A DNA stretch of 64,000 bases. Origin: Candidatus Thorarchaeota archaeon. Lineage in GTDB: Archaea > Asgardarchaeota > Thorarchaeia > Thorarchaeales > Thorarchaeaceae. Below the pieces are notes generated by a model. That model saw only the letters and a list, made by a program, of their open reading frames with translations, did no database searches and was not told the origin of the DNA. The position numbers were made by a program, and so were the translations under genes. This document shows, piece after piece, positions 1 to 64,000 of this stretch (position 1 is the stretch's first letter; each line of letters starts with the position of its first letter). Location: assembly GCA_030593165.1 (NCBI GenBank), contig JAUVHR010000001.1:25025-89024 (forward strand), in the 5' to 3' direction.

Positions 1-1595
1 CCATAACCATCTGCTGTAATACAAACAATACTAGTATCACTATCCATTTCACTGTCAACAATGAGTGATGCTAAGTGCGCATAATGATGCTGGACTTGAA
101 TCAAAGGAACATGCCATTGCTTTACAAGACGTTTTGCAAGTTCAGTTGTGGAAAATTCTGGGTGCAAATCGGCTCCCACTACATCTATCCCTTCTAGTCC
201 AAGCAAATGCATGAGATGATAGAGGCTATCGGTTAAGAATTGAACATTACCAATGCGATCAGTGTCACCAATGTACTGTGTCATATAGACTCTCTGTGAT
301 TTCAATACTGCACCAGTTGTCTTCTCTTGAGGTCCTAATGCAATTGCAGTTAGCCTTTCCCAAGGTCCTTCAAGCCTTATAGGCTCAGGTACGTAACCCC
401 TTGCTCGGCGGATAAAGACAGGATTGGAGTTTCCAAGCACTTTCACAACAGAGTCATCAGTCCTCTGGTGAATTCTACGATTATGGAGTAAGTAGTAATC
501 AGCAATATTCTTCAATTCAGAAACAATCTCATTCGGTTCAATATACATGGGCACTCCTGTTGGATTCGCACTTGTCATGATGAAAGCAGACTCATTGGAG
601 TAGCGGAATAGAAGATGATGAAGAGGTGCGTATGGAAGCATTACCCCGACAGTATCTAGTCCTGGTGCAATCTCCTCAAGTATTTCTTCTGTAATCACCG
701 AAACCTGACTTCCAGTCTTTTTCGTTACTAGTAGAATGGGTCGTTTCCATGAGCTCAATAGTTCAATATCAATAGGTTTCAAGACTACAAATCGTTGCAA
801 AGCATCCAAGTTTCTGACCATTATTGCAAATGGTCGTTGAGATCGTTTCTTGCGTTCTCTTAACTTCTTTATCACTTCTACGTCACTGGTTTTGGTGACA
901 ATATGTGTTCCACCAATACCTTGAACCGCAATTATCAAACCATCATTGATGAGTTGTACAGCAGTTCGTACTGGAATATCTACTGATTTTGAAATCTTGT
1001 TTCCTTGTGCATCAAACAGAGTATAAAGTGGCCCACATAGTACACAGGCAGTTGTCTGTGCATGATAACGACGATCTAGAGGATTTGTATAGCCTGTATT
1101 ACAAGTATCACATAATGGAAATTCAGTCATTGTGGTACTAGGCCTATCATAGGGGAGATCTGTGATGGTAGAGAATCTTGGACCACAAGCTGCACATGAT
1201 GTAAATGGATAGAGGAACCACCGAGATGTTGGATTAGTAAGATCTTCAATACAATGATTACAGATTGCAATATCCGGCGGGATTATTAGTATTGTATCAG
1301 TTCCCCTTGCAGACGTTGAACGTTCTATGCTGAAAATTACAAATTCATTTCTGACCGGCAACCAACTGATGTCAAGGGAATCTATACGTGAGATGGACGG
1401 GAGATTGTTTCGAATCTCATTTACCAAATTGAGGATTGACTTTCTTTGTCCTTCCACAATTATTCTAACTCCCACATCACCCATATTAAGTACAGAACCA
1501 ACAAGTGAGAGATTAGTTGCAACTCGGTACACAAAAGGCCGGAAGCCAACTCCTTGTACAATACCTGTTATGTGGATTATTGCACGTTCTCTCAA
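1..1595 (-). CDS. hypF: [NiFe]-hydrogenase maturation carbamoyltransferase HypF; C-terminal end runs off the window; TTG start at 1595
   Basis: My own minus-strand translation; it is truncated, so it is not in the ORF track. It reads LRERAIIHITGIVQGVGFRPFVYRVA (acylphosphatase motif). Paired CxxC zinc fingers follow (CNHC..CAACGP, CDTC..CVLCGP), then a YrdC-like GIGGTHIV and an HHYAH motif. Confidence 0.85.
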   Translation of the reverse strand, partial: MRERAIIHITGIVQGVGFRPFVYRVATNLSLVGSVLNMGDVGVRIIVEGQRKSILNLVNEIRNNLPSISRIDSLDISWLPVRNEFVIFSIERSTSARGTDTILIIPPDIAICNHCIEDLTNPTSRWFLYPFTSCAACGPRFSTITDLPYDRPSTTMTEFPLCDTCNTGYTNPLDRRYHAQTTACVLCGPLYTLFDAQGNKISKSVDIPVRTAVQLINDGLIIAVQGIGGTHIVTKTSDVEVIKKLRERKKRSQRPFAIMVRNLDALQRFVVLKPIDIELLSSWKRPILLVTKKTGSQVSVITEEILEEIAPGLDTVGVMLPYAPLHHLLFRYSNESAFIMTSANPTGVPMYIEPNEIVSELKNIADYYLLHNRRIHQRTDDSVVKVLGNSNPVFIRRARGYVPEPIRLEGPWERLTAIALGPQEKTTGAVLKSQRVYMTQYIGDTDRIGNVQFLTDSLYHLMHLLGLEGIDVVGADLHPEFSTTELAKRLVKQWHVPLIQVQHHYAHLASLIVDSEMDSDTSIVCITADGY

Positions 1596-2355
1596 GCTTT
1601 GATTGCCTCATCAAAAAGCTCGGTGAAGCACGGATATTAATCCAGTGAGAGTGGCAAGGATTTGTCTATTACTACCCGTATTACAACCAATACCACCTGT
1701 GGAAATGTGATTATGTAGGACCTCTTAAGGACACCAGAGTGACAAGAATACGATTGGACTTGCATACATTCAGTGAACGTACCAAATCGTCGATACACGA
1801 ACCAGAAGTAACACCTTCTATACTCGCAGGACTACCTGAATGTCTTCGAGGTACTCTTCTTGCGTGTGCAAAACGACAAGAGATGCGGAGAAAGCCAATA
1901 CTCGTATCTAGTAACAGTCTGGCAAACAGATTCATACTCTCTCGGTGGGGTATCCGACCATCACAAAGAAGAAGATACAGGAACCTTTTCACAACCATTC
2001 GAAAACAGTGCCGGGTCATATTCAATCACTATCTTACTAGGGGCAGAATCGAATGGCAGGATGGATCGGCTAGGTATGTATTTGGTATCTACAAATTCGA
2101 TGAGATAAGGGGAAATCTAATCCTTGGATTCGTCCTAACTCCTCCCGATTCCGAATGGACTTTACCCATGAGATGAATTGCAGGAAACACGGAAGCACTT
2201 AAGTTAGATACAAGAATCAATGTATACAATAGTGTATCCGTCCAGATACTAATACACAACTTGGGTACAATGACATTCATAACACTCTGTACATCATTTA
2301 GAGGCTTATGGAACCTGATACAAGTTGACAAATCTACCAGGGAAGGATAGTAATT

Positions 2356-2895
2356 GTGACTAAGAACAAGGAGAAACAGCTGAAATCAATTGTTTCAGGT
2401 GTCAAAGATGTTCTTCGTGAGCCGATACTCAAAGTACTCGTAATGAATTCTCTTCTTACAGAAACCCAATTAGAAACTCTACTTGTAGATCTCGTAATTG
2501 AAGATAGTTATGGTGATCACATCTCCTACAAGGAGAAAGCTTCTCTGAGATCAAGGATAGGTACTGGATCAAAAGGTGTTTCAAGAGGTGCATTCAACAG
2601 AACTCTGAAACAGGCACGACAGAATATGATGAAATGTCTTTACACGATGCTACTCCTTGCGTACCTCGGTTTCTTTGACTTTGCTGTATTTAGACCGTTT
2701 GAAGAGATTGCTGCAAAGATTGGTAATTACAGAGAAATACGTGATGTTCTTGCAGGGAAGACTAACCTCACGAGTGAGGAAATTGAGAGTTACCGAGCAG
2801 CTGAGAGAACAATTCTAGATGCCCTTCAACATCTAGCATCTCCTTTGGTGTTGAAGTCTGATCTCTCACGGAGAAGGCCTGAGAACGAAACCTAG
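2356..2895 (+). CDS. hypothetical protein, possible helix-turn-helix DNA-binding protein (GTG start)
   Basis: 179-aa ORF with no competing frame. The SRGAFNRTLKQARQNMMKCL segment resembles a sigma-r4/Tfx-like HTH. Weak. Confidence 0.4.
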   Translation: MTKNKEKQLKSIVSGVKDVLREPILKVLVMNSLLTETQLETLLVDLVIEDSYGDHISYKEKASLRSRIGTGSKGVSRGAFNRTLKQARQNMMKCLYTMLLLAYLGFFDFAVFRPFEEIAAKIGNYREIRDVLAGKTNLTSEEIESYRAAERTILDALQHLASPLVLKSDLSRRRPENET

Positions 2896-3288
2896 ACAAT
2901 CATGACATAAGAAATAATGAATGTATTCCGAGTCACCGAAACAAAATAGGGGCACGAGGGTGCCGTGCTTCAGGCCGTCGACGTAACTGGGTATCCAGTC
3001 CATTCAACTCATTCAATCAACACTGTATCATCTTGGAGGTTGGTATGCATGAGGAGATAGAGATACCAATGATGCTTAGCTAAGTCTGATGGAAACCAAG
3101 TGGATTCCAGTTGACGACTTGTCACCATTTTCACGACACACTCACATATTTACAGACCACACTTATACATAGTTCTAATCTTAGAACGAATCAAAAGACC
3201 CCTTTTTGACATAACTTGTTGGTATTACATGAAATACACAGGGAATACCAAACACTTTTTGTGAAATCACATTTGTATCCGAAACATA

Positions 3289-4566
3289 GTGGTGATTTCT
3301 TTGTCAGATGAGGAACCCCGTAGTCGCGTTCTGAAGGCGAGTAAGGACCGTTTGAGGGAAACTAAGGAAAAAAATAAAATCGAAGAGCTTACAAATGCCA
3401 TTGGAGATCGCAGACTTAGAGACTTGCATGACTTAGTGGCATCACTTGAGCTAGAATCTGGATGGGAAACCGTTGTTAGGTACCTTATCTGTGCTGTCCA
3501 GAGCCAGTACTCTAGCCCTCTTATTACAGGTCCATCGAAAATTAGACTGGAACCTCTCAAAGTCAGAGAGATGTTATTCGCACTTTTCTCATGTTCTGGT
3601 TTGGAACCAATAGACTACGACACTTTAGCCCTCCTACAATTGCTTGAACAAGAAGAATCCTTTGCAAGGGCATCCACTGTATTTGAGTCCCATATAACAA
3701 ATATGGCTAAGGAGCATATCGCCAATGGAAATATTCTATTCTTCAATCTATCTAACTATAGCTGTTCCGGGATTGAAGGTTACAGAGACGTGATTGAGAA
3801 GACGAGAAACTCACAGATTTCAAAAATACGCTTATTCAGAACAGGAGCTTTTGTAAACATTGAACCGCTATGGTATACAGAATTCGGCCGATATGCTCTA
3901 AGTGGTCTTGCAGTAAAGGGCACACGTATCAGTTTGTCCGACTTCGAATCCGTATTATCAGTATTACAAGTTTCATCACATACTAAAAGCTGTCTTAAGA
4001 AAACACTCGAGTCCAATGAAACACACGATATTCTCACGCTTGAATATCCCCTCAACGAAAACTATCGCGAATTACTTGTGCTTACTATTAATCAGGACAT
4101 CAAGAAGTTGTGTACACTTGGGAGCAGGCACACCGTACCAACCATTATTGCAAGAACAAGAATGGCAATGGATCAATACAAATCTGATGAATCAAGTAAC
4201 AACTATCGTGAGCTTATCACTTGTTTGACTAGCCACCTGCTTATCAGATCCGTAGAGTCCGTTCTGGTTCTGGAGGACATACTTCAGCTGAAAAACCCCC
4301 GACTAACAACTCTTTCAGCTCTTGCCTTGGGCAACTTCTACCATGAATCTGCAGCATCGTTACTAATTGACGTATTATGCCAAACAAAAGACCACAATAT
4401 TCTACACGCTACAAACACTGCTCTATTGAATTTATTCCACAAGCTTCCTGAAACCACAACACTGGTTTTTGATAAAATTAATTCTTCAACATGTACGAAT
4501 ATAGGACATCTCAAACAGATCTACAAGAAGATATCTCATCAGAAACGTTCTTATTACGAACAATAA
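3289..4566 (+). CDS. hypothetical protein with C-terminal HEAT/ARM-like repeats
   Basis: 425-aa ORF. The C-terminus (LALGNFYHESAASLLIDVLCQTKDHNILHATNTALLNL) looks HEAT-like. Confidence 0.5.
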   Translation: MVISLSDEEPRSRVLKASKDRLRETKEKNKIEELTNAIGDRRLRDLHDLVASLELESGWETVVRYLICAVQSQYSSPLITGPSKIRLEPLKVREMLFALFSCSGLEPIDYDTLALLQLLEQEESFARASTVFESHITNMAKEHIANGNILFFNLSNYSCSGIEGYRDVIEKTRNSQISKIRLFRTGAFVNIEPLWYTEFGRYALSGLAVKGTRISLSDFESVLSVLQVSSHTKSCLKKTLESNETHDILTLEYPLNENYRELLVLTINQDIKKLCTLGSRHTVPTIIARTRMAMDQYKSDESSNNYRELITCLTSHLLIRSVESVLVLEDILQLKNPRLTTLSALALGNFYHESAASLLIDVLCQTKDHNILHATNTALLNLFHKLPETTTLVFDKINSSTCTNIGHLKQIYKKISHQKRSYYEQ

Positions 4567-4622
4567 GTGTAATACATAATGCATTCACAACTCGGCAGAC
4601 ATAAATCTGCTCACCTTCCGGC

Positions 4623-6035
4623 ATGATTGTCATGACCAGTGAGCAACCAACCACATCATTTGACAAGATTGACCCCTTTTTCAATCCAAGAAGGATAGCA
4701 CTTGTCGGTGCATCATCTGATTATCGAAAACTGGGTAACTCAATTCTCATGAATCTTTTAGCTTCTGAAATCGAAACATACCCTATTACACGGAACAGAG
4801 ATCAAGTTCTGGGGGTGAAGGCATATTCAAGTCTAAGTGAACTCCCTAAGACAATTGATCTTGTTATAGTGGCAGTGGCAGCCAAGTATTGTCCTGGACT
4901 TATGCGTGAGATTCACGCAGCCGGAGCTCAACATGCAATTATAATCTCAGGTGGTTTCAGTGAAACTGGTGAAACGGGGCTTGAAATCGAGGAAACACTC
5001 ATCAGTGCTGCACAAAACGCTGGTGTAAGATTCATTGGCCCAAATTGTGTAGGTGTGTCAAATAGTCGATTGTTTAATGGAACCTTTACAATGATGCCTG
5101 AGAGAGGGAACATCGCATTCGTTTCTCAAAGTGGTGCACTAGGTGGGATGAGTATCTATACAACTCGCGCCAAAAGAATCGGAATGAGTAAGTTTGCAAG
5201 CATTGGTAATGCAGCCGATATCAATTTCGTCGAAATCATTGACTATTTCCGTGAAGATCCAAAGAGCACAGTCATTGCAGTCTATGTTGAGGGTGTAGAT
5301 GATGGAAGAAGCTTTTATCAGTCTCTCAGACACGCAGCTACCAGAAAACCAGTTGTAGTTCTCAAGGGTGGCCGTAGTGATGCGGGTAGCCATGCCACAC
5401 AGTCCCACACTGGTTCTCTTGCAGGATCCATTCCAATATTTGATGGGATGATTAAACAGGCCGGCTGCGTAACAGCTCCTACTCTAGATACACTGTTCGA
5501 AATCTGTAAGATTTTTGATTATCAACCTCTCCCACATGGACGCAATATTGGTATTATTAGTAATACAGGAGGCGGGGGAGTACTAGCGACCGATGCAGCC
5601 TCAGACCTACATCTCCAGATTTCAGAGTTGAAGAAGAAAACTATGTTAAAACTTAAACAAGTCCTTCCTCCAATGGCATCAATCAAGAATCCTATAGATG
5701 TGTTGGCTGGTGGCGGAAGACGAGAATACCGGATAACAACTGAACTATTGTTGGAAGATTCGAATGTAGACATGTTACTTGTGATATGCGGAGTACCTAC
5801 ATTCGCAGGTATGACTCAGACAGAACATGCGGCTGGAACACTTGAGGGGATACGCATGACTGACACAGCCAAGCCAGTTATTGGAGTCTGGCTTGCAGGC
5901 GATGTTGGAAAGCCTGGAAAGGATCTTCTTGAAATGAATAGAATTCCTTGCTATGACGACCCTGCACTTGCAACACTCTGTATGTCTCGTCTTGCGGAAT
6001 ATTCGGAATGGCATTCAAAGCATCAAGAGAACTAG
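4623..6035 (+). CDS. acetate--CoA ligase (ADP-forming) alpha-type subunit / CoA-binding succinyl-CoA-synthetase-like protein
   Basis: FFNPRRIALVGAS (CoA-binding N-terminus), GPNCVG, SQSGALG, and the phosphohistidine loop SHTGSLAG. Confidence 0.75.
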   Translation: MIVMTSEQPTTSFDKIDPFFNPRRIALVGASSDYRKLGNSILMNLLASEIETYPITRNRDQVLGVKAYSSLSELPKTIDLVIVAVAAKYCPGLMREIHAAGAQHAIIISGGFSETGETGLEIEETLISAAQNAGVRFIGPNCVGVSNSRLFNGTFTMMPERGNIAFVSQSGALGGMSIYTTRAKRIGMSKFASIGNAADINFVEIIDYFREDPKSTVIAVYVEGVDDGRSFYQSLRHAATRKPVVVLKGGRSDAGSHATQSHTGSLAGSIPIFDGMIKQAGCVTAPTLDTLFEICKIFDYQPLPHGRNIGIISNTGGGGVLATDAASDLHLQISELKKKTMLKLKQVLPPMASIKNPIDVLAGGGRREYRITTELLLEDSNVDMLLVICGVPTFAGMTQTEHAAGTLEGIRMTDTAKPVIGVWLAGDVGKPGKDLLEMNRIPCYDDPALATLCMSRLAEYSEWHSKHQEN

Positions 6036-6090
6036 CTTTCAGTTGTATCAATTGTATTACCATTGTATATAATCATTCAACCTGCCTGTA

Positions 6091-6393
6091 CTATTCCAAG
6101 TACTGATTAGCAAGATCGGGAAATTCTTTTGCGATAGCTTCACGGAGCTTGCGTTCCACCCACATACTCAGATTTATCATTCGTTCATTGCGAACAGCCT
6201 GCAGACAAGATCTGAGGTCAGTTGCAATTGAGAATGACACAATCGGACTCTTGCGTTCTTTATTGGGCACTGAATCACTCTGCCTAGTTTCCTTCTTGGT
6301 GGGTGTATGCCTAGCAGTAGTAGGTGAAGGTTCTACTTTCTTCTCCTCTTCCCTTGTTTCTTCTTCTTTTCGGTACTTTCCTAAGAGACTCAT
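6091..6393 (-). CDS. ribbon-helix-helix (CopG/Arc-like) small protein, translationally coupled to the upstream AAA+ gene
   Basis: The internal ATG at 6393 overlaps the TAA stop of the upstream gene (TAATG). The N-terminus is Lys/Glu-rich. The C-terminus (VSFSIATDLRSCLQAVRNERMINLSMWVERKLREAI) fits a strand-helix-helix pattern. Confidence 0.5.
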   Translation of the reverse strand: MSLLGKYRKEEETREEEKKVEPSPTTARHTPTKKETRQSDSVPNKERKSPIVSFSIATDLRSCLQAVRNERMINLSMWVERKLREAIAKEFPDLANQYLE

Positions 6394-7367
6394 TACCGCA
6401 CCTCCCTGAGTATGGTTGCATAAGCTTCGCAAACAAGTTCGGCAATTTGATTACTTACTATAGGATTCCCATTCTTTCTGAGGTTTTCAGCAGCCACTTG
6501 CTGACATCCCCGTGCCAACATTCGAATATCTCGTGGATTTCCTCTTGCTGCTGTATTGATGGCAACAATAGCCTTCTCTTCAAAGGGCTGAACCTCAAAA
6601 CTATCTGGGTCAAAACTGTCAATGCGACTCTGCGCATATGCGATTCTTCTACCAATGAATTCTCTTGCTTTCATATCATCTAGTGGTGGTACGTCAAGAG
6701 GTTCAGTTCGATCTGCTATCTGTGGAAGAAATGATAACATAGCATTCCAATACACTGCAGTCCCACTCATTACTAGTGTAATAATCGGTTCATCAAGTGC
6801 ATCAGTAAACCCTTCTCTCATTTCTTCTGTTGGCAAATCTGCAAGAAAGCGTAGCTTGTGAAATGCTGCTTCTTGGTTGTCAGCCACATCCTCAATGAAG
6901 AGTGCAGTACGACATTTCTCCTCAACATATCTTCTAAGGCTCTCTTGTGCAACAGCATCTATTATTTGAGTTGATTCCCATGACCGACGATATTTCACTC
7001 TCAGAGAGTCAGCAATTGCGGCAGCCATCTGCTTCTCGTAGAGTCCTGTCATTCCGACATACCCTGTGATGAACTTGTTACCGCGACGATCGGCCAAGGT
7101 TGGTAGGTCTCTTAATGCAAGGAGCATAAGGGTACTTTTACCTGAGCCTACAGGTCCTCTCAGAAAGATATGTCGTTCATTCGTGATTATAAGATCAACA
7201 ATACTATCGAGGAAATCCGGGTGCTCAACGTATAATCGACTATCAGGCATCTTGAACCCACGGAAGGGCGAGAAGCGACATCCGATACTTTCCTCCCACG
7301 CGCGCAACACTTCTTTACGCGTATTGAAGTGTCTTATTAGAGCACTTTCATGAATCGCAATTGTCAT
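6393..7367 (-). CDS. AAA+ ATPase, Orc1/Cdc6-like P-loop domain without an obvious winged helix
   Basis: Walker A is LRGPVGSGKST, Walker B is LFIEDV, and GNPRDIRMLARGC is sensor-2-like. Confidence 0.7.
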   Translation of the reverse strand: MTIAIHESALIRHFNTRKEVLRAWEESIGCRFSPFRGFKMPDSRLYVEHPDFLDSIVDLIITNERHIFLRGPVGSGKSTLMLLALRDLPTLADRRGNKFITGYVGMTGLYEKQMAAAIADSLRVKYRRSWESTQIIDAVAQESLRRYVEEKCRTALFIEDVADNQEAAFHKLRFLADLPTEEMREGFTDALDEPIITLVMSGTAVYWNAMLSFLPQIADRTEPLDVPPLDDMKAREFIGRRIAYAQSRIDSFDPDSFEVQPFEEKAIVAINTAARGNPRDIRMLARGCQQVAAENLRKNGNPIVSNQIAELVCEAYATILREVR

Positions 7368-7393
7368 CTGGTATACCCCACTTGCACCGATTT

Positions 7394-7434
7394 GTATTAC
7401 AAGTATTATCTGTAATCATGTATTACAAGTATTA
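7394..7434. promoter_or_regulatory. two copies of the 15-nt direct repeat gtattacaagtatta, 26 nt apart, upstream of the AAA+ gene
   Basis: Exact copies at 7394-7408 and 7420-7434, lying 27-67 nt upstream of the minus-strand start at 7367. Confidence 0.4.
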
Positions 7435-7573
7435 AAGGATTCTGAAAAAACTTGATATAAGGATTTGCTGTTACCCCAAAAAAACCCGCCAAAGACAGAA
7501 ATCTTTTTCAACAGAATGAAGAGTGAAACACCACAGTGAGTCAACCTCGGTCACCTAATCAGGAGATGGATTC

Positions 7574-7852
7574 ATGAAAACCTCAAGAATTCGACATGTA
7601 CTCAATTCCCTAATGATTCTGAGCTTTATTATCTTTGGACTACTTGCTGGAGTCATGCTCCTGCTGGATATCCCCCTCACAAGTACCACAGTATCATTAC
7701 CCTTCTCATTCCTATTTATCTCCATGATTACACTAATCTCTACTGGTAGGATTGAAGAAAGACCTCAGTTGACTGACCGGTACCTTCGTGAATGGCTTAT
7801 GATTTGTATCCTAGGTACTGCTATTAGTGCACTTTCCTTTGCCCTCGGATGA
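7574..7852 (+). CDS. small membrane protein (3 predicted TM segments)
   Basis: Hydrophobic 92-aa ORF. Confidence 0.4.
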   Translation: MKTSRIRHVLNSLMILSFIIFGLLAGVMLLLDIPLTSTTVSLPFSFLFISMITLISTGRIEERPQLTDRYLREWLMICILGTAISALSFALG

Positions 7853-7933
7853 AATATACCACAAAGATTTTTGGAAATTAGATACAAATCGCTCAAAATC
7901 TAACGAGTAACTCTATCCACGAAGTGAAAACCA

Positions 7934-8566
7934 ATGAGTAAGATCCTTCCTGGAACAAAAACAACGCGAATGGAACTTCTCCTACTAAAGAATCGGAAGA
8001 GGCTCGCTGAGAGGGGTCATAATCTTCTGAAGGAAAAGCGAGACAGTCTTATCATGGAGTTTTTCAATGCGATTGCAGAGATAAAAGAAGCTCGCCAAAC
8101 TGTGGAGGCAAATCTCAAAGAATCTTTCTCTGCCCTTACTCAGGCCAAGATGATTATGGGTCCAGCTCGAGTGATAGAGTTCGCCAACTCAAGTAAGGTT
8201 TCGGCTAATCTAGACATATCTACAAGGTCAATGATGGGTGTTCGTGTTCCTGTGTTGTCGATTAGTCAAGAAATTCCAGAGTTCCCCTATTCTCTTCCCG
8301 ATTCGAGTGCCAAGCTTGATACAATGGCAATCAAGTTTCAAGAAGCACTGAAGGCCATAGTCCAACTTGCAGAGATTGAATCTACTGTGAAACGATTAGC
8401 TTTGGAGATTGAAAGGACAAAGAGACGAGTATCAGCCCTTGAAACAGTTGTGATTCCTAGACTTGAGGCAACCACTAGATTCGTGAAACTTGCACTTGAA
8501 GAACGTGAGCGTGAAGACTTTTTCCGAATTAAGATTATCCGAGACCGTATCACTGCAGAACAATAA
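7934..8566 (+). CDS. atpD: A/V-type ATP synthase subunit D
   Basis: The N-terminus (PGTKTTRMELLLLKNRKRLAERGHNLLKEKRDSL) and coiled-coil architecture are typical of AtpD/NtpD. Confidence 0.85.
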   Translation: MSKILPGTKTTRMELLLLKNRKRLAERGHNLLKEKRDSLIMEFFNAIAEIKEARQTVEANLKESFSALTQAKMIMGPARVIEFANSSKVSANLDISTRSMMGVRVPVLSISQEIPEFPYSLPDSSAKLDTMAIKFQEALKAIVQLAEIESTVKRLALEIERTKRRVSALETVVIPRLEATTRFVKLALEEREREDFFRIKIIRDRITAEQ

Positions 8567-8956
8567 TCATGTCCGACGCAGTTTGAGAATAGCTGCAGCC
8601 AAGTCCCCATCTGATTCCTTGAGCGCCTCTGTAGCAACTTCTATGCTAACACTAGTCTGACTGGCAACTAATGCAGCATCTTCAACTGGGATTTCTATCT
8701 CGATAGGTTTAGCCACATGTTCCTTTAGAGACCCTTTGGTCCCGATGGGTCTTTCAATCTTTACTCCAGAAATTTGAAAAGACTCACCAGTAGTAGATTT
8801 GATCATTACAACCTGTGGTTCAGCAATAACCCATTCATTATCAGCAAACCGGATAATGACTTCTTTAGCACCGGAAACCTCTGTCTGTTCAATCCCCATT
8901 TTCTTCATCATACGTTTCATCTGTTTCGGTGAAGTTCCTCTGAATCCCATGATCAT
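8567..8956 (-). CDS. nac: nascent polypeptide-associated complex protein (archaeal NAC, NAC + UBA domains)
   Basis: QMKRMMKKMGI is followed by a NAC beta-barrel segment and a C-terminal UBA-like ATEALKESDGDLAAAILKL. Confidence 0.85.
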   Translation of the reverse strand: MIMGFRGTSPKQMKRMMKKMGIEQTEVSGAKEVIIRFADNEWVIAEPQVVMIKSTTGESFQISGVKIERPIGTKGSLKEHVAKPIEIEIPVEDAALVASQTSVSIEVATEALKESDGDLAAAILKLRRT

Positions 8957-9027
8957 TCCTCTTATTGAGTGTACAAGTTCATACGGCTAAAACATTGTAG
9001 TCCCTAAAATGATTTTGCTCACGACTA

Positions 9028-9873
9028 TCATTGTCCATCTAACATAATATCAAACACAAAATGTTCGACTCCTGGAGAGTATGTTTTCACTATACGGACT
9101 GTGGTCCGTTCCACATACCCATAATCCAGACATAGCGTATTAATCGTATTACGATAGTCATCTAGCCCTCTTCTTGACAAAGCTACGTGCATATGTATTA
9201 CACCACCATCCGAAGACAATGTTTCCAAAGCCTGTGGAAGATATTCAATTGTATCATGGAGATACCCCATAATCACACGATTTGCAAACTTTGACGGACG
9301 TTCAATCCGACAATCACCATGAATTGCTGAAACAGTACAATTGAGTCTGTTTAGGTGGATATTCTCAAGCAAGTAGGTATATGCCTTATGATTCAATTCG
9401 ATTGCTATCACTTTCGCATTGGAATGAAATGCAATTGGGAGGGCAAACTGCCCAACGCATGCAAACATATCAACAACAGTTTCAGTCGCATTAACAATCG
9501 AAACCATCCTAATACGTTCCGCCTTATTACCCCCAGAAAATGTAATGCAAAGTGGATCCAGCCTGAACTTCACTCCATTTTCCACATGAATAGTAGTCGT
9601 ATCCGACCTTCCCGCAACCAACCTATATTCAGGTTTACGGAATACACCCTTAGTAGGTCCTGATTTCACTGTAACAGATTGAACTCTTTGATCAAAACGC
9701 AGAATCAAGTTACCAATCAGCTCTGTGATATGACCTACGGCAGGATCGAGCTCTACTAGGGCAACATGTCCTACAAGATGAAATCCTGATGGAAGTATAA
9801 CATTATTCGGGACTTGTCCATCAAGGTGTTTTCTAAGATACTCTCTGAATCTCATTATTGTCCACAATACCAT
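9028..9873 (-). CDS. trm5: tRNA (guanine37-N1)-methyltransferase Trm5/Taw22-like (Met-10+ family)
   Basis: DMFACVGQFALPIA is the SAM-binding motif. Length and layout fit COG2520. Confidence 0.75.
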   Translation of the reverse strand: MVLWTIMRFREYLRKHLDGQVPNNVILPSGFHLVGHVALVELDPAVGHITELIGNLILRFDQRVQSVTVKSGPTKGVFRKPEYRLVAGRSDTTTIHVENGVKFRLDPLCITFSGGNKAERIRMVSIVNATETVVDMFACVGQFALPIAFHSNAKVIAIELNHKAYTYLLENIHLNRLNCTVSAIHGDCRIERPSKFANRVIMGYLHDTIEYLPQALETLSSDGGVIHMHVALSRRGLDDYRNTINTLCLDYGYVERTTVRIVKTYSPGVEHFVFDIMLDGQ

Positions 9874-9892
9874 TCATTCGGACCAATTAGAA

Positions 9893-11113
9893 TTAACCGA
9901 ACATAGCAGAGGTGAATTCATCCTTTTGTCGATTCTTCACCTTGGCAATTGCTTCTCGAAAGTCTTGTTGTGTGACACATTTTCGGCCTTCTGTAATAGC
10001 AAACATGCCTGCCTCAGTACAGATTGCTTTGACATCTGCTCCAGTCATCTCATCTGTCATCACAGCCAACTGAGCTATATCCACACCAGGACACTTACTC
10101 ATCTTTCGGGTGTGTATTTTGAATATCTGTTCTCTGCCTTCTCGCTTGGGAAATGGAAATTTGATTATACGGTCGAAGCGTCCGGGTCTTAGTAGAGCAG
10201 GATCGAGAATATCTGGTCTATTGGTTGCTGCCACGACAGCAACTTGACCACGAATGGAAAAACCATCAAGTTCGCTAAGGAGCTGCATCAATGTCCTCTG
10301 TACTTCTCTATCACCTGATGTAGCAACATCAAGTCTGTGTGAACCAACGGCGTCAAGTTCATCTATGAAAATAATTGCAGGTGCCTTGTCTTTGGCAAGC
10401 TGAAATACCTCTCGAACTAATCTAGCACCTTCACCTATAAACTTCTGAACTAGTTCTGAACCAATCACCCTGATGAAAGTGGCTGTTGTTTCTCTGGCAA
10501 CTGCTCTTGCACAAAGTGTCTTACCAGTGCCGGGCGGACCGGTCAGAAGAACGCCTCTGGGCGGATCGATACCTATTGTTTCAAACAACTCGGGCCTAGT
10601 AAGAGGTGTTTCAACAGTACCCTTGAGTTCATCAAGTTGGTCATCGAGACCACCTATGTCAGCATATGTTACATCCGGAGCATCCTCTATCTCCATAGCT
10701 CTAATCATCGGGTCAAGTGGAGATGGCAGAGCTTGAACAACAGCAAAAGAGCGTTGGTTCAAGGCAACCCTCATTCCCGGCAGGAGCTTATCTTTTGGAA
10801 CCGACGATGCTACATTGACAAAGAAGTTGGGACCAGTCGAGCTTTTCACGATTGCCTTATCATCACCAAGCATCTCAAGAACAGTCGCTGTTATGAGTGG
10901 TGGTTGTCGCAGTTTATCAAGCTCACTTCTAAGCGATTGATTCTCCTTAGCCAGTCGGCTCTTCTCTGCACGGTGCATCTGACTTTCATTCTCAAGAGCA
11001 CTAATACGTCTCTGCAGTATTCTAATACGGCGTTCCAACTCCCTTACTTGATCCATAAGATCAGTGGGGTTTTCAACACTGCCTTCGTCCTTGGCATCAG
11101 CAGTCCCTGGCAA
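9893..11113 (-). CDS. pan: proteasome-activating nucleotidase (PAN)
   Basis: N-terminal coiled coil, Walker A (GPPGTGKT), Walker B (IIFIDELD), and second region of homology ([20 protein letters not shown]). Confidence 0.9.
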
Positions 11114-11246
11114 TCAATGATACCTCACTACTCTCTCAAATACTTCAAATTTAAGGATTTCACTACTAACCTAGACTAACAACCGAATACACAACACCAC
11201 GTTTATCAATGCAAACATATCTGACTAGTCTAAAGAGGGGTTATCA

Positions 11247-11825
11247 GTGCCCAGCTGCGAACTCTGTGGTCGAAAAATGACAGGTAATGGACGCAACGTC
11301 ATCATCGAGGGTGCCTCCATGCTTGTATGTCCTCAATGTGCATCAAAATTTGGTGGAAGATCTGATAGTACTGGATCTAGACCTTCCACTCAAGCTCCAA
11401 AACAACCCTCATGGATGAGTCGTCCATCAACATCCTCTCCATCAGCACCTAGACGCTCCCAATCCGCGCGGATTAAGTCAAAACCAAGGGCTAGACCTAG
11501 TAGCCCAGCCACACTCGAAGATATGATTCTTGTTGAAGATTACGCTCGCATGATCAGAGCTGCACGTCAAAAAAAGAAGATGAGTCAAGAAGAACTAGCA
11601 CAAAAAGTTGGTGAACGTATATCTACTCTTCAAGCTATTGAATCTGGTCGACTAAAACCTACGAGAAAGACAATCAGAGGCCTTGAAAGAGAATTGGAGA
11701 TTTCGTTATTAGAACCAATCGGGACCACACCTATTAGAACCCATGGAGCACGGTCTGCGGGTGACTCCCCGACTCTTGGAGATGTTGTGAAAATCAAGAG
11801 AAAAAAACGACAGAAGGACGACTAA
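11247..11825 (+). CDS. mbf1: archaeal multiprotein-bridging factor 1 (Zn-ribbon + Cro/C1 HTH); GTG start
   Basis: CELCG..CPQC zinc ribbon, an S/P-rich linker, and an HTH (MSQEELAQKVGERISTLQAIESG). Confidence 0.8.
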   Translation: MPSCELCGRKMTGNGRNVIIEGASMLVCPQCASKFGGRSDSTGSRPSTQAPKQPSWMSRPSTSSPSAPRRSQSARIKSKPRARPSSPATLEDMILVEDYARMIRAARQKKKMSQEELAQKVGERISTLQAIESGRLKPTRKTIRGLERELEISLLEPIGTTPIRTHGARSAGDSPTLGDVVKIKRKKRQKDD

Positions 11826-11980
11826 GTGTTCGGCCCACTCAGAACGTCGTCCTAAGAAGAGGCCTTATATAGCATCTAAGAGCAATATATAACAAGTACA
11901 AATTTCCTGATGAGGATTTCAACAATTAACAATACTCCAGTCTATTGACTATATACCCCAACGTTTAGGTGATTAATTAA

Positions 11981-12505
11981 ATGCCACACTCCTTCAACAA
12001 CGACTTATTTCGACTAGTGGTCGAAGAGATTGCGGGCAAAGAAGGGGTTGACGTAGCAACAGTACTTGCAAATGCAGATGAAACGACTGACGAAGAGATT
12101 GCCACGAAGACAGACCTGAAGCTTAACGTTGTACGAAGGATTCTATACAAACTACATGACAACCACCTTGCATCTTATCGGAGAATTCGCGATACAAATA
12201 CAGGTTGGTTCCTGTACTATTGGAAGATAGATCCCAAAAAGGCACAGGCATTAGTCAATCGCAAGAAACGCATGGTCCTTTCCTTGTTGGAACAGCGGCT
12301 TGAACACGAGAGTAACAATGATCTATACTCTTGCGCAAATGGCGATTCATCCCCCGTACCCTTTGAGGAAGCCATGAACCTATCGTTTCGTTGCCCAACA
12401 TGCAATGAACAACTCGAATATGTAGATAACAGCAGAGCAATCAGTTTTCTTCGCAAGCGAGTAGAGGAACTCCGTGCAGACCTCCAAGCAACTTCTACTA
12501 CTTAG
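11981..12505 (+). CDS. tfe: transcription factor E alpha (TFIIE-alpha homologue)
   Basis: Winged-helix N-terminus (EEIATKTDLKLNVVRRILYKLHDNHLASYRR..WFLYYW) and a zinc ribbon (CPTCNEQL). Confidence 0.8.
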   Translation: MPHSFNNDLFRLVVEEIAGKEGVDVATVLANADETTDEEIATKTDLKLNVVRRILYKLHDNHLASYRRIRDTNTGWFLYYWKIDPKKAQALVNRKKRMVLSLLEQRLEHESNNDLYSCANGDSSPVPFEEAMNLSFRCPTCNEQLEYVDNSRAISFLRKRVEELRADLQATSTT

Positions 12506-12548
12506 GACCTATTCTTGGTTCATAATATTCGCGCAGGATGAGATATTG

Positions 12549-13319
12549 ATGCATCTTACACTTCGTTCCCGAGTCTATGGACCATTCAGACAGAATTTGC
12601 TGACTTCACTTCGCAATGTCATAAATACCATGATATCCGAATTGGATGCGACAATAAAGGGGATGAAACTCAATCCAAGAGGTCATGTACAATTCATTAT
12701 TGAGGGATCAGATCAGGAATTCGTTGCAAATCTAATAGAACAGGAGTTCGGTACTGTTCCCAAAACCAGTAACTTGACCACAAAGTCCTCCCACTTGGGT
12801 CAGCTTGTTGATGTTGGAAAGGTCGGATATGGAATCTATGTAGATATCGGAGTCATGATACCCACCAAAATGGATGCACTAATTCCTCTTCATATTCTAA
12901 GAGATCAACTTGAAATGTCCAAAAAACCACTCAGGAAAATAGCCAAATCACTAATACTTGTAGACAATCTTCCAATTCAGATTGAACTAACAAGTGTGGA
13001 TCTCAATAAACAACGACTCGAAGCCAAGATTTCCAATTCTTTCATTGACAGACTCCAGAGATGGATGCATGATGACCACGAACGACTTCTAGTTTTTGGT
13101 GTATCAAAAGAAATGATAGAGGGCACATTAAATGTGGTTGGACATAGGGAGGACATTTACAGAATCGAACAGCTAGGGACTTTCGAATACTCACTGAAAT
13201 GCAAACGTTCCACACGTGCTTCTGGAATCCTGGCAGCCATTGGTCCTAAAATGAAGGGTATTCCAATGCATCTTTTCATCCCACGAGAGGTAGAGGAGAA
13301 TCGTCATGCCACGACTTGA
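12549..13319 (+). CDS. conserved archaeal protein with S1/OB-like segment (DUF2110-like); start moved to the in-frame ATG at 12549
   Basis: The track start (12474) overlaps tfe. Downstream, MHLTLRS... is the first ATG after the tfe stop. GQLVDVGKVGYGIYVDIG is S1-like. Confidence 0.55.
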   Translation: MHLTLRSRVYGPFRQNLLTSLRNVINTMISELDATIKGMKLNPRGHVQFIIEGSDQEFVANLIEQEFGTVPKTSNLTTKSSHLGQLVDVGKVGYGIYVDIGVMIPTKMDALIPLHILRDQLEMSKKPLRKIAKSLILVDNLPIQIELTSVDLNKQRLEAKISNSFIDRLQRWMHDDHERLLVFGVSKEMIEGTLNVVGHREDIYRIEQLGTFEYSLKCKRSTRASGILAAIGPKMKGIPMHLFIPREVEENRHATT

Positions 13320-13983
13320 TGTCTGGTTAGTCGAAAACGGACATTTCCCATCTCGTCAGATGGCAAAACGTGCTATCCGAGCAGGTCATGTTACTGTAAA
13401 TGAACACGTAGCTAAGCCATCAACCAATGTGACGGGCGCAGAATCCATAATCATCTCTGATTTATCAGACATTCAACCTGCGGGATACTCCAAAATCAAG
13501 GACATTGAAACACGAATTGGACACCGTCTTTCAACTCCAGGAATATATGCTCTTGACATTGGCTGTTCCGTCGGAGGTTTTCTAAGATTTCTGCTCGAAA
13601 ATGGTGTCAAAGTCATCGGAATCGAGGTTTCGACCGAGTTTCTTGATATTCTTCAAGATTTAGTGGATGATTATTCGGAACTATCCCTAATCATTGGTGA
13701 TGCCTTTACAATTGATATAAATGACATATGTAGAAAGGCAACACTTGACCTACTCCTTCTTGATGTAACAACTGAACCTAACGGAACATTCAAACTAGTA
13801 GAAAAATACACACCACTTCTCAAAACCGGGGGGAGATTAGTTGCTGCATTCAAGATTAAGTCCACTACTGATAAGGCCGAAAAGCTCGGACAGGTCATTG
13901 CACAGCTTGGATATGATAATATCATACCCATTATTCTTGATAAAACACGGCATGAAGTACATATCATAGCCACTTCCAAGTGA
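13306..13983 (+). CDS. TlyA-like S4-domain rRNA 2'-O-methyltransferase (FtsJ fold)
   Basis: S4 motif (RLDVWLVENGHFPSRQMAKRAIRAGHVTVN) and SAM motif (ALDIGCSVGGF). Confidence 0.7.
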   Translation: MPRLDVWLVENGHFPSRQMAKRAIRAGHVTVNEHVAKPSTNVTGAESIIISDLSDIQPAGYSKIKDIETRIGHRLSTPGIYALDIGCSVGGFLRFLLENGVKVIGIEVSTEFLDILQDLVDDYSELSLIIGDAFTIDINDICRKATLDLLLLDVTTEPNGTFKLVEKYTPLLKTGGRLVAAFKIKSTTDKAEKLGQVIAQLGYDNIIPIILDKTRHEVHIIATSK

Positions 13984-14020
13984 GTAAATCTTTTATTGAC
14001 AGCAGACAGAGCGGGCATTA

Positions 14021-14129
14021 GGGGCAGTAGTCTAGCCCGGCTATGATGTCTCGCTTACACCGAGAAAACGATTGGAAATCATTCCTTCGTTCTCGATGGT
14101 CGCTGGTTCGAATCCGGCCTGCCCCACCA
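14021..14129 (+). tRNA. tRNA-Val(UAC) with one ~30-nt intron 3' of the anticodon stem (non-canonical position); CCA encoded
   Basis: Acceptor is GGGGCAG/CTGCCCC. Anticodon arm is TCTCG-CTTACAC-CGAGA. T arm is GCTGG-TTCGAAT-CCGGC. The extra sequence AAACGATTGGAAATCATTCCTTCGTTCTCGA lies between the anticodon stem and the variable region. Confidence 0.75.
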
Positions 14130-14235
14130 TCTCTTCACTCATCAACTCCACCAAAGAGTTGAAGAGTCACTTCTCTCTAACATCACCTTGCAGAGAAACC
14201 GTACAAGGTGCGGCCGCAACCACCGTCCAAACAAA

Positions 14236-14323
14236 GCGGGAGTAGCCAAGACTGGTCAAAGGCGACGGACTTAAGATCCGTTCTCGTAGGAGTCCAGGGG
14301 TTCAAGTCCCCTCTCCCGCACCA
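14236..14323 (+). tRNA. tRNA-Leu(UAA), long variable arm, CCA encoded
   Basis: Acceptor is GCGGGAG/CTCCCGC. Anticodon arm is ACGGA-CTTAAGA-TCCGT. T arm is AGGGG-TTCAAGT-CCCCT. Confidence 0.9.
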
Positions 14324-14447
14324 TTGTAATACTATTATTACAACATATGCATCAATACATACATTTGCAATTCAAATTACTATGACGGTACGAAGGCTTT
14401 ATGACTCAGCCTATCGACGAGAGAATCAAGCTCCAAGGTGAATCGTC

Positions 14448-15788
14448 ATGGGTCTAGAGAGCTCGGGGTATATGGGACTAGTCCTTAAGATACTAACTCA
14501 GGCCGGCATAGATGTATCTGATAGAATCAGAATCATTTCCAACGGCAAAGATTACGAAGGAATTCTCATACCACGTGCACAAGTTGGAAGTGATCCTGAC
14601 CATATTGTAGTAAAACTAGACACTGGATATAATGTGGGTGTCAGAATAGGGGTAGAATCACATATCGAGCTCGTAAAACGAGGAAAGAAACGAAAATCTG
14701 AGAGGCATTCTAATCTACCAAAAGCCAATCCTGACCTACCAACAGTAGCTATTCTAAGTACAGGTGGAACGATAGCTAGCAAGGTCGACTACAAGACTGG
14801 CGCAGTGAATCCAGCCCTATCAGCACAAGATTTGTATGATACAGTACCTGAGCTTAACCAACACGCTAGAGTGATACCCCGGATTCTCATGAGTTTGCTT
14901 TCAGAGAATATCCAGCCTGCAGACTGGAGCATAATTGCCAAGGAAGTAGCTTCAGAGATAAGAAAGGGTGTTGACGGAATTGTTATTGCACATGGTACTG
15001 ATACAATTACATACACATCCGCAGCACTTTCTTTTGCTCTTCAAGAAATGCCAGTCCCAGTTGCTCTTGTAGGTTCACAGAGATCATCCGATAGACCATC
15101 ATCAGATGCTGCTATCAACCTAATAGGCGCCACCGACCTAGTCGGTCGAGTTGATGCTGCAGAAGTAATGGTTGTCATGCATGGTCAAACTGATGACAGC
15201 TTTGTTCATGCACACAGAGGCACTAGGGTTCGTAAGTCACATACAAGCAGACGTGATGCATTCCAGTCAATTAACTTTCAACCCCTATTCAAAGTGGAAG
15301 GTTCACAAATTTCCGAAATCACACAACCTCTCCTCCGTCGTAATCCAGAACGGAAGCTCAGACTCAAACCGAAATTTGATGATAATGTTGCTCTCCTCAA
15401 AACATACCCTGGTATCCGAGGAGAATTCATTGACAATTTCGTAGAATGCGGTATCAAGGGAATAGTGATTGAGGGAACTGGATTAGGTCATGCATCTGAA
15501 CACATTCACTTGTCTATCAAGAATGCCATCGAGTCTGGGGTTGTGGTTGCAATGACAAGTCAATGCATTTCTGGACGCGTGGATATGAATGTCTACAGAC
15601 CAGGTGTTGAGATGTTACAGATGGGTGTTATCCCATGCGAGAACATGCTTGCCGAAACTGCAGTTGTCAAGTTGATGTGGTTGTTAGCGAATAACAAAAG
15701 TGTGGAAAAAGTATCAACCCAAATGGGGGAGTGTATTGTGGGCGAGATGGATTCAAGGACAGAACAAAGGGAGTATGACCCACATTAG
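14448..15788 (+). CDS. gatD: Glu-tRNA(Gln) amidotransferase subunit D
   Basis: Asparaginase-type motifs (ILSTGGTIAS, HGTDT) plus the N-terminal GatD-specific domain. It sits directly upstream of gatE. Confidence 0.9.
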   Translation: MGLESSGYMGLVLKILTQAGIDVSDRIRIISNGKDYEGILIPRAQVGSDPDHIVVKLDTGYNVGVRIGVESHIELVKRGKKRKSERHSNLPKANPDLPTVAILSTGGTIASKVDYKTGAVNPALSAQDLYDTVPELNQHARVIPRILMSLLSENIQPADWSIIAKEVASEIRKGVDGIVIAHGTDTITYTSAALSFALQEMPVPVALVGSQRSSDRPSSDAAINLIGATDLVGRVDAAEVMVVMHGQTDDSFVHAHRGTRVRKSHTSRRDAFQSINFQPLFKVEGSQISEITQPLLRRNPERKLRLKPKFDDNVALLKTYPGIRGEFIDNFVECGIKGIVIEGTGLGHASEHIHLSIKNAIESGVVVAMTSQCISGRVDMNVYRPGVEMLQMGVIPCENMLAETAVVKLMWLLANNKSVEKVSTQMGECIVGEMDSRTEQREYDPH

Positions 15789-15799
15789 GAATTGATAGC

Positions 15800-17719
15800 A
15801 TGCCAGACCAGGAACATTATGATAATCTTGGATTGATGGTTGGTCTTGAACTCCACCAACAACTGGACACTTCTCGTAAATTGTACTGTCACTGTCTCCC
15901 CATACTCCGTGATGATGAACCAGATGGAGGCATACTCAGACGACTCCGACCAACACAAAGTGAAATGGGGGCAATTGATCCCGCTGCTCTCTTCGAGTTC
16001 CAGAAGAATAAGAGATTCTATTACGAGTATTACAATGACACAACGTGTCTTGTCGAAACTGACGAAGAGCCTCCTCACAACATATGCGAGGCCTCCATAG
16101 ACATTTGTCTTACAATGGCACAATTTCTTGCATCATCACCGGTGGATGAGGTTCATCCCATGCGCAAGATAGTGATTGATGGAAGCAATACATCAGGATT
16201 CCAGCGTACGGCGATAATCGCAACAGGTGGTGCAATTGACATTGGTGGGAAGCGAATAGGCATCCAGACCATATGTCTTGAGGAAGATGCTGCAAGGAAA
16301 ATCGCCGAAAAAGAGAACATACGAATTTACCGACTTGATCGCCTAGGAATTCCCCTGATTGAGGTCGCAACAGCTCCTGATATCCGATCACCATCAGAGG
16401 CACAGGAGGTTGCATTAGCCTTGGGTCTTCTTCTCAGGTCGACTGGAAGAGTGAGGAGAGGCCTAGGTACAATCAGACAGGATGTGAATGTTTCCATCAA
16501 GGGCGGGGCAATCATTGAGATAAAGGGTCTACAACAACTTGACCTACTCTCAACTATGGTCGAACTAGAGGTACTCCGACAACAACGATTACTCGAAATC
16601 AAGAATATACTATCAAGCAGAGGTATCACATCCGAAACCATCTCTGACAATCCAGTTGATGTAAGTCAAGTCTTCCAGAACACAACATCGAAAGTGATTA
16701 AGAAGACACTATCAAAGGGTGGTAGTATTCAGGCCATCAGACTTCCTGGCTTCGCAGGACTCGTGGGTGAAGAAGTCCAACCTGGTCGGAGGTTAGGAAC
16801 AGAGCTGGCAGATTATGCCCGATTCTGGAGTGGAATAGGTGGGATTTTCCACACAGATGAATTACCCCACTATGGAATCACCGACTCTGAGGTCAAGGGC
16901 CTTAGAGAGGCAGTCAAAGCTGAGGAGATTGATGCTGTAGTAGTAGTAGCTGCAGACGAAACCATGTGTCATGATGCACTAGACGCTGTCATCAAACGTG
17001 CGAAGGCTACAACCAAAGGTGTTCCAGTAGAAACCAGAATCCCACTACCAGATGGAACATCAAAGTATGCAAGACCGCGTCCTGGTGCAGAACGAATGTA
17101 CCCCGAAACCGATGTAAGACCAGTGAAAATTACAGCATCACGTCTGAAAAGAATAAAGAGGAATATGCCCGAATCGCTTGATCACAAGGAAACACGATTT
17201 GTCACGGAATATGGATTAAGCAGTAATCTCTCAACTCAGATTGTTCGGTCTCTAAACCTGCAGATATTTGAACATGTGGTCCAAGAGCTTGAAATCTCAC
17301 CAACTCTTGTGGCTGTTACTCTTGAAAATACAATCGTGAGCCTGCAACGTGATGGTGTCCCAACACAGAATCTGGAAGAATCACACCTGTTTTCCCTATT
17401 CAAAGCTGTGGCAAAAGGAGCGGTTTCTCCAGAGGCAATTCCCATAATCTTAGCACATCTAGCAAAGAATCCTAAATCTACGGTCAAAGACGCACTAAGT
17501 GCAACTGGACTGCTTGAGAAAGTAGATAGTACCGATGTCGAATCCATGGTCAGAACCACAGTCACAGAGAGAATTGACTACGTGCGAAAGCATGGCATGG
17601 GAGCCGTTGACGGTCTCATGGGTGTAGTCATGAAGGAGCTAAGGGGCAAGGCGGATGGGAAAACTGTGAAGGATCTTCTGACCACTGAGATTCAAAGGGT
17701 ACTTGATAGAGAGAATTAG
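15800..17719 (+). CDS. gatE: Glu-tRNA(Gln) amidotransferase subunit E
   Basis: GLELHQQL, the GatB/E core (NTSGFQRTAI, IEVATAPD), and a C-terminal YqeY-like tail. Confidence 0.9.
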   Translation: MPDQEHYDNLGLMVGLELHQQLDTSRKLYCHCLPILRDDEPDGGILRRLRPTQSEMGAIDPAALFEFQKNKRFYYEYYNDTTCLVETDEEPPHNICEASIDICLTMAQFLASSPVDEVHPMRKIVIDGSNTSGFQRTAIIATGGAIDIGGKRIGIQTICLEEDAARKIAEKENIRIYRLDRLGIPLIEVATAPDIRSPSEAQEVALALGLLLRSTGRVRRGLGTIRQDVNVSIKGGAIIEIKGLQQLDLLSTMVELEVLRQQRLLEIKNILSSRGITSETISDNPVDVSQVFQNTTSKVIKKTLSKGGSIQAIRLPGFAGLVGEEVQPGRRLGTELADYARFWSGIGGIFHTDELPHYGITDSEVKGLREAVKAEEIDAVVVVAADETMCHDALDAVIKRAKATTKGVPVETRIPLPDGTSKYARPRPGAERMYPETDVRPVKITASRLKRIKRNMPESLDHKETRFVTEYGLSSNLSTQIVRSLNLQIFEHVVQELEISPTLVAVTLENTIVSLQRDGVPTQNLEESHLFSLFKAVAKGAVSPEAIPIILAHLAKNPKSTVKDALSATGLLEKVDSTDVESMVRTTVTERIDYVRKHGMGAVDGLMGVVMKELRGKADGKTVKDLLTTEIQRVLDREN

Positions 17720-17786
17720 CAGCAAGCTTGACAAGAAGCGAAAGCTAACTTTAATAGAGAAGCTCAATGTGCCCGTATAAATCCGT

Positions 17787-17926
17787 GCCGCAGTGGCCTA
17801 GCCTGGTTAGGGCGCGAGACTCATAATCTTCCCAGAATCTCTGGGATACGACTGGGGTCAATAGTTTCGCCAAAATCGAGATGAGAAATCTCGAAGTCGA
17901 GGGCTCGAATCCCTCCTGCGGCACCA
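17787..17926 (+). tRNA. tRNA-Met(CAU) (elongator or Ile2-type) with a ~62-nt canonical 37/38 intron
   Basis: Acceptor is GCCGCAG/CTGCGGC. The 5' half of the anticodon arm, CGAGA-CTCATA, is followed by the intron and then A-TCTCG. T arm is GAGGG-CTCGAAT-CCCTC. Confidence 0.8.
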
Positions 17927-18022
17927 ATATTTCTTGTACATACATTCTCTCTTCTGGGGTGCATTATTACAAATCGATTAAGTTACTACGAGGTTATTAA
18001 CCAAGTTCAAGTACACATCACC

Positions 18023-18241
18023 ATGACTGCCCAAATGGAAAAATGGCGGCTCGTGGGGGGTTTAGTCTATCGACTCGCCAAAGTATTCGACAACTGCGTA
18101 GAGGCAATCAGACACGCAAAGACTCTCAAAAAGGAGAACAGAGTCTTTCTCTCACGAACACTAGATGGTCAATGGGCAGTATACTGGAGACCTAGAAAAG
18201 AGAAGGTCGAGTGTGACTCACAAGTCTATAGCATCAGCTAG
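18023..18241 (+). CDS. hypothetical small protein
   Basis: 72-aa ORF in an otherwise empty gap. No motif. Confidence 0.3.
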   Translation: MTAQMEKWRLVGGLVYRLAKVFDNCVEAIRHAKTLKKENRVFLSRTLDGQWAVYWRPRKEKVECDSQVYSIS

Positions 18242-18352
18242 GCCATCTTTGTGTAGATAGATTTTTGTGGCAGCATAATTCCTCCGAAACTCAAGACGGG
18301 AGAGGTAACTTTCAGAACAACCTCATTCCGACCAAAACGTCGGTGATTCAAC

Positions 18353-19564
18353 TTGAAGCTGCCCTTCAAAACCCTTGATGATGTTGACTATGCCGGAAAG
18401 CGAGTCTTGATTCGAGTGGACATGAACTGTTCATTGAATCCGGAAACTAAGGTGATTACTAACGACTCGAGGATAGTAGCAATGACCCCGACTTTAAGGG
18501 AGCTATCCAAGAGTAAAGTGATACTGATGGCACATCAGGGCCGACCCGGCAGTGAAGACTTCATTTCTTTAGAACAACATACAGTAATTCTCAGGAAGCT
18601 GGGCTTCAAGGCCACTTTCGTTGATGATATCTTTGGCAACAAGGCTAAGAATGCAATCCAGAACGTAGAGGTGGGACATATACTAGTTCTTCAGAATGTA
18701 CGGATGTTCGAAGGCGAGATGAAACAGGCCCCAGTGGAAGAGGTTTCACAGGAACCAATAGTACAGGAGCTTTATCCACTATTCGATTTGTTTGTCAACG
18801 ATGCTTTTGGAGCAGCCCACAGATCCCAAGCATCAATTGTGGGTTTCACAGCAGTACTTCCCTCAGTAGCAGGGCGAGTGATGGAGAAGGAGATTCGGGT
18901 GCTGAGCAAGGTCATCGCAGAGGAACTTCATCCATGGATTCTAGTTCTCGGCGGGAGCAAGGTGAAAGACAAGGTGAAGATAATCGGGAAGCTTCTGGCA
19001 ATGGGCCGAGCAGACAATGTACTCCTAGGGGGTCTCATTGGGACACTATTCTTGATTGCAAATGGTACCATTCCAAATGAGTACGGTGCTCCCATTAAGG
19101 GATTTCAGGAAGTGCTGGGCATTGCAAAGGAATTGTTGGAAAAGTATTCCGATGTCATAATACTCCCAGAAGACGCAGCTGTAGAGAGGGATGGAAAACG
19201 AGTTGAGTGTGAATTCGGTGAAATCGCTGGCGATCCCTTCCTAGACATAGGTTACAAGACAGCAAAGAAATTCGGCAAGACGATTCGTGGAGCCAAGGTG
19301 GCATTTGCAAATGGTCCTATGGGCTATTTCGAGAAAGAAGAATTCACCCATGGTACAGTCGAGGTCCTAAAGGCCATAGCAGACTGTAACTGTATCACAG
19401 TGGTTGGAGGAGGTCATGTCAGTGCAATGGCGCAACGAATGGGCCTGCTTAACAAAATCACCCATATCAGTACTGGCGGCGGTGCGACTATGGGCTTCTT
19501 GACAGGCAAGCAGCTCGTTCTTGTTGATGCTCTTGAAGCAGCGGCAAAAAGGATGGACGCATAG
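18353..19564 (+). CDS. pgk: phosphoglycerate kinase (TTG start)
   Basis: RVDMN, MAHQGRPG, NDAFGAAHR and STGGGA motifs. Confidence 0.9.
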   Translation: MKLPFKTLDDVDYAGKRVLIRVDMNCSLNPETKVITNDSRIVAMTPTLRELSKSKVILMAHQGRPGSEDFISLEQHTVILRKLGFKATFVDDIFGNKAKNAIQNVEVGHILVLQNVRMFEGEMKQAPVEEVSQEPIVQELYPLFDLFVNDAFGAAHRSQASIVGFTAVLPSVAGRVMEKEIRVLSKVIAEELHPWILVLGGSKVKDKVKIIGKLLAMGRADNVLLGGLIGTLFLIANGTIPNEYGAPIKGFQEVLGIAKELLEKYSDVIILPEDAAVERDGKRVECEFGEIAGDPFLDIGYKTAKKFGKTIRGAKVAFANGPMGYFEKEEFTHGTVEVLKAIADCNCITVVGGGHVSAMAQRMGLLNKITHISTGGGATMGFLTGKQLVLVDALEAAAKRMDA

Positions 19565-19858
19565 ATGCAGACCGCAGAAGCAATTCTATACTGGCTGCCA
19601 ATACTCTATATGATATTCATGAATCTGGCCGCATTCATTGGAATGTGGTGGGACAAGAGGAAGGCTGAACGCAATGAGTGGAGAATTGCAGAGCCAACAC
19701 TGTACATTCTGGGGATAATGGGAGGCGCAGTTGGTATCTTTGGAGGAATGTACAGGTTTCGCCACAAGACCCAGAAGAAATCTTTTCGAGCAATTGCAAT
19801 TATTGGATTGATTATATCTCTGTTTATCTACTGGTTAATCGGTAATCTATACATCTGA
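19565..19858 (+). CDS. DUF1294-family membrane protein
   Basis: WWDKRKAERNEWRIAE ... RHKTQKKSF is the pattern typical of DUF1294. Confidence 0.6.
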   Translation: MQTAEAILYWLPILYMIFMNLAAFIGMWWDKRKAERNEWRIAEPTLYILGIMGGAVGIFGGMYRFRHKTQKKSFRAIAIIGLIISLFIYWLIGNLYI

Positions 19859-19873
19859 TTCTTACAGAAGAAG

Positions 19874-19949
19874 TGGAGCCCCAGGCGAGAGTTGAACTCG
19901 CGACCTGCTGATTACAAGTCAGCCGCTATAGCCACTAAGCCACTGAGGC
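19874..19949 (-). tRNA. tRNA-Thr(UGU)
   Basis: The reverse complement gives acceptor GCCTCAG/CTGGGGC, anticodon arm GCTGA-CTTGTAA-TCAGC, and T arm CGCGA-GTTCAAC-TCTCG. Confidence 0.9.
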
Positions 19950-20077
19950 ATCCTTAACTCAGCGAAGAAATATATTTGTTTTAAAAGCTCCTCTTCCAAA
20001 CCTTTCCAATACGCTTTCGCCGTCTATTTAGACTTGAAAAACAACAAACCCACGGTTTCAACCACTCTAAGTTCCAA

Positions 20078-20734
20078 TCACTTGTGATGATACTCATTAT
20101 CAATTATTATCGCGTATGCTAAAAGTATCAGTCGAGGTACATCGGGATTAGCAATGTGAAGCACATACCTATCTTTGAAACTGAATGCTCTTCCAAACAC
20201 ATCTCGCCACTTGTCTCCTCTCTTAATCTCAGCAAAGACCCTTTTCTTGTCATCAGGAGCAGTGATTCTGAATTCCCATTTAGTCACTCCCCCTTGAGCC
20301 CTGTAGATTATCTTATTATCAGAATCGTACATATCTATTGAACCACGGAACGTAATCAGGGATTTCTTGGCTCTACCAATGAAACTTCCTTCAGAATCCT
20401 TAACATTATATATTGGACGCACACTGACAATTTTCCTGCTGATCACGGCTAGGCTCTTCTCATCAGAATCACAAAGCTCAATCTCAGTACACATAGAGAT
20501 CAACTTCCTCTTTATGAAACCAATCTTCTCACCTTGAGGATTGTAGATGTCACCACCACCAAACTTCCAAGTCTTTTCGTGGAGAACATAGTATTCGATA
20601 GAAGGATCTAGTAGACTCAGAATAATCACCTTGATTCTATGCAGCTTAACGGGACGATTTAAGGAACATCGTAAAACCAACAGATTAACAGGTATGTTAA
20701 GCACATGTTTATGAGGCAATAGGAGAATTAACAC
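20078..20734 (-). CDS. LURP-one-related / tubby C-terminal-like (scramblase-fold, DUF567-like) protein; true start probably downstream of the track start
   Basis: Repeated beta-hairpin pattern (KIVSVRPIYNVKDSEGSFIGRAKK...IDMYDSDNKIIYRAQGG..WEFRITAP). Confidence 0.55.
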   Translation of the reverse strand: MLILLLPHKHVLNIPVNLLVLRCSLNRPVKLHRIKVIILSLLDPSIEYYVLHEKTWKFGGGDIYNPQGEKIGFIKRKLISMCTEIELCDSDEKSLAVISRKIVSVRPIYNVKDSEGSFIGRAKKSLITFRGSIDMYDSDNKIIYRAQGGVTKWEFRITAPDDKKRVFAEIKRGDKWRDVFGRAFSFKDRYVLHIANPDVPRLILLAYAIIIDNEYHHK

Positions 20735-20865
20735 CTAGAGGACGTATCTCCTAGAGATAAATCGGTATCACACACACATGATACAAAGGCTCAATGCCTA
20801 CAAGAAAGCTAAAATACCATACACGGTTCTCTATCACACGACGACATTACAGCAGGTGACACCAG

Positions 20866-21780
20866 TTGCAGAATGACCCAATCTTCGTATGGATATACGG
20901 ATTCTTCGATAGCTTATTTGCCCAACCTCTACGTGAACTGGGCATACCACTCGGACCCGGCGACTACTTTCTCATTTTCTATACTTTGTTGTTTGTCGTG
21001 ATTATTAGTGTCCTAGTACGTCGCAGCCGACGTGGAGGCGGAATTCCCGAAGGAGTAAAGACGATTATTGCCTCCACGGGTGATGTATCTGCAGGTATGA
21101 CAGGGACGAAGAAAGTTGATTTTCTCAGAACCCCTTCAGAAGCAATCGTTTTCCTGAAAATCGAGGAGAATGCCATCCAACAGGCACTATTGGCAGTGGA
21201 CTATTACGTTCAGCAGGGCGAAATAGACGAGGTAATGAAGGCTAAACTTACAGAACTTTATCGGAAACGATTTGAGGCAGTACAGGCTGCAATAGTCAAG
21301 GAATCAGATCTTAAGGACATAGTTGAAACAGATGCAGCAGTGGACAAGGCACGTTCGGATTACTTACGTAAGATGGCTGCGATGTCAGGTACTACTGTCG
21401 AAGACGATAGTGCTGATGTCGGTCCGCCAAGTGTTGGAGCACCGGGAAGTGTAACCGAAAGCGCTCCTCCAACCACTACTCCAGCAACAGATAGTGGCCC
21501 TCCAGGTGGAGCTGCACCCACAGACGGTCCCCCAGGTGGAGCTGCACCCACAGGCGGTCCCCCAGGTGGAGCTGCACCCACAGGCGGTCCTCCAGGTGGA
21601 GCTGCACCCACAGGCGGCCCTCCAGGTGGAGCTGCACCCACAGGCGGCCCTCCAGCTGAGGCTGCACCCAGTAGTGCTGCAGATACTGGCACGCCCAAGA
21701 GTGCGGGTGGAAAGAGCACCCTACAGGCTGAGATGCTTGCAGAGATGGAACGACTGAGAACTCTGATGAGTGGTGATTAG
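20866..21780 (+). CDS. membrane-anchored protein with C-terminal (GGPPGGAAPT)n low-complexity repeats; TTG start
   Basis: One N-terminal TM segment, a helical middle region, and about 5.5 copies of a decapeptide repeat. Confidence 0.6.
   Translation: MQNDPIFVWIYGFFDSLFAQPLRELGIPLGPGDYFLIFYTLLFVVIISVLVRRSRRGGGIPEGVKTIIASTGDVSAGMTGTKKVDFLRTPSEAIVFLKIEENAIQQALLAVDYYVQQGEIDEVMKAKLTELYRKRFEAVQAAIVKESDLKDIVETDAAVDKARSDYLRKMAAMSGTTVEDDSADVGPPSVGAPGSVTESAPPTTTPATDSGPPGGAAPTDGPPGGAAPTGGPPGGAAPTGGPPGGAAPTGGPPGGAAPTGGPPAEAAPSSAADTGTPKSAGGKSTLQAEMLAEMERLRTLMSGD
21496..21670 (+). repeat. 30-nt tandem repeat x ~5.5 (ggtcccccaggtggagctgcacccacaggc), coding
   Basis: Head-to-tail near-identical units inside the 20866-21780 ORF. 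Confidence 0.9.
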
Positions 21781-21893
21781 TATATGAATGGCGGTTCTCA
21801 TCCGCCTTCCTCTTCTTGTCATTTCTTCAATCATCCAGAAGGCTTTTTGAAACCAATATGAGAGAAATAATCAGTCAATGGGAGATGTCTGAC

Positions 21894-22577
21894 ATGTCTA
21901 ATACCAAGCTGAACGCAGCCAAGAGTGCTATCGAGCTAATCCCAAAGAAGGGAGCTATAGGGCTAGGAAGTGGTTCCACTGTCGCAATCTTTGCGGAAGA
22001 GCTCGGGCGCCGCATATCCGAAGGCGAAGTAGAGATTTCTGTGGTACCCAGTTCATATCAGGCGTATCAATTAGCTGTTTTATACAAAATCCCTCTTACA
22101 AACTTAGACATAGACCCTGAGCTCTTGCTTACTATAGATGGAGCCGACGAAGTTGACAAAGACCTGAATCTGACAAAGGGCGGCGGGGGGGCACTATTCC
22201 AAGAGAAAGTAGTAGCCTCAGCATCAAAGAAGCTTGTTATTATCGTAGACGAATCCAAACTTGTGGATAGACTTGCAACAAGATTCCCAATCCCAGTAGA
22301 GGTATTACCATTCTCACTAGGTGTTGTGAGGAGAAAAATTGAGGCCATGGGAATCACTCCGAAAATAAGGGAAGCCCAGAGAAAGATTGGTCCTGTAGTT
22401 ACTGACAATGGGAACTTTATACTTGACCTGCAATTCCCAGAACCCATCCAGAATCCCACAAAGATTGCAGTTGATCTAAAGATGATTCCCGGAATTGTCG
22501 AAACCGGTCTCTTCGTGAACATGACAAATGAGGTTCATGTCGGGACTGAAGAGAACGCATACATACTGAAGAAGTAG
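21894..22577 (+). CDS. rpiA: ribose-5-phosphate isomerase A (start set to the internal ATG; the track ORF begins at TTG 21816)
   Basis: GLGSGSTV, DGADEVD, and KGGGGALFQEK. Confidence 0.85.
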   Translation: MSNTKLNAAKSAIELIPKKGAIGLGSGSTVAIFAEELGRRISEGEVEISVVPSSYQAYQLAVLYKIPLTNLDIDPELLLTIDGADEVDKDLNLTKGGGGALFQEKVVASASKKLVIIVDESKLVDRLATRFPIPVEVLPFSLGVVRRKIEAMGITPKIREAQRKIGPVVTDNGNFILDLQFPEPIQNPTKIAVDLKMIPGIVETGLFVNMTNEVHVGTEENAYILKK

Positions 22578-22711
22578 TGGCGGGCCCGGCAGGATTTGAA
22601 CCTGCGATAACTAACTTACTCCAGACTCACTCTTGTGGTCAATAGGAGGCTAGTGCCTTATCAATCCCGCATGAAGGATGTTCAAATGCGACCAGACTAG
22701 GCCACGGGCCC
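22578..22711 (-). tRNA. tRNA-Arg(CCU) with two introns (D-loop and canonical 37/38)
   Basis: The reverse complement gives acceptor GGGCCCG/CGGGCCC. D stem GCCT..AGGC is interrupted by ~29 nt. The anticodon arm is CTAGC-CTCCTA[26-nt intron]A-GTTAG. T arm is GCAGG-TTCAAAT-CCTGC. Confidence 0.75.
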
Positions 22712-22859
22712 TAGACAGACGCGGCATCAACTCATCTTATAGACTATTCGTTAAAATACCGACATTCTGGGTAGTCACATCAAGTGACTCTATTCTGTGA
22801 CCCTCTCAAGTGGCTCCGTATTATATACCAAATCTGAGTAGTATTCCTTGTGAAATATC

Positions 22860-22970
22860 ATGGCTCTAGCATCAAACTCTCAGGTTTCATCCGTGACGAA
22901 GAACAAAAAGACTGCAAAGGTCCAGACGACCTCTGCCGTTGGCTATGCTTACATGACTGTTGTGAGGTAA
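22860..22970 (+). CDS. micro-ORF 1 (36 aa) MALASNSQVSSVTKNKKTAKVQTTSAVGYAYMTVVR
   Basis: My own translation; the ORF is below the track length cutoff. It is a paralogue of micro-ORF 2 (MALA N-terminus, YAY near the C-terminus, terminal R). Confidence 0.3.
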   Translation: MALASNSQVSSVTKNKKTAKVQTTSAVGYAYMTVVR

Positions 22971-22975
22971 TCTAA

Positions 22976-23059
22976 ATGGCTCTAGCTAAGACTCGTTCTA
23001 AGGCTCCAAAGATTCGCATCCGTACCAAGGCAATCACATATGCCTACTTCAAGAGGTAA
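22976..23059 (+). CDS. micro-ORF 2 (27 aa) MALAKTRSKAPKIRIRTKAITYAYFKR
   Basis: Starts 5 nt after the ORF 1 stop. Highly basic. Confidence 0.3.
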   Translation: MALAKTRSKAPKIRIRTKAITYAYFKR

Positions 23060-23064
23060 TACCA

Positions 23065-23187
23065 ATGTCTGGTAATTACTACCATGACAAGGACCCAACA
23101 TCTCTGAGAATCAAGTCACATGCACATACGTCTAGCGAAACGAGTGTGCTCTCAGTCGGTGATATACTCACATTGGAAACAACGTGA
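23065..23187 (+). CDS. micro-ORF 3 (40 aa) MSGNYYHDKDPTSLRIKSHAHTSSETSVLSVGDILTLETT
   Basis: Starts 5 nt after the ORF 2 stop, on the same strand. Confidence 0.25.
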   Translation: MSGNYYHDKDPTSLRIKSHAHTSSETSVLSVGDILTLETT

Positions 23188-23208
23188 GTATCACACTCTT
23201 TCTCCAAT

Positions 23209-24477
23209 CTATGCAATTTTCGCAGTAATCTTAGCTCCTTCTTCTAGTGCATCTACCAGCATACTACCCTGCCTAGTTTTAATCCGAATTGAGCTTTCTC
23301 CGTTCCGTCCAACAACTGTAGTAAATAGATAGACATCATCTGCAAAAATCTCGATTCTTGTCTTTGCGTACTTCCTTCCTGAATGTATTGTGACCTTCTT
23401 CTTCGAGTAGCCAACAGAGATTTGTACACTCTCTCCTGGTTTTCCTCTACCCAAGTCCCTTCTCTCACCGCGAAATGCTGTGGGCCTACTGCCTCTTACA
23501 GGAACTACAACCTTTTCGCCACCAAATGAAAATATCTCATGTTCCAGTGCACCTTGTTCGAAATCACGAATCTCGACTACAGGTCGTGCAAGATCTCTCT
23601 GACTGCCACCCATTCCCGTTGGCAGCTTGACCTTGAGACTCAGGGCCGCTATTTTCGCAACACGTCCAGCCTCGATTTGAATGACGGTGTCCACAGTACT
23701 CGGCAATTGTCCAAGTTCAACCCTTCCTCTAAGAATTAAGCGTTGAATCGCATCAATAGAAGAGCCGGCGTGCACAACACCAACCATTCCAACACCTGCA
23801 GAACGGAGATCAGCATACGCCTCGAAGTCCGCGTCTTTCCTAAGCTCGTCGTAGATTACATAGTCAGGCCGCACGAGTAACAGTACATCTGCAGCTTTCT
23901 CCATACTACCATCAAGTGGTGCATATTGTACGATTTCGTCTGTTACTTGGAGGTCTCGAGGTTGCTCAAGTGTTTTAACGATATTCCCCTTTCGGCTATA
24001 GAACTCTGCAAGTGCCGCTGCAAAAGTGCTTTTTCCAGAACCAGGCGAGCCAGAAATCAGTATGCCCTCTGCACGAGTTTCTAGCCTCTTTGTCAATTTC
24101 GTACTGAGATCATAATCACTTATGTCGAGTTTGATTATGGGACGAATCGCCGAAATCTCCAGTTTGTCCGAGAATGGAGGCATTGCAATGACGATTCTCA
24201 GATTTCTCAGTTGCACTACTGCCGCACCATGTTCTTCGATTTCAACAAAAGACTTGTTGTCTTGTCTTGCACTCTCAAGTATTGCCTCTGCCAATACTTC
24301 AAGTTCCTCCCGTGTAAGAAGCCTTTTCGAGAGTTCTACAAGTTCCCAGCTACCAGGTGCCCCCCTCTTAGCCCGTGGGGGATTGTTCTCAACAAGGTGA
24401 ACACTCATCGTGTATTCATCAAAGAACTGCTCAAGAATCACAAGTTCGTTGTCGTCGTCATTCCATTCTTCTGTCAT
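23209..24477 (-). CDS. PilT-family ATPase with C-terminal KH-like domain (COG1855-like, no N-terminal PIN seen)
   Basis: Walker A (ISGSPGSGKST), Walker B (VIYDELR), and PilT-like VGVVHAGS. Confidence 0.7.
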   Translation of the reverse strand: MTEEWNDDDNELVILEQFFDEYTMSVHLVENNPPRAKRGAPGSWELVELSKRLLTREELEVLAEAILESARQDNKSFVEIEEHGAAVVQLRNLRIVIAMPPFSDKLEISAIRPIIKLDISDYDLSTKLTKRLETRAEGILISGSPGSGKSTFAAALAEFYSRKGNIVKTLEQPRDLQVTDEIVQYAPLDGSMEKAADVLLLVRPDYVIYDELRKDADFEAYADLRSAGVGMVGVVHAGSSIDAIQRLILRGRVELGQLPSTVDTVIQIEAGRVAKIAALSLKVKLPTGMGGSQRDLARPVVEIRDFEQGALEHEIFSFGGEKVVVPVRGSRPTAFRGERRDLGRGKPGESVQISVGYSKKKVTIHSGRKYAKTRIEIFADDVYLFTTVVGRNGESSIRIKTRQGSMLVDALEEGAKITAKIA

Positions 24478-25175
24478 TATGAATCATCCCCACGGTTTCG
24501 GAGGGTGGTATGGGCAACCTTGTAGTAGTTTACTTCCCCATTCCGGTCAACAAGAGCAAAGACTAATTTCTTCCTTGCTGCAGAAGCCGCGTCCGTAATC
24601 ATATCAAGATTTGTAAGGGAAATTGGCTCACCCTCTTTCAGGATGTATACAAACTGATTTGCTGTTGCATTTCCTGGTTTTTCACCTCTTGCATATACTC
24701 GAAATCCTATCCCATGACCAAGACCTTGACGTACTGCATAACCTCTACTTCTCAAATCTCTAAAGACCAAATATCTCACCCAGAGACCTGGGTCATCTGG
24801 AAGCAAATCATTGATGATTTCCTTGGCTTCTACTTTCCTTCCCTGAACAGACTTGACGAAGATTCGCTTCCGCTCAATGAGATGCAGAATCTCGACTGGT
24901 AGCAACTCCAGTCTTCCATCATCAAGTCTAGTACCGTAGAATCCCTGCTGTGAAATCTTGTCAGTATTTTCATGACTCACATAACCGCGTCCACTTTCAA
25001 AGATGGCTTCTACTGGCTCTTCCTCTGGTTCGGATGTTTTCTCATCCAGAACGACCTCTTCTAGGTCAATATCCTGTTGAGTCTGGTCATCATCATGTTC
25101 TTCTGACAAATTCGTTTCCCTACTCTCAATAGACCCCTGTCTTTCTGTGAAAAAGTCTTCGACATCACCAAGCAC
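24477..25175 (-). CDS. endA: tRNA-splicing endonuclease family subunit with an acidic N-terminal extension; catalytic His not obvious
   Basis: RYLVFRDLRSRGYAVRQGLGHGIGFRVYARG ... ARKKLVFALVD matches the EndA C-terminal domain. The position expected for the catalytic His reads NQFVYIL. Confidence 0.7.
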   Translation of the reverse strand: MLGDVEDFFTERQGSIESRETNLSEEHDDDQTQQDIDLEEVVLDEKTSEPEEEPVEAIFESGRGYVSHENTDKISQQGFYGTRLDDGRLELLPVEILHLIERKRIFVKSVQGRKVEAKEIINDLLPDDPGLWVRYLVFRDLRSRGYAVRQGLGHGIGFRVYARGEKPGNATANQFVYILKEGEPISLTNLDMITDAASAARKKLVFALVDRNGEVNYYKVAHTTLRNRGDDS

Positions 25176-25196
25176 AAGAACTATAGCGCCTACAAC

Positions 25197-25727
25197 GTGG
25201 AAACGTCTGTGACAGCTGACTCTATTGAAGCAAAATTAGAACTATTCATTTCTGGAGCAAAACGCGTAGCAGTTCTTGGAATCGGTAATCCACTCAGAAC
25301 AGATGATGGGCTTGGTCCATTCATTGTAGAAAACATGAAAACGGAACATCGCAACGTGTTCATTGAGAATGTTGGATCGGTTCCTGAGGCATTCGCCCGT
25401 CCACTTGCTGAGTTTGGAGCTGATAGAGTAATCATGGTGGATGCAGCTGATATGAGAAAACCAATTGGCCATATTGAGCTGGTCACAAAAGACCGGATTG
25501 GGGGTATCACAATTAGTACTCATAGTATGCCTCTCTCTTTCTTGATGATGTACTTGGAAGATTCAACTGGTGGAGAAACCATTCTTCTTGGAATTCAACC
25601 AAGAAGCATCCAGTTTGGAGAGGGTCTAAATCCCGAGATAGAAGAAATTTCTAGAGAGATCATAAACACCCTTGATAGAGTACTGAATGAACACTTTGGA
25701 GGAATTCAAGATGTTTCGGACGATTGA
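25197..25727 (+). CDS. hydrogenase maturation endopeptidase (HycI/FrhD-like); GTG start
   Basis: VAVLGIGNPLRTDDGLGPFIVE and a downstream ISTHS motif. Confidence 0.75.
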   Translation: METSVTADSIEAKLELFISGAKRVAVLGIGNPLRTDDGLGPFIVENMKTEHRNVFIENVGSVPEAFARPLAEFGADRVIMVDAADMRKPIGHIELVTKDRIGGITISTHSMPLSFLMMYLEDSTGGETILLGIQPRSIQFGEGLNPEIEEISREIINTLDRVLNEHFGGIQDVSDD

Positions 25728-26754
25728 ATGGTTGGATGATACGAGGGAAGTGAAGCTTGTAGACCAGACAAAGCTTCCATTGGCCACAAAACACATTGTG
25801 ACTTCAAGCCACGAACGTGTGGCAAAATCAATCAAGATCATGGAGATTCGTGGTGCACCTGCAATTGGAGCAGCAGCAGGAATGGGAATGGCACTTGCTG
25901 CGATTGAGAGTAAGGCAAAGACCAAGAATAATCTTCTTGATTTTCTACGAAAAGCCGCTGTCACTCTCAATACTCGTCCAACAGCTGTAAATCTTACTTG
26001 GGCCACTACCCGGATGCTCAGAGTTGCTGAAGCAGCCGAAGATGGTGTTGATCAAATTGTGGAGATACTGGTTGGTGAGGGAAAGGAAATAGCCGAAGAG
26101 GATGTTCGTATGTGTCAAAGCATGGGCAAACATGCTCTTTCAGTGATTGAATCCGGATTTGTAATCCAAACAATCTGCAATGCAGGTTCACTTGCAACTG
26201 TTCACCTTGGTACAGTTGGCGCAGTGGTCAGAGTTGCACATGAAAAGTATGGCGGCAACATTGAGGTGTACGCAGTGGAAACTCGCCCACGCCAGCAGGG
26301 TGCCCGACTAACAGTTTTCGAGTTCATGGAAGATGGTATTGATACAACACTAATCACTGATGGCATGATTGGTACAGTCTTCCGAGAGGGCAGGATTGAC
26401 TGTTGTGTGGTTGGTGCTGACCGGATACTGAAGACAGGTCATGTAATTAACAAAATTGGAACATACACGATGGCAATCACCGCAAAATTCCACAAAATTC
26501 CATTCTATGTAGCAGCCCCTATGTCAACCATAGATATGGAAACCAATCCCGCCGATGTGGTAATCGAAGAACGCGATGGTGATGAAATCCGAATAATCAA
26601 TGGCAAATACATCACTGTACCTACCACAAAGGTGTACAATCCTGCGTTTGACATGACCCCACCTGAGCTCATAACGGCGATTATTACTGACAAGGGCATA
26701 GTTGAAGTACCAAATAAGAGAAAAATACTGGAAATCCATAAGAAAATAGATTGA
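25711..26754 (+). CDS. mtnA: eIF-2B alpha/beta/delta-family isomerase (methylthioribose-1-phosphate isomerase MtnA-type)
   Basis: MFRTIEWLDD..LVDQTKLP, IRGAPAIGAAAGMG, CNAGSLAT, ETRPRQQGARLT, and VGADR. Confidence 0.8.
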   Translation: MFRTIEWLDDTREVKLVDQTKLPLATKHIVTSSHERVAKSIKIMEIRGAPAIGAAAGMGMALAAIESKAKTKNNLLDFLRKAAVTLNTRPTAVNLTWATTRMLRVAEAAEDGVDQIVEILVGEGKEIAEEDVRMCQSMGKHALSVIESGFVIQTICNAGSLATVHLGTVGAVVRVAHEKYGGNIEVYAVETRPRQQGARLTVFEFMEDGIDTTLITDGMIGTVFREGRIDCCVVGADRILKTGHVINKIGTYTMAITAKFHKIPFYVAAPMSTIDMETNPADVVIEERDGDEIRIINGKYITVPTTKVYNPAFDMTPPELITAIITDKGIVEVPNKRKILEIHKKID

Positions 26755-27146
26755 AACCACACGATTTCACAATGCGCCTTCATCCGATATCATGCATTCA
26801 TTGATCTTAGGAGGAGGATTGATTATTGACTCAATATAGACTAACTTATTCAATCGTCGGTGATTCCCCCCAATGCGGATACAACTGGATGGACAATAGC
26901 TATGAAAAATCTCTTTAGGTCAGCCCTTGACAAGCTCTGTTCATCAGAAGATTGAGCGTGATATGATAGAGGGAGATTTTTTCAATTTTCTCACATATCA
27001 AGGACAAAATCATCTAGTCGTTAATAGTTTGATGAGTTCATTGATTCTTTTGCGCGACTTATCGATGAAATCGAATCCTTTGAAGAGTAACAATCATTTG
27101 ATTTGGTACAGAATGGCTTAAGAGGAAATTATTATCGAAAAGAAAC

Positions 27147-27224
27147 GGGCGCGTAGTCTAGTCCGGATAGGGCGCCAGCCTTCGAAGTTGGATGTCACCG
27201 GTTCGAATCCGGTCGTGCCCGCCA
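27147..27224 (+). tRNA. tRNA-Arg(UCG)
   Basis: Acceptor is GGGCGCG/CGTGCCC. Anticodon arm is CCAGC-CTTCGAA-GTTGG. T arm is ACCGG-TTCGAAT-CCGGT. CCA is encoded. Confidence 0.9.
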
Positions 27225-27261
27225 TTTTCTGTAAGTAATCCCAGCTGTTCTTGATACAGTA

Positions 27262-27486
27262 CTATTTCTTGCCTAGTTTCTTACTCCAGACATCCAGAAA
27301 GAATTCCAGAGATCGGTCATAGGTACGTTCTGCCTCGGGTGGAAACAGGCATCCAGGAAGCTCCTGATGTTTCCAGTGGTACTTTATACATTCACAGCAG
27401 ATGCCCTGTCTGGAGCAGCTTGAGTACGTACATCCACAGCTTTCTTTGTTCTTCTCAACATTACAGATTCTATCTGTCATTTCCAA
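27262..27486 (-). CDS. small Cys-rich protein (10 Cys in 74 aa)
   Basis: CNVEKNKESCGCTYSSCSRQGICCECIKYHW. Confidence 0.5.
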   Translation of the reverse strand: MEMTDRICNVEKNKESCGCTYSSCSRQGICCECIKYHWKHQELPGCLFPPEAERTYDRSLEFFLDVWSKKLGKK

Positions 27487-27576
27487 GGCACCAATCTCAC
27501 CTCCAACCTATCCGCTTTAACCTGTTTGGTGTGGTCGGCAGGCTAATATCGGGGGCAGGGGAGGATTGCCCATACC

Positions 27577-28359
27577 ATGGACTTTCTGAAAGAACTTGGT
27601 AGCTACTTGGTCGGTGTAGATGACACCCCACTTGATGTTTCAAGGATTGGAACACTAGAGAGCGAATTGGAGAGGCTTTGGTCCGAGTATGACTTTGAAA
27701 TCATCGAACGATTCAGGAGCAGAAAGAACATCGTTGTTCGTCTTGGCGCCCTGCATAAAGGCGAGCTAGTTCCACTGGAGCTTGTCGCGAAGCTGTTTGT
27801 CACCGACCACTTTGAGAATGAACTCAAGATACTCCAAGCAAGCCATGAGAAGGGCCTAGCAGTACCAAAGGTGATATCAGCTGTTGATGGAATTCTCCTG
27901 ATGCCCTACATGATGGGAGAACCACTTACAACACGCATTAATCGTACATTCGAGGAAGCGTTGATAGATGAACTTGCAGAGTGGTACTATAGGTTCCACG
28001 AGGCTCATGCACTCCTCAAGGGTGATCCACGGCTTCGCAATTTCATCTGCGGAATGAATCCATTGGTTGGTTTGGACTTTGAGGAATCCGGTCCTGGTCA
28101 TTGGATGTTTGATATTGCTGGTGCAAGTGCCAGTCTGCTTGATACAAGACCAGTCTATGATGCAAGGAAGCGAAAACTTGCTTGGAGATTACTCGAACAG
28201 TATTTGAACCTAAGAGGTGACGAACAGACACCCAAAATTAACAGACTTTTCATTGAAACCGTGTCTGACATACTCCAAAGGACTGCACACTGGCGAAAAG
28301 ACAATGCTATCATGGAGCTCGCAGACCAGATAAGGAGAAGCGGTATCGCATTGAAGTAA
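27577..28359 (+). CDS. protein-kinase-like / aminoglycoside-phosphotransferase-like fold protein
   Basis: LKGDPRLRNFI resembles the HxDxxxxN catalytic loop. Weak. Confidence 0.4.
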   Translation: MDFLKELGSYLVGVDDTPLDVSRIGTLESELERLWSEYDFEIIERFRSRKNIVVRLGALHKGELVPLELVAKLFVTDHFENELKILQASHEKGLAVPKVISAVDGILLMPYMMGEPLTTRINRTFEEALIDELAEWYYRFHEAHALLKGDPRLRNFICGMNPLVGLDFEESGPGHWMFDIAGASASLLDTRPVYDARKRKLAWRLLEQYLNLRGDEQTPKINRLFIETVSDILQRTAHWRKDNAIMELADQIRRSGIALK

Positions 28360-28362
28360 TCA

Positions 28363-29751
28363 GTGACTGAAAACGAAACCTTCTATTGGGACTCAAGACC
28401 CCTACTTGAGCCGATATATACGGCTAAACATATCAGTAACTTTGTAACTGGACACAAGGGCGTATCCCATATGGAGCGAAACACATTACAAATAGCAATT
28501 GTAATGGCCATTCTCATAGGCAGTGCTACAGTCATTGGTATGTTCTGGTTCAATACTACCAATGAATCTTCCTCAAGTCTGAATTTCTATGTACTTGGTG
28601 ACTCACAGGGCTACAGTGGTGGACTAGCTCAAGTTGTTACTTCTGCCAACGAGAACCAACCAGATTTCATCTTCCATTCCGGTGACCTCACCCCTTTCGG
28701 GCAAGAGAACCAATATGCTGACGTTATCGACGTAATTGATAATCTAAGGGTACCATTCTATACCACAGCTGGAAACCATGACATTCGTTTAGGTGGAAAT
28801 CATAGGTACGAAATGCTGTTTGGATCTTCAACTTACTCTTTTGATTTTGGTCCCGCTCACTTTAGTGTGATTAACACATCCACAGGCACAATTTCAGACC
28901 AAGAGCTTACTTGGCTGGAGGATAATCTCGTCCAATCAAGTGCTGAATGGAAGGTAGTCTTCACACACATTCCTCCATTTGATCCCCGACAGGGTGAGAA
29001 CCACACCTTGCATGATCAGTCCGCCGGTGAACGATTGATGAGCATCCTTGAATCTAATGGGGTCAATGCATTCTTTGCAGGACACATTCACATGTTCAAT
29101 CTGACCACATTGGATGGGGTGTTATATGCAATTTCAGGTGGGGCTGGGATTTCGCTATATGCAGATACTGATTCGAGTGGGATTTACCACTATCTCAACG
29201 TGACAATCAACAGTGAAGGTATTCTAGTGGAGCCTCTTCTGCTTGAAACCCCAGTTTTGCAACGTGATACCATTACGATTCAGGGTAGCGATGAATCAGT
29301 CACTCTCTCAATTCAGGACCTCAAAAACTTGCCAACAATCGAGGAATTCTCGTCATTTCAAAATCAATATGACAACTGGCGCGGTCAAGGAGTCTATCAC
29401 GGCGTTAAGATTTCAGTTCTCTTGGAACTCATTGGTGGAATTGCCTCGAATCAGAGGTTGAGGGTCAGTGCTATTGATGGTTTTTCCCAAGATTTCACCT
29501 ACTGTAATATCTATCCAAACACAACTTGGTATGAGTATCAAGGTGATATGATTCTGGCATTTGCTTTCAACGAGTCAATAGTCCCTGACTGGTCCAATGG
29601 TCTTAGGATTGTGATGATTCCTGAGGACGGAGGCTATAGTAACGACGACTGTGCCGCGACTTCCGCTGCCGGGATGGGATACAATGTCTATCCGTCTGCT
29701 GGTGCACGATGGATTCGCTTTATCGTTCTTATGGAGGTGACTGACGAGTGA
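28363..29751 (+). CDS. membrane-anchored calcineurin-like metallophosphoesterase with a C-terminal molybdopterin-oxidoreductase-like (YedY/SUOX-fold-like) domain
   Basis: GDSQG, GDLTPFG, GNHD, HIPP and GHIH motifs. The C-terminal domain contains GVKISVLLELIGG..LRVSAIDGF. Confidence 0.7.
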   Translation: MTENETFYWDSRPLLEPIYTAKHISNFVTGHKGVSHMERNTLQIAIVMAILIGSATVIGMFWFNTTNESSSSLNFYVLGDSQGYSGGLAQVVTSANENQPDFIFHSGDLTPFGQENQYADVIDVIDNLRVPFYTTAGNHDIRLGGNHRYEMLFGSSTYSFDFGPAHFSVINTSTGTISDQELTWLEDNLVQSSAEWKVVFTHIPPFDPRQGENHTLHDQSAGERLMSILESNGVNAFFAGHIHMFNLTTLDGVLYAISGGAGISLYADTDSSGIYHYLNVTINSEGILVEPLLLETPVLQRDTITIQGSDESVTLSIQDLKNLPTIEEFSSFQNQYDNWRGQGVYHGVKISVLLELIGGIASNQRLRVSAIDGFSQDFTYCNIYPNTTWYEYQGDMILAFAFNESIVPDWSNGLRIVMIPEDGGYSNDDCAATSAAGMGYNVYPSAGARWIRFIVLMEVTDE

Positions 29752-30815
29752 CTCTGGTAAACAACCCAAACCAAACGTTCCCCACCCGTGATATTGTCAC
29801 GGTAGCGATACTAGCTTCTTTGGGAGGTGCACTCAGCACATTCATTGGGTACCTTGGCAATTTGATTAATCTCGCTCTTGGCGTACCATTTGGTGCAGGT
29901 CAGTTCATGGCAGGGCTTCACGTCTTCTGGATCGTTATCATGAGATTATTAGTCCCGAGATTCGGAGTGGGCACAGCCGGAGGCCTACTGAAAGGAATGG
30001 TCGAGCTTTTCACAGGAAGCACACATGGAATCGTAATCGTCGTAGTATCTCTTATCCAAGGAACACTGGTTGATATTACTGCTCATTTCGGAGGAAGCAC
30101 AAGTGAAGCAAATTCGGATAATCGTCTAGTCTGGTGGTTGGGGGCTGGAGCAGCAACAGCATCAAACGTGTTTGTATTCCACTTGATTTTCTTCCTTGGA
30201 GTCCCATTGGCAGTCATCTCCACTATAGCGATTTTGGCATTCTGTTCAGGAGTCATATTTGCTGGATACTTTGCTTGGGAAACCTTCTACTTCTTGGCCG
30301 AGGCTGGCTTTGGACCGGCACCAAGAACCATAGAACCCCAATCAAAAACACGGGGTGGCATAGTCGTCCGCAATATATCCTCTGTAGGTTTCATTCTTTT
30401 TCTTATGGTTGGCTCACTATTCTATGCATTTGCAGTTGCAAGACCTTTCGCAGATCCATATGCATGCGACGTTGTGGGACTTGTAGAGAACCCCTACATT
30501 TTTCGAACCGCAGCTTTTGCTGGAAGTGAAGTCACTGTTGAGGCCGAACTCATAGGCGCCTATATCCACATCGCACCTACAAACTACACTGGCATACTTA
30601 TCAGTTCAATTCTCGCACTGGCAGAACCAAATCCAGAAGCAACTGGTCTTAGGGTGACTGCGCGCGACGGTTACATGATACAATTCGAATTATCAAACGT
30701 GATGACCGACAAGGCATTTCTACTCACAGAGAATGAAGATGGATTCTGGCTTGTTGCAGGAAATTATGACGGCTCTCTGTGGGTTCAATCAGTAGTTCAA
30801 CTTGAGGTATACTAA
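29748..30815 (+). CDS. polytopic membrane protein (ECF S-component-like) fused to the same C-terminal soluble domain
   Basis: About 6 TM segments. The C-terminus (GILISSILALAEP..LRVTARDGY) is paralogous to the C-terminus of 28363-29751. Confidence 0.55.
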   Translation: MTLVNNPNQTFPTRDIVTVAILASLGGALSTFIGYLGNLINLALGVPFGAGQFMAGLHVFWIVIMRLLVPRFGVGTAGGLLKGMVELFTGSTHGIVIVVVSLIQGTLVDITAHFGGSTSEANSDNRLVWWLGAGAATASNVFVFHLIFFLGVPLAVISTIAILAFCSGVIFAGYFAWETFYFLAEAGFGPAPRTIEPQSKTRGGIVVRNISSVGFILFLMVGSLFYAFAVARPFADPYACDVVGLVENPYIFRTAAFAGSEVTVEAELIGAYIHIAPTNYTGILISSILALAEPNPEATGLRVTARDGYMIQFELSNVMTDKAFLLTENEDGFWLVAGNYDGSLWVQSVVQLEVY

Positions 30816-32271
30816 GTTGCTAGAGGGCAAGGAAATCACTTTCTCATATGATGGGTACGACCCAGTATTCGAGTCGGTGAGTTTGCATATTGACCCCGGG
30901 ACACTCGTAATCCTGACTGGACACACAGGGTCTGGCAAGTCCACACTTGCAAAGATTCTCTCAGGTTTCATTCCTCATGCAATTCCGGGTAATCTATCCG
31001 GTTCTCTGTCAGTTGATGGACTGAATATGTCCGAGCTCTCTCTCCCTAAGATAGCACAAAAGGTAGCACTCGTCCAACAAGACCCCGAGAGTCAGATTTG
31101 TACACTAAGAGTGTCAGATGAGGTGGCATTTGGACCCGAAAACTATGGAATCAATTCAGAGGAGATTGAGAAACGGGTTCAATCCTCCCTTGAGGCTGTG
31201 GGGTCCCTGCATCTGAGTAATCGTCGAACCTACGCGCTCTCTGGCGGCGAGAAACAGAGAGTAGCAATTGCAGCAATGCTGGCCTGCCAGCCTGATTTTC
31301 TAATACTTGATGAACCTACTTCGAGCCTAGACCCTCGGGGAATCAAACAACTCATGAGAATACTTACAGAATTACGTAGCAGTGGAATGGGAATACTGAG
31401 TATCGAACACAATTTCCAACATATGATATCTATGGCTGACAGGGTCCTAAAATTGGACAAGAGTGGTATCTCTGAATACTCGACGGAACAATCCACCTCA
31501 ATTTCTGACCATACTAGTCCTTTGGAAGCACTCTCAGCTTCGAAACCACTCATAACTGCAAGAAGTGTAAGTTTTGCATACAATGGTCAATATGCCATAG
31601 ATGACATCGCCCTTGACATATTTCCGGGCGAAGCAATCGCATTAATGGGTGATAACGGATCTGGAAAAACTACTCTACTCCGCATCCTAGGTGGAATCCT
31701 GTATCCTAAGGAGGGTACCATCTTCCTATATGGTAACAAAACACATAATCTAACCCCCAAGAATCTAGCAGAGAAGACTGGACATGTTTTCCAAAATCCG
31801 AATCATCAAATCTTTGAGCGAACTGTGTGGAGAGAACAAACACTCACACTTGAGGTCCTGAACGCACTTAATGAAGATAATATTAACCAATGCAAGCAAC
31901 TGCTAGAAAAATTAGGTTTCTCCAAGTTGGAGAAAAGGAACCCCTTCACACTGAGTCATGGCCAGAAAAGGCGATTGAATGTCAGCTCTGCAGTCAGTCA
32001 CAACCCATCTCTGTGTTTTCTTGATGAACCGTTTATCGGTCAAGATCAAGATGGTCGTGATTTCATCACTGATGTCATCCTGAGCATCGCTAGGAATAAT
32101 GGGGCATCTGTGATAGTGACTCATGATTCTTCTTTTGCAATTCAATTCTGCACAAGAATTGTTTTCCTTGAGAATGGTAGAATACTGGTTGACGGTTCTC
32201 CCAAGTCAGTTCTTGGCCAATTAAGGGAAATCGGATATCAAGAATACGCAGAGTTAGGGGGCTCGATTTAG
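30802..32271 (+). CDS. duplicated ABC ATPase of ECF/cobalt-type transporter (EcfA1-A2 fusion)
   Basis: Two sets of Walker A (GHTGSGKST, GDNGSGKTT), two signatures (LSGGEKQR, LSHGQKRR), and two Walker B motifs (LILDEP, CFLDEP). Confidence 0.85.
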   Translation: MRYTKLLEGKEITFSYDGYDPVFESVSLHIDPGTLVILTGHTGSGKSTLAKILSGFIPHAIPGNLSGSLSVDGLNMSELSLPKIAQKVALVQQDPESQICTLRVSDEVAFGPENYGINSEEIEKRVQSSLEAVGSLHLSNRRTYALSGGEKQRVAIAAMLACQPDFLILDEPTSSLDPRGIKQLMRILTELRSSGMGILSIEHNFQHMISMADRVLKLDKSGISEYSTEQSTSISDHTSPLEALSASKPLITARSVSFAYNGQYAIDDIALDIFPGEAIALMGDNGSGKTTLLRILGGILYPKEGTIFLYGNKTHNLTPKNLAEKTGHVFQNPNHQIFERTVWREQTLTLEVLNALNEDNINQCKQLLEKLGFSKLEKRNPFTLSHGQKRRLNVSSAVSHNPSLCFLDEPFIGQDQDGRDFITDVILSIARNNGASVIVTHDSSFAIQFCTRIVFLENGRILVDGSPKSVLGQLREIGYQEYAELGGSI

Positions 32272-33090
32272 ATGAAATCTGAACACAAAATGAAGCAAAA
32301 CTCCTACAAAAGGTCCGAATTTCATCCATTATTGAAGTTCTTCGCACTGATTCTCATCATATCTGGAATAATGATATACCCAAGCTGGCGTTTAAGTACA
32401 GTCTTGTTTATTACAGTTCTACTAGTTCTCAAAATAACTGGGGCTCGATTTGGCATTGGCAAGAATCGACTTCGTTTTCTAATCATCTTCGCTCTTCTCA
32501 TGTTTCTAATACAAGTACTTGTAACAGTAAATGGTAGCATTGTACTCTTCTTGGTGCCTCAAGTCGGAAGCGTTGGTCCTTTTGTGCCGGTCACAGACTA
32601 TGGTATCGAGCGAGGTCTGACAATATCAGTGAGGTTTCTGTTGATTGTGTTCTCGAGCATGTTGTTTGTGACAACAACTGATCCAACTCTTTTGGCCCAC
32701 TCGTTCACAATGCTACGAATTCCCTATAGGTACAGCTTTTCTCTGGTAATTGCACTGAGATTCCTGCCACTTTTTGACACCGAGAATCAAATCGTAAGGA
32801 TGACCCAGCGGTCAAGAGGCATTTCTCCAGATGTGAGAGGTCTCTCAAAGATGTTGAGAACAGTCCGTTACACTTTTTTCCCATTACTTGTTTCCGCTCT
32901 GTCAAGAGTAGAATCTCTTACACTATCAATGGAGGGTCGTGGATTCGGGTCGGAAAAGACCAGAACCTATCTCCGTAAGTCAAGATGGCATTTCAAGGAC
33001 TCCATTGCTCTGTTTCTTATAGCTGGCTTTGTGGTACTCTGTCTATTCTTGGCCATGGACCTATTACCCAACCTTGCAATTTATCTCTAG
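32272..33090 (+). CDS. ECF transporter T component (CbiQ/EcfT-like)
   Basis: Multi-TM protein with the ALRFLP...RSRG coupling-helix motif. It follows the ATPase directly. Confidence 0.75.
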   Translation: MKSEHKMKQNSYKRSEFHPLLKFFALILIISGIMIYPSWRLSTVLFITVLLVLKITGARFGIGKNRLRFLIIFALLMFLIQVLVTVNGSIVLFLVPQVGSVGPFVPVTDYGIERGLTISVRFLLIVFSSMLFVTTTDPTLLAHSFTMLRIPYRYSFSLVIALRFLPLFDTENQIVRMTQRSRGISPDVRGLSKMLRTVRYTFFPLLVSALSRVESLTLSMEGRGFGSEKTRTYLRKSRWHFKDSIALFLIAGFVVLCLFLAMDLLPNLAIYL

Positions 33091-33095
33091 GATGA

Positions 33096-35282
33096 TTATC
33101 TTTCAGCCACAATTTCAGATATCGTATCAACTGCCTCTTGAACTCCCACTCTTCTTCCATTCTCAATGATATTAGGATAATATTGTGAGTATATCTCCAA
33201 ACATCTCCCCAGAATCATCACAAACACATCCTTTTCCCCGATTTCCTTGCCATCTTCACGGCATTTCTCAATCATCTTCCTAGAAGACTGAACCATCATC
33301 TCACGAATCTTTTCCCATTCCATTGTTGGTGGGCTCGTTTTTCTTTTCCTACAGACAAAAATCAGGTCGATTGTGATGTTTTCCACACCGTGTAGGTGAG
33401 TGGAGGTTTTCATCTCACTCCGAATTGGATATACAGCAGTAACGAAGAAATCCGAGTCCATTACTGCCTGTAGCACTGAACCCCACGCCTTAGGATCACG
33501 ATGATGAAAGGTGAATACGAGAAGCCCATCATCTTTCAACGTACGATTTGACTCCTCAAGGACTCTCCTCAATCCATCAAGAAACTCGTGTTGCCCCTTC
33601 TCCTGTACTCTGTTTACTATGATTTCGTCTTTCCAAGGTACAAATTCGTGCTTGAAGATATCATATCTTTCCCGTAGAGATATCCTCAACCATACGTAGA
33701 AGAAGTTCGAAAGCTCAGAATACATGACATTGTCAGCATAGGGAGGGTCCGTCACAACGGCATCCACGACACCGTCTGGGATATCCATTCTCTCTGATGA
33801 TCCACACTGAAGCATTGTATTACCATTCTCTTGAATGGATTCATAGTCTAAAACAACATTTCCGACAATCTGAGTGCTATGACTGATTTTCTTTTGTTTC
33901 CCTTCTTCGACTATTCGCTCAAATGGAGCACGACAGTACTCCTTTCCTTCTATGACAAGTTGAACAAAGGCCGTGAATGCACCTCTTCCTTTCGGAGTAT
34001 CATAACAATTGGCTTCCACTGGGGCCATGGATGGTGAGTATGAGTGGGTTCTGAAAATATCCGTAATGAACCCACGAGTACTGTTGTATTTGGCAAACAT
34101 GTTGTTGTACTTCAAACAGTTTGAGAATGCCAATAGAAAGAATTCCTTAATCTGCCAGTCTTCAAAATCCATAATCCATCGGTGTATCTTTCCTAGGTTC
34201 AAAAGCTGCCGTTCGTTGAATAGATCCCTGAACTTGATATAACCATGATTCAATGCTCGTCTTGTTTCGACTCCTTCAGGAATTGCTGTACTCGGTATGG
34301 GAAGATTTTGTTCCACTTCTACAAACTCTTGTCTTGCTTCTTGTAGGAGCTGATAATCGAAGGGATCCGTCGACTTGTACCCTCTACCTTTCTTTAGCTT
34401 GGGGTTTCCTGCTTCATCACATTTCTTACAATAGAACTCTACGGCGTACATTCTTTCTCTAGGTCTACCATTTTCAGCAATCCATTCTACTATCTTAATT
34501 GGACTGCAATCACTCGCATTACAGATGTACTTCCTACGACCCCCAGTTCTCTTGGTACTGGGAACAAACTCTCCACCACATTTTCCACATGTTGTCTGTT
34601 TGGTCGAACTCTGGGTTTCAAATACATCCCAACAATCTGGGCACACCACTATATCACCAAACCCAGTGAGAGACCGTGCAAGGAAAAAATCATGAATCAG
34701 AGGTATTTCTTCGCCACAATCAGGACAGTCCAACTCCTTGCAATAGAAATAGTAGATTCCCTCTGCATCGCTGCCGCACTCGGGACAAATAGTACGATAA
34801 TACTTGCGAAGTTCTAGTCCTAATTCCTGTTCTAGTTCTACAAGTGTATCCCGGAGTAGCTGAGGATCAATATCCTCAACCTGTTTCTTTACAACAAACC
34901 ATGCTACTGGGTTAAGATCCCACCCAATCATTTTGCAGCCCAATCTAAGGCCTTCAACAATCGTTGTACCACCACCCATCATTGGATCCAGAACAATCTT
35001 CTCGGACAAATCAACATCCTGCGAATACAGTTCCCACAAATCCTCGGGGTTTTGACTCCATTCACATAGACCCTTATCGGCCAGTGTGTAGAGAAGGATT
35101 GTTCTAAATACCGATCCCAATCTCCTTGCCCACCACTTGTGCATCACAGACCAAGGTCTATAATGACGTCGTCCGAACCCTGTTGATTCCTTTTCCGCAA
35201 TAGCATTGACCTTTGCCACTGGAAAGGTGACTTCAATAGGTTTCTTGACCAACACATAGTCTCCTGCTACACCTATGTTCAC
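33096..35282 (-). CDS. DNA methyltransferase with inserted Zn-ribbons (DUF1156/COG1743-like, N6-A/N4-C DPPY class)
   Basis: N-terminal HKWWARRLGSVFRTILL, a DPMMGGGTT SAM motif, CPECG/CPDCG/CPDCW/CGKCGG ribbons, and the catalytic VVTDPPYADN. Confidence 0.8.
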   Translation of the reverse strand: MNIGVAGDYVLVKKPIEVTFPVAKVNAIAEKESTGFGRRHYRPWSVMHKWWARRLGSVFRTILLYTLADKGLCEWSQNPEDLWELYSQDVDLSEKIVLDPMMGGGTTIVEGLRLGCKMIGWDLNPVAWFVVKKQVEDIDPQLLRDTLVELEQELGLELRKYYRTICPECGSDAEGIYYFYCKELDCPDCGEEIPLIHDFFLARSLTGFGDIVVCPDCWDVFETQSSTKQTTCGKCGGEFVPSTKRTGGRRKYICNASDCSPIKIVEWIAENGRPRERMYAVEFYCKKCDEAGNPKLKKGRGYKSTDPFDYQLLQEARQEFVEVEQNLPIPSTAIPEGVETRRALNHGYIKFRDLFNERQLLNLGKIHRWIMDFEDWQIKEFFLLAFSNCLKYNNMFAKYNSTRGFITDIFRTHSYSPSMAPVEANCYDTPKGRGAFTAFVQLVIEGKEYCRAPFERIVEEGKQKKISHSTQIVGNVVLDYESIQENGNTMLQCGSSERMDIPDGVVDAVVTDPPYADNVMYSELSNFFYVWLRISLRERYDIFKHEFVPWKDEIIVNRVQEKGQHEFLDGLRRVLEESNRTLKDDGLLVFTFHHRDPKAWGSVLQAVMDSDFFVTAVYPIRSEMKTSTHLHGVENITIDLIFVCRKRKTSPPTMEWEKIREMMVQSSRKMIEKCREDGKEIGEKDVFVMILGRCLEIYSQYYPNIIENGRRVGVQEAVDTISEIVAER

Positions 35283-35376
35283 TGAATGAAAGCCTGCCTT
35301 TCAAAAGTTATGAGTACAAGGTTTTGAGAACCACTGAGTAAGCTTTTTATCCGTACCACCACAGAAATCGATTTGA

Positions 35377-35453
35377 CGGGACGTAGCTCAATCTGGCAGA
35401 GCAATGGACTGTAGATCCATCGGTTGCCGGTTCAAATCCGGCCGTCCCGACCA
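35377..35453 (+). tRNA. tRNA-Tyr(GUA)
   Basis: Acceptor is CGGGACG/CGTCCCG. Anticodon arm is ATGGA-CTGTAGA-TCCAT. T arm is GCCGG-TTCAAAT-CCGGC. CCA is encoded. Confidence 0.9.
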
Positions 35454-35466
35454 TGTATTACTGTTA

Positions 35467-36516
35467 CTACTCTTCAATTTTATCTAGTATTTCCCTGGGG
35501 AGTTGCATTGTAAACGTACACCTTAGGTCACCCTTAAGTATGGACTCCACCAGCTCTATCTCTAAAGGCTGGTCAAGAGCCATCTCCAAGGGTTGCTTGG
35601 TGAAACCTGCACTGCAGTGACAGAATGTGGGAGAGACATCTACATCATCGGTCATGATTGCTTCTCTTGCCCACGAGCAGTGACAGCCGTAGTACCTCTT
35701 CATTCTCTCGTCCGTTTCGACAAGGTATTCCTTGGTCAAGTACGGAATCTTGGTATGATATAGTGTGTTCCCCCTTCGTACAGCACTTCCAATTCCAGGG
35801 TTGTTACGTATGAAATCAATAACATCATTAGTAATCTCTTGATTGAAGAATAATGTTCCCTCATCCCTATGTTTTTCCAACTGAACAATGAAATTCTGTC
35901 GCCTAGTTTCTAGATACTCGTCAATGTCCTTGGCCTCAAGATACTTTTCTCTCTCTTGAAGATAGTAATCCCGAGGAATCCCATGAGCAGTATCCGACAG
36001 AGCTCTCTTACAAGTTACAGGGTCAAGCAAGTCCTCCATTCTGTCAATTACAGCTTTGGTGACCTTGATTTTCTCAGTTGATGGCATACCCAATGGAGGC
36101 AGCTCGATTCCTTCGAAGACTTCAGCCCGCCTCTCTTCACCGACTAATTTCCCTAGATTCTCATACAGAACATCCATGACATTTCCCCCATCTATCAATT
36201 CAAGTATGGCAAGATAGACATCGAAATTCTCTACAAAGTAAGCATACCTTGCTAATGCAAGGAAGTTATCGTAGGAGTTGGAATTCTCCTTTATCAAAAT
36301 CGCCATGAACGCGCGGATGTCTTCTGTTGTAGATGTCTTGAGAGTGCGAGCACGGTCCAACTCCTCAACAAATGATTCGAACTTTTCTACGATTAACATA
36401 GACTGCTCAATCTGATCCTCAGAGAGTTCCCTCGTCTGAAGGAAGTCGCCAAAACCACTCTTATCCAACAGTAAAACCTCGGAATATTCCTCATGTCGAA
36501 CTTGGAGCATTATCAA
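35467..36516 (-). CDS. hypothetical protein with C-terminal CHC...CHCSAGF cysteine motif
   Basis: 349-aa ORF containing YYGCHCSWAREAI..FCHCSAGF. Confidence 0.5.
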   Translation of the reverse strand: MIMLQVRHEEYSEVLLLDKSGFGDFLQTRELSEDQIEQSMLIVEKFESFVEELDRARTLKTSTTEDIRAFMAILIKENSNSYDNFLALARYAYFVENFDVYLAILELIDGGNVMDVLYENLGKLVGEERRAEVFEGIELPPLGMPSTEKIKVTKAVIDRMEDLLDPVTCKRALSDTAHGIPRDYYLQEREKYLEAKDIDEYLETRRQNFIVQLEKHRDEGTLFFNQEITNDVIDFIRNNPGIGSAVRRGNTLYHTKIPYLTKEYLVETDERMKRYYGCHCSWAREAIMTDDVDVSPTFCHCSAGFTKQPLEMALDQPLEIELVESILKGDLRCTFTMQLPREILDKIEE

Positions 36517-36654
36517 TACAAAGGTCAGAGCAATGACTGTCCGTGAAATGATTTGAAACGGAGATACGTTCCCTCATCTTCCTTTTCATTTCGTCATTTG
36601 GCGCCAATTATAGTATTACACCATTAATACAGGCGCTTTTGTAGTTAGAAAAGA

Positions 36655-36969
36655 ATGAGGAGTTGGTGGATGACAGCAATGAAGGCGTTAGAGACCAAAA
36701 TTCTTCAAGGTCTTAGAATAAAGGGCATCAACTGCCAATCTGTTTTCACAATCCCTGATGATGAGAGTGGGGCAAAGGTACTGATAGCTTTCGACTCACG
36801 TAAGAATCCGCGTCTAACCATAAGGAAGATTGAGAAGACACTAAACTCACTGGGTATAGGACAGTTCAACGTATCCAATAAATTCCACAGACTCAGTGCA
36901 GCATTTCTGCATCTTGAGGTGGCTTTAGGGGCTCGAACTGAACGACAGGTCATAATTAGTGCACAATAG
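36655..36969 (+). CDS. hypothetical protein
   Basis: 104-aa ORF with no motif. Confidence 0.3.
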   Translation: MRSWWMTAMKALETKILQGLRIKGINCQSVFTIPDDESGAKVLIAFDSRKNPRLTIRKIEKTLNSLGIGQFNVSNKFHRLSAAFLHLEVALGARTERQVIISAQ

Positions 36970-37124
36970 ACAGTTTTCGTAGCAGTGATATAGCAGCTCC
37001 AATCAGCTAATCTTGGTGCTATGGAATCATGGATCTACAACTTTTCTGAATCCAATTGCCAGCTATATCCATGGGACACTGTTACTTGTGGATGGGGGAC
37101 TATACCGATAGATGATATAGATTC

Positions 37125-38102
37125 TCACAATTTCAGACCAAAATCCGTAGGATCTACTTTTCCAAGTCTTGTGAGAGCGGTCCTAGCATAGTCACGGATT
37201 TGCTCATCCTGATCGTCAAGTAATACTTCCAAATTTCTTGTTGCTGGAGGATATGGTGAAACCCCCATAGCCCAAGCTGCAGCTCGTCTCACCTCACTAT
37301 CAGGGGAAAGTAATATCTCAGTTATTGCTCTGAGGATTATCTCGGACTTCTTCTCCACAAGTAATCGAATTAACCTGATTTGTTCCTCTGGAGGGGCTAT
37401 TCTCATTCTATCGGATAGTTTCTGTAATGCACGGGAATCATCCATATCTCTTAATCCACGAATTGCCCAGTTTCGTACTTCCTCATATTCATCTTCAAGT
37501 GCGGCTAACAGACAGACAATCGAGTCCTTTGAGCTGATTCTGCTCAAGGCCCAAGCTCCTGATGTTCGCATTTCCCTATTCTGGTCTCCAAGAAGTGCAC
37601 AAAGTGTCCCAATACACTCATCATCAGCAACATTCGTGAGTGCAAAGACTGTTTCCTTCCTGATATCAACATCCTCTGTCTGGTCCTTAGCAATTCGTCT
37701 TAGTACTCCACCAAAACATGAAGGGTCAGTAGTAGCGAGTATGTGAACTGCCCATTTCCGTGCATCGAATGACTCATCACAATTCATCAAAATCATTTCA
37801 ACATACTTATTCAAAGAGTCAATCCTAGTTCTATAAGCCGCTTGCAATCCCCATACTCGAATCTCAGGAACAGCATCAGAGATAGCTCGCTGTATCACAG
37901 AAATAATCAACGTGTCATTCAAGAGATCGGTAATATCAAGTAAATCCCGCTTGTTCTGACTAGAAAATTCCCCAATCTTGTCGTCAAAGACTTGTGAAAC
38001 AAGGTCCTCAAATTCGCTTGGATGTGCGTTGATATATTCGGCTGTTTCCCGCCGCTCGTCTGCAGTCTGACTTCTCCTGAGCAGGTCAAGCATTGTTTTC
38101 AC
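37125..38102 (-). CDS. HEAT-repeat (PBS-lyase-type) protein
   Basis: Repeated D..VR..A..AL modules (PEIRVWGLQAA, EMRTSGAWAL, EVRNWAIRGL, EVRRAAAWAM). Confidence 0.7.
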   Translation of the reverse strand: MKTMLDLLRRSQTADERRETAEYINAHPSEFEDLVSQVFDDKIGEFSSQNKRDLLDITDLLNDTLIISVIQRAISDAVPEIRVWGLQAAYRTRIDSLNKYVEMILMNCDESFDARKWAVHILATTDPSCFGGVLRRIAKDQTEDVDIRKETVFALTNVADDECIGTLCALLGDQNREMRTSGAWALSRISSKDSIVCLLAALEDEYEEVRNWAIRGLRDMDDSRALQKLSDRMRIAPPEEQIRLIRLLVEKKSEIILRAITEILLSPDSEVRRAAAWAMGVSPYPPATRNLEVLLDDQDEQIRDYARTALTRLGKVDPTDFGLKL

Positions 38103-38155
38103 AAGGAATAGATAACAGAAGTCACATGTTACTTTTTTGCCTTAGTACAAGCTAT

Positions 38156-39160
38156 TCAGTAGATGTCGAATGCACTAGCATTCGGCTGTTTCCATTTTTC
38201 TTTTTCAGGCTCATGCTTGAGAACTGTATGATAGGCAGCCATTTGGAGCGTGACAGAATTTGCAATAGTTTGAGCCAGCGAGGATTCAAGGCCCAGACTA
38301 CTTGGAGTATGCAGATGGAATACCTCCATCACCAGTGTTTCTGTAAGGACATTCATGTACTTCTCATCCTCTGGAGTGTTGGACCTGTCTGTAATCAGGA
38401 CCACATAATCACCTTGATTCAAAGCTAAATTCCAATGATGCACATACTCTTCCCGGAGTACTGCCATGGTTCTACCAAGTGAGTATTCGTTGAATTTCAT
38501 CAAACCTAACTGAGCTGCGACATAATTGGGCCCATCCGAAACCAGATACAACGGTTTCTGCAGATTTACGAACTCAGAAATCTTGATTCCTTCTTGTTCT
38601 GCCGAGTCCACCATAATCTTTCCAACGTTTTCGAACCTCGATACATCTCCAAGTACACTGGACTGGGTCATTCTTCCAGTCATGGTTGCCAACTTCAATA
38701 GATACGCCATTGCTGTAGTTGTCGGAGAAGACGGACTGATATTGTATGAATCTACGCCTGATAGAGTGCGCCACACCCTATCTGCACGTTGGACCGCTTT
38801 CCCATCTATATCATCAGTGAGCACAACGGTCAATGCCCCTTTTTGTCTGGCAGTACTCAGAGCTTCCACTGTCGCAAGACTTCGACCTGAGGCTGTGATG
38901 CCCACTACCAGATGTTTCTCATTTATTGGAATTCGTGAAATTTCAGGTGCTGACACCGTAATCACATTCAGGCCAGCCTTGAGAAATGCCCATCTACCAT
39001 ATTGAGCGGCAGCATACGAGTCCCCACATCCCAACAATACAATGATTTTCTTCTCTAGAAGCGTGTCAACATCTGGCTTCTTGACGGCCTTGATAGTGTT
39101 TGAAATCGAAGACTCCTGTTTTCTGATTGCATCGTAGCACGCATCAAGGAACTTTGTCAT
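38156..39160 (-). CDS. SIS-domain sugar isomerase/aminotransferase-isomerase-like protein (two SIS domains)
   Basis: LLGCGDSYAAAQYG and GITASGRSLAT. Confidence 0.75.
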   Translation of the reverse strand: MTKFLDACYDAIRKQESSISNTIKAVKKPDVDTLLEKKIIVLLGCGDSYAAAQYGRWAFLKAGLNVITVSAPEISRIPINEKHLVVGITASGRSLATVEALSTARQKGALTVVLTDDIDGKAVQRADRVWRTLSGVDSYNISPSSPTTTAMAYLLKLATMTGRMTQSSVLGDVSRFENVGKIMVDSAEQEGIKISEFVNLQKPLYLVSDGPNYVAAQLGLMKFNEYSLGRTMAVLREEYVHHWNLALNQGDYVVLITDRSNTPEDEKYMNVLTETLVMEVFHLHTPSSLGLESSLAQTIANSVTLQMAAYHTVLKHEPEKEKWKQPNASAFDIY

Positions 39161-39175
39161 TTACTGTTCTCCTAT

Positions 39176-39639
39176 CTATAGCATATTAACATCTGGTGGT
39201 TCATGACCAAGTTGTCTAATCAGGCTTACTAGCAATCTTCTATGATGGATTTCATGTGTAGCCATATGAACCAGTACATTCGCAATTGTGAAGGAAACTG
39301 TTTGGTTTCACCATCTTACACTTTTCACATGTTTAATTTGAACCTCAGTAAAGTTTCTGAGAAGTTCCTTGATTTTTCCTTCTGTAATACTCCATATCTC
39401 TGCTATTGACTCAGGACTATCTAAACTGTCTTGATTACCCAATCCATCTTAGTATTAGTCAGTACAGAAATCCAATAGTTATCTGTAGCAACAAGGTGGA
39501 TGAGGATACTCCGGATTGACTTCTTTCCAACAACAAGATCCTTTTCGAAATCATCTCGGGTGAGGCCTTTTATCGAGTCAATCAATGGAGGTCAAAGGGC
39601 AAAGTTGTGTTCAAATAGCATCTCGATGAGAGAAATCAT
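39176..39639 (-). pseudogene. DinB-family (DinB_2-like) gene disrupted by two in-frame TGA codons and one frameshift
   Basis: My own translation gives MISLIEMLFEHNFAL*PPLIDSIKGLTRDDFEKDLVVGKKSIRSILIHLVATDNYWISVL...V*. After a frameshift it continues DSPESIAEIW...VRW*NQTVSFTIANVLVHMATHEIHHRRLLVSLIRQLGHEP. Confidence 0.6.
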
Positions 39640-39710
39640 GTCACTACAAGAAGTTGGCAAGTACCTTATCACAGTCACGATAGAGTCACTTGATAGGAAA
39701 TGAAGAAGAA

Positions 39711-39775
39711 AGTGCTGCCCCCGCCGGGACTTGAACCCGGTTTCAAGAATGATATTTTCTTGCGTTGTTTGACAC
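39711..39775 (-). repeat. decayed tRNA-Asp 3' portion (copy 1, no T-loop intron)
   Basis: agtgctgcccccgccgggacttgaacccgg matches the tRNA-Asp 3' end. A degenerate anticodon stem (CAAGA..TCTTG) is still visible. There is no 5' acceptor strand. Confidence 0.7.
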
Positions 39776-39838
39776 TCTTATTAATTTCCAGAGTCTTGCA
39801 TCTCACACATCATCAGATAATTGGTAACGTGATTTTGA

Positions 39839-40696
39839 ATGAAATTCGTTAGAACTGGAAAGTATAGACAAGATGCCCTCGAGCGTTCAGTCGAGATTAA
39901 TTCTCTTGAGGAAGCACGGGCGCGATTGAAGCGAATGAACTACTTACTTGGATTTGTCAGAGAACGAAATCCAGAAGTTCTTCTGGAATACGTAAACAAT
40001 CTCCTAGCCAAATATCAGGGTCTACTGGAGGATGAGCGAATGAAAGCAAATCCATTTGACCTAGACGAACTCGTATCTGAGAGTCCAAATATGACCGAGC
40101 ATTTTGAACTCGCAAGAGTTTTTCTGAACTACTTTCTACAGATACTTCAATTACCAGCTGAAACCAGCCTGGGGAAAAATAAAGTTGTTAACAGGAACTA
40201 CTTTCAATCATTTTCATATCTTAGCTATTACAATTTACTAGCTTTAACTGAAACTCTTGGCCGAACAGATGCAATTGCCCTGTACAAGAAATTCGTTACA
40301 CACTACATAATCGATAGTAGGAATCCAAATAGAGATACTTACGACAATCTCGAAACCCTTTATGCGAAGGCAATAAAACTCAAAGAGGTACCATCTGAGT
40401 GGGTAATTGTTCACGGAATGATTGGGGATGGAAAATATGCTTATCGGAACGATAACTGCCTATTGCTTGATGCTACAGAAGACCTGCCCGATTCTGAGCT
40501 AAAATACTATGTTTGTTGTTATGGAGATTTTGAAAACGCCAAGAATCATCATGACAGTATAATCCTAACAATGGAGCACACACTCGCCCAAGGGGATCCG
40601 TACTGTTCCCGTGTATATCATGACACTCGGGTTGACTGGGACTTACGGCATCCTCCGAAGAGTTTCTGGGACAGTATGAAACCTGATAATGAATAG
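39839..40696 (+). CDS. hypothetical protein (C-terminal Cys/His cluster CCYGDF..HH..H..GDPYC)
   Basis: 285-aa ORF that fills the interval between tRNA fragment copies 1 and 2. Confidence 0.5.
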   Translation: MKFVRTGKYRQDALERSVEINSLEEARARLKRMNYLLGFVRERNPEVLLEYVNNLLAKYQGLLEDERMKANPFDLDELVSESPNMTEHFELARVFLNYFLQILQLPAETSLGKNKVVNRNYFQSFSYLSYYNLLALTETLGRTDAIALYKKFVTHYIIDSRNPNRDTYDNLETLYAKAIKLKEVPSEWVIVHGMIGDGKYAYRNDNCLLLDATEDLPDSELKYYVCCYGDFENAKNHHDSIILTMEHTLAQGDPYCSRVYHDTRVDWDLRHPPKSFWDSMKPDNE

Positions 40697-40725
40697 ATGC
40701 AGAAGCTGAGTCTGGTAAGGAGAAA

Positions 40726-40770
40726 AGTGGCGCCCCCGCCGGGATTTGAACCCGGGATAGTCCAAGTATC
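40726..40770 (-). repeat. tRNA-Asp 3' fragment (copy 2, no T-loop intron)
   Basis: agtggcgcccccgccgggatttgaacccggg is the acceptor 3' strand plus an intact T arm (CCGGG-TTCAAAT-CCCGG) plus CCA and trailer. Confidence 0.8.
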
Positions 40771-40906
40771 AAACTGTTTCAGAAGAAATCTTTCAACACC
40801 TGAAAAAGCGTGAATCATCATCTTAGGTTAGTAATCTCGGTGCACGATTGCGTTAAAATGAAGATTATTAATCCACGGAAGTGTCCGAAATCAAAGGATA
40901 TCAACG

Positions 40907-42061
40907 ATGAGATTTCCGGGTCTTATTATTCTTACATTAATTGTAGTCATGCCTATTTCGAGCCCTATTACTGTTTCATCTATGAAAGCTGAGATGGCGA
41001 ACCCATACTTGTTGGCACAGACAGAAAACCCATCAGCCAGATTCCTACCAGGTATGGTCTATGACCCTGTAAATGAACACGTTATGTTGTTTGGAGGAGG
41101 ATATGGTGCTGCTTCGCTTGACGATACTTGGGTTCTTGATTATGAAACCAGCACTTGGACCGAGCTAGTACTATCAACCTCTCCAAACCCGCGACACTCA
41201 CATGGCATGGTCTTTGATTCGAATAATGAGGTAATCATCCTTTTCGGTGGTTACAATGGAGCATCCCCAGCTAGAGACACATGGGTCTTCAATTGCACAT
41301 CAGAAATATGGACTGAGGTGACACCTGAGATATCCCCTCCCGAAAGAATGTCTCACGCTATGGTATATGATTCAGTAAATGGAAAAGTCATTCTCTTCTC
41401 CGGATATGGTCTAGATGGTCCTGAGGTTGACGATACCTGGACCTACGATTACACAACAAATACTTGGGAGGAGATGAATCCTACAGTATCCCCCCACGCA
41501 AGATATGGGGCAGCTTGTGTCTATGATGACGTAGATGAAACTATGATCATCTTTGGAGGCAATTCTAATGGGTACTTCTCAGATACATGGAGTTACGATT
41601 ACTCAACTGACACATGGACCGAGCTATCTCCCATGACTCATCCGATACCGCTCAAATGGTCTTCTATGACATATGACTCAGTGAATCAGAAATCTATCCT
41701 CTTTGGGGGTGACATAAACTCTCCTATCGTATCCAATAAGACATGGATTTTTGATTCTGCAGTCAATGAATGGGAGGAAAGTGAAACTACAATTGCTCCA
41801 TCAAGCAGAGAGGCATGTGGATTTACTTTCGATTCTAGAAATGAAAAGGCCATTCTCTTTGGGGGAACAAAGGGAACTGGTCAACCCGGAGACCCTTTCA
41901 ATGAAACGTGGGCTTATGATTATACAACGGACTCTTGGACTAAAATAGAGCATGAAATAGGTGATATTCCTCTACCATTAGATTCACTTTTGATTCTCGG
42001 TACAATAACTTTGGGAGCCGTTGCACTCGTTATTGTATATGCTTATTTCAGGAAGAGATAG
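40907..42061 (+). CDS. secreted/membrane-anchored Kelch-repeat beta-propeller protein
   Basis: Signal-peptide-like N-terminus, about 6 repeats of ...FGG...DTW.YD...W.E..., and a C-terminal TM segment. Confidence 0.7.
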   Translation: MRFPGLIILTLIVVMPISSPITVSSMKAEMANPYLLAQTENPSARFLPGMVYDPVNEHVMLFGGGYGAASLDDTWVLDYETSTWTELVLSTSPNPRHSHGMVFDSNNEVIILFGGYNGASPARDTWVFNCTSEIWTEVTPEISPPERMSHAMVYDSVNGKVILFSGYGLDGPEVDDTWTYDYTTNTWEEMNPTVSPHARYGAACVYDDVDETMIIFGGNSNGYFSDTWSYDYSTDTWTELSPMTHPIPLKWSSMTYDSVNQKSILFGGDINSPIVSNKTWIFDSAVNEWEESETTIAPSSREACGFTFDSRNEKAILFGGTKGTGQPGDPFNETWAYDYTTDSWTKIEHEIGDIPLPLDSLLILGTITLGAVALVIVYAYFRKR

Positions 42062-42106
42062 TCTATCAGATATTCCAACACATATGTTCATCGACTTGAT
42101 AGAAAG

Positions 42107-42224
42107 AGTGGCGCCTCCGCCGGGATGTTCCAAAATCACCGAAGTGGTGATTCTTCTTGAACCCGGTTCTCAAGAGATCCGTTCCAAGGTGTCAACCACA
42201 ATGGATTGACAGTCTTGAATGCTA
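42107..42224 (-). repeat. tRNA-Asp 3' two-thirds (copy 3) carrying a canonical 37/38 intron and the T-loop intron
   Basis: Aligns with 45662-45749, apart from a 30-nt insert exactly between the anticodon-loop A37 and C38. The acceptor 3' strand is CGGAGGC. No matching 5' acceptor strand was found. Confidence 0.75.
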
Positions 42225-42330
42225 GACTCTCATCATAGACTATTTACCTCTTAGAATTCAAAACAGACGCGCTAGTGGGAGAGAATCGAACAAGCACTAT
42301 GACATATCCTGTCACAATCTATAACGAAGC

Positions 42331-43083
42331 CTACCTAGACCAATTAGAATTATCAACAGCTTCATATCCACACTTCAGACATTTAGCTCTGAACTTCCCC
42401 AACTCTGCTTTTCGTATAGCCACTTCTCCAGGGTATGGAAGATTAAGCTTTGCCCATCTGGTATTCAGACATTTTCCCCTACACCAAATTTGCACCAAGT
42501 ATTCTATTGGAGTAGATGCGGCATATGCTGGCAATGACGGTAAATCAGGCCCAGATCGTACTGAAACATGTTCCATCATTCTCTCATGGTACTCAGAATC
42601 TTCTTCTTCAGCATCATATATTACATGAACAGGGTTGAAATACTCAGTCCAACTGAAGTCCACATTATCTGTCCAAGAAACAAGGAAAATTTTCTTCACT
42701 CCTCGATGCATCAGGTCCTGTATACACTCACCTCCTGCATCGAATTTCAAGGAGTCTATTGGGTAGACTATTGCGATATCAATACTACGCGGAGATGATT
42801 GCCAAGTGGTCCGTTTTATTGTGTCTGGAAAGAGAGTGAATCCCCTTTGAACACTAATCGGTTTACCAATCTTCGGATCCCTGTCTAGCCCCAATGTTTC
42901 CCCCAATATCTTCAGGTTATTTGTCCGAAAGAGAATTGTAGCTGGAGCTGGATACTTTGAAAGAACGAGTTCAAGGACAAGAGGATGCTTCATCTTTTGG
43001 TGTGTACCTGTTAGAAGCAGAGTCTGATTGGTTCCCTTGAGGAAAGAAGATATTTTTTGGATGGCTTGCAATTTAGTATTCAT
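42331..43083 (-). CDS. hypothetical protein with C-terminal Zn-ribbon
   Basis: 250-aa ORF with CRGKC...CLKCG. Confidence 0.45.
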   Translation of the reverse strand: MNTKLQAIQKISSFLKGTNQTLLLTGTHQKMKHPLVLELVLSKYPAPATILFRTNNLKILGETLGLDRDPKIGKPISVQRGFTLFPDTIKRTTWQSSPRSIDIAIVYPIDSLKFDAGGECIQDLMHRGVKKIFLVSWTDNVDFSWTEYFNPVHVIYDAEEEDSEYHERMMEHVSVRSGPDLPSLPAYAASTPIEYLVQIWCRGKCLNTRWAKLNLPYPGEVAIRKAELGKFRAKCLKCGYEAVDNSNWSR

Positions 43084-43247
43084 ATCTGTATCATCTTTCT
43101 ATGAGTAGATACCGTAATAAAATCAGACCCTAGTTTCAAGAGTGAAGTATTAGAGTCACCTAATCCTTACTTGCTTCGAGTAGCTGTCCTCAGCTGTACA
43201 AATTCGCTGCATTAGTTTGATTAGTTTTGGCATGATATCTTTGAATT

Positions 43248-43592
43248 TTGAATATTTATTGGGAGTCATACCTTGGAAAGGATATTCATTGGAGCACGTC
43301 AACCCTAGCACTCATTTTGGAAGAACTGATGGTCAAGGAGAAAGCAGCAGAACTCGGTATCTCAATAACTGAGGAAGATAACTACTATTCGATTTTGAAG
43401 AAAGTTAAGGAAAAACTGAAGGAAAAAGGTACAAGGATGAGTCGTGATTTCAAAATAGCTGACGCACATCGTAAAATAAGAAACGATGTGTTTCACGAGG
43501 GGTGGAATGCTACTGAAGAAGAAGCCTACGATATAATAGGACATGTGAGAAATTTGGTAACCTTTTTGAATCTCAAGCCAATTAAGAGATAG
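43248..43592 (+). CDS. small HEPN-like protein (Rx4H motif)
   Basis: AHRKIRNDVFHEGW matches the R-N-x-x-x-H HEPN signature in an all-helical ~110-aa protein. Confidence 0.5.
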   Translation: MNIYWESYLGKDIHWSTSTLALILEELMVKEKAAELGISITEEDNYYSILKKVKEKLKEKGTRMSRDFKIADAHRKIRNDVFHEGWNATEEEAYDIIGHVRNLVTFLNLKPIKR

Positions 43593-43606
43593 ATTACCGG
43601 ATGAAA

Positions 43607-44182
43607 TTATAGTTGAATATCAAAAACAGGAGCATTGGGTTCTTCAATTACGCCATCATGAAATATAATCCATCTACAGTCTCGCATCTCTTTGCCCAAA
43701 ACCAGATAGAATCCATACTTGTAGTGATAGGTTGTTGTCAATTGCACAAGTTTGTTAGAATCATACCTTCTTGTTTTCGGCTTATCAGTAGTCCATTTCT
43801 TTAACTCAAAACAAATGAAGTCAGATTCAGAATTTGCTTCCCTTTTGTGTACTATAATATCGACATATCTTCGTCCTTTTCCGCCAATTTTGAGAAAGTA
43901 CTTCTGATCTTGTTCGTCCCATATTATATTGCCATTTTCATCCAACACTGGATTTCCCTCGTTATCTAGCCTTTTTTTGTAGGAGCTATCATAATGACTG
44001 TCAACAAAGAAATCCTCCCCAATTATGCTTTGAAGATGATGTGCTAAACGAAAAGTAAAGCAAAGTTCATGCATCATTTTATCCTGTTTTCTTTTGAATA
44101 GTTCAGCATCAATTTTATACAGTCTAATGAGAGTGTTTCTTACTAACTCTTTTACCTCTTCTAAAGAAGAATCACGATTCAT
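43607..44182 (-). CDS. PD-(D/E)xK nuclease-fold-like protein
   Basis: RRYVDIIVHKRE ... FICFELKKW gives the D ... E-x-K arrangement. Confidence 0.5.
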   Translation of the reverse strand: MNRDSSLEEVKELVRNTLIRLYKIDAELFKRKQDKMMHELCFTFRLAHHLQSIIGEDFFVDSHYDSSYKKRLDNEGNPVLDENGNIIWDEQDQKYFLKIGGKGRRYVDIIVHKREANSESDFICFELKKWTTDKPKTRRYDSNKLVQLTTTYHYKYGFYLVLGKEMRDCRWIIFHDGVIEEPNAPVFDIQL

Positions 44183-44406
44183 ATCTTACCCTCCATACGT
44201 AACCCTTTCATGAAACGGAATAACATAGTATTAATTTCTGTTGCTTTCCCAAAAGTGACCAATGGTACAAGATAATCACTGAAGTACAAAGTCTTGCGAA
44301 TCTATCACCATAACACCACTCGAATAAGAATATCAGAACAAGAAGGAGTTTATCTGTTCACGAATTTACAGCTTATGTAGCAGCATAACGTTGGAATTGG
44401 ACTAAT

Positions 44407-45594
44407 ATGACTTCAGATGATCTAAAACGTTTCTACATGTTGTATTTCGAAAAGGGGTTTCGAATCAAAAAATTCACCGTTGACGTATCACTTGGTAGCA
44501 AATACAAAACAGTGATAGAGCTGGTCAAGGATGAGATGAGAGAAATCATCAAGTCCGATGAAGAGGACATTGCTCATACCATCCTCAGATTCAATAACAT
44601 CACTAAATCTGATGGAACCGTTGGTCTTGCTAAAATTAGGGATTCAAGAAAATACTATGATACAATCTCAGACTTCGCTGAAAACAGAGAGGACAAAATA
44701 AAGAGAGCTCTTGAAGACCTTAAAGAAGGAAAGTCCCCGTTTCAAGGAGGGTTTTGGCATGACTTTGACAAAGCATTAGTCAAGTTACTGTTTGAGAAAA
44801 CTTCGTCCAACGATTCCGACCTACTATGGTTGAAAGAGAATTACTTTCACCTTCTTGCTTTCTATCTTAATGAAGCCAAAGAGATGATGGGTAATACCAG
44901 AGATCTGCTCTTTGCAAAACACAAGGATATTCGCTCCATATCAGATGCAGCTGATAGGATACTGTCTAAAGCTTTTCTCGTCAAGAAAGAGAAGAAAAAT
45001 CCAGTCGAGCTCTATAAAGCATATCGTCCACATCTACCTGATTCTCTTGAAAGTCACTCAGAACGAGTGTCTATTCAACTAGCCTACCTTGACGATCTCA
45101 GAACAACACTAACCAAGGCTGGCTCTCAAGAAAAGAGTATCAGGATTCTTTACGTCTTGGATGTCTATCGTCGTGTCTATGAAATGACTCTCCCAATCTT
45201 GGACCTGCTACGTATTGCCATTCTCCTTCATAATGAGGAAAAAGAAATTGAATATAGTATGTCAGCTAACGATATTGTCACCATTTTAGCTGAGAATGGG
45301 TATTCTGGATTTGTAGAAGCTTTCAATCCCCAAATCAGACATTGTGAGTCCCATCTCGCAACAAGGATTAGTGAAGGCAAGGGGAAGGTGCTTCTAACAA
45401 AAAGGGAAGGTCTTCGTCGAGTAACGATTCAAGAGTATAGCTATGAGGACATAGTTAGCTACCAAAGTCGGCTGTATGACGTGGTATTTCCCGCTCTTTA
45501 CTATACTTTCGTAAAATTGGATGGATTTCTCAAACTCTTGTTATTAGATTCGTTCGAATATCAACTCCTACTGATATCTAAAATTGCTGCATGA
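44407..45594 (+). CDS. hypothetical helical protein with a second Rx4H motif (IRHCESH)
   Basis: 395-aa ORF. FNPQIRHCESHLATRI resembles Abi/HEPN-type motifs. Weak. Confidence 0.4.
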   Translation: MTSDDLKRFYMLYFEKGFRIKKFTVDVSLGSKYKTVIELVKDEMREIIKSDEEDIAHTILRFNNITKSDGTVGLAKIRDSRKYYDTISDFAENREDKIKRALEDLKEGKSPFQGGFWHDFDKALVKLLFEKTSSNDSDLLWLKENYFHLLAFYLNEAKEMMGNTRDLLFAKHKDIRSISDAADRILSKAFLVKKEKKNPVELYKAYRPHLPDSLESHSERVSIQLAYLDDLRTTLTKAGSQEKSIRILYVLDVYRRVYEMTLPILDLLRIAILLHNEEKEIEYSMSANDIVTILAENGYSGFVEAFNPQIRHCESHLATRISEGKGKVLLTKREGLRRVTIQEYSYEDIVSYQSRLYDVVFPALYYTFVKLDGFLKLLLLDSFEYQLLLISKIAA

Positions 45595-45663
45595 TATTGA
45601 TGCGGTACCACAAAGTTGCCCTTGTGGCTGTCTACTTCAATTTTTGATACAAGAATGAGAAAG

Positions 45664-45801
45664 TGGCGCCCCCGCCGGGACATTCCAAAACCACCGTAGT
45701 GGTGATTCTTCTTGAACCCGGGTCTCAAGAGTGACAGTCTTGAATGCTATTTCGGGCATCATGGGAAATCCATGATGTTGACCGGACTACACTACAGGGG
45801 C
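45664..45801 (-). tRNA. tRNA-Asp(GUC) with two 30-nt introns (D-loop and T-loop)
   Basis: The reverse complement gives acceptor GCCCCTG/CGGGGGC and the D arm GTGT-AGTCCGGTC[intron AACATCATGGATTTCCCATGATGCCCGAAA]TA-GCAT. Anticodon arm is CAAGA-CTGTCAC-TCTTG. T arm is CCGGG-TTCAAG[intron AAGAATCACCACTACGGTGGTTTTGGAATG]T-CCCGG. CCA is encoded. Confidence 0.8.
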
Positions 45802-45824
45802 ACTGGTAGCGGGGTCGAAATGGA

Positions 45825-45837
45825 ATTTTCTATTAAA
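45825..45837 (-). promoter_or_regulatory. TATA-like element of tRNA-Asp (TTTAATAGAAAAT on the tRNA strand)
   Basis: Lies 24-36 nt upstream of the tRNA 5' end. The same 13-mer recurs at 53487-53499, upstream of the 5' fragment. Confidence 0.55.
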
Positions 45838-45974
45838 CCTGTCGGAAGTTACACTCTAGAGGAATGGGATTTTTACAAATTCCTAAATAGATGGGAGGAT
45901 AAAATGTAAGAAAATATGTAAAATTCCTCCATACTAGCCCTCTCCTTACTTAAGAACGGTACAAGATTCCCGTT

Positions 45975-48900
45975 CTATCTCTTGATGAGCTTCTCCATTC
46001 TCATCAGTCTAACACACTCTTCCACTGCGCTGTCCTCATCCTCCTCACTGAGGTTGAACTCCCCCAGAATTGACCTGACCTCACTCTCAAAGTCCTCCGT
46101 ATCTATACGTCCGAATTCCCTAAAGTCATGAAGATGTCCTGTCACTGGCACTTTGTGACTCTGATCCTCTGACTCCAAGACCACATACATGACCCTCCCT
46201 CCTGCTGAGTCCTCTCCTATCGTCGCCAGGAAAAACTCGACCCTTGCTTGGTCCTCTTCGACTCCGTACATCTCGACTGCAACTGCCATCTCCTCTCGTA
46301 TGGCTGCGGTCATCCTCCTATCCGCCCTGACCCCGATTTCCTCTAGGAACACCTTCATGGCCTGTTCTAGAAATTCCTGCACTTCCGAGGTAGTCCACAG
46401 GGCAACGTTCCGTTCAGGGATTTTTCTCTCTCTCGTTTGTTCACTGCTCTTCTCCCTTAGACCCACTGTCACATACTCTGGTGTTATAGCAAAGAACGGA
46501 CTCCACCTGTCCGGGTCTCGTAGATGCGCTCCAGGAAGGTCTGGGTCAAGCCTCCGTCCTGTCAACTCCTCTAGCATCACTCTAAGGTGCCATGACTCCC
46601 GTACCTCTTCAATGCACTCTCTTCGGACCACAATCTTGAACGTATGCGTCACCCACTCTTGCTGTGGACTGGACCAATAGACAAGCTCCTGCGAACTCAG
46701 AAGGGCTCTCACTTGAGTGTCAGTGAACCGAGCCTCCATGAGTCCTATCAGTTCGGGTGTGAGAGTCTGTGTTGAGTCCACATGAACTCTCCAGCATGAC
46801 CCGTGATGTATCCCTGGCTCGTTGCTGACCCTCTCAGGTTCGGCCCAGTCACTCTCGTACCTGAATTGGTACAGGTGTCCCAAGGTCTTAGACCTGTGGT
46901 GGGCCTTCTGTATTGCCTCCATTGAGGTGTGTCTTAGGGGACAGGTCCAAGGGTCATGATACAGCTCCAAGGTCATATCGAACCCCTTGCTCGCATCCAG
47001 AAGCTCGTTTGCAGTGGGCGGGAGCTTCAGGGGTAGACCAACAAAGGGCTTGTGTCTGTTCACCCACGGTCTGAGTAATGCGACATCTTCATCATAGGAG
47101 ATGTCCTTGAACCTGTTCCAGATCAACCGTTTTCCGTTGATGATGACAGGTTCGCACTCGTTGTCAGGTCGCCTGAGAATCTCAAGAAGGTCAACTGTCC
47201 TGTTGATCAAGAGCTCTCCAAGCAACTCGTCAGAGGCTTTCTCTTCAAAGGTGATCTTGTACATTCGCTCTTCCTCATCAAGAGTGATCTTACAAATCGC
47301 AGGAGTGCATTTCTTCAGTCCTTTATTCAGGATAAGCAGGGCTATGTCAACTAGACTCCTCACTTGATGTATGGGAGTCCGCACATCGTCAAAGCCAACG
47401 GGTTGAAGATGAGGGTCTGCGGAGAGTGATATAGTGCGGATGAGGGTCACATCCTCAAACCGTCTGGTGGTGCAATGAACCCGTCCAACTGGAGTCCATC
47501 GTCGGTGCTCTCTGTCCCTTACCCAGAGGACCTGTAGTCCCTGATAATCTGCAATCATCACTGGTACTCTGACCTCATCTCCCTGTAGCTTGGCATACTG
47601 ACTGAGGAGATTCAGATTACTCTCACTCCAATAGGTCCTTGCTGACACCATCTCGTGGAGAAGCCTCAGAGGTGAGAGAGAGGGGTTGACTCCTTTTGGA
47701 CTCAGAAGGGCGGCATTCATGTCATAGATGCCTGGTGTTCGTTGGAAGAGCAACCAGAAACAAGTAGAGCCAGCAGCTCTTGAAGAGGGCAGGGCAATCA
47801 GTTGTCCAAACCTGACATTGGTCAAGGATACTTGCAGATCGAGTGATTTGTTGTGGGCGATGACACGTTGCTGTAGTCGTTTCAGAAGCCTATGTCTATC
47901 AAGCACTGACCTTCCTGTCCTGTGGCTCCTTGGATAGGCCGGTCTGAGTCCTAGACAAACAAGATGCCATGGTTGAACATAGTCCCACAGAGAATGATGT
48001 ACCTCTGTGAACGCTGTATCAGGGATAGACCCCAAGACGGTAAGTATCAGAAGGAAGAGATGATTCCCTGTGACTACCAAGATGTCAGGATGTCTTTTCT
48101 GAATTGTGGTCACATGTTCTCGCTGAGCCAAGGTGAGGTCTCTTGGAACAGTAGAGCGAAGAGGTAGCAGTCGCTCCCACACCTCTACGCTCAGAGGATT
48201 GGTCTCAAGAATCTGTCGGACGAGTCGAAGTCTGTTCATCAGAGTGGGTGTATCCTCTAAGTAAATCTCCTCACTAGTGGAATCAAGTGCTTCAGATAAG
48301 TGATCAAGTAGTTCTATCAAGTGACTCCCATCATCGAGTCTTAGGAACTTGATAGTGTCCCTAAGATATCGTATCTCTCTAAGCGCAATCCTGTAATCGT
48401 CCATTTCGCTGACCGAGAGATAGTACTCTGAGGGAGGAAGCGTGCACCGTTTTGGGGGAGCAACATCAAGCTCCATATGCCTGTACTCTCTCCTTTGATT
48501 GATGGTAGCCATCGGAAGCAAGAGCTTCACTCTTCCATCGACATCCTTCTGAGTTTGGACGTCGACCTGACCATCGTCCTCTTTCTGAGCATACACCTGA
48601 CTGGGTCTGAATGACAACATAGGGGAAGGGTCTTGTGGCATATCATATCCTGAAGTCACATGTTCAATCTTGAGTGAGAGGTTTGAGTCTGGTCCTTTGC
48701 TGTATTCGTTTTGAGAGAGGAGATGTGGGATGAATTCCATGGCACGTTCCAGTTTCTTCTCCATATGCTCACTACTGTATTGTGGTGAGGATGAACCAGT
48801 CCCCCTGTGAAAGACTGCCTTGCTCTTGCGCCCACCGGACCGGAAGTCCTTACCCCATCCTCTCAACGGCTCAATCCCGATCATCATACGTTCGAGAGGT

Positions 48901-51380
48901 TGACCCAATCGCTCAATGAAGATTCCTCGCTCATGGTCATTAGTGGGTGCCCTTGCTCCAGTACGATCCGGTGGCATTGCTACGTTCCAAACTATTGTAT
49001 TAACAAAGTTCTGCCACAGTGTCCCTTGATAGAATGGGGCAACACATCTTGTTGCATAGACTGTGCTACTCTGCGGAAGAGGTACGGGACGTGCAAACCA
49101 CAGGGTAGTGCTCTCGCTGGGGAGGGCTTGAATGATGGTTGTTGCAATCTCATCAAGATACTTGTGGTGTGAGTCCGGTGTGCTTCGACGAAGGGTCTCC
49201 CAGCCCGAAACCACTATGATAGGGTCTCGCCCCTCTCTCAGTATATCATCTATCCTTTTCCGGAGAGTGCCGATACGCTCACCATTATAGATACATGCCT
49301 CCACTTGATTCGACAGGTCCTTCACCTGGACACGTCGTTTGAAGAATCGTCTGATTGGGTCAGGCTGATACCTCAATCTAAACTGTTTCTTTCTTAGAAT
49401 AGGGTCATTGTACTCACCAACAAGGTCAAACCAGTACACGTCACGATGTCGCGCAAGACCATGCACGAACTCTAACCCATGCCATCGCTCTGCAATCACT
49501 GCAGCAGACTGGGAAGGAGAGCCTCCTCCCGGAACGGTGAGATAGAGGATGAACTCTTTCTGGTCCACAACTCGCTCACTGAATGGTTCTAGTGGAATAG
49601 GAGTGCTCAACTGCACAGTATCAGTGGCGGGTTTGGCAACAGAAAGCATTCTCATCGCGATTCTTAGGCGAGTATCATCATCAGAGGGGAAGAGGAGGTC
49701 GCCCTCAGATAACGTCCCATCAACACATCCATTGTACACTCTCAAGACAAGAGGAAGTACTGCATTACTGATGTCCTTCCAGTCCTGATACGAGTCGACG
49801 ACCAACACAGCTTTTACAAGCTTTTTCTGAGCATCAACATCCTTCCACATCACATTCTGATAATCTGTGAGAATAGAATCTTCATAGGCATCCAGTTGCT
49901 CAGTTTCGTAAGGATCGGGGGTGTTTGTGAGGACGTTCTCCCACTCGTCATTGGTCAGTTCTCTCCGATCCAAGACGAATTCACTCACTACATCATCCCT
50001 GTGAATAGAGCCTGACTCGATTCCATAGATATCGAAATCAAAAGCGCTCTTGGTCTTCAGGTCAATGACCATGAAGGGCTCACAAATCACGAGAGATGGA
50101 CCTCCATCAACCCGGGTCAGTTGCTTTGCCCGAGCCAATACGAGATCAGCTCGTCCTCTTCCTCCATCAATTGGGACTTCAGAGAGAAGAATGAGTCCTG
50201 AATCATCATATGCCATCTCTTTCCCGTGGTACACGATACCATTGAAACTGAAGGGGCTCTGGAAGTTGTGGGATACAAACCTGTGGATACGAACACCTAT
50301 TCTCCTGCTCTGTTCCTTTGCATGCCCCAAGAGTTCTTCAGAGTCCTTAGCTGTCAGAGTGTCACTCTCTAGCAAGTCCTCGGCGGTCTTGATGAAATCA
50401 GGATCCAGAACAACTCCCTCGTTCTTTGCAGAAGTGATTGCTTCTTGTAGGAAGTGGGTCTGTGATTCTTCCTCATCAGCTCTCTTCTCTTCCGTGTCCT
50501 CGATGACCTCATCTGACGTTTCTGCTCTGTCCTCAATAGCATCATCTGGTGTCAGGTCCTCCTCTGAAGGAGCATCCTCCGACACTGATTCCCAAACCTC
50601 TGACGTGATGGACTGACGTTGACCGTTCCTAGTACCATACTCTCTCTTTATCTGCTCTATAACGATTCTGAGTTCCTTGAGTCCACCTCGAACGTAATTC
50701 GGTCTACCAGACCTTCGCTCCGTGTAGACATAGTCCATGAAGGGGAGGAGCCTGAAGAGTAGTGCTTCGATGTACTTCTTGGCTTCCTTTAGTGGAACTC
50801 CATACTTCAGGCACTGTCTAGCAAGCTCCATCAGAGGGCTCCTGATCATATCTCCAAAATCGAGCTCTGTCAGATGGTTGTGCCTGACTGAATATTTCGG
50901 AGTCTTCGTTGATCCATGATACCCAAGTGCCAAAGACCCATCACTTCTCTCAATTGGAACAGGTTTCGGGAAGATATATCTCGATTTCACGACATCTCGT
51001 ATTCTGCTCCCGGCATAGTCCCAGAGGATGTTCAGATACTTCTTATTGCCCTCCTCCCGTTTCACACGTTTGGTTTCAGTGTTGCCATACCTCACCGAGG
51101 TCTTTAACATGATTCGAGAGAAGCTCCTTCGAAGAACATGTTCGACCTTGAGGAGTACTGATGCATCAGGGTGACGTTGAATTACAGTCTGCTGGTAGTT
51201 CCTCTTAGCCTCATCCCATATCTTTGCCATTCCCTTGATCCTATTCCCCTGTCCAAAGTACAACGGTCTTGACTTGCCTGTAGCTCTATCTCTGGCCAGT
51301 GCAAGTGTGATAGCCATACTCATCTTGAAGGCAGTAGTAAGAATTCTTGCAGGGTTTCGAGGATATTTATGATTAGCCAC
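45975..51380 (-). CDS. giant orphan protein (1801 aa): basic N-terminal domain, acidic linker, PD-(D/E)xK-like motif, ~1350-aa uncharacterised C-terminal region
   Basis: A single uninterrupted ORF. No Walker A, polymerase, helicase or recombinase motif was recognised. Residues ~395-445 (SEVPIDGGRGRADLVLARAK...EPFMVIDLKTK) fit D...D/E-x-K. Confidence 0.75.
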   Translation of the reverse strand: MANHKYPRNPARILTTAFKMSMAITLALARDRATGKSRPLYFGQGNRIKGMAKIWDEAKRNYQQTVIQRHPDASVLLKVEHVLRRSFSRIMLKTSVRYGNTETKRVKREEGNKKYLNILWDYAGSRIRDVVKSRYIFPKPVPIERSDGSLALGYHGSTKTPKYSVRHNHLTELDFGDMIRSPLMELARQCLKYGVPLKEAKKYIEALLFRLLPFMDYVYTERRSGRPNYVRGGLKELRIVIEQIKREYGTRNGQRQSITSEVWESVSEDAPSEEDLTPDDAIEDRAETSDEVIEDTEEKRADEEESQTHFLQEAITSAKNEGVVLDPDFIKTAEDLLESDTLTAKDSEELLGHAKEQSRRIGVRIHRFVSHNFQSPFSFNGIVYHGKEMAYDDSGLILLSEVPIDGGRGRADLVLARAKQLTRVDGGPSLVICEPFMVIDLKTKSAFDFDIYGIESGSIHRDDVVSEFVLDRRELTNDEWENVLTNTPDPYETEQLDAYEDSILTDYQNVMWKDVDAQKKLVKAVLVVDSYQDWKDISNAVLPLVLRVYNGCVDGTLSEGDLLFPSDDDTRLRIAMRMLSVAKPATDTVQLSTPIPLEPFSERVVDQKEFILYLTVPGGGSPSQSAAVIAERWHGLEFVHGLARHRDVYWFDLVGEYNDPILRKKQFRLRYQPDPIRRFFKRRVQVKDLSNQVEACIYNGERIGTLRKRIDDILREGRDPIIVVSGWETLRRSTPDSHHKYLDEIATTIIQALPSESTTLWFARPVPLPQSSTVYATRCVAPFYQGTLWQNFVNTIVWNVAMPPDRTGARAPTNDHERGIFIERLGQPLERMMIGIEPLRGWGKDFRSGGRKSKAVFHRGTGSSSPQYSSEHMEKKLERAMEFIPHLLSQNEYSKGPDSNLSLKIEHVTSGYDMPQDPSPMLSFRPSQVYAQKEDDGQVDVQTQKDVDGRVKLLLPMATINQRREYRHMELDVAPPKRCTLPPSEYYLSVSEMDDYRIALREIRYLRDTIKFLRLDDGSHLIELLDHLSEALDSTSEEIYLEDTPTLMNRLRLVRQILETNPLSVEVWERLLPLRSTVPRDLTLAQREHVTTIQKRHPDILVVTGNHLFLLILTVLGSIPDTAFTEVHHSLWDYVQPWHLVCLGLRPAYPRSHRTGRSVLDRHRLLKRLQQRVIAHNKSLDLQVSLTNVRFGQLIALPSSRAAGSTCFWLLFQRTPGIYDMNAALLSPKGVNPSLSPLRLLHEMVSARTYWSESNLNLLSQYAKLQGDEVRVPVMIADYQGLQVLWVRDREHRRWTPVGRVHCTTRRFEDVTLIRTISLSADPHLQPVGFDDVRTPIHQVRSLVDIALLILNKGLKKCTPAICKITLDEEERMYKITFEEKASDELLGELLINRTVDLLEILRRPDNECEPVIINGKRLIWNRFKDISYDEDVALLRPWVNRHKPFVGLPLKLPPTANELLDASKGFDMTLELYHDPWTCPLRHTSMEAIQKAHHRSKTLGHLYQFRYESDWAEPERVSNEPGIHHGSCWRVHVDSTQTLTPELIGLMEARFTDTQVRALLSSQELVYWSSPQQEWVTHTFKIVVRRECIEEVRESWHLRVMLEELTGRRLDPDLPGAHLRDPDRWSPFFAITPEYVTVGLREKSSEQTRERKIPERNVALWTTSEVQEFLEQAMKVFLEEIGVRADRRMTAAIREEMAVAVEMYGVEEDQARVEFFLATIGEDSAGGRVMYVVLESEDQSHKVPVTGHLHDFREFGRIDTEDFESEVRSILGEFNLSEEDEDSAVEECVRLMRMEKLIKR

Positions 51381-51504
51381 ATGTCCTATTAAACTTAATA
51401 TATAATAAATTCTTCGGGTAATTCGACTTTAATAAAAAACTGAATAGCTACGGTATTTCGTTTCAATTGGCCAATTTGGTGTCCTCATATCGTGCAATCT
51501 TAAT

Positions 51505-51614
51505 AACTTTATAAGAGATTTTCCAATACAAATGTACGAGTTCAAAAGTTCCCTTCGGGACAAGAAAGGGAGTGAACTCAATTGACCAGAAACGGGTCAG
51601 AACTTTATAAGAGA
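51505..51614. promoter_or_regulatory. two copies of aactttataagaga (TATA-box-like) in the divergent intergenic region
   Basis: Exact 14-mers at 51505-51518 and 51601-51614. The second ends 9 nt before the ATG at 51624, which is too close to that ATG for a standard TATA-to-start spacing. Confidence 0.45.
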
Positions 51615-51623
51615 ATCAGGCGA

Positions 51624-53315
51624 ATGACAATGGCTCGGTCCAAGGGTGTGACAATCGCGGTCAAGGTCCCTGTTAAGTGGGAATCGATGACTGAGAGGAC
51701 TAAGCAGAGGCTTAGGCAGACCGTTGGAAGAGACACTAGAGTGATTCGTGCATTCTTAGGGATAATGGAACAGCATGAAGACGAGTTGCTAACAGGTAAG
51801 AGCAGAATAAGAATTAACGACGGTGAGCTGGACCGGCTGACCATGACTGCACTCAAGGTCAAATCAGGAGCCAGTCAGAGAACCAGTGTTCCACATGACT
51901 TCAAGGTTCGATTTCCTCGAATCTCTCAGAACGAGATGACCGAGTGTAGACAGACTGCTGTCGCACTCTATGAGAGTTATCTCAGACTGAGAAAAAAGAA
52001 GGGGCGAAGAGCTTCACGTCCTACTTCAATCAATTGTAGTCGACGGATACCACGATGGGTCTTTTCCCAGAGATTCAAGCTTGTTGAAAAGAAGACCTCT
52101 ACCTCTCGATGGTGGCTTGATATCCGCGATGCTCTTGACTCAGTGCAAGAGGGGAGATCTCATCATGACAGACTGGTGGTCCCTCTCAAGATATCACCCC
52201 ACCACCTGAACCAGATCAGACGCGGTGAAGTGAAAGCCGTACAGCTCTTCACTGATAGACAACGAAAGTGGTGGCTAACAATTGCAGTTCGAATCACTAT
52301 CAATGAATCTCCAGAGGAGCATCTTCCCGTTGCTATCCTTGGAATTGACCTTGGTATTGAGAAGGCAGCTTGCTCAACCCTTCTTACTCCTGAGAAGACA
52401 CGAGAGACCCAATACTTTGTCCAGAGGGAGAAGGTCAAGTCAATCAAGAAGTACGATAGACTTGTTGCAGCTCTGCAAAGGGAGATGCATACTCGACAGA
52501 ACAATGGACTTGCATATGATGGGGTCACTGATAAGCTCGGTCACATGCGGTCCAAGAGAGAGAATGTTGCAAGGGAGTATGACCGGGTTCTTGTTCGACA
52601 GCTCCTCAACTACATCTCAGAACTCTCCAAGAAGTACACCCTCTATGTAGCCATTGGTCGCCTGAAGAATATACGAATGCGTGCTAAGCGAGGTAACTAC
52701 CAGGGGCGAAGGTTCAGAGGAATGATACACTCATGGGCCTTTGCTAGAATAACTGACAGTCTAAAGCATGGACTGGCTCAGCTTGGTTGGAAGGTTGATG
52801 GAAAGGACCCAAGGTTCAGAGCTGTTCCTGAGGGGTGGACGTCCATCATGTGCTGGATGTGTGGGAGCAAGGGAACTCGTCCCAAGCAGAACTACTTCCA
52901 CTGCCCATCTTGTGGTCACAAGACCAATGCTGATAGAAATGGTAGTATCAATATTGCTGCGCGCATGCTCAAGCTCACAAAGTCATTGCACAATGTGAGA
53001 GGACTAGGCCTGTGGACTAGAGCTCTTCAAAAGGCTCGACGTGCGCGACCGAAAGCCCAAGGGAGAATCTCGAAGAGATTGTCAAAAGGGAAGTCTTTAC
53101 TCTCCAAGAAAGGACCAACATCAGGTTCTGGAGAGTCCGCGGCCGTTCACCATGCTCAGATGAGTCTTCTCAGTTTCAGTGATGAATCTGGGATGGGTGA
53201 TAATGACCCTGCCGTGGGAAGAACTGTGGAAACACTCACTGTCGCTGGAAGTGATGGACCAGCTAAAGCACAGGAGAAAGAGGCCAGGACTGTAGGAGGG
53301 ATCCCATCCCGATGA
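51624..53315 (+). CDS. tnpB: TnpB / IS200-IS605 OrfB-like (Cas12-related RuvC + Zn-finger) protein with a ~115-aa low-complexity C-terminal tail; the track ORF starts at TTG 51582
   Basis: RuvC-I is ILGIDLGIEKAA. Also present are HSWAFARI, TS-I-MCWMCG...CPSCG (Zn finger) and RuvC-III (NADRNGSINIAARM). The block where RuvC-II hhhEDL is expected reads YVAIGRLKNIR. Confidence 0.8.
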   Translation: MTMARSKGVTIAVKVPVKWESMTERTKQRLRQTVGRDTRVIRAFLGIMEQHEDELLTGKSRIRINDGELDRLTMTALKVKSGASQRTSVPHDFKVRFPRISQNEMTECRQTAVALYESYLRLRKKKGRRASRPTSINCSRRIPRWVFSQRFKLVEKKTSTSRWWLDIRDALDSVQEGRSHHDRLVVPLKISPHHLNQIRRGEVKAVQLFTDRQRKWWLTIAVRITINESPEEHLPVAILGIDLGIEKAACSTLLTPEKTRETQYFVQREKVKSIKKYDRLVAALQREMHTRQNNGLAYDGVTDKLGHMRSKRENVAREYDRVLVRQLLNYISELSKKYTLYVAIGRLKNIRMRAKRGNYQGRRFRGMIHSWAFARITDSLKHGLAQLGWKVDGKDPRFRAVPEGWTSIMCWMCGSKGTRPKQNYFHCPSCGHKTNADRNGSINIAARMLKLTKSLHNVRGLGLWTRALQKARRARPKAQGRISKRLSKGKSLLSKKGPTSGSGESAAVHHAQMSLLSFSDESGMGDNDPAVGRTVETLTVAGSDGPAKAQEKEARTVGGIPSR

Positions 53316-53439
53316 TGACAGACAATGCTCTTGCTAACTGTAAGTTCTTCTTGAATTTGCAGGGTGGTGACACTGGCAAGAGAGGGGCGGAACACAGAAG
53401 TTTCAAGTTGGCGTTCACTCAACTAATATGAAATTGGTC

Positions 53440-53467
53440 ATGCTAGACCGGACTACACTACAGGGGC
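53440..53467 (-). repeat. intron-less duplicate of the first 28 nt of tRNA-Asp
   Basis: The reverse complement GCCCCTGTAGTGTAGTCCGGTCTAGCAT equals exon 1 plus the start of exon 2 of the 45664-45801 gene, with the D-loop intron absent. Confidence 0.85.
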
Positions 53468-53748
53468 TAAACAGGCCCAATCTTCGATTTTCTATTAAAG
53501 TTGTCGTTATATTTGCTGGCAAAAACGTAACCCTTTTACCGGTTTATGCGTCATAATCCATGGCTTTGAGTCTTGTAAGCCGCTAGATGATATGCTATTT
53601 TATCGCTTTATCGCAATCCTTTTATGGTTTCGAAAAACCCCGTCCGCTGCTCAGTTCGAACTGCTTCCCACTCATGTATGACCATAGATTGTATTATGCG
53701 TGAGCATACAATACCCTACATGGTCTGATGCTTGGTGTGCTGACGAAG

Positions 53749-53853
53749 GGGCTCGTGGCGCAGACAGGTAGCGCAGCAGGCTTTTACACTTGTTCCCATG
53801 GAATAAGTAAAGAAACCTGATGGCCGCGGGTTCAAATCCCGCCGAGCCCGCCA
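53749..53853 (+). tRNA. tRNA-Lys(UUU) with a ~28-nt canonical intron
   Basis: Acceptor is GGGCTCG/CGAGCCC. D arm is GCGC-AGACAGGTA-GCGC. The anticodon arm is GCAGG-CTTTTA[intron]A-CCTGA. T arm is GCGGG-TTCAAAT-CCCGC. Confidence 0.75.
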
Positions 53854-54016
53854 TAGAGTTTCCTTTGTTAGTGCTGGGGACAGATCACAGAGCAAACAAA
53901 CGGGGCAACTACTGCGGTATCTGAATGAGCTCGGATTTTCTGAGGTCATGCGTTGGGAAGCGCAGAGTTTCGCGGTGGTACACCCCGTCCTCATCAAGTG
54001 TCAGGTGTCATGTTTA

Positions 54017-57000
54017 ATGTCAGACGCAAAAGAACGGGGCAAATATTGGCCAGTCATTGAAGCTTTCTTTAGTCACTACGGTCTAGTAGGACAACATCTA
54101 GACTCATTCAACAGATTTGTGAGAGAAGAGCTTCAACAAGTCGTTGATAGTGTTGCTGAGCTAAAGCCAAAGGTGGAAGGCTACACAGTTGCACTTGGCA
54201 GGCTCACAATTAATCCACCTTCAGTCCGAGAGGCTGACGGAAGTGAACATTCTCTGTATCCTAACGAGGCAAGGATTAGGAACCTGACTTATGCAAGCAA
54301 GATATTCCTTGAGTGTACTCCCATCCGTAAAGAGGGTTCAGTCACTACACGCCTAGAAACTCTACGTATCTACATTGGAGATCTCCCAATTATGCTGCGT
54401 AGCGAGAGGTGTCTTCTACATGGCATGTCAGATGAGGAATTAATTCAATGTGGCGAAGACCCCAAGGACCCTGGTGGGTACTTCATCATCAATGGATCAG
54501 AACGTGTCTTGGTGACACAAGAGGATCTGGCGCCAAATAGAATTCTAATTGAGGAAGCAAGTAAAAGCTCAAGCTTCACACACGTTGCCAAGGTCTTTTC
54601 GACCTCTCGTGGTTTCAGAGCTCCTGTCACAATTGAACGGAAGCGAACTGGTGAGCTGCGCGTATCATTCCCATCCGTTCCTGGAAAGATACCCCTTGCG
54701 ATTCTGATGAAGGCACTTGGTCTAGAGTCAGACAGAGCGATTGTTGACGTAATCTCCGACGACGAAGAAATTCGCAATGAACTAATCGTGACCATAGAAC
54801 AGTCTGCTCCAATCAATGCACTTGGTGATGAAGGGGATGGTTCCACACGAACCAATGCACTAGACTTCATTGGAAAACGTGTCGCAGTTGGTCAGACCAA
54901 GGAGTACAGGTTAGCACGTGCAGAGAAAGTACTCGACAGATACCTGTTCCCTCACATCGGTACTGAGGACAAACACAGACTTCAGAAAGCATACTATCTT
55001 GGTCAAATGGTTGAGCGTCTTCTTGAGCTTGTGCTGAACAAGCGTCAGTCTGATGACAAAGACCACTATGCCAACAAACGACTGAAGCTATCAGGTGACC
55101 TACTCATGTCCCTGTTCAGAGTTGCACTCTACTCTTTGACCCGTGACATTAAGTACCAGCTTGAGCGTACTGCAGTCCGTGGCCGTAAGCCCAACATCAG
55201 AACTGCAGTCCGAGCAGATGTTATCACTCAGAGACTGAAGCATGCTCTTGCTACAGGAAACTGGGTTGGCGGAAAAGCAGGTGTATCACAGCTACTCGAT
55301 CGAACCAATCTCATCTCATCACTCTCGCACCTGCGCAGAGTGGTATCCCCTCTGTCAAGATCACAACCACACTTCGAGGCACGAGACCTTCATTCAACTC
55401 ACTGGGGTAAGATATGTCCAAACGAAACCCCTGAAGGCCCAAATTGTGGACTGGTCAAGAATATAGCAATGATGGCATACATCTCTGTGGGTACTGACGA
55501 AGAGGCAGTAGAGAGAGCCATACTTAAGGCAAAAGTGGAACCAATCGAGATTCTAGAGGGCAAAAGAGGCTCAAAGTGGGCAGATGTATTCCTCAACGGC
55601 AGGTTGGTGGGAGTTCATCCGGCCCCAATGGTCCTTGTTAAGACAATTCGTCAACAGCGTCGTGCAGGTGAGCTTGACAATGAAGTCAACATTGCTTACT
55701 ATGAAGGCACACATGAAGTACAGGTTAACTGTGATGCAGGTCGCGTTAGACGACCAGTGATTGTTATTGAGAATGGAAAGAGTCGTCTAACAGACGAGCA
55801 TCTTAGGATGATAGCTGATGGCGAGTGGGGTTTCATTGATCTTCTTCGGAATGGAATTATCGAATTCATTGACGCCGAGGAGGAAGAGAACACCCTGATT
55901 GCAATGTATCCTTCTGAAATAGGAGAGCTGACAACTCATATGGAGATTGAACCGTCAACCATTCTTGGAATCTCAGCTGCTCTCATTCCGTTTCCTGAGA
56001 GGAACCAATCTCCCCGTAATGTGTACATGGCGGGCATGGCAAAACAGTCGGTTGGTGTACCCGCATCCAACTTCAGATTACGTGCAGACACAAGAGCTCA
56101 TGTTTTCCACTACCCACAAGTTCCACTCGTGAAGACTCGTGCCATGGATTCGATTGGATACGAAGAACGCCCTGCAGGACAGAACTTTGTTGTTGGAATC
56201 CTTTCTTTCGAAGGCTATAACATTGAAGATGCTCTCATCATGAACAAGGCATCCATTGAGAGAGGTTTGGGCAGGAGTACATTCGCCCGAGTCTACGAGA
56301 GCGAGGAACGAAAGTATCCTGGTGGCCAGGAGGACCGGTTTGAAATTCCTGACCGCAGCGTGCGAGGCTACCGAGCTTCAGAGTCCTACAGGAACCTTGG
56401 AGAAGATGGGATTATTGAAACCGAAGTAGAGGTTCAGGGAGGCGACGTACTGATTGGTCGTACCTCACCACCACGATTTCTGGAAGAGTACTCTGAATTC
56501 GAGATTGCCTCACCTAATCGTAGAGAAACCTCAGTGGCTGTTCGTCATGGAGAGGCTGGGGTTGTAGACAATGTCATTCTAACCGAAACCATCGATGGAA
56601 ACCGGCTGGTCAAGGTGAAGGTCAGAGATTTGCGTATTCCCGAGCTTGGTGACAAGTACGCTTCACGCCACGGTCAGAAAGGAGTTATCGGATACATCGT
56701 ACCTCAGGCCGATGTACCGTTCACTGAGGATGGTGTTGTACCTGATCTCATCATTAATCCACATGCTATCCCAAGTCGAATGACAATTGGTCAAATCCTT
56801 GAGATGGTTGCTGGAAAGGCTGCAGCCATGGGTGGCAAACAACAGGATGCCACAGCGTTTTGTGGCGTCACTGAAGATGAACTGTTCAAGATACTCAGTG
56901 ATAACGGCCTACAGTACAATGGCCGTGAAACAATGTATTCAGGTATCACAGGCGAGAAGCTCACAGTTGACATATTCATTGGAGTAATTTACTACCAGAA

Positions 57001-57385
57001 ACTGCACCATATGGTTGCAGACAAGATTCACGCACGAGCACGCGGACCAGTCCAGATTCTCACTCGGCAACCAACCGAGGGTCGTGCACGAGAAGGTGGT
57101 CTACGGTTTGGAGAGATGGAGCGTGATGTACTCATTGGCCACGGCGCAGCGATTCTTCTGAAGGGCCGCCTACTTGACGAGTCAGACAAGAGCAACATGC
57201 TAATCTGTGAGGAGTGCGGTCTGATTGGAGTTTATGATAGAAACAAGGACCAATACTACTGTCCCATCTGCGGTACTGGTGCAAAAATCAGTAGTGTGAT
57301 AGTATCTTACGCATTCAAGCTGCTAATACAGGAAATGATGTCACTCGGTCTTGCGTGCAGGCTACGACTGAAGGAGATGATCTGA
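54017..57385 (+). CDS. rpoB: DNA-directed RNA polymerase subunit B (unsplit); start set to the ATG at 54017
   Basis: GLVGQHLDSFN, the GYFIINGSERV-type motif (GGYFIINGSERVLV), GDKYASRHGQKG, and a C-terminal Zn-ribbon (CEECG..CPICG). Confidence 0.95.
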   Translation: MSDAKERGKYWPVIEAFFSHYGLVGQHLDSFNRFVREELQQVVDSVAELKPKVEGYTVALGRLTINPPSVREADGSEHSLYPNEARIRNLTYASKIFLECTPIRKEGSVTTRLETLRIYIGDLPIMLRSERCLLHGMSDEELIQCGEDPKDPGGYFIINGSERVLVTQEDLAPNRILIEEASKSSSFTHVAKVFSTSRGFRAPVTIERKRTGELRVSFPSVPGKIPLAILMKALGLESDRAIVDVISDDEEIRNELIVTIEQSAPINALGDEGDGSTRTNALDFIGKRVAVGQTKEYRLARAEKVLDRYLFPHIGTEDKHRLQKAYYLGQMVERLLELVLNKRQSDDKDHYANKRLKLSGDLLMSLFRVALYSLTRDIKYQLERTAVRGRKPNIRTAVRADVITQRLKHALATGNWVGGKAGVSQLLDRTNLISSLSHLRRVVSPLSRSQPHFEARDLHSTHWGKICPNETPEGPNCGLVKNIAMMAYISVGTDEEAVERAILKAKVEPIEILEGKRGSKWADVFLNGRLVGVHPAPMVLVKTIRQQRRAGELDNEVNIAYYEGTHEVQVNCDAGRVRRPVIVIENGKSRLTDEHLRMIADGEWGFIDLLRNGIIEFIDAEEEENTLIAMYPSEIGELTTHMEIEPSTILGISAALIPFPERNQSPRNVYMAGMAKQSVGVPASNFRLRADTRAHVFHYPQVPLVKTRAMDSIGYEERPAGQNFVVGILSFEGYNIEDALIMNKASIERGLGRSTFARVYESEERKYPGGQEDRFEIPDRSVRGYRASESYRNLGEDGIIETEVEVQGGDVLIGRTSPPRFLEEYSEFEIASPNRRETSVAVRHGEAGVVDNVILTETIDGNRLVKVKVRDLRIPELGDKYASRHGQKGVIGYIVPQADVPFTEDGVVPDLIINPHAIPSRMTIGQILEMVAGKAAAMGGKQQDATAFCGVTEDELFKILSDNGLQYNGRETMYSGITGEKLTVDIFIGVIYYQKLHHMVADKIHARARGPVQILTRQPTEGRAREGGLRFGEMERDVLIGHGAAILLKGRLLDESDKSNMLICEECGLIGVYDRNKDQYYCPICGTGAKISSVIVSYAFKLLIQEMMSLGLACRLRLKEMI

Positions 57386-60039
57386 TGATTTCAAGTCAGA
57401 CAACCAAGAAGATCGACTCGATGGAGTTCGGACTGCTTAGTCCCGAAGATGTGCGCAAGATGAGTGTCGCACAGATAGTTGTTGCGGATACTTATGATGA
57501 GGACGGCTATCCAATTGAGAGCGGTATCATGGACCCCCGTCTGGGCGTAATTGACCCTGGTCAGCGTTGTAGGACCTGCGGAAACCGCGTGGGTAACTGT
57601 CCGGGACACTTCGGTCATATTGAACTGGCTCGACCTGTCATGCATGAGGGATATGCAAAGGTCATTCACAAGGTTCTGCGTGCAGTCTGCAGGGAATGCA
57701 GTCGAGTTCTACTAACCGACGAAGAAATCGAACACTTCACTATACTGTTCAAGAGGTACCCCGATATTGGTCAAAAGACAGCAAATCTGTCCAAGGACAT
57801 CCTGAAGCGTGCAGCAAAGACCAAGGCCTGTTCACACTGTGGAGCTGAACAACTCAAACTGAAACTAGAGAAGCCAACCTCTATCTACGAGGTGGGTGAA
57901 GCCGGTTCAGTCAGACTCACACCAATCGACATCAGAGCAAGGTTGGAGAACATCGAAGATGATGACTACCATCTGCTTGGGATTAACCCGACAGCTGCAA
58001 GGTTAGAATGGTCTATTCTTACAGTACTTGCTGTTCCGCCCGTAACTGTACGACCATCTATCACGCTTGAATCAGGCGTACGCAGCGAAGACGATCTCTC
58101 ACACAAGCTAATCGATATCATTCGTATCAATCAAAGGTTGCGAGAGAACCTAGATGCAGGAGCGCCCCAGCTGATTGTAGAGGACCTATGGGAGCTGTTA
58201 CAGTACCACGTGACTACATACTTCGACAATGGAGTATCAGGTATTCCACCGGCACGTCATAGGTCTGGTCGAGCACTCAGAACTCTTGCACAGAGACTGA
58301 AGGGCAAGGAGGGTCGGTTCAGGTCCAACCTTTCAGGTAAGCGTGTCGACTTCTCAGCACGTACCGTCATATCTCCTGACCCCAACCTGAGCATGAATGA
58401 GGTGGGTGTACCAGAGCAGATTGCAAGGATTCTGACGATACCCCAACGTGTCACCGAGTGGAACCTAGAAGAGATGAAGGAGCTCGTCATCAGGGGTCCT
58501 GACAGACACCCAGGATGCAACTATCTCATTAGAACAGATGGTCGAAGAGTAGACCTGCGTTTCGTAAAAGATAGAAGCATTACTGCGGATACGATTGAAC
58601 CCGGTTTCATTGTGGAACGACATCTCAACTCAGGTGACATTGTTCTATTCAATAGACAGCCATCACTGCACAGGATGTCAATCATGGCACACGAAGTGCG
58701 TGTCATGCCATATCGTACATTCCGACTCTGTCTGTTTGTCTGTCCACCATATAACGCAGACTTCGACGGTGACGAAATGAATCTTCATGTACCCCAGTCA
58801 GAAGAGGCACGTGCAGAAGCAAGAGTTCTCATGCGTGTACAGGAGCAGATTCTATCACCACGATTCGGTGGGCCAATTATTGGCGCCCTACAGGATTATA
58901 TCTCTGCCGCATTCCTGTTGACAAGGAAGACCTCACTCTACCCAGAAACTCGTGTAAACCAATTGCTGGCCACTGCAGGGTATTATGGGGAGCTTCCAAA
59001 ACCAGCCATTCTTCATCCAATGAAGCTCTGGACTGGCAAACAAATCTTCAGCATGTTCATCCCAGAGGGAATCTCACTCTCGTTCAAGGCGAATATCTGC
59101 AGGAAGTGTTCAGTCTGTAAGCATGATGACTGCGAATACGACTCTTATGTTGTAATTCGTGATGGTGAAATTCTCTACGGAGTCGTTGATGAGAAGGCGT
59201 TCGGCGCGGGTGAGGCTGACTCGCTGTTCCATCGGATTATCAAGGAAGAGGGTCCAACTGCAGCCCGCGAATTCTTGGACTCCGTTGGAAGACTACTTGT
59301 AAGACTTATCACCGACAGAGGTTTCTCAATGGGTCTAAATGATGTCACGTTGCCCCGTGATGCAGAGAAGCGAATCAAAATCATTCTGGAACAGGCCGAT
59401 CAGAAGGTAGAGCAGCTCATTGAAACCTACAAACGCGGGGAGCTAGACACCAACCCAGGTCAGACTCTTCTCCAAACCTTAGAGCAAAGAATCCAAGCCA
59501 CACTCGCAGAAGCACGTGATTCAGCTGGTGAAGTGGCTGGAGAACAATTGGGTCTTGATAATGCTGCAGTCATAATGGCTCAGACTGGTGCACGAGGTTC
59601 AAGACTGAATCTGTCACAAATGGCCGCTGTTGTAGGACAGCAGTCAGTCCGAGGGGGCAGAATCACCAGAGGATACATCGGCCGCACATTGCCACACTTT
59701 GAGAGAGGCGATCTTGGGGCAAGAGCTCGGGGATTCGTAACATCGAGTTACAAGAGTGGTCTTGATCCAATTGAATATTGGTTCCATGCAGCAGGTGGCC
59801 GTGAAGGTCTTGTGGACACTGCCGTACGAACATCAACTTCCGGTTATATGCAGAGGCGTCTTATGACTGCTCTACAGGACCTAAAAGTTGAGAGTGATGG
59901 AACTGTCAGAACTGCACCCGGACGAATTGTACAGTTCAAATTTGGAGACGATGGCGTGGACCCAAGCAAGTCAGACCACGGAAGATCGGTGAATATCGAC
60001 ATTGCAATCGAAAAGGTTCTTGGCAAGAGGACGAAGTGA
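57385..60039 (+). CDS. rpoA1: DNA-directed RNA polymerase subunit A'
   Basis: The ATG overlaps the rpoB TGA (ATGA). Zn motif CRTCGNRVGNCPGHFGHIEL and the catalytic NADFDGDEMN. Confidence 0.95.
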   Translation: MISSQTTKKIDSMEFGLLSPEDVRKMSVAQIVVADTYDEDGYPIESGIMDPRLGVIDPGQRCRTCGNRVGNCPGHFGHIELARPVMHEGYAKVIHKVLRAVCRECSRVLLTDEEIEHFTILFKRYPDIGQKTANLSKDILKRAAKTKACSHCGAEQLKLKLEKPTSIYEVGEAGSVRLTPIDIRARLENIEDDDYHLLGINPTAARLEWSILTVLAVPPVTVRPSITLESGVRSEDDLSHKLIDIIRINQRLRENLDAGAPQLIVEDLWELLQYHVTTYFDNGVSGIPPARHRSGRALRTLAQRLKGKEGRFRSNLSGKRVDFSARTVISPDPNLSMNEVGVPEQIARILTIPQRVTEWNLEEMKELVIRGPDRHPGCNYLIRTDGRRVDLRFVKDRSITADTIEPGFIVERHLNSGDIVLFNRQPSLHRMSIMAHEVRVMPYRTFRLCLFVCPPYNADFDGDEMNLHVPQSEEARAEARVLMRVQEQILSPRFGGPIIGALQDYISAAFLLTRKTSLYPETRVNQLLATAGYYGELPKPAILHPMKLWTGKQIFSMFIPEGISLSFKANICRKCSVCKHDDCEYDSYVVIRDGEILYGVVDEKAFGAGEADSLFHRIIKEEGPTAAREFLDSVGRLLVRLITDRGFSMGLNDVTLPRDAEKRIKIILEQADQKVEQLIETYKRGELDTNPGQTLLQTLEQRIQATLAEARDSAGEVAGEQLGLDNAAVIMAQTGARGSRLNLSQMAAVVGQQSVRGGRITRGYIGRTLPHFERGDLGARARGFVTSSYKSGLDPIEYWFHAAGGREGLVDTAVRTSTSGYMQRRLMTALQDLKVESDGTVRTAPGRIVQFKFGDDGVDPSKSDHGRSVNIDIAIEKVLGKRTK

Positions 60040-60051
60040 CGGAGGCTGTAA

Positions 60052-61239
<1,188 letters not shown>

Positions 61240-61346
61240 ATGCTATATCAGGAAGAGTCATGGCGCAAACATTAAAACAGAACTTCAGACGAGGTTAGAC
61301 CTAAGGACTTGTTGCCAAGTCACAATATCGAACAGAGGCTATCGAA

Positions 61347-61640
61347 TTGAGTATTAACCAACCAATTGCAAGTGCTGTCAACACTGGCAAATGCAAAATA
61401 GGCGCAAAGTCCTCAATTGATGCAATAAAGGACGGCAAGGCAAAACTTGTTGTTGTTGCAAGAAATTGTCCTACAGATGAACGAGAGGACGTAGAGAGAT
61501 ACGCGAAACTGGCACAGATTCCGACCACAATATTCGAGGGAACTTCTTGGGACTTGGGGGAAGTTGTAGGCAAGCCTTTCATGGTTTCCGCAATTGCAGT
61601 AATTGAGCCTGGTGACTCTAAAATCCTGAAGATGCTCTGA
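61347..61640 (+). CDS. rpl30e: ribosomal protein eL30 (L30e)
   Basis: TGKCKIGAKSSIDAIKDGKAKLVVVARNCP. Conserved position after rpoA2. Confidence 0.85.
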   Translation: MSINQPIASAVNTGKCKIGAKSSIDAIKDGKAKLVVVARNCPTDEREDVERYAKLAQIPTTIFEGTSWDLGEVVGKPFMVSAIAVIEPGDSKILKML

Positions 61641-61650
61641 GGCCGATCAT

Positions 61651-62085
61651 TTGACTCGTGTCAAGCTCTCCATGGATGACATGGCCCTTATTGCCACTTT
61701 CGAGAGGATAACTGGAGCATCTGCTCTTGATGTAGTCCGTGATGATGTTGGCAATCGAATAATATTCATTGTACGTCCGAAGCAGCTTGGCAAGGCTATA
61801 GGTAAGGGTGGGTCCAATGTCAGGAAGGCTGCAGATGTGTTTGGTCGTCCTGTTGATGTTGTAGAGATGGCTGAAACCGTAGAGGAGTTTGTTAAGAACG
61901 CTCTCGCTCCCGCCCGTGTCGAGAAAGTGAAAATCATCGAGCAGAGGGACGGTTCAAGGGTCGCTTCTGTCACTGTGACCAGCGATGACCGTGGCATTGC
62001 TATCGGCCGCGATGGAAGAAACGTTGCTAGGGCACGGATTCTTTGCAGACGTCACTTTGATTTGGTCAATGTCACAATTGCTTAG
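61651..62085 (+). CDS. nusA: archaeal NusA homologue (two KH domains)
   Basis: GKAIGKGGSNVRK and IAIGRDGRNV GxxG loops. Confidence 0.85.
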   Translation: MTRVKLSMDDMALIATFERITGASALDVVRDDVGNRIIFIVRPKQLGKAIGKGGSNVRKAADVFGRPVDVVEMAETVEEFVKNALAPARVEKVKIIEQRDGSRVASVTVTSDDRGIAIGRDGRNVARARILCRRHFDLVNVTIA

Positions 62086-62244
62086 ACTGTTTCATCATTC
62101 TTGAACCTCTTTCCTGGGCCAAATAGCAACCGATTACTGGACACACTTCATAAGCCTTAAAAGCCTACAAAGGGCGGGTGCTCTGACCACCCACAGAGTG
62201 TACTATGGTCGGTACACATATCGCTAACATCAGAGGTATACTAC

Positions 62245-62688
62245 TTGACAGGTTCAAAAAGCCCAATGGGCGAGTTCGCAGCAAGACCTCTCCTTGCTAA
62301 GCGAAAGAAGTTCCGCTGGAAGAAAGCCAGCTACAAGCGAAGAAAGCTCAAGCTCAGACGGAAGACCGACCCACTAGAGGGCGCTCCACAGGCTCGTGGT
62401 ATTGTCCTTGAGAAGGTAGGAATCGAGTCGAAGCAGCCAAACTCAGCTATTAGGAAGGCAGTACGAATACAGCTCGCCAAGAATGGAAAGCAAATCACAG
62501 CCTTCATTCCCGGTGATGGCGGTCTCAAGTACATTGATGAACATGATACAGTGTTGGTGGAGGGCATTGGTGGTGCCATGGGTGGTGCTATGGGAGATCT
62601 TCCCGGTGTTAGATGGCAGGTTCGCAAAGTGAACGGAGTTAGTCTAGAATCACTAATCTACGGCAAGAAGGAGAAGCCGATACGTTAG
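62245..62688 (+). CDS. rps12: ribosomal protein uS12
   Basis: [15 protein letters not shown] and the conserved PGVRW motif. Confidence 0.9.
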
Positions 62689-62697
62689 GTGGTAGTT

Positions 62698-63369
62698 ATG
62701 TCCGAAGAAGAGAATCCAACTCCTGCTGCTGAGGAACCTGAAGCTAAGGCGCCTGTTGAAACACTTCACGTACCCCCTGACCTTTTACTTTTCGGCAAGT
62801 GGGACTCAACAGATGTGGTACTCAGGGATGTTGGTCTTATGGACTACATCTCATTAAAGCCGGTTCTCATTCCCCATACTTCTGGGAGACACGCACACAA
62901 GAGATTCCACAAGAGCCACATTCCAATCGTCGAGCGGTTCGTTAACAAGCTGATGAACGCCGGCAAGAGGAAGGATAAACGCACCCGAACTGGTCGTGGT
63001 GCAGGCAAGAAGACCCGCGCAATTGGTGTGCTAAAACGAGTCTTTGAGATGATTGAATACCGGACTGGTCTGAACCCTATTCAAGTTCTTGTAACAGCAA
63101 TCGAACACGCGGCTCCATCAGAGGAAACAACACGAATCTCATACGGTGGAATGGCATATCCACGTTCTGTTGATATTTCACCACAGCGCAGACTCGACCT
63201 TTCACTCAAGTATCTCTCTGTTGGTGCTGTACGAGCAACCCACAAGAGCGCCAAATCCTTTGAGGAATGCATTGTAGACGAACTACTCTTGGCATTCAAG
63301 AGGGATCCGTCTTCTTACGCAATCTCCAGAAAGGAAGAACGCGAGAGAGTTGCACGTTCAGCAAGGTAG
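62698..63369 (+). CDS. rps7: ribosomal protein uS7
   Basis: LLLFGKWD..., VERFVNKLM, and AIEHAAPSEETTRISYGG. Confidence 0.9.
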   Translation: MSEEENPTPAAEEPEAKAPVETLHVPPDLLLFGKWDSTDVVLRDVGLMDYISLKPVLIPHTSGRHAHKRFHKSHIPIVERFVNKLMNAGKRKDKRTRTGRGAGKKTRAIGVLKRVFEMIEYRTGLNPIQVLVTAIEHAAPSEETTRISYGGMAYPRSVDISPQRRLDLSLKYLSVGAVRATHKSAKSFEECIVDELLLAFKRDPSSYAISRKEERERVARSAR

Positions 63370-63532
63370 TTAGCAATAGCCTTTCTGGCTTCATCGTCTG
63401 TTCAACTACACCCAGACGAATCAAGTGTGTGTACAAGACTACTAGAAGATTGTTCCCCGGACTAGGTTTCAATCAAAGGAGCCACTCTACCGACAGTAAC
63501 AGTTATCTCCCAAGTAGGGCTTGGTAACAACT

Positions 63533-64000
63533 ATGACCCGAAATCTGCTAATCTGTTATGGCACACGTTACGGCTCTACTGCTGAGGTAGCTGAAAAGAT
63601 GGCTGAAACAGCTCAAGAGATTGGGGTGACCGTAGATTTAGTTGATTTAAAACGCAACAAAATCCCTGAACGAATCCAAGATTACGACTTGATAGTGATT
63701 GGAAGTGGCATCATGGGTGGAAGGTGGACTAAGGAACCCTTGAAGTTCATCAAGGATAATCTAGAGGTTCTATCAAAAACCAAGATTGCCATATTCGTGG
63801 TATGTGGGTTTGCTGCTAGTGAAGACAAGTGTGAAACTGCTCAAGTTGAATATCTAGACAATTTTTCTGTAGAGTTTCCGGGACTATCACCCGTGTTGAC
63901 TGGTCTATTCGCTGGTGTCTTTGATTTCAAGAAGTACAGTTTTCCAGTCCGTGCACTAGTAAAACGCATGATTAAACAACAAATTCCTCCTGAGGAGGAG
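63533..64000 (+). CDS. flavodoxin-like protein (HemG/flavodoxin_5-like), truncated by the window end
   Basis: My own translation gives MTRNLLICYGTRYGSTAEVAEKMAE...DLIVIGSGIMGGRW. Confidence 0.7.
   Translation, partial: MTRNLLICYGTRYGSTAEVAEKMAETAQEIGVTVDLVDLKRNKIPERIQDYDLIVIGSGIMGGRWTKEPLKFIKDNLEVLSKTKIAIFVVCGFAASEDKCETAQVEYLDNFSVEFPGLSPVLTGLFAGVFDFKKYSFPVRALVKRMIKQQIPPEEE

Follow-up and report, generated by a model that had tools for sequence, protein, structure and literature searches.

A Thorarchaeota TnpB with a predicted relocated RuvC-II glutamate and a reading frame that runs through its putative guide-RNA scaffold

Is a TnpB-like protein that has glycine in place of the catalytic RuvC-II glutamate a dead nuclease, and why does it carry a long C-terminal tail? 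The window (the whole 64,000-nucleotide stretch of DNA analysed here) contains a gene that raises both questions. The first-pass annotation had offered two readings, a nuclease-dead, RNA-guided DNA-binding derivative or a nuclease with a relocated glutamate. Our best explanation, which we consider fairly likely as a whole, is that this TnpB is active through a relocated glutamate, that its tail is translated through an RNA gene, and that both belong to an element residing in a tRNA-Asp gene.

The open reading frame annotated at 51582-53315 on the forward strand is present in our open-reading-frame check, with a 577-residue translation track that begins at TTG 51582. However, the homologues begin at ATG 51630 (M17, MARSKG...), 16 codons downstream of that TTG, which favours the ATG over the TTG as the probable start of tnpB. 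Residue numbers given here follow the 577-residue track. The gene and the residues on which the argument turns are:

51630-53315, forward strand: tnpB open reading frame, 561 aa from ATG (motifs, homologues, AlphaFold2 model)
52347-52349, forward strand: RuvC-I D256 (GIDLG), conserved across homologues
52656-52658, forward strand: Gly359 at the canonical RuvC-II position (profile alignment with AsCas12f)
52830-52832, forward strand: putative relocated glutamate E417, conserved across homologues
52851-52913, forward strand: C4 zinc finger C424/C427/C441/C444, conserved across homologues
52932-52934, forward strand: RuvC-III D451 (NADRNGSINIA), conserved across homologues

The likeness to the TnpB core, first noted by eye, is borne out by profile and fold searches. 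The Pfam TNB domain (PF07282) reaches 43.7 bits, above its cut-off of 26.3, the NCBIfam model guided_TnpB (NF040570) matches with E=1e-24 and 87 bits, under that model's cut-off of 100, and the top PDB fold matches to an AlphaFold2 model of the protein (mean pLDDT 79.7) are Cas12f (E=1e-16), TnpB and Fanzor2. More than 500 homologues are intact, and those with an organism name are from Thorarchaeota. By homology, then, the gene encodes a TnpB-family RNA-guided endonuclease of a Thorarchaeota (Asgard) lineage. Its core has a dN/dS of about 0.10, with synonymous sites saturated, indicating purifying selection.

D256, the four zinc-finger cysteines and D451 are invariant among 16 close and 33 distant homologues, and in the family profile both aspartates align to the Cas12f/TnpB motifs; together with the HSWAF block (residues 383-387), the motifs were thus correctly assigned. 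The placement of the glycine holds as well. The family profile 'lyvaiGklkgir' pairs with 'tiqmEDLtnir' of AsCas12f, setting Gly359 opposite the catalytic glutamate, and Gly359 therefore occupies the canonical RuvC-II position; as aligned, glycine replaces the canonical glutamate on strand beta-4. Among the 33 homologues this position is G in 32 and S in one, and the canonical glutamate is absent from all of them.

Aligning the family brought out a conserved glutamate at a known alternative position. E417 sits in a strand 'VPE-x-W-T-S' directly before the zinc finger, 58 residues downstream of G359 and opposite the P of AsCas12f 'DPQYTS' in the family profile. A glutamate is found there (E-x-x-T-S) in 33/33 homologues, down to 22% identity, and the 34 residues between E417 and D451 equal the spacing of Glu467 and Asp501 in ApmFanzor2. 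Such an arrangement, with E-to-G/P at RuvC-II and an alternative glutamate downstream, is already published (PMC10530073), with shifts of about 45-50 residues (PMC10530073, PMC11832414). The alternative glutamate is essential in ApmFNuc (E467A) and the rearranged site is active in TvTnpB (PMC10530073), the ApmFanzor2 structure has an active triad D324/E467/D501 (PMC11832414), and rearranged RuvC-II (RIIr) clades of TnpB, several of them archaea-specific, have been described (PMC10691335). As far as alignment can tell, the active site here is this published TnpB2/RIIr configuration and not a novelty. Considering alignment, residue spacing and published analogues, E417 is expected to complete a triad with D256 and D451, and the TnpB is probably catalytically competent, with predicted activity through the relocated glutamate. 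Of the two readings first offered, it is the relocated glutamate that stands.

The second question, that of the tail, brings in an overlapping RNA:

52965-53315, forward strand: tail-coding part of tnpB, residues 462-577 (AlphaFold2; codon-position diversity)
52975-53440, forward strand: structured RNA of ~450 nt, read as an omega-RNA scaffold (covariation; covariance model)

Residues 462-577 had been singled out as a long extra tail, and this 115-aa stretch is indeed predicted to be disordered (AlphaFold2 pLDDT below 50 for model residues 473-544). Its codons are unusual: pS is 0.28 in the tail versus 0.71 in the core, third-position diversity falls sharply from about nt 52960, and the three codon positions vary equally (diversity 0.21/0.20/0.24). 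The tail dN/dS of 0.63 is raised because dS is suppressed, and not because dN is raised. The reading frame and its C-terminal GGIPSR motif are nevertheless retained in 43 related loci.

The RNA begins in the tail-coding DNA and carries on into the 3' UTR: the tail reading frame (~115 codons) covers its 5' two-thirds, and a further ~125 nt of scaffold follow the stop, up to an end that is conserved (GTTCACTCA...AGGTCA). Within this end the conserved GTTCACTCA, kept in at least 40 loci, lies at 53413-53421, and the scaffold terminates with GGTCA (53436-53440). Among 118 predicted pairs, 55 have compensatory changes; 97.2% of cells are paired, versus 41-46% when the partners are slid; double-change cells number 375, versus 29-73; and 0/500 shuffles attain the observed pairing values. 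The numerous G-U pairs of the fold fit the forward strand only. When the last 137 nt were searched for as a covariance model, a single copy turned up past the tnpB stop in 55 sources, namely 54 related loci, some with a TnpB just 42-46% identical, and the window. We therefore read the ~450-nt RNA as a putative omega-RNA scaffold. Rfam holds no family matching it, the sole match being a tRNA-Lys.

Variation in the scaffold is concentrated in a hairpin, P2, and in the stretch after GTTCACTCA, the part upstream of the motif being conserved. The stretch between GTTCACTCA and AGGTYA was considered as an internal guide and rejected: it is partly conserved and acts as the 3' strand of a hairpin, its TGTAAG pairing with an upstream CTTACA. 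In two syntenic loci, L004 and L011, the scaffold is followed by a spacer of ~23-30 nt and then by a degenerate repetition of its last ~65 nt. The spacer-like sequence TACACTACAGGGGCTCGG has no match in IMG/VR.

Since the tail codons overlap a constrained RNA gene, the apparent conservation of the tail is largely a shadow of RNA constraint, and the long tail is mainly a by-product of the overlap. The first-pass annotation had placed the tail in the DNA of an omega-RNA scaffold, and constraint at synonymous sites together with RNA covariation agrees with this; the scaffold is not displaced by the tail, however, and the two coexist, with the reading frame running through scaffold DNA. A PIP-box-like Q526-x-x-L529-x-x-F532 is also seen in the tail; the conservation around it is explained by the RNA constraint.

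The surroundings of tnpB place it in a larger unit:

45664-45801, reverse strand: tRNA-Asp(GTC) gene with two non-canonical introns (spliced in silico: perfect cloverleaf)
45780-45801, unstranded: left copy of a 22-nt direct repeat, GACCGGACTACACTACAGGGGC, equal to nt 1-22 of the tRNA-Asp gene on the reverse strand
53446-53467, unstranded: right copy of GACCGGACTACACTACAGGGGC, a perfect match to the left copy
45975-51380, reverse strand: giant open reading frame, 1801 aa, divergent from tnpB

The tRNA-Asp gene escapes tRNA detection when unspliced. The 22-nt repeats bracket the giant gene, tnpB and the RNA over 7.6 kb, and for a perfect flanking repeat of this length two matches were found where 0.06 would be expected by chance. 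Because both sides carry the 22-nt 5' end of tRNA-Asp, the three make up, by their sequence, a single element of 7.6 kb that has integrated into the tRNA-Asp gene. The right copy begins 5 nt past the scaffold end, where the guide of a TnpB is expected. Clear flanking repeats were seen in just 5/17 loci tested; independent ones, exceeding the cross-locus control, occur in L017, L050, L038 and L055, beginning 1-5 nt past the scaffold end in L038 and L050 and ~80 nt past it in L017 and L055. No TAM-like motif is shared beside the left repeat copies, and a tRNA gene beside every right end, sought with ARAGORN, is not general. In L025, what looked like a left-end copy on the far side of the giant gene proved to be a false positive of the regular expression. 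There is no CRISPR array around tnpB in the window.

The giant protein probably comprises 1751 aa, from a Met at 51230. A giant frame lies beside tnpB, and divergent from it, in 35/70 related loci, where the proteins are fast-evolving and 1400-1900 aa long; in ORF clustering it is the sole recurrent neighbour, no Y1/serine TnpA-type transposase being found in the 70 loci. Around residues 400-500 the protein carries a PD-(D/E)xK-like motif and, after it, QxxxY. Searches of Pfam, NCBIfam, PDB sequences and Foldseek returned no match, including no transposase family in Pfam or NCBIfam. Its motifs RYGNTE / GPLN.L.NY.G / H..LPELDF.DMIR are ones that we take to resemble Cas1, and Cas1 was therefore considered as a homologue. 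This idea is unsupported: there was no Cas1 match in Pfam (17 members) or NCBIfam, none when the full-length protein and the N-terminal domain were each compared with PDB profiles, nothing at E<0.1 in Foldseek with a 700-aa AF2 model (pLDDT 79), and an hhalign probability of 1.3% against an approximate E. coli Cas1 sequence. The aCas1 of Asgard elements has been described as extremely diverged (Altae-Tran et al. 2023).

Between the two divergent genes, and near the scaffold end, lie short conserved or repeated sequences:

51505-51518, forward strand: upstream copy of a 14-nt direct repeat, AACTTTATAAGAGA, resembling an archaeal BRE/TATA promoter
51601-51614, forward strand: downstream copy of AACTTTATAAGAGA, a putative promoter
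51534-51600, forward strand: conserved left segment of ~67 nt (GTACGAG...GGGAGTGAACTCAATTGACC...GGGTCAG), with a predicted start site
53404-53423, forward strand: right inverted-repeat arm CAAGTTGGCGTTCACTCAAC, complementary to a left arm at 51568-51584

The downstream repeat is likely the promoter of a leaderless tnpB mRNA, since its TATA lies ~26 nt upstream of ATG 51630. The left segment begins ~26 nt past the upstream TATA-like repeat and may for this reason represent either a small RNA of its own or a 5' leader. The left inverted-repeat arm lies within this segment, which is complementary to the GTTCACTCA end of the scaffold (about -23 kcal/mol). The 14-nt repeat itself is locus-specific. 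We rejected it as a guide target: comparing the repeat or its spacer with the right-end variable region, the P2 hairpin and the flank gave no same-locus excess of matches in either orientation.

We propose that E417 would complete the RuvC triad with D256 and D451, and that the guide, by analogy with other TnpB systems, would be the 16-22 nt directly 3' of the scaffold end, which in the window would be the 22-nt copy of the tRNA-Asp gene 5' end. The TnpB-RNA complex would then recognise and cut the empty (uninterrupted) tRNA site, and such cutting would favour retention or homing of the element, whose integration may be performed by the giant protein or another factor. This model predicts that the guide is the tRNA attachment site, that a complementary RNA is made at the left end and that E417 is essential. 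Transcripts would be expected to start near 51534 (left RNA), 51630 (leaderless tnpB) and ~52975 (scaffold), the last of them with its 3' end ~20 nt beyond 53440.

The TnpB family is multi-copy in Thorarchaeota MAGs, and it may be immobilised, because no two copies in the same MAG exceed 87% identity. The best-placed alternative, though an unlikely one, builds on this: the active nuclease with its RNA and the giant, fast-evolving PD-(D/E)xK-like protein would form a domesticated, immobile two-gene host system (in defence or genome maintenance, for example), and the flanking repeats would be left over from an ancient integration. Indeed, no MAG has near-identical copies, tnpB is under strong purifying selection, the same insertion site is common to distant genomes, and the giant protein divides into deep subfamilies that share 22% identity with one another, versus 60-89% for TnpB, a pattern frequent in conflict genes. 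Yet the window's giant gene is closest (58-65%) to its counterparts at loci whose flanks differ, and shares just 23% identity with the genes at the syntenic site, which suggests that it moved or was replaced; the perfect 22-nt repeat points to an event that is not very ancient, or a maintained site; and a known defence domain is absent from the Pfam and NCBIfam searches.

We are also doubtful, when its parts are taken jointly, of a more elaborate reading in which the locus would be an uncharacterised tRNA-targeting integrative element. Its guide would be an attachment-site copy that helps choose or police the site, the giant PD-(D/E)xK-like protein would be a new integrase or nuclease partner, the ~67-nt left RNA, with its own promoter, would act as a tracrRNA/anti-repeat or regulator, and the locus-specific 14-15-nt promoter duplication around it would be a footprint of integration or copying.

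A nuclease-dead RNA-guided DNA binder, that is, a TldR-like repressor or targeting module perhaps acting with the giant neighbour, appears quite improbable. The glycine at the canonical RuvC-II position would be in keeping with it, as would old, non-identical copies at conserved genomic sites and the stable linkage to a second gene, as in published exapted TnpBs (PMC10691335). However, D256 and D451 are both invariant and are joined by an invariant glutamate, E417, at the alternative position known from the literature; the dead derivatives described there have lost several catalytic residues or else the C-terminal part of RuvC (PMC10691335); and TvTnpB and Fanzor, which share this G/E arrangement, have biochemically shown activity (PMC10530073). 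A decaying pseudogene, as named at first annotation, or a chance frame, with the tail as untranslated read-through, has next to no chance of being right and we reject it, for although the tail is predicted to be disordered with a dN/dS of 0.63, the core dN/dS is ~0.1, over 500 homologues are intact, the frame and GGIPSR motif persist in 43 related loci, and the tail ratio reflects suppressed dS, not raised dN.

The preferred reading, an active TnpB in a tRNA-Asp element, makes this gene an annotation trap: dead by motif inspection, it is very likely active via the relocated glutamate, judging from alignment and analogy. The relocation is relevant to screens for dead RNA-guided binders or compact editors. 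The locus is also an example of gene overlap, in which translation of ~115 codons runs through the large gene of a structured guide RNA, and it adds detail on a barely described type of Asgard element, a TnpB with a giant protein in tRNA genes. It bears on TnpB diversification in the archaeal lineage closest to eukaryotes. Eukaryotic Fanzor nucleases share this active-site rearrangement; no specific Fanzor relationship is implied, because the best PDB matches are Cas12f and not Fanzor.

Among known systems, Cas12f (AsCas12f, 8J12/8DZJ) provides the closest solved relatives (profile E=1e-34, fold E=1e-16), with the same domain order, and in L004 and L011 the extra scaffold end after a spacer resembles the repeat-spacer-repeat of type V-F CRISPR. 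Unlike Cas12f, which has the canonical RuvC-II glutamate, the protein has Gly there, and its guide scaffold is contiguous with the tnpB gene; unlike type V-F, the locus has no CRISPR array and no recognisable cas1/cas2/cas4. With TldR and other dead TnpB derivatives it shares a RuvC-motif substitution, a stable genomic position and a linked partner gene, but here conservation extends to all three acidic residues that would make up a workable triad, and the C-terminal RuvC part, RuvC-III and the zinc finger are intact.

Aloposons, the giant-gene transposons of Heimdallarchaeia (PMC8813620), are similar in their features, namely an Asgard host, tRNA-gene integration and a giant gene of unknown function. 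They differ in having tandem genes of 3000-6000 aa, as opposed to one of 1400-1900 aa here, and a ParA/MinD module, which is absent here, and TnpB is unmentioned for them (PMC8813620). The Asgard aCas1-TnpB elements (Cas1H-Asgard-1/2; Altae-Tran et al. 2023, PMC10691335) likewise have an Asgard host, a second large gene beside tnpB, flanking repeats and the GTTCACTCA motif downstream of tnpB (53413-53421 in the window). In contrast to them, the giant neighbour here gave no Cas1 match in profile and fold searches, and the region upstream of GTTCACTCA, hypervariable in those elements (PMC10691335), is conserved scaffold in the window.

Relative to TnpB2/RIIr (TvTnpB) and Fanzor2 (ApmFz2, PDB 9B0L), PDB searches by sequence and by fold here give Cas12f as the best match, the glutamate shift is 58 residues where theirs is about 45-50, the protein is ~150 aa longer, the scaffold is much larger (~450 nt) and has ~115 codons translated through it, and the host is an Asgard archaeon with Y1/serine TnpA absent nearby. 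In common with both, it has Gly at the canonical glutamate position, a conserved alternative glutamate directly before Thr-Ser and the zinc finger, a C4 zinc finger and a putative guide-RNA scaffold that overlaps the gene at its 3' end; and as in ApmFz2, 34 residues lead from that glutamate to the RuvC-III aspartate.

The open reading frame at 51582-53315 on the forward strand, which the first-pass annotation described as a TnpB-like gene, is present in the window; its start is probably the ATG at 51630 (MARSKG...), giving a product of 561 aa as in close homologues. The protein carries a Cas12f1-like TNB domain scoring above the Pfam cut-off, and matches guided_TnpB in NCBIfam at E=1e-24, yet under the curated score. 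A protein homologue search returned more than 500 matches at E<=0.001; the best 120 of these are 73-100% identical to the query, and their named sources are Candidatus Thorarchaeota. Scanning one genome per species yielded 70 tnpB loci, with up to 10 in a single metagenome-assembled genome (MAG); two loci, L063 and L014, hold one additional tnpB copy each. Within a MAG, DNA identity between copies does not exceed 87%, and there is therefore no sign of recent transposition. Similarity among copies is limited on the left at about 51498-51535 and on the right at about 53421-53441 (window coordinates), the latter being roughly 106-126 nt beyond the stop codon at 53315. The core has a dN/dS of about 0.10 with saturated synonymous sites, indicating strong purifying selection and ruling out a pseudogene.

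The annotated RuvC-I aspartate in GIDLG (D256 in the 577-aa track translation), the four zinc-finger cysteines and D451 in NADRNGSINIA are invariant across close and distant homologues, and the HSWAF block is conserved among homologues. Aligning a family profile with PDB sequences also confirmed that Gly359 stands at the canonical RuvC-II glutamate, AsCas12f 'tiqmEDLtnir' being paired with 'lyvaiGklkgir'. Two readings had been offered for this glycine, a nuclease-dead RNA-guided DNA-binding protein or a relocated glutamate. Across 33 aligned family members, with identity down to 22%, the canonical position is G in 32 and S in one, and the acidic residues that never vary are D256, E417 and D451 (D240, E401 and D435 in 561-aa numbering). 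The glutamate lies in an E-x-x-T-S motif directly before the zinc finger in 33/33 members, including those of ordinary size (409-443 aa), whereas AsCas12f has the Pro of 'DPQYTS' at E417. Altae-Tran et al. 2023 (PMC10691335) described large branches of TnpB whose RuvC-II glutamate became Gly, offset by an alternative Glu, several of the rearranged branches being archaea-specific. Jiang et al. 2023 (Sci Adv, PMC10530073) placed the alternative Glu about 45 residues downstream, found that E467A abolished cleavage by ApmFNuc, and showed DNA cutting by the rearranged Thermoplasma TvTnpB. E417 is 58 residues downstream of G359 and 34 upstream of D451, the same Glu-Asp spacing of 34 as in the triad D324/E467/D501 of the Fanzor2 structure (PMC11832414). 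AlphaFold2 models the core with confidence (mean pLDDT 79.7), and the model matches Cas12f, TnpB and Fanzor2 structures; E417 would be close to D256 and D451 in space. Since the conserved D/E/D set matches the published relocated-glutamate arrangement, that reading is supported and the nuclease-dead one is unlikely. Judged by sequence, this is an intact TnpB under selection, with the active site of the published rearranged TnpB/Fanzor type.

Residues 462-577 form a tail that AlphaFold2 renders as disordered, yet it is well conserved in homologues. This conservation is due to constraint at the nucleotide level: pS is 0.28 in the tail as against 0.71-0.72 in the core, diversity is even across the three codon positions of the tail (0.21/0.20/0.24 versus 0.21/0.15/0.49 in the RuvC core), and third-position diversity drops sharply at about nt 52960-52975. 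RNAalifold, run on 52953-53443 together with 38 loci, predicted an RNA of 118 base pairs, of which 55 show compensatory double changes. The cells were paired in 97.2% of cases as against 41-46% when partners were slid by 1-3 columns, double-change cells numbered 375 versus 29-73 in these controls, and none of 500 shuffles equalled the observed pairing values. Frequent U-G pairs are compatible with the plus strand alone. A covariance model of the last 137 nt found one copy after the tnpB stop codon in 55 sources (54 related loci and the window), including distant loci whose TnpB is 42-46% identical; Rfam holds no matching family. The synonymous constraint, the covariation and these matches together indicate that the tail-coding DNA and 3' UTR encode a large structured RNA of about 450 nt, on the same strand as tnpB, first overlapping and then following it. 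We interpret it as the omega-RNA scaffold, through which the ORF is probably translated, in line with the initial proposal that the tail occupies scaffold DNA. Among relatives the tail extends 42-182 aa past the RuvC-III Asp, a spread expected if the extension is incidental. The covariance model also detected solo scaffold 3' modules without an adjoining tnpB at L008:170-312 (-), L017:15766-15895 (+) and L061:8109-8239 (+).

ORF clustering revealed a sole recurrent neighbour of tnpB, a giant ORF of 1400-1900 aa in 35/70 loci, always divergent and about 230-320 bp upstream. It and the other parts of the unit lie in the window as follows.

Features of the tnpB unit and its borders (window positions)
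45664-45801 (-): tRNA-Asp(GTC) gene, a perfect cloverleaf in ARAGORN after in-silico splicing
45975-51380 (-): giant ORF, 1801 aa (ORF clustering)
51505-51518 and 51601-51614: copies of the TATA-like repeat AACTTTATAAGAGA, 96 nt apart
51534-51600: conserved left segment, about 67 nt, flanked by two copies of a 12-15-nt TATA-like repeat
53413-53421 and 53436-53440: right end conserved across loci, in the order GGAACACAGAAGTTTC ... GTTCACTCA ... AGGTCA

The giant protein has no match in Pfam, NCBIfam, PDB sequences or Foldseek, and homology to Cas1 was not demonstrable with Pfam, PDB profiles, Foldseek or profile alignment with Cas1. It falls into deep subfamilies (55-91% identity within, about 22% between); the linked TnpBs are 58-89% identical. 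The N-terminal region is strongly conserved (RYGNTE..., LPELDF.DMIR), and an invariant E...D...K...Q...Y pattern at residues ~400-500, QxxxY included, resembles a PD-(D/E)xK/RecB-type nuclease motif.

Scanning the window with the sequence that follows the scaffold end showed that GACCGGACTACACTACAGGGGC is present twice, at 53446-53467 and, beyond the giant gene, at 45780-45801; the 15-nt search pattern within it has 0.06 chance matches expected, and an additional TATA-like block is common to both flanks slightly further on. The left copy is nt 1-22 of the tRNA-Asp(GTC) gene, which has two non-canonical introns (~31 nt after the D-arm, ~29 nt in the T-loop) and is missed unspliced by ARAGORN and Rfam. 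The two-gene unit likewise lies between repeats that exceed the cross-locus control in L017 (49 nt, tRNA-Arg), L050 (17 nt), L038 (16 nt, tRNA T-arm) and L055 (13 nt). Linked to each other and bracketed by tRNA-gene-derived repeats, the giant gene and tnpB thus make up a unit (45802-53445) that behaves like an element inserted in a tRNA gene. The right copy starts 1-5 nt past the AGGTYA scaffold end in the window, L038 and L050, where by analogy it occupies the position expected for a TnpB guide, and ~80 nt past it in L017 and L055. In L050 (~2110-2170 vs 9750-9780) the right copy fuses ACGTCCCTGC straight to TTCTTGCACACACCGCC, which in the left copy are separated by ~30 nt of palindromic sequence, so that the element-side copy resembles an intron-less or 'spliced' target. 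tRNA genes or D-arm/T-arm fragments abut right ends in L014, L017, L061, L067, L033 and L038 and left ends in L024 and L030, which suggests that tRNA genes are the general target of the family.

The similarity of non-syntenic loci ends at the AGGTCA right end. At the left, the TATA-like copies are the same within a locus and different between loci (34/41), with a median longest common string of 13 within a locus versus 6 in cross-locus controls; they match neither the right-end variable region nor the flank, and we found no mechanism for their identity. About 26 nt downstream of each copy, the archaeal TATA-to-start distance, is a conserved start, GTACGAG for the first and the tnpB ATG for the second. 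This spacing points to two putative promoters: the first would drive a small left RNA or leader, the second a leaderless tnpB mRNA. The left segment also holds GGGAGTGAACTCAATTG, the reverse complement of the right-end CAGTTG.GGTTCACTC; the predicted duplex has about -23 kcal/mol versus -9.6 with shuffled partners, and is slightly better within than across loci (p=0.03). The complementarity may mark a minimal tnpB unit with a terminal inverted repeat, or reflect RNA-RNA pairing.

Four loci of other genomes (L004, L011, L020, L066) carry the element at the same site and share the tRNA-Lys/rpoB flank of the window, L020 and L066 sharing left-flank genes as well. The giant gene is only 23% identical there; tnpB DNA, at 76-78%, exceeds the flank stretch at 68-71%. 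At L004:9815-9900 and L011:1878-1972 the last ~65 nt of the scaffold recur in degenerate form after a ~23-30-nt spacer beginning TACACTACAGGGGCTCGG, in a repeat-spacer-repeat layout; this second copy is nearly decayed in the window (53441-53530). The right flank includes the following genes.

Genes of the right flank (window positions)
53749-53853 (+): tRNA gene with a 26-nt intron at position 37/38, Rfam 55.6 bits
53948-57385 (+): archaeal RNA polymerase subunit B gene, translation judged by eye

Default ARAGORN misses this tRNA and, with introns allowed, labels it Gln; given the anticodon loop CUUUUGA and the intron-less tRNA-Lys(UUU) orthologue in L020, it is most likely tRNA-Lys(UUU). Subunit B probably starts at the in-frame ATG 54017 (MSDAKERGKYW), downstream of the listed ORF start. 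To the left, between genes syntenic with L066/L020 and the tRNA-Asp gene, 40900-45600 has a low GC content (0.39-0.42 vs 0.46-0.51 on both sides), contains four ORFs of 191-395 aa and two shorter ones, and is missing or shorter in L066; it may be another inserted island.

We propose that TnpB would bind the scaffold RNA, with the 3' flank, a copy of the attachment site, acting as guide, and that the complex would cut the uninterrupted tRNA site beside a TAM. As for IS200/IS605 TnpB, where cutting of the uninterrupted site favours retention or homing, this would promote retention or homing of the element. The occupied site would escape, since the scaffold end precedes the right copy and the first guide positions are not the same in the left one. 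The obvious candidate for the integrase is the giant protein.

Aloposons are likewise Asgard giant-gene elements at tRNA sites, but their description does not mention TnpB. The 'aCas1-TnpB' loci of Altae-Tran et al. 2023 share with this element the Asgard host, the flanking repeats and the GTTCACTCA motif. Apparently undescribed in the literature we found are a scaffold of ~450 nt that 115 codons of the ORF overlap, promoters duplicated in a locus-specific manner, complementary left and right ends, and a tRNA-derived repeat where the guide is expected.
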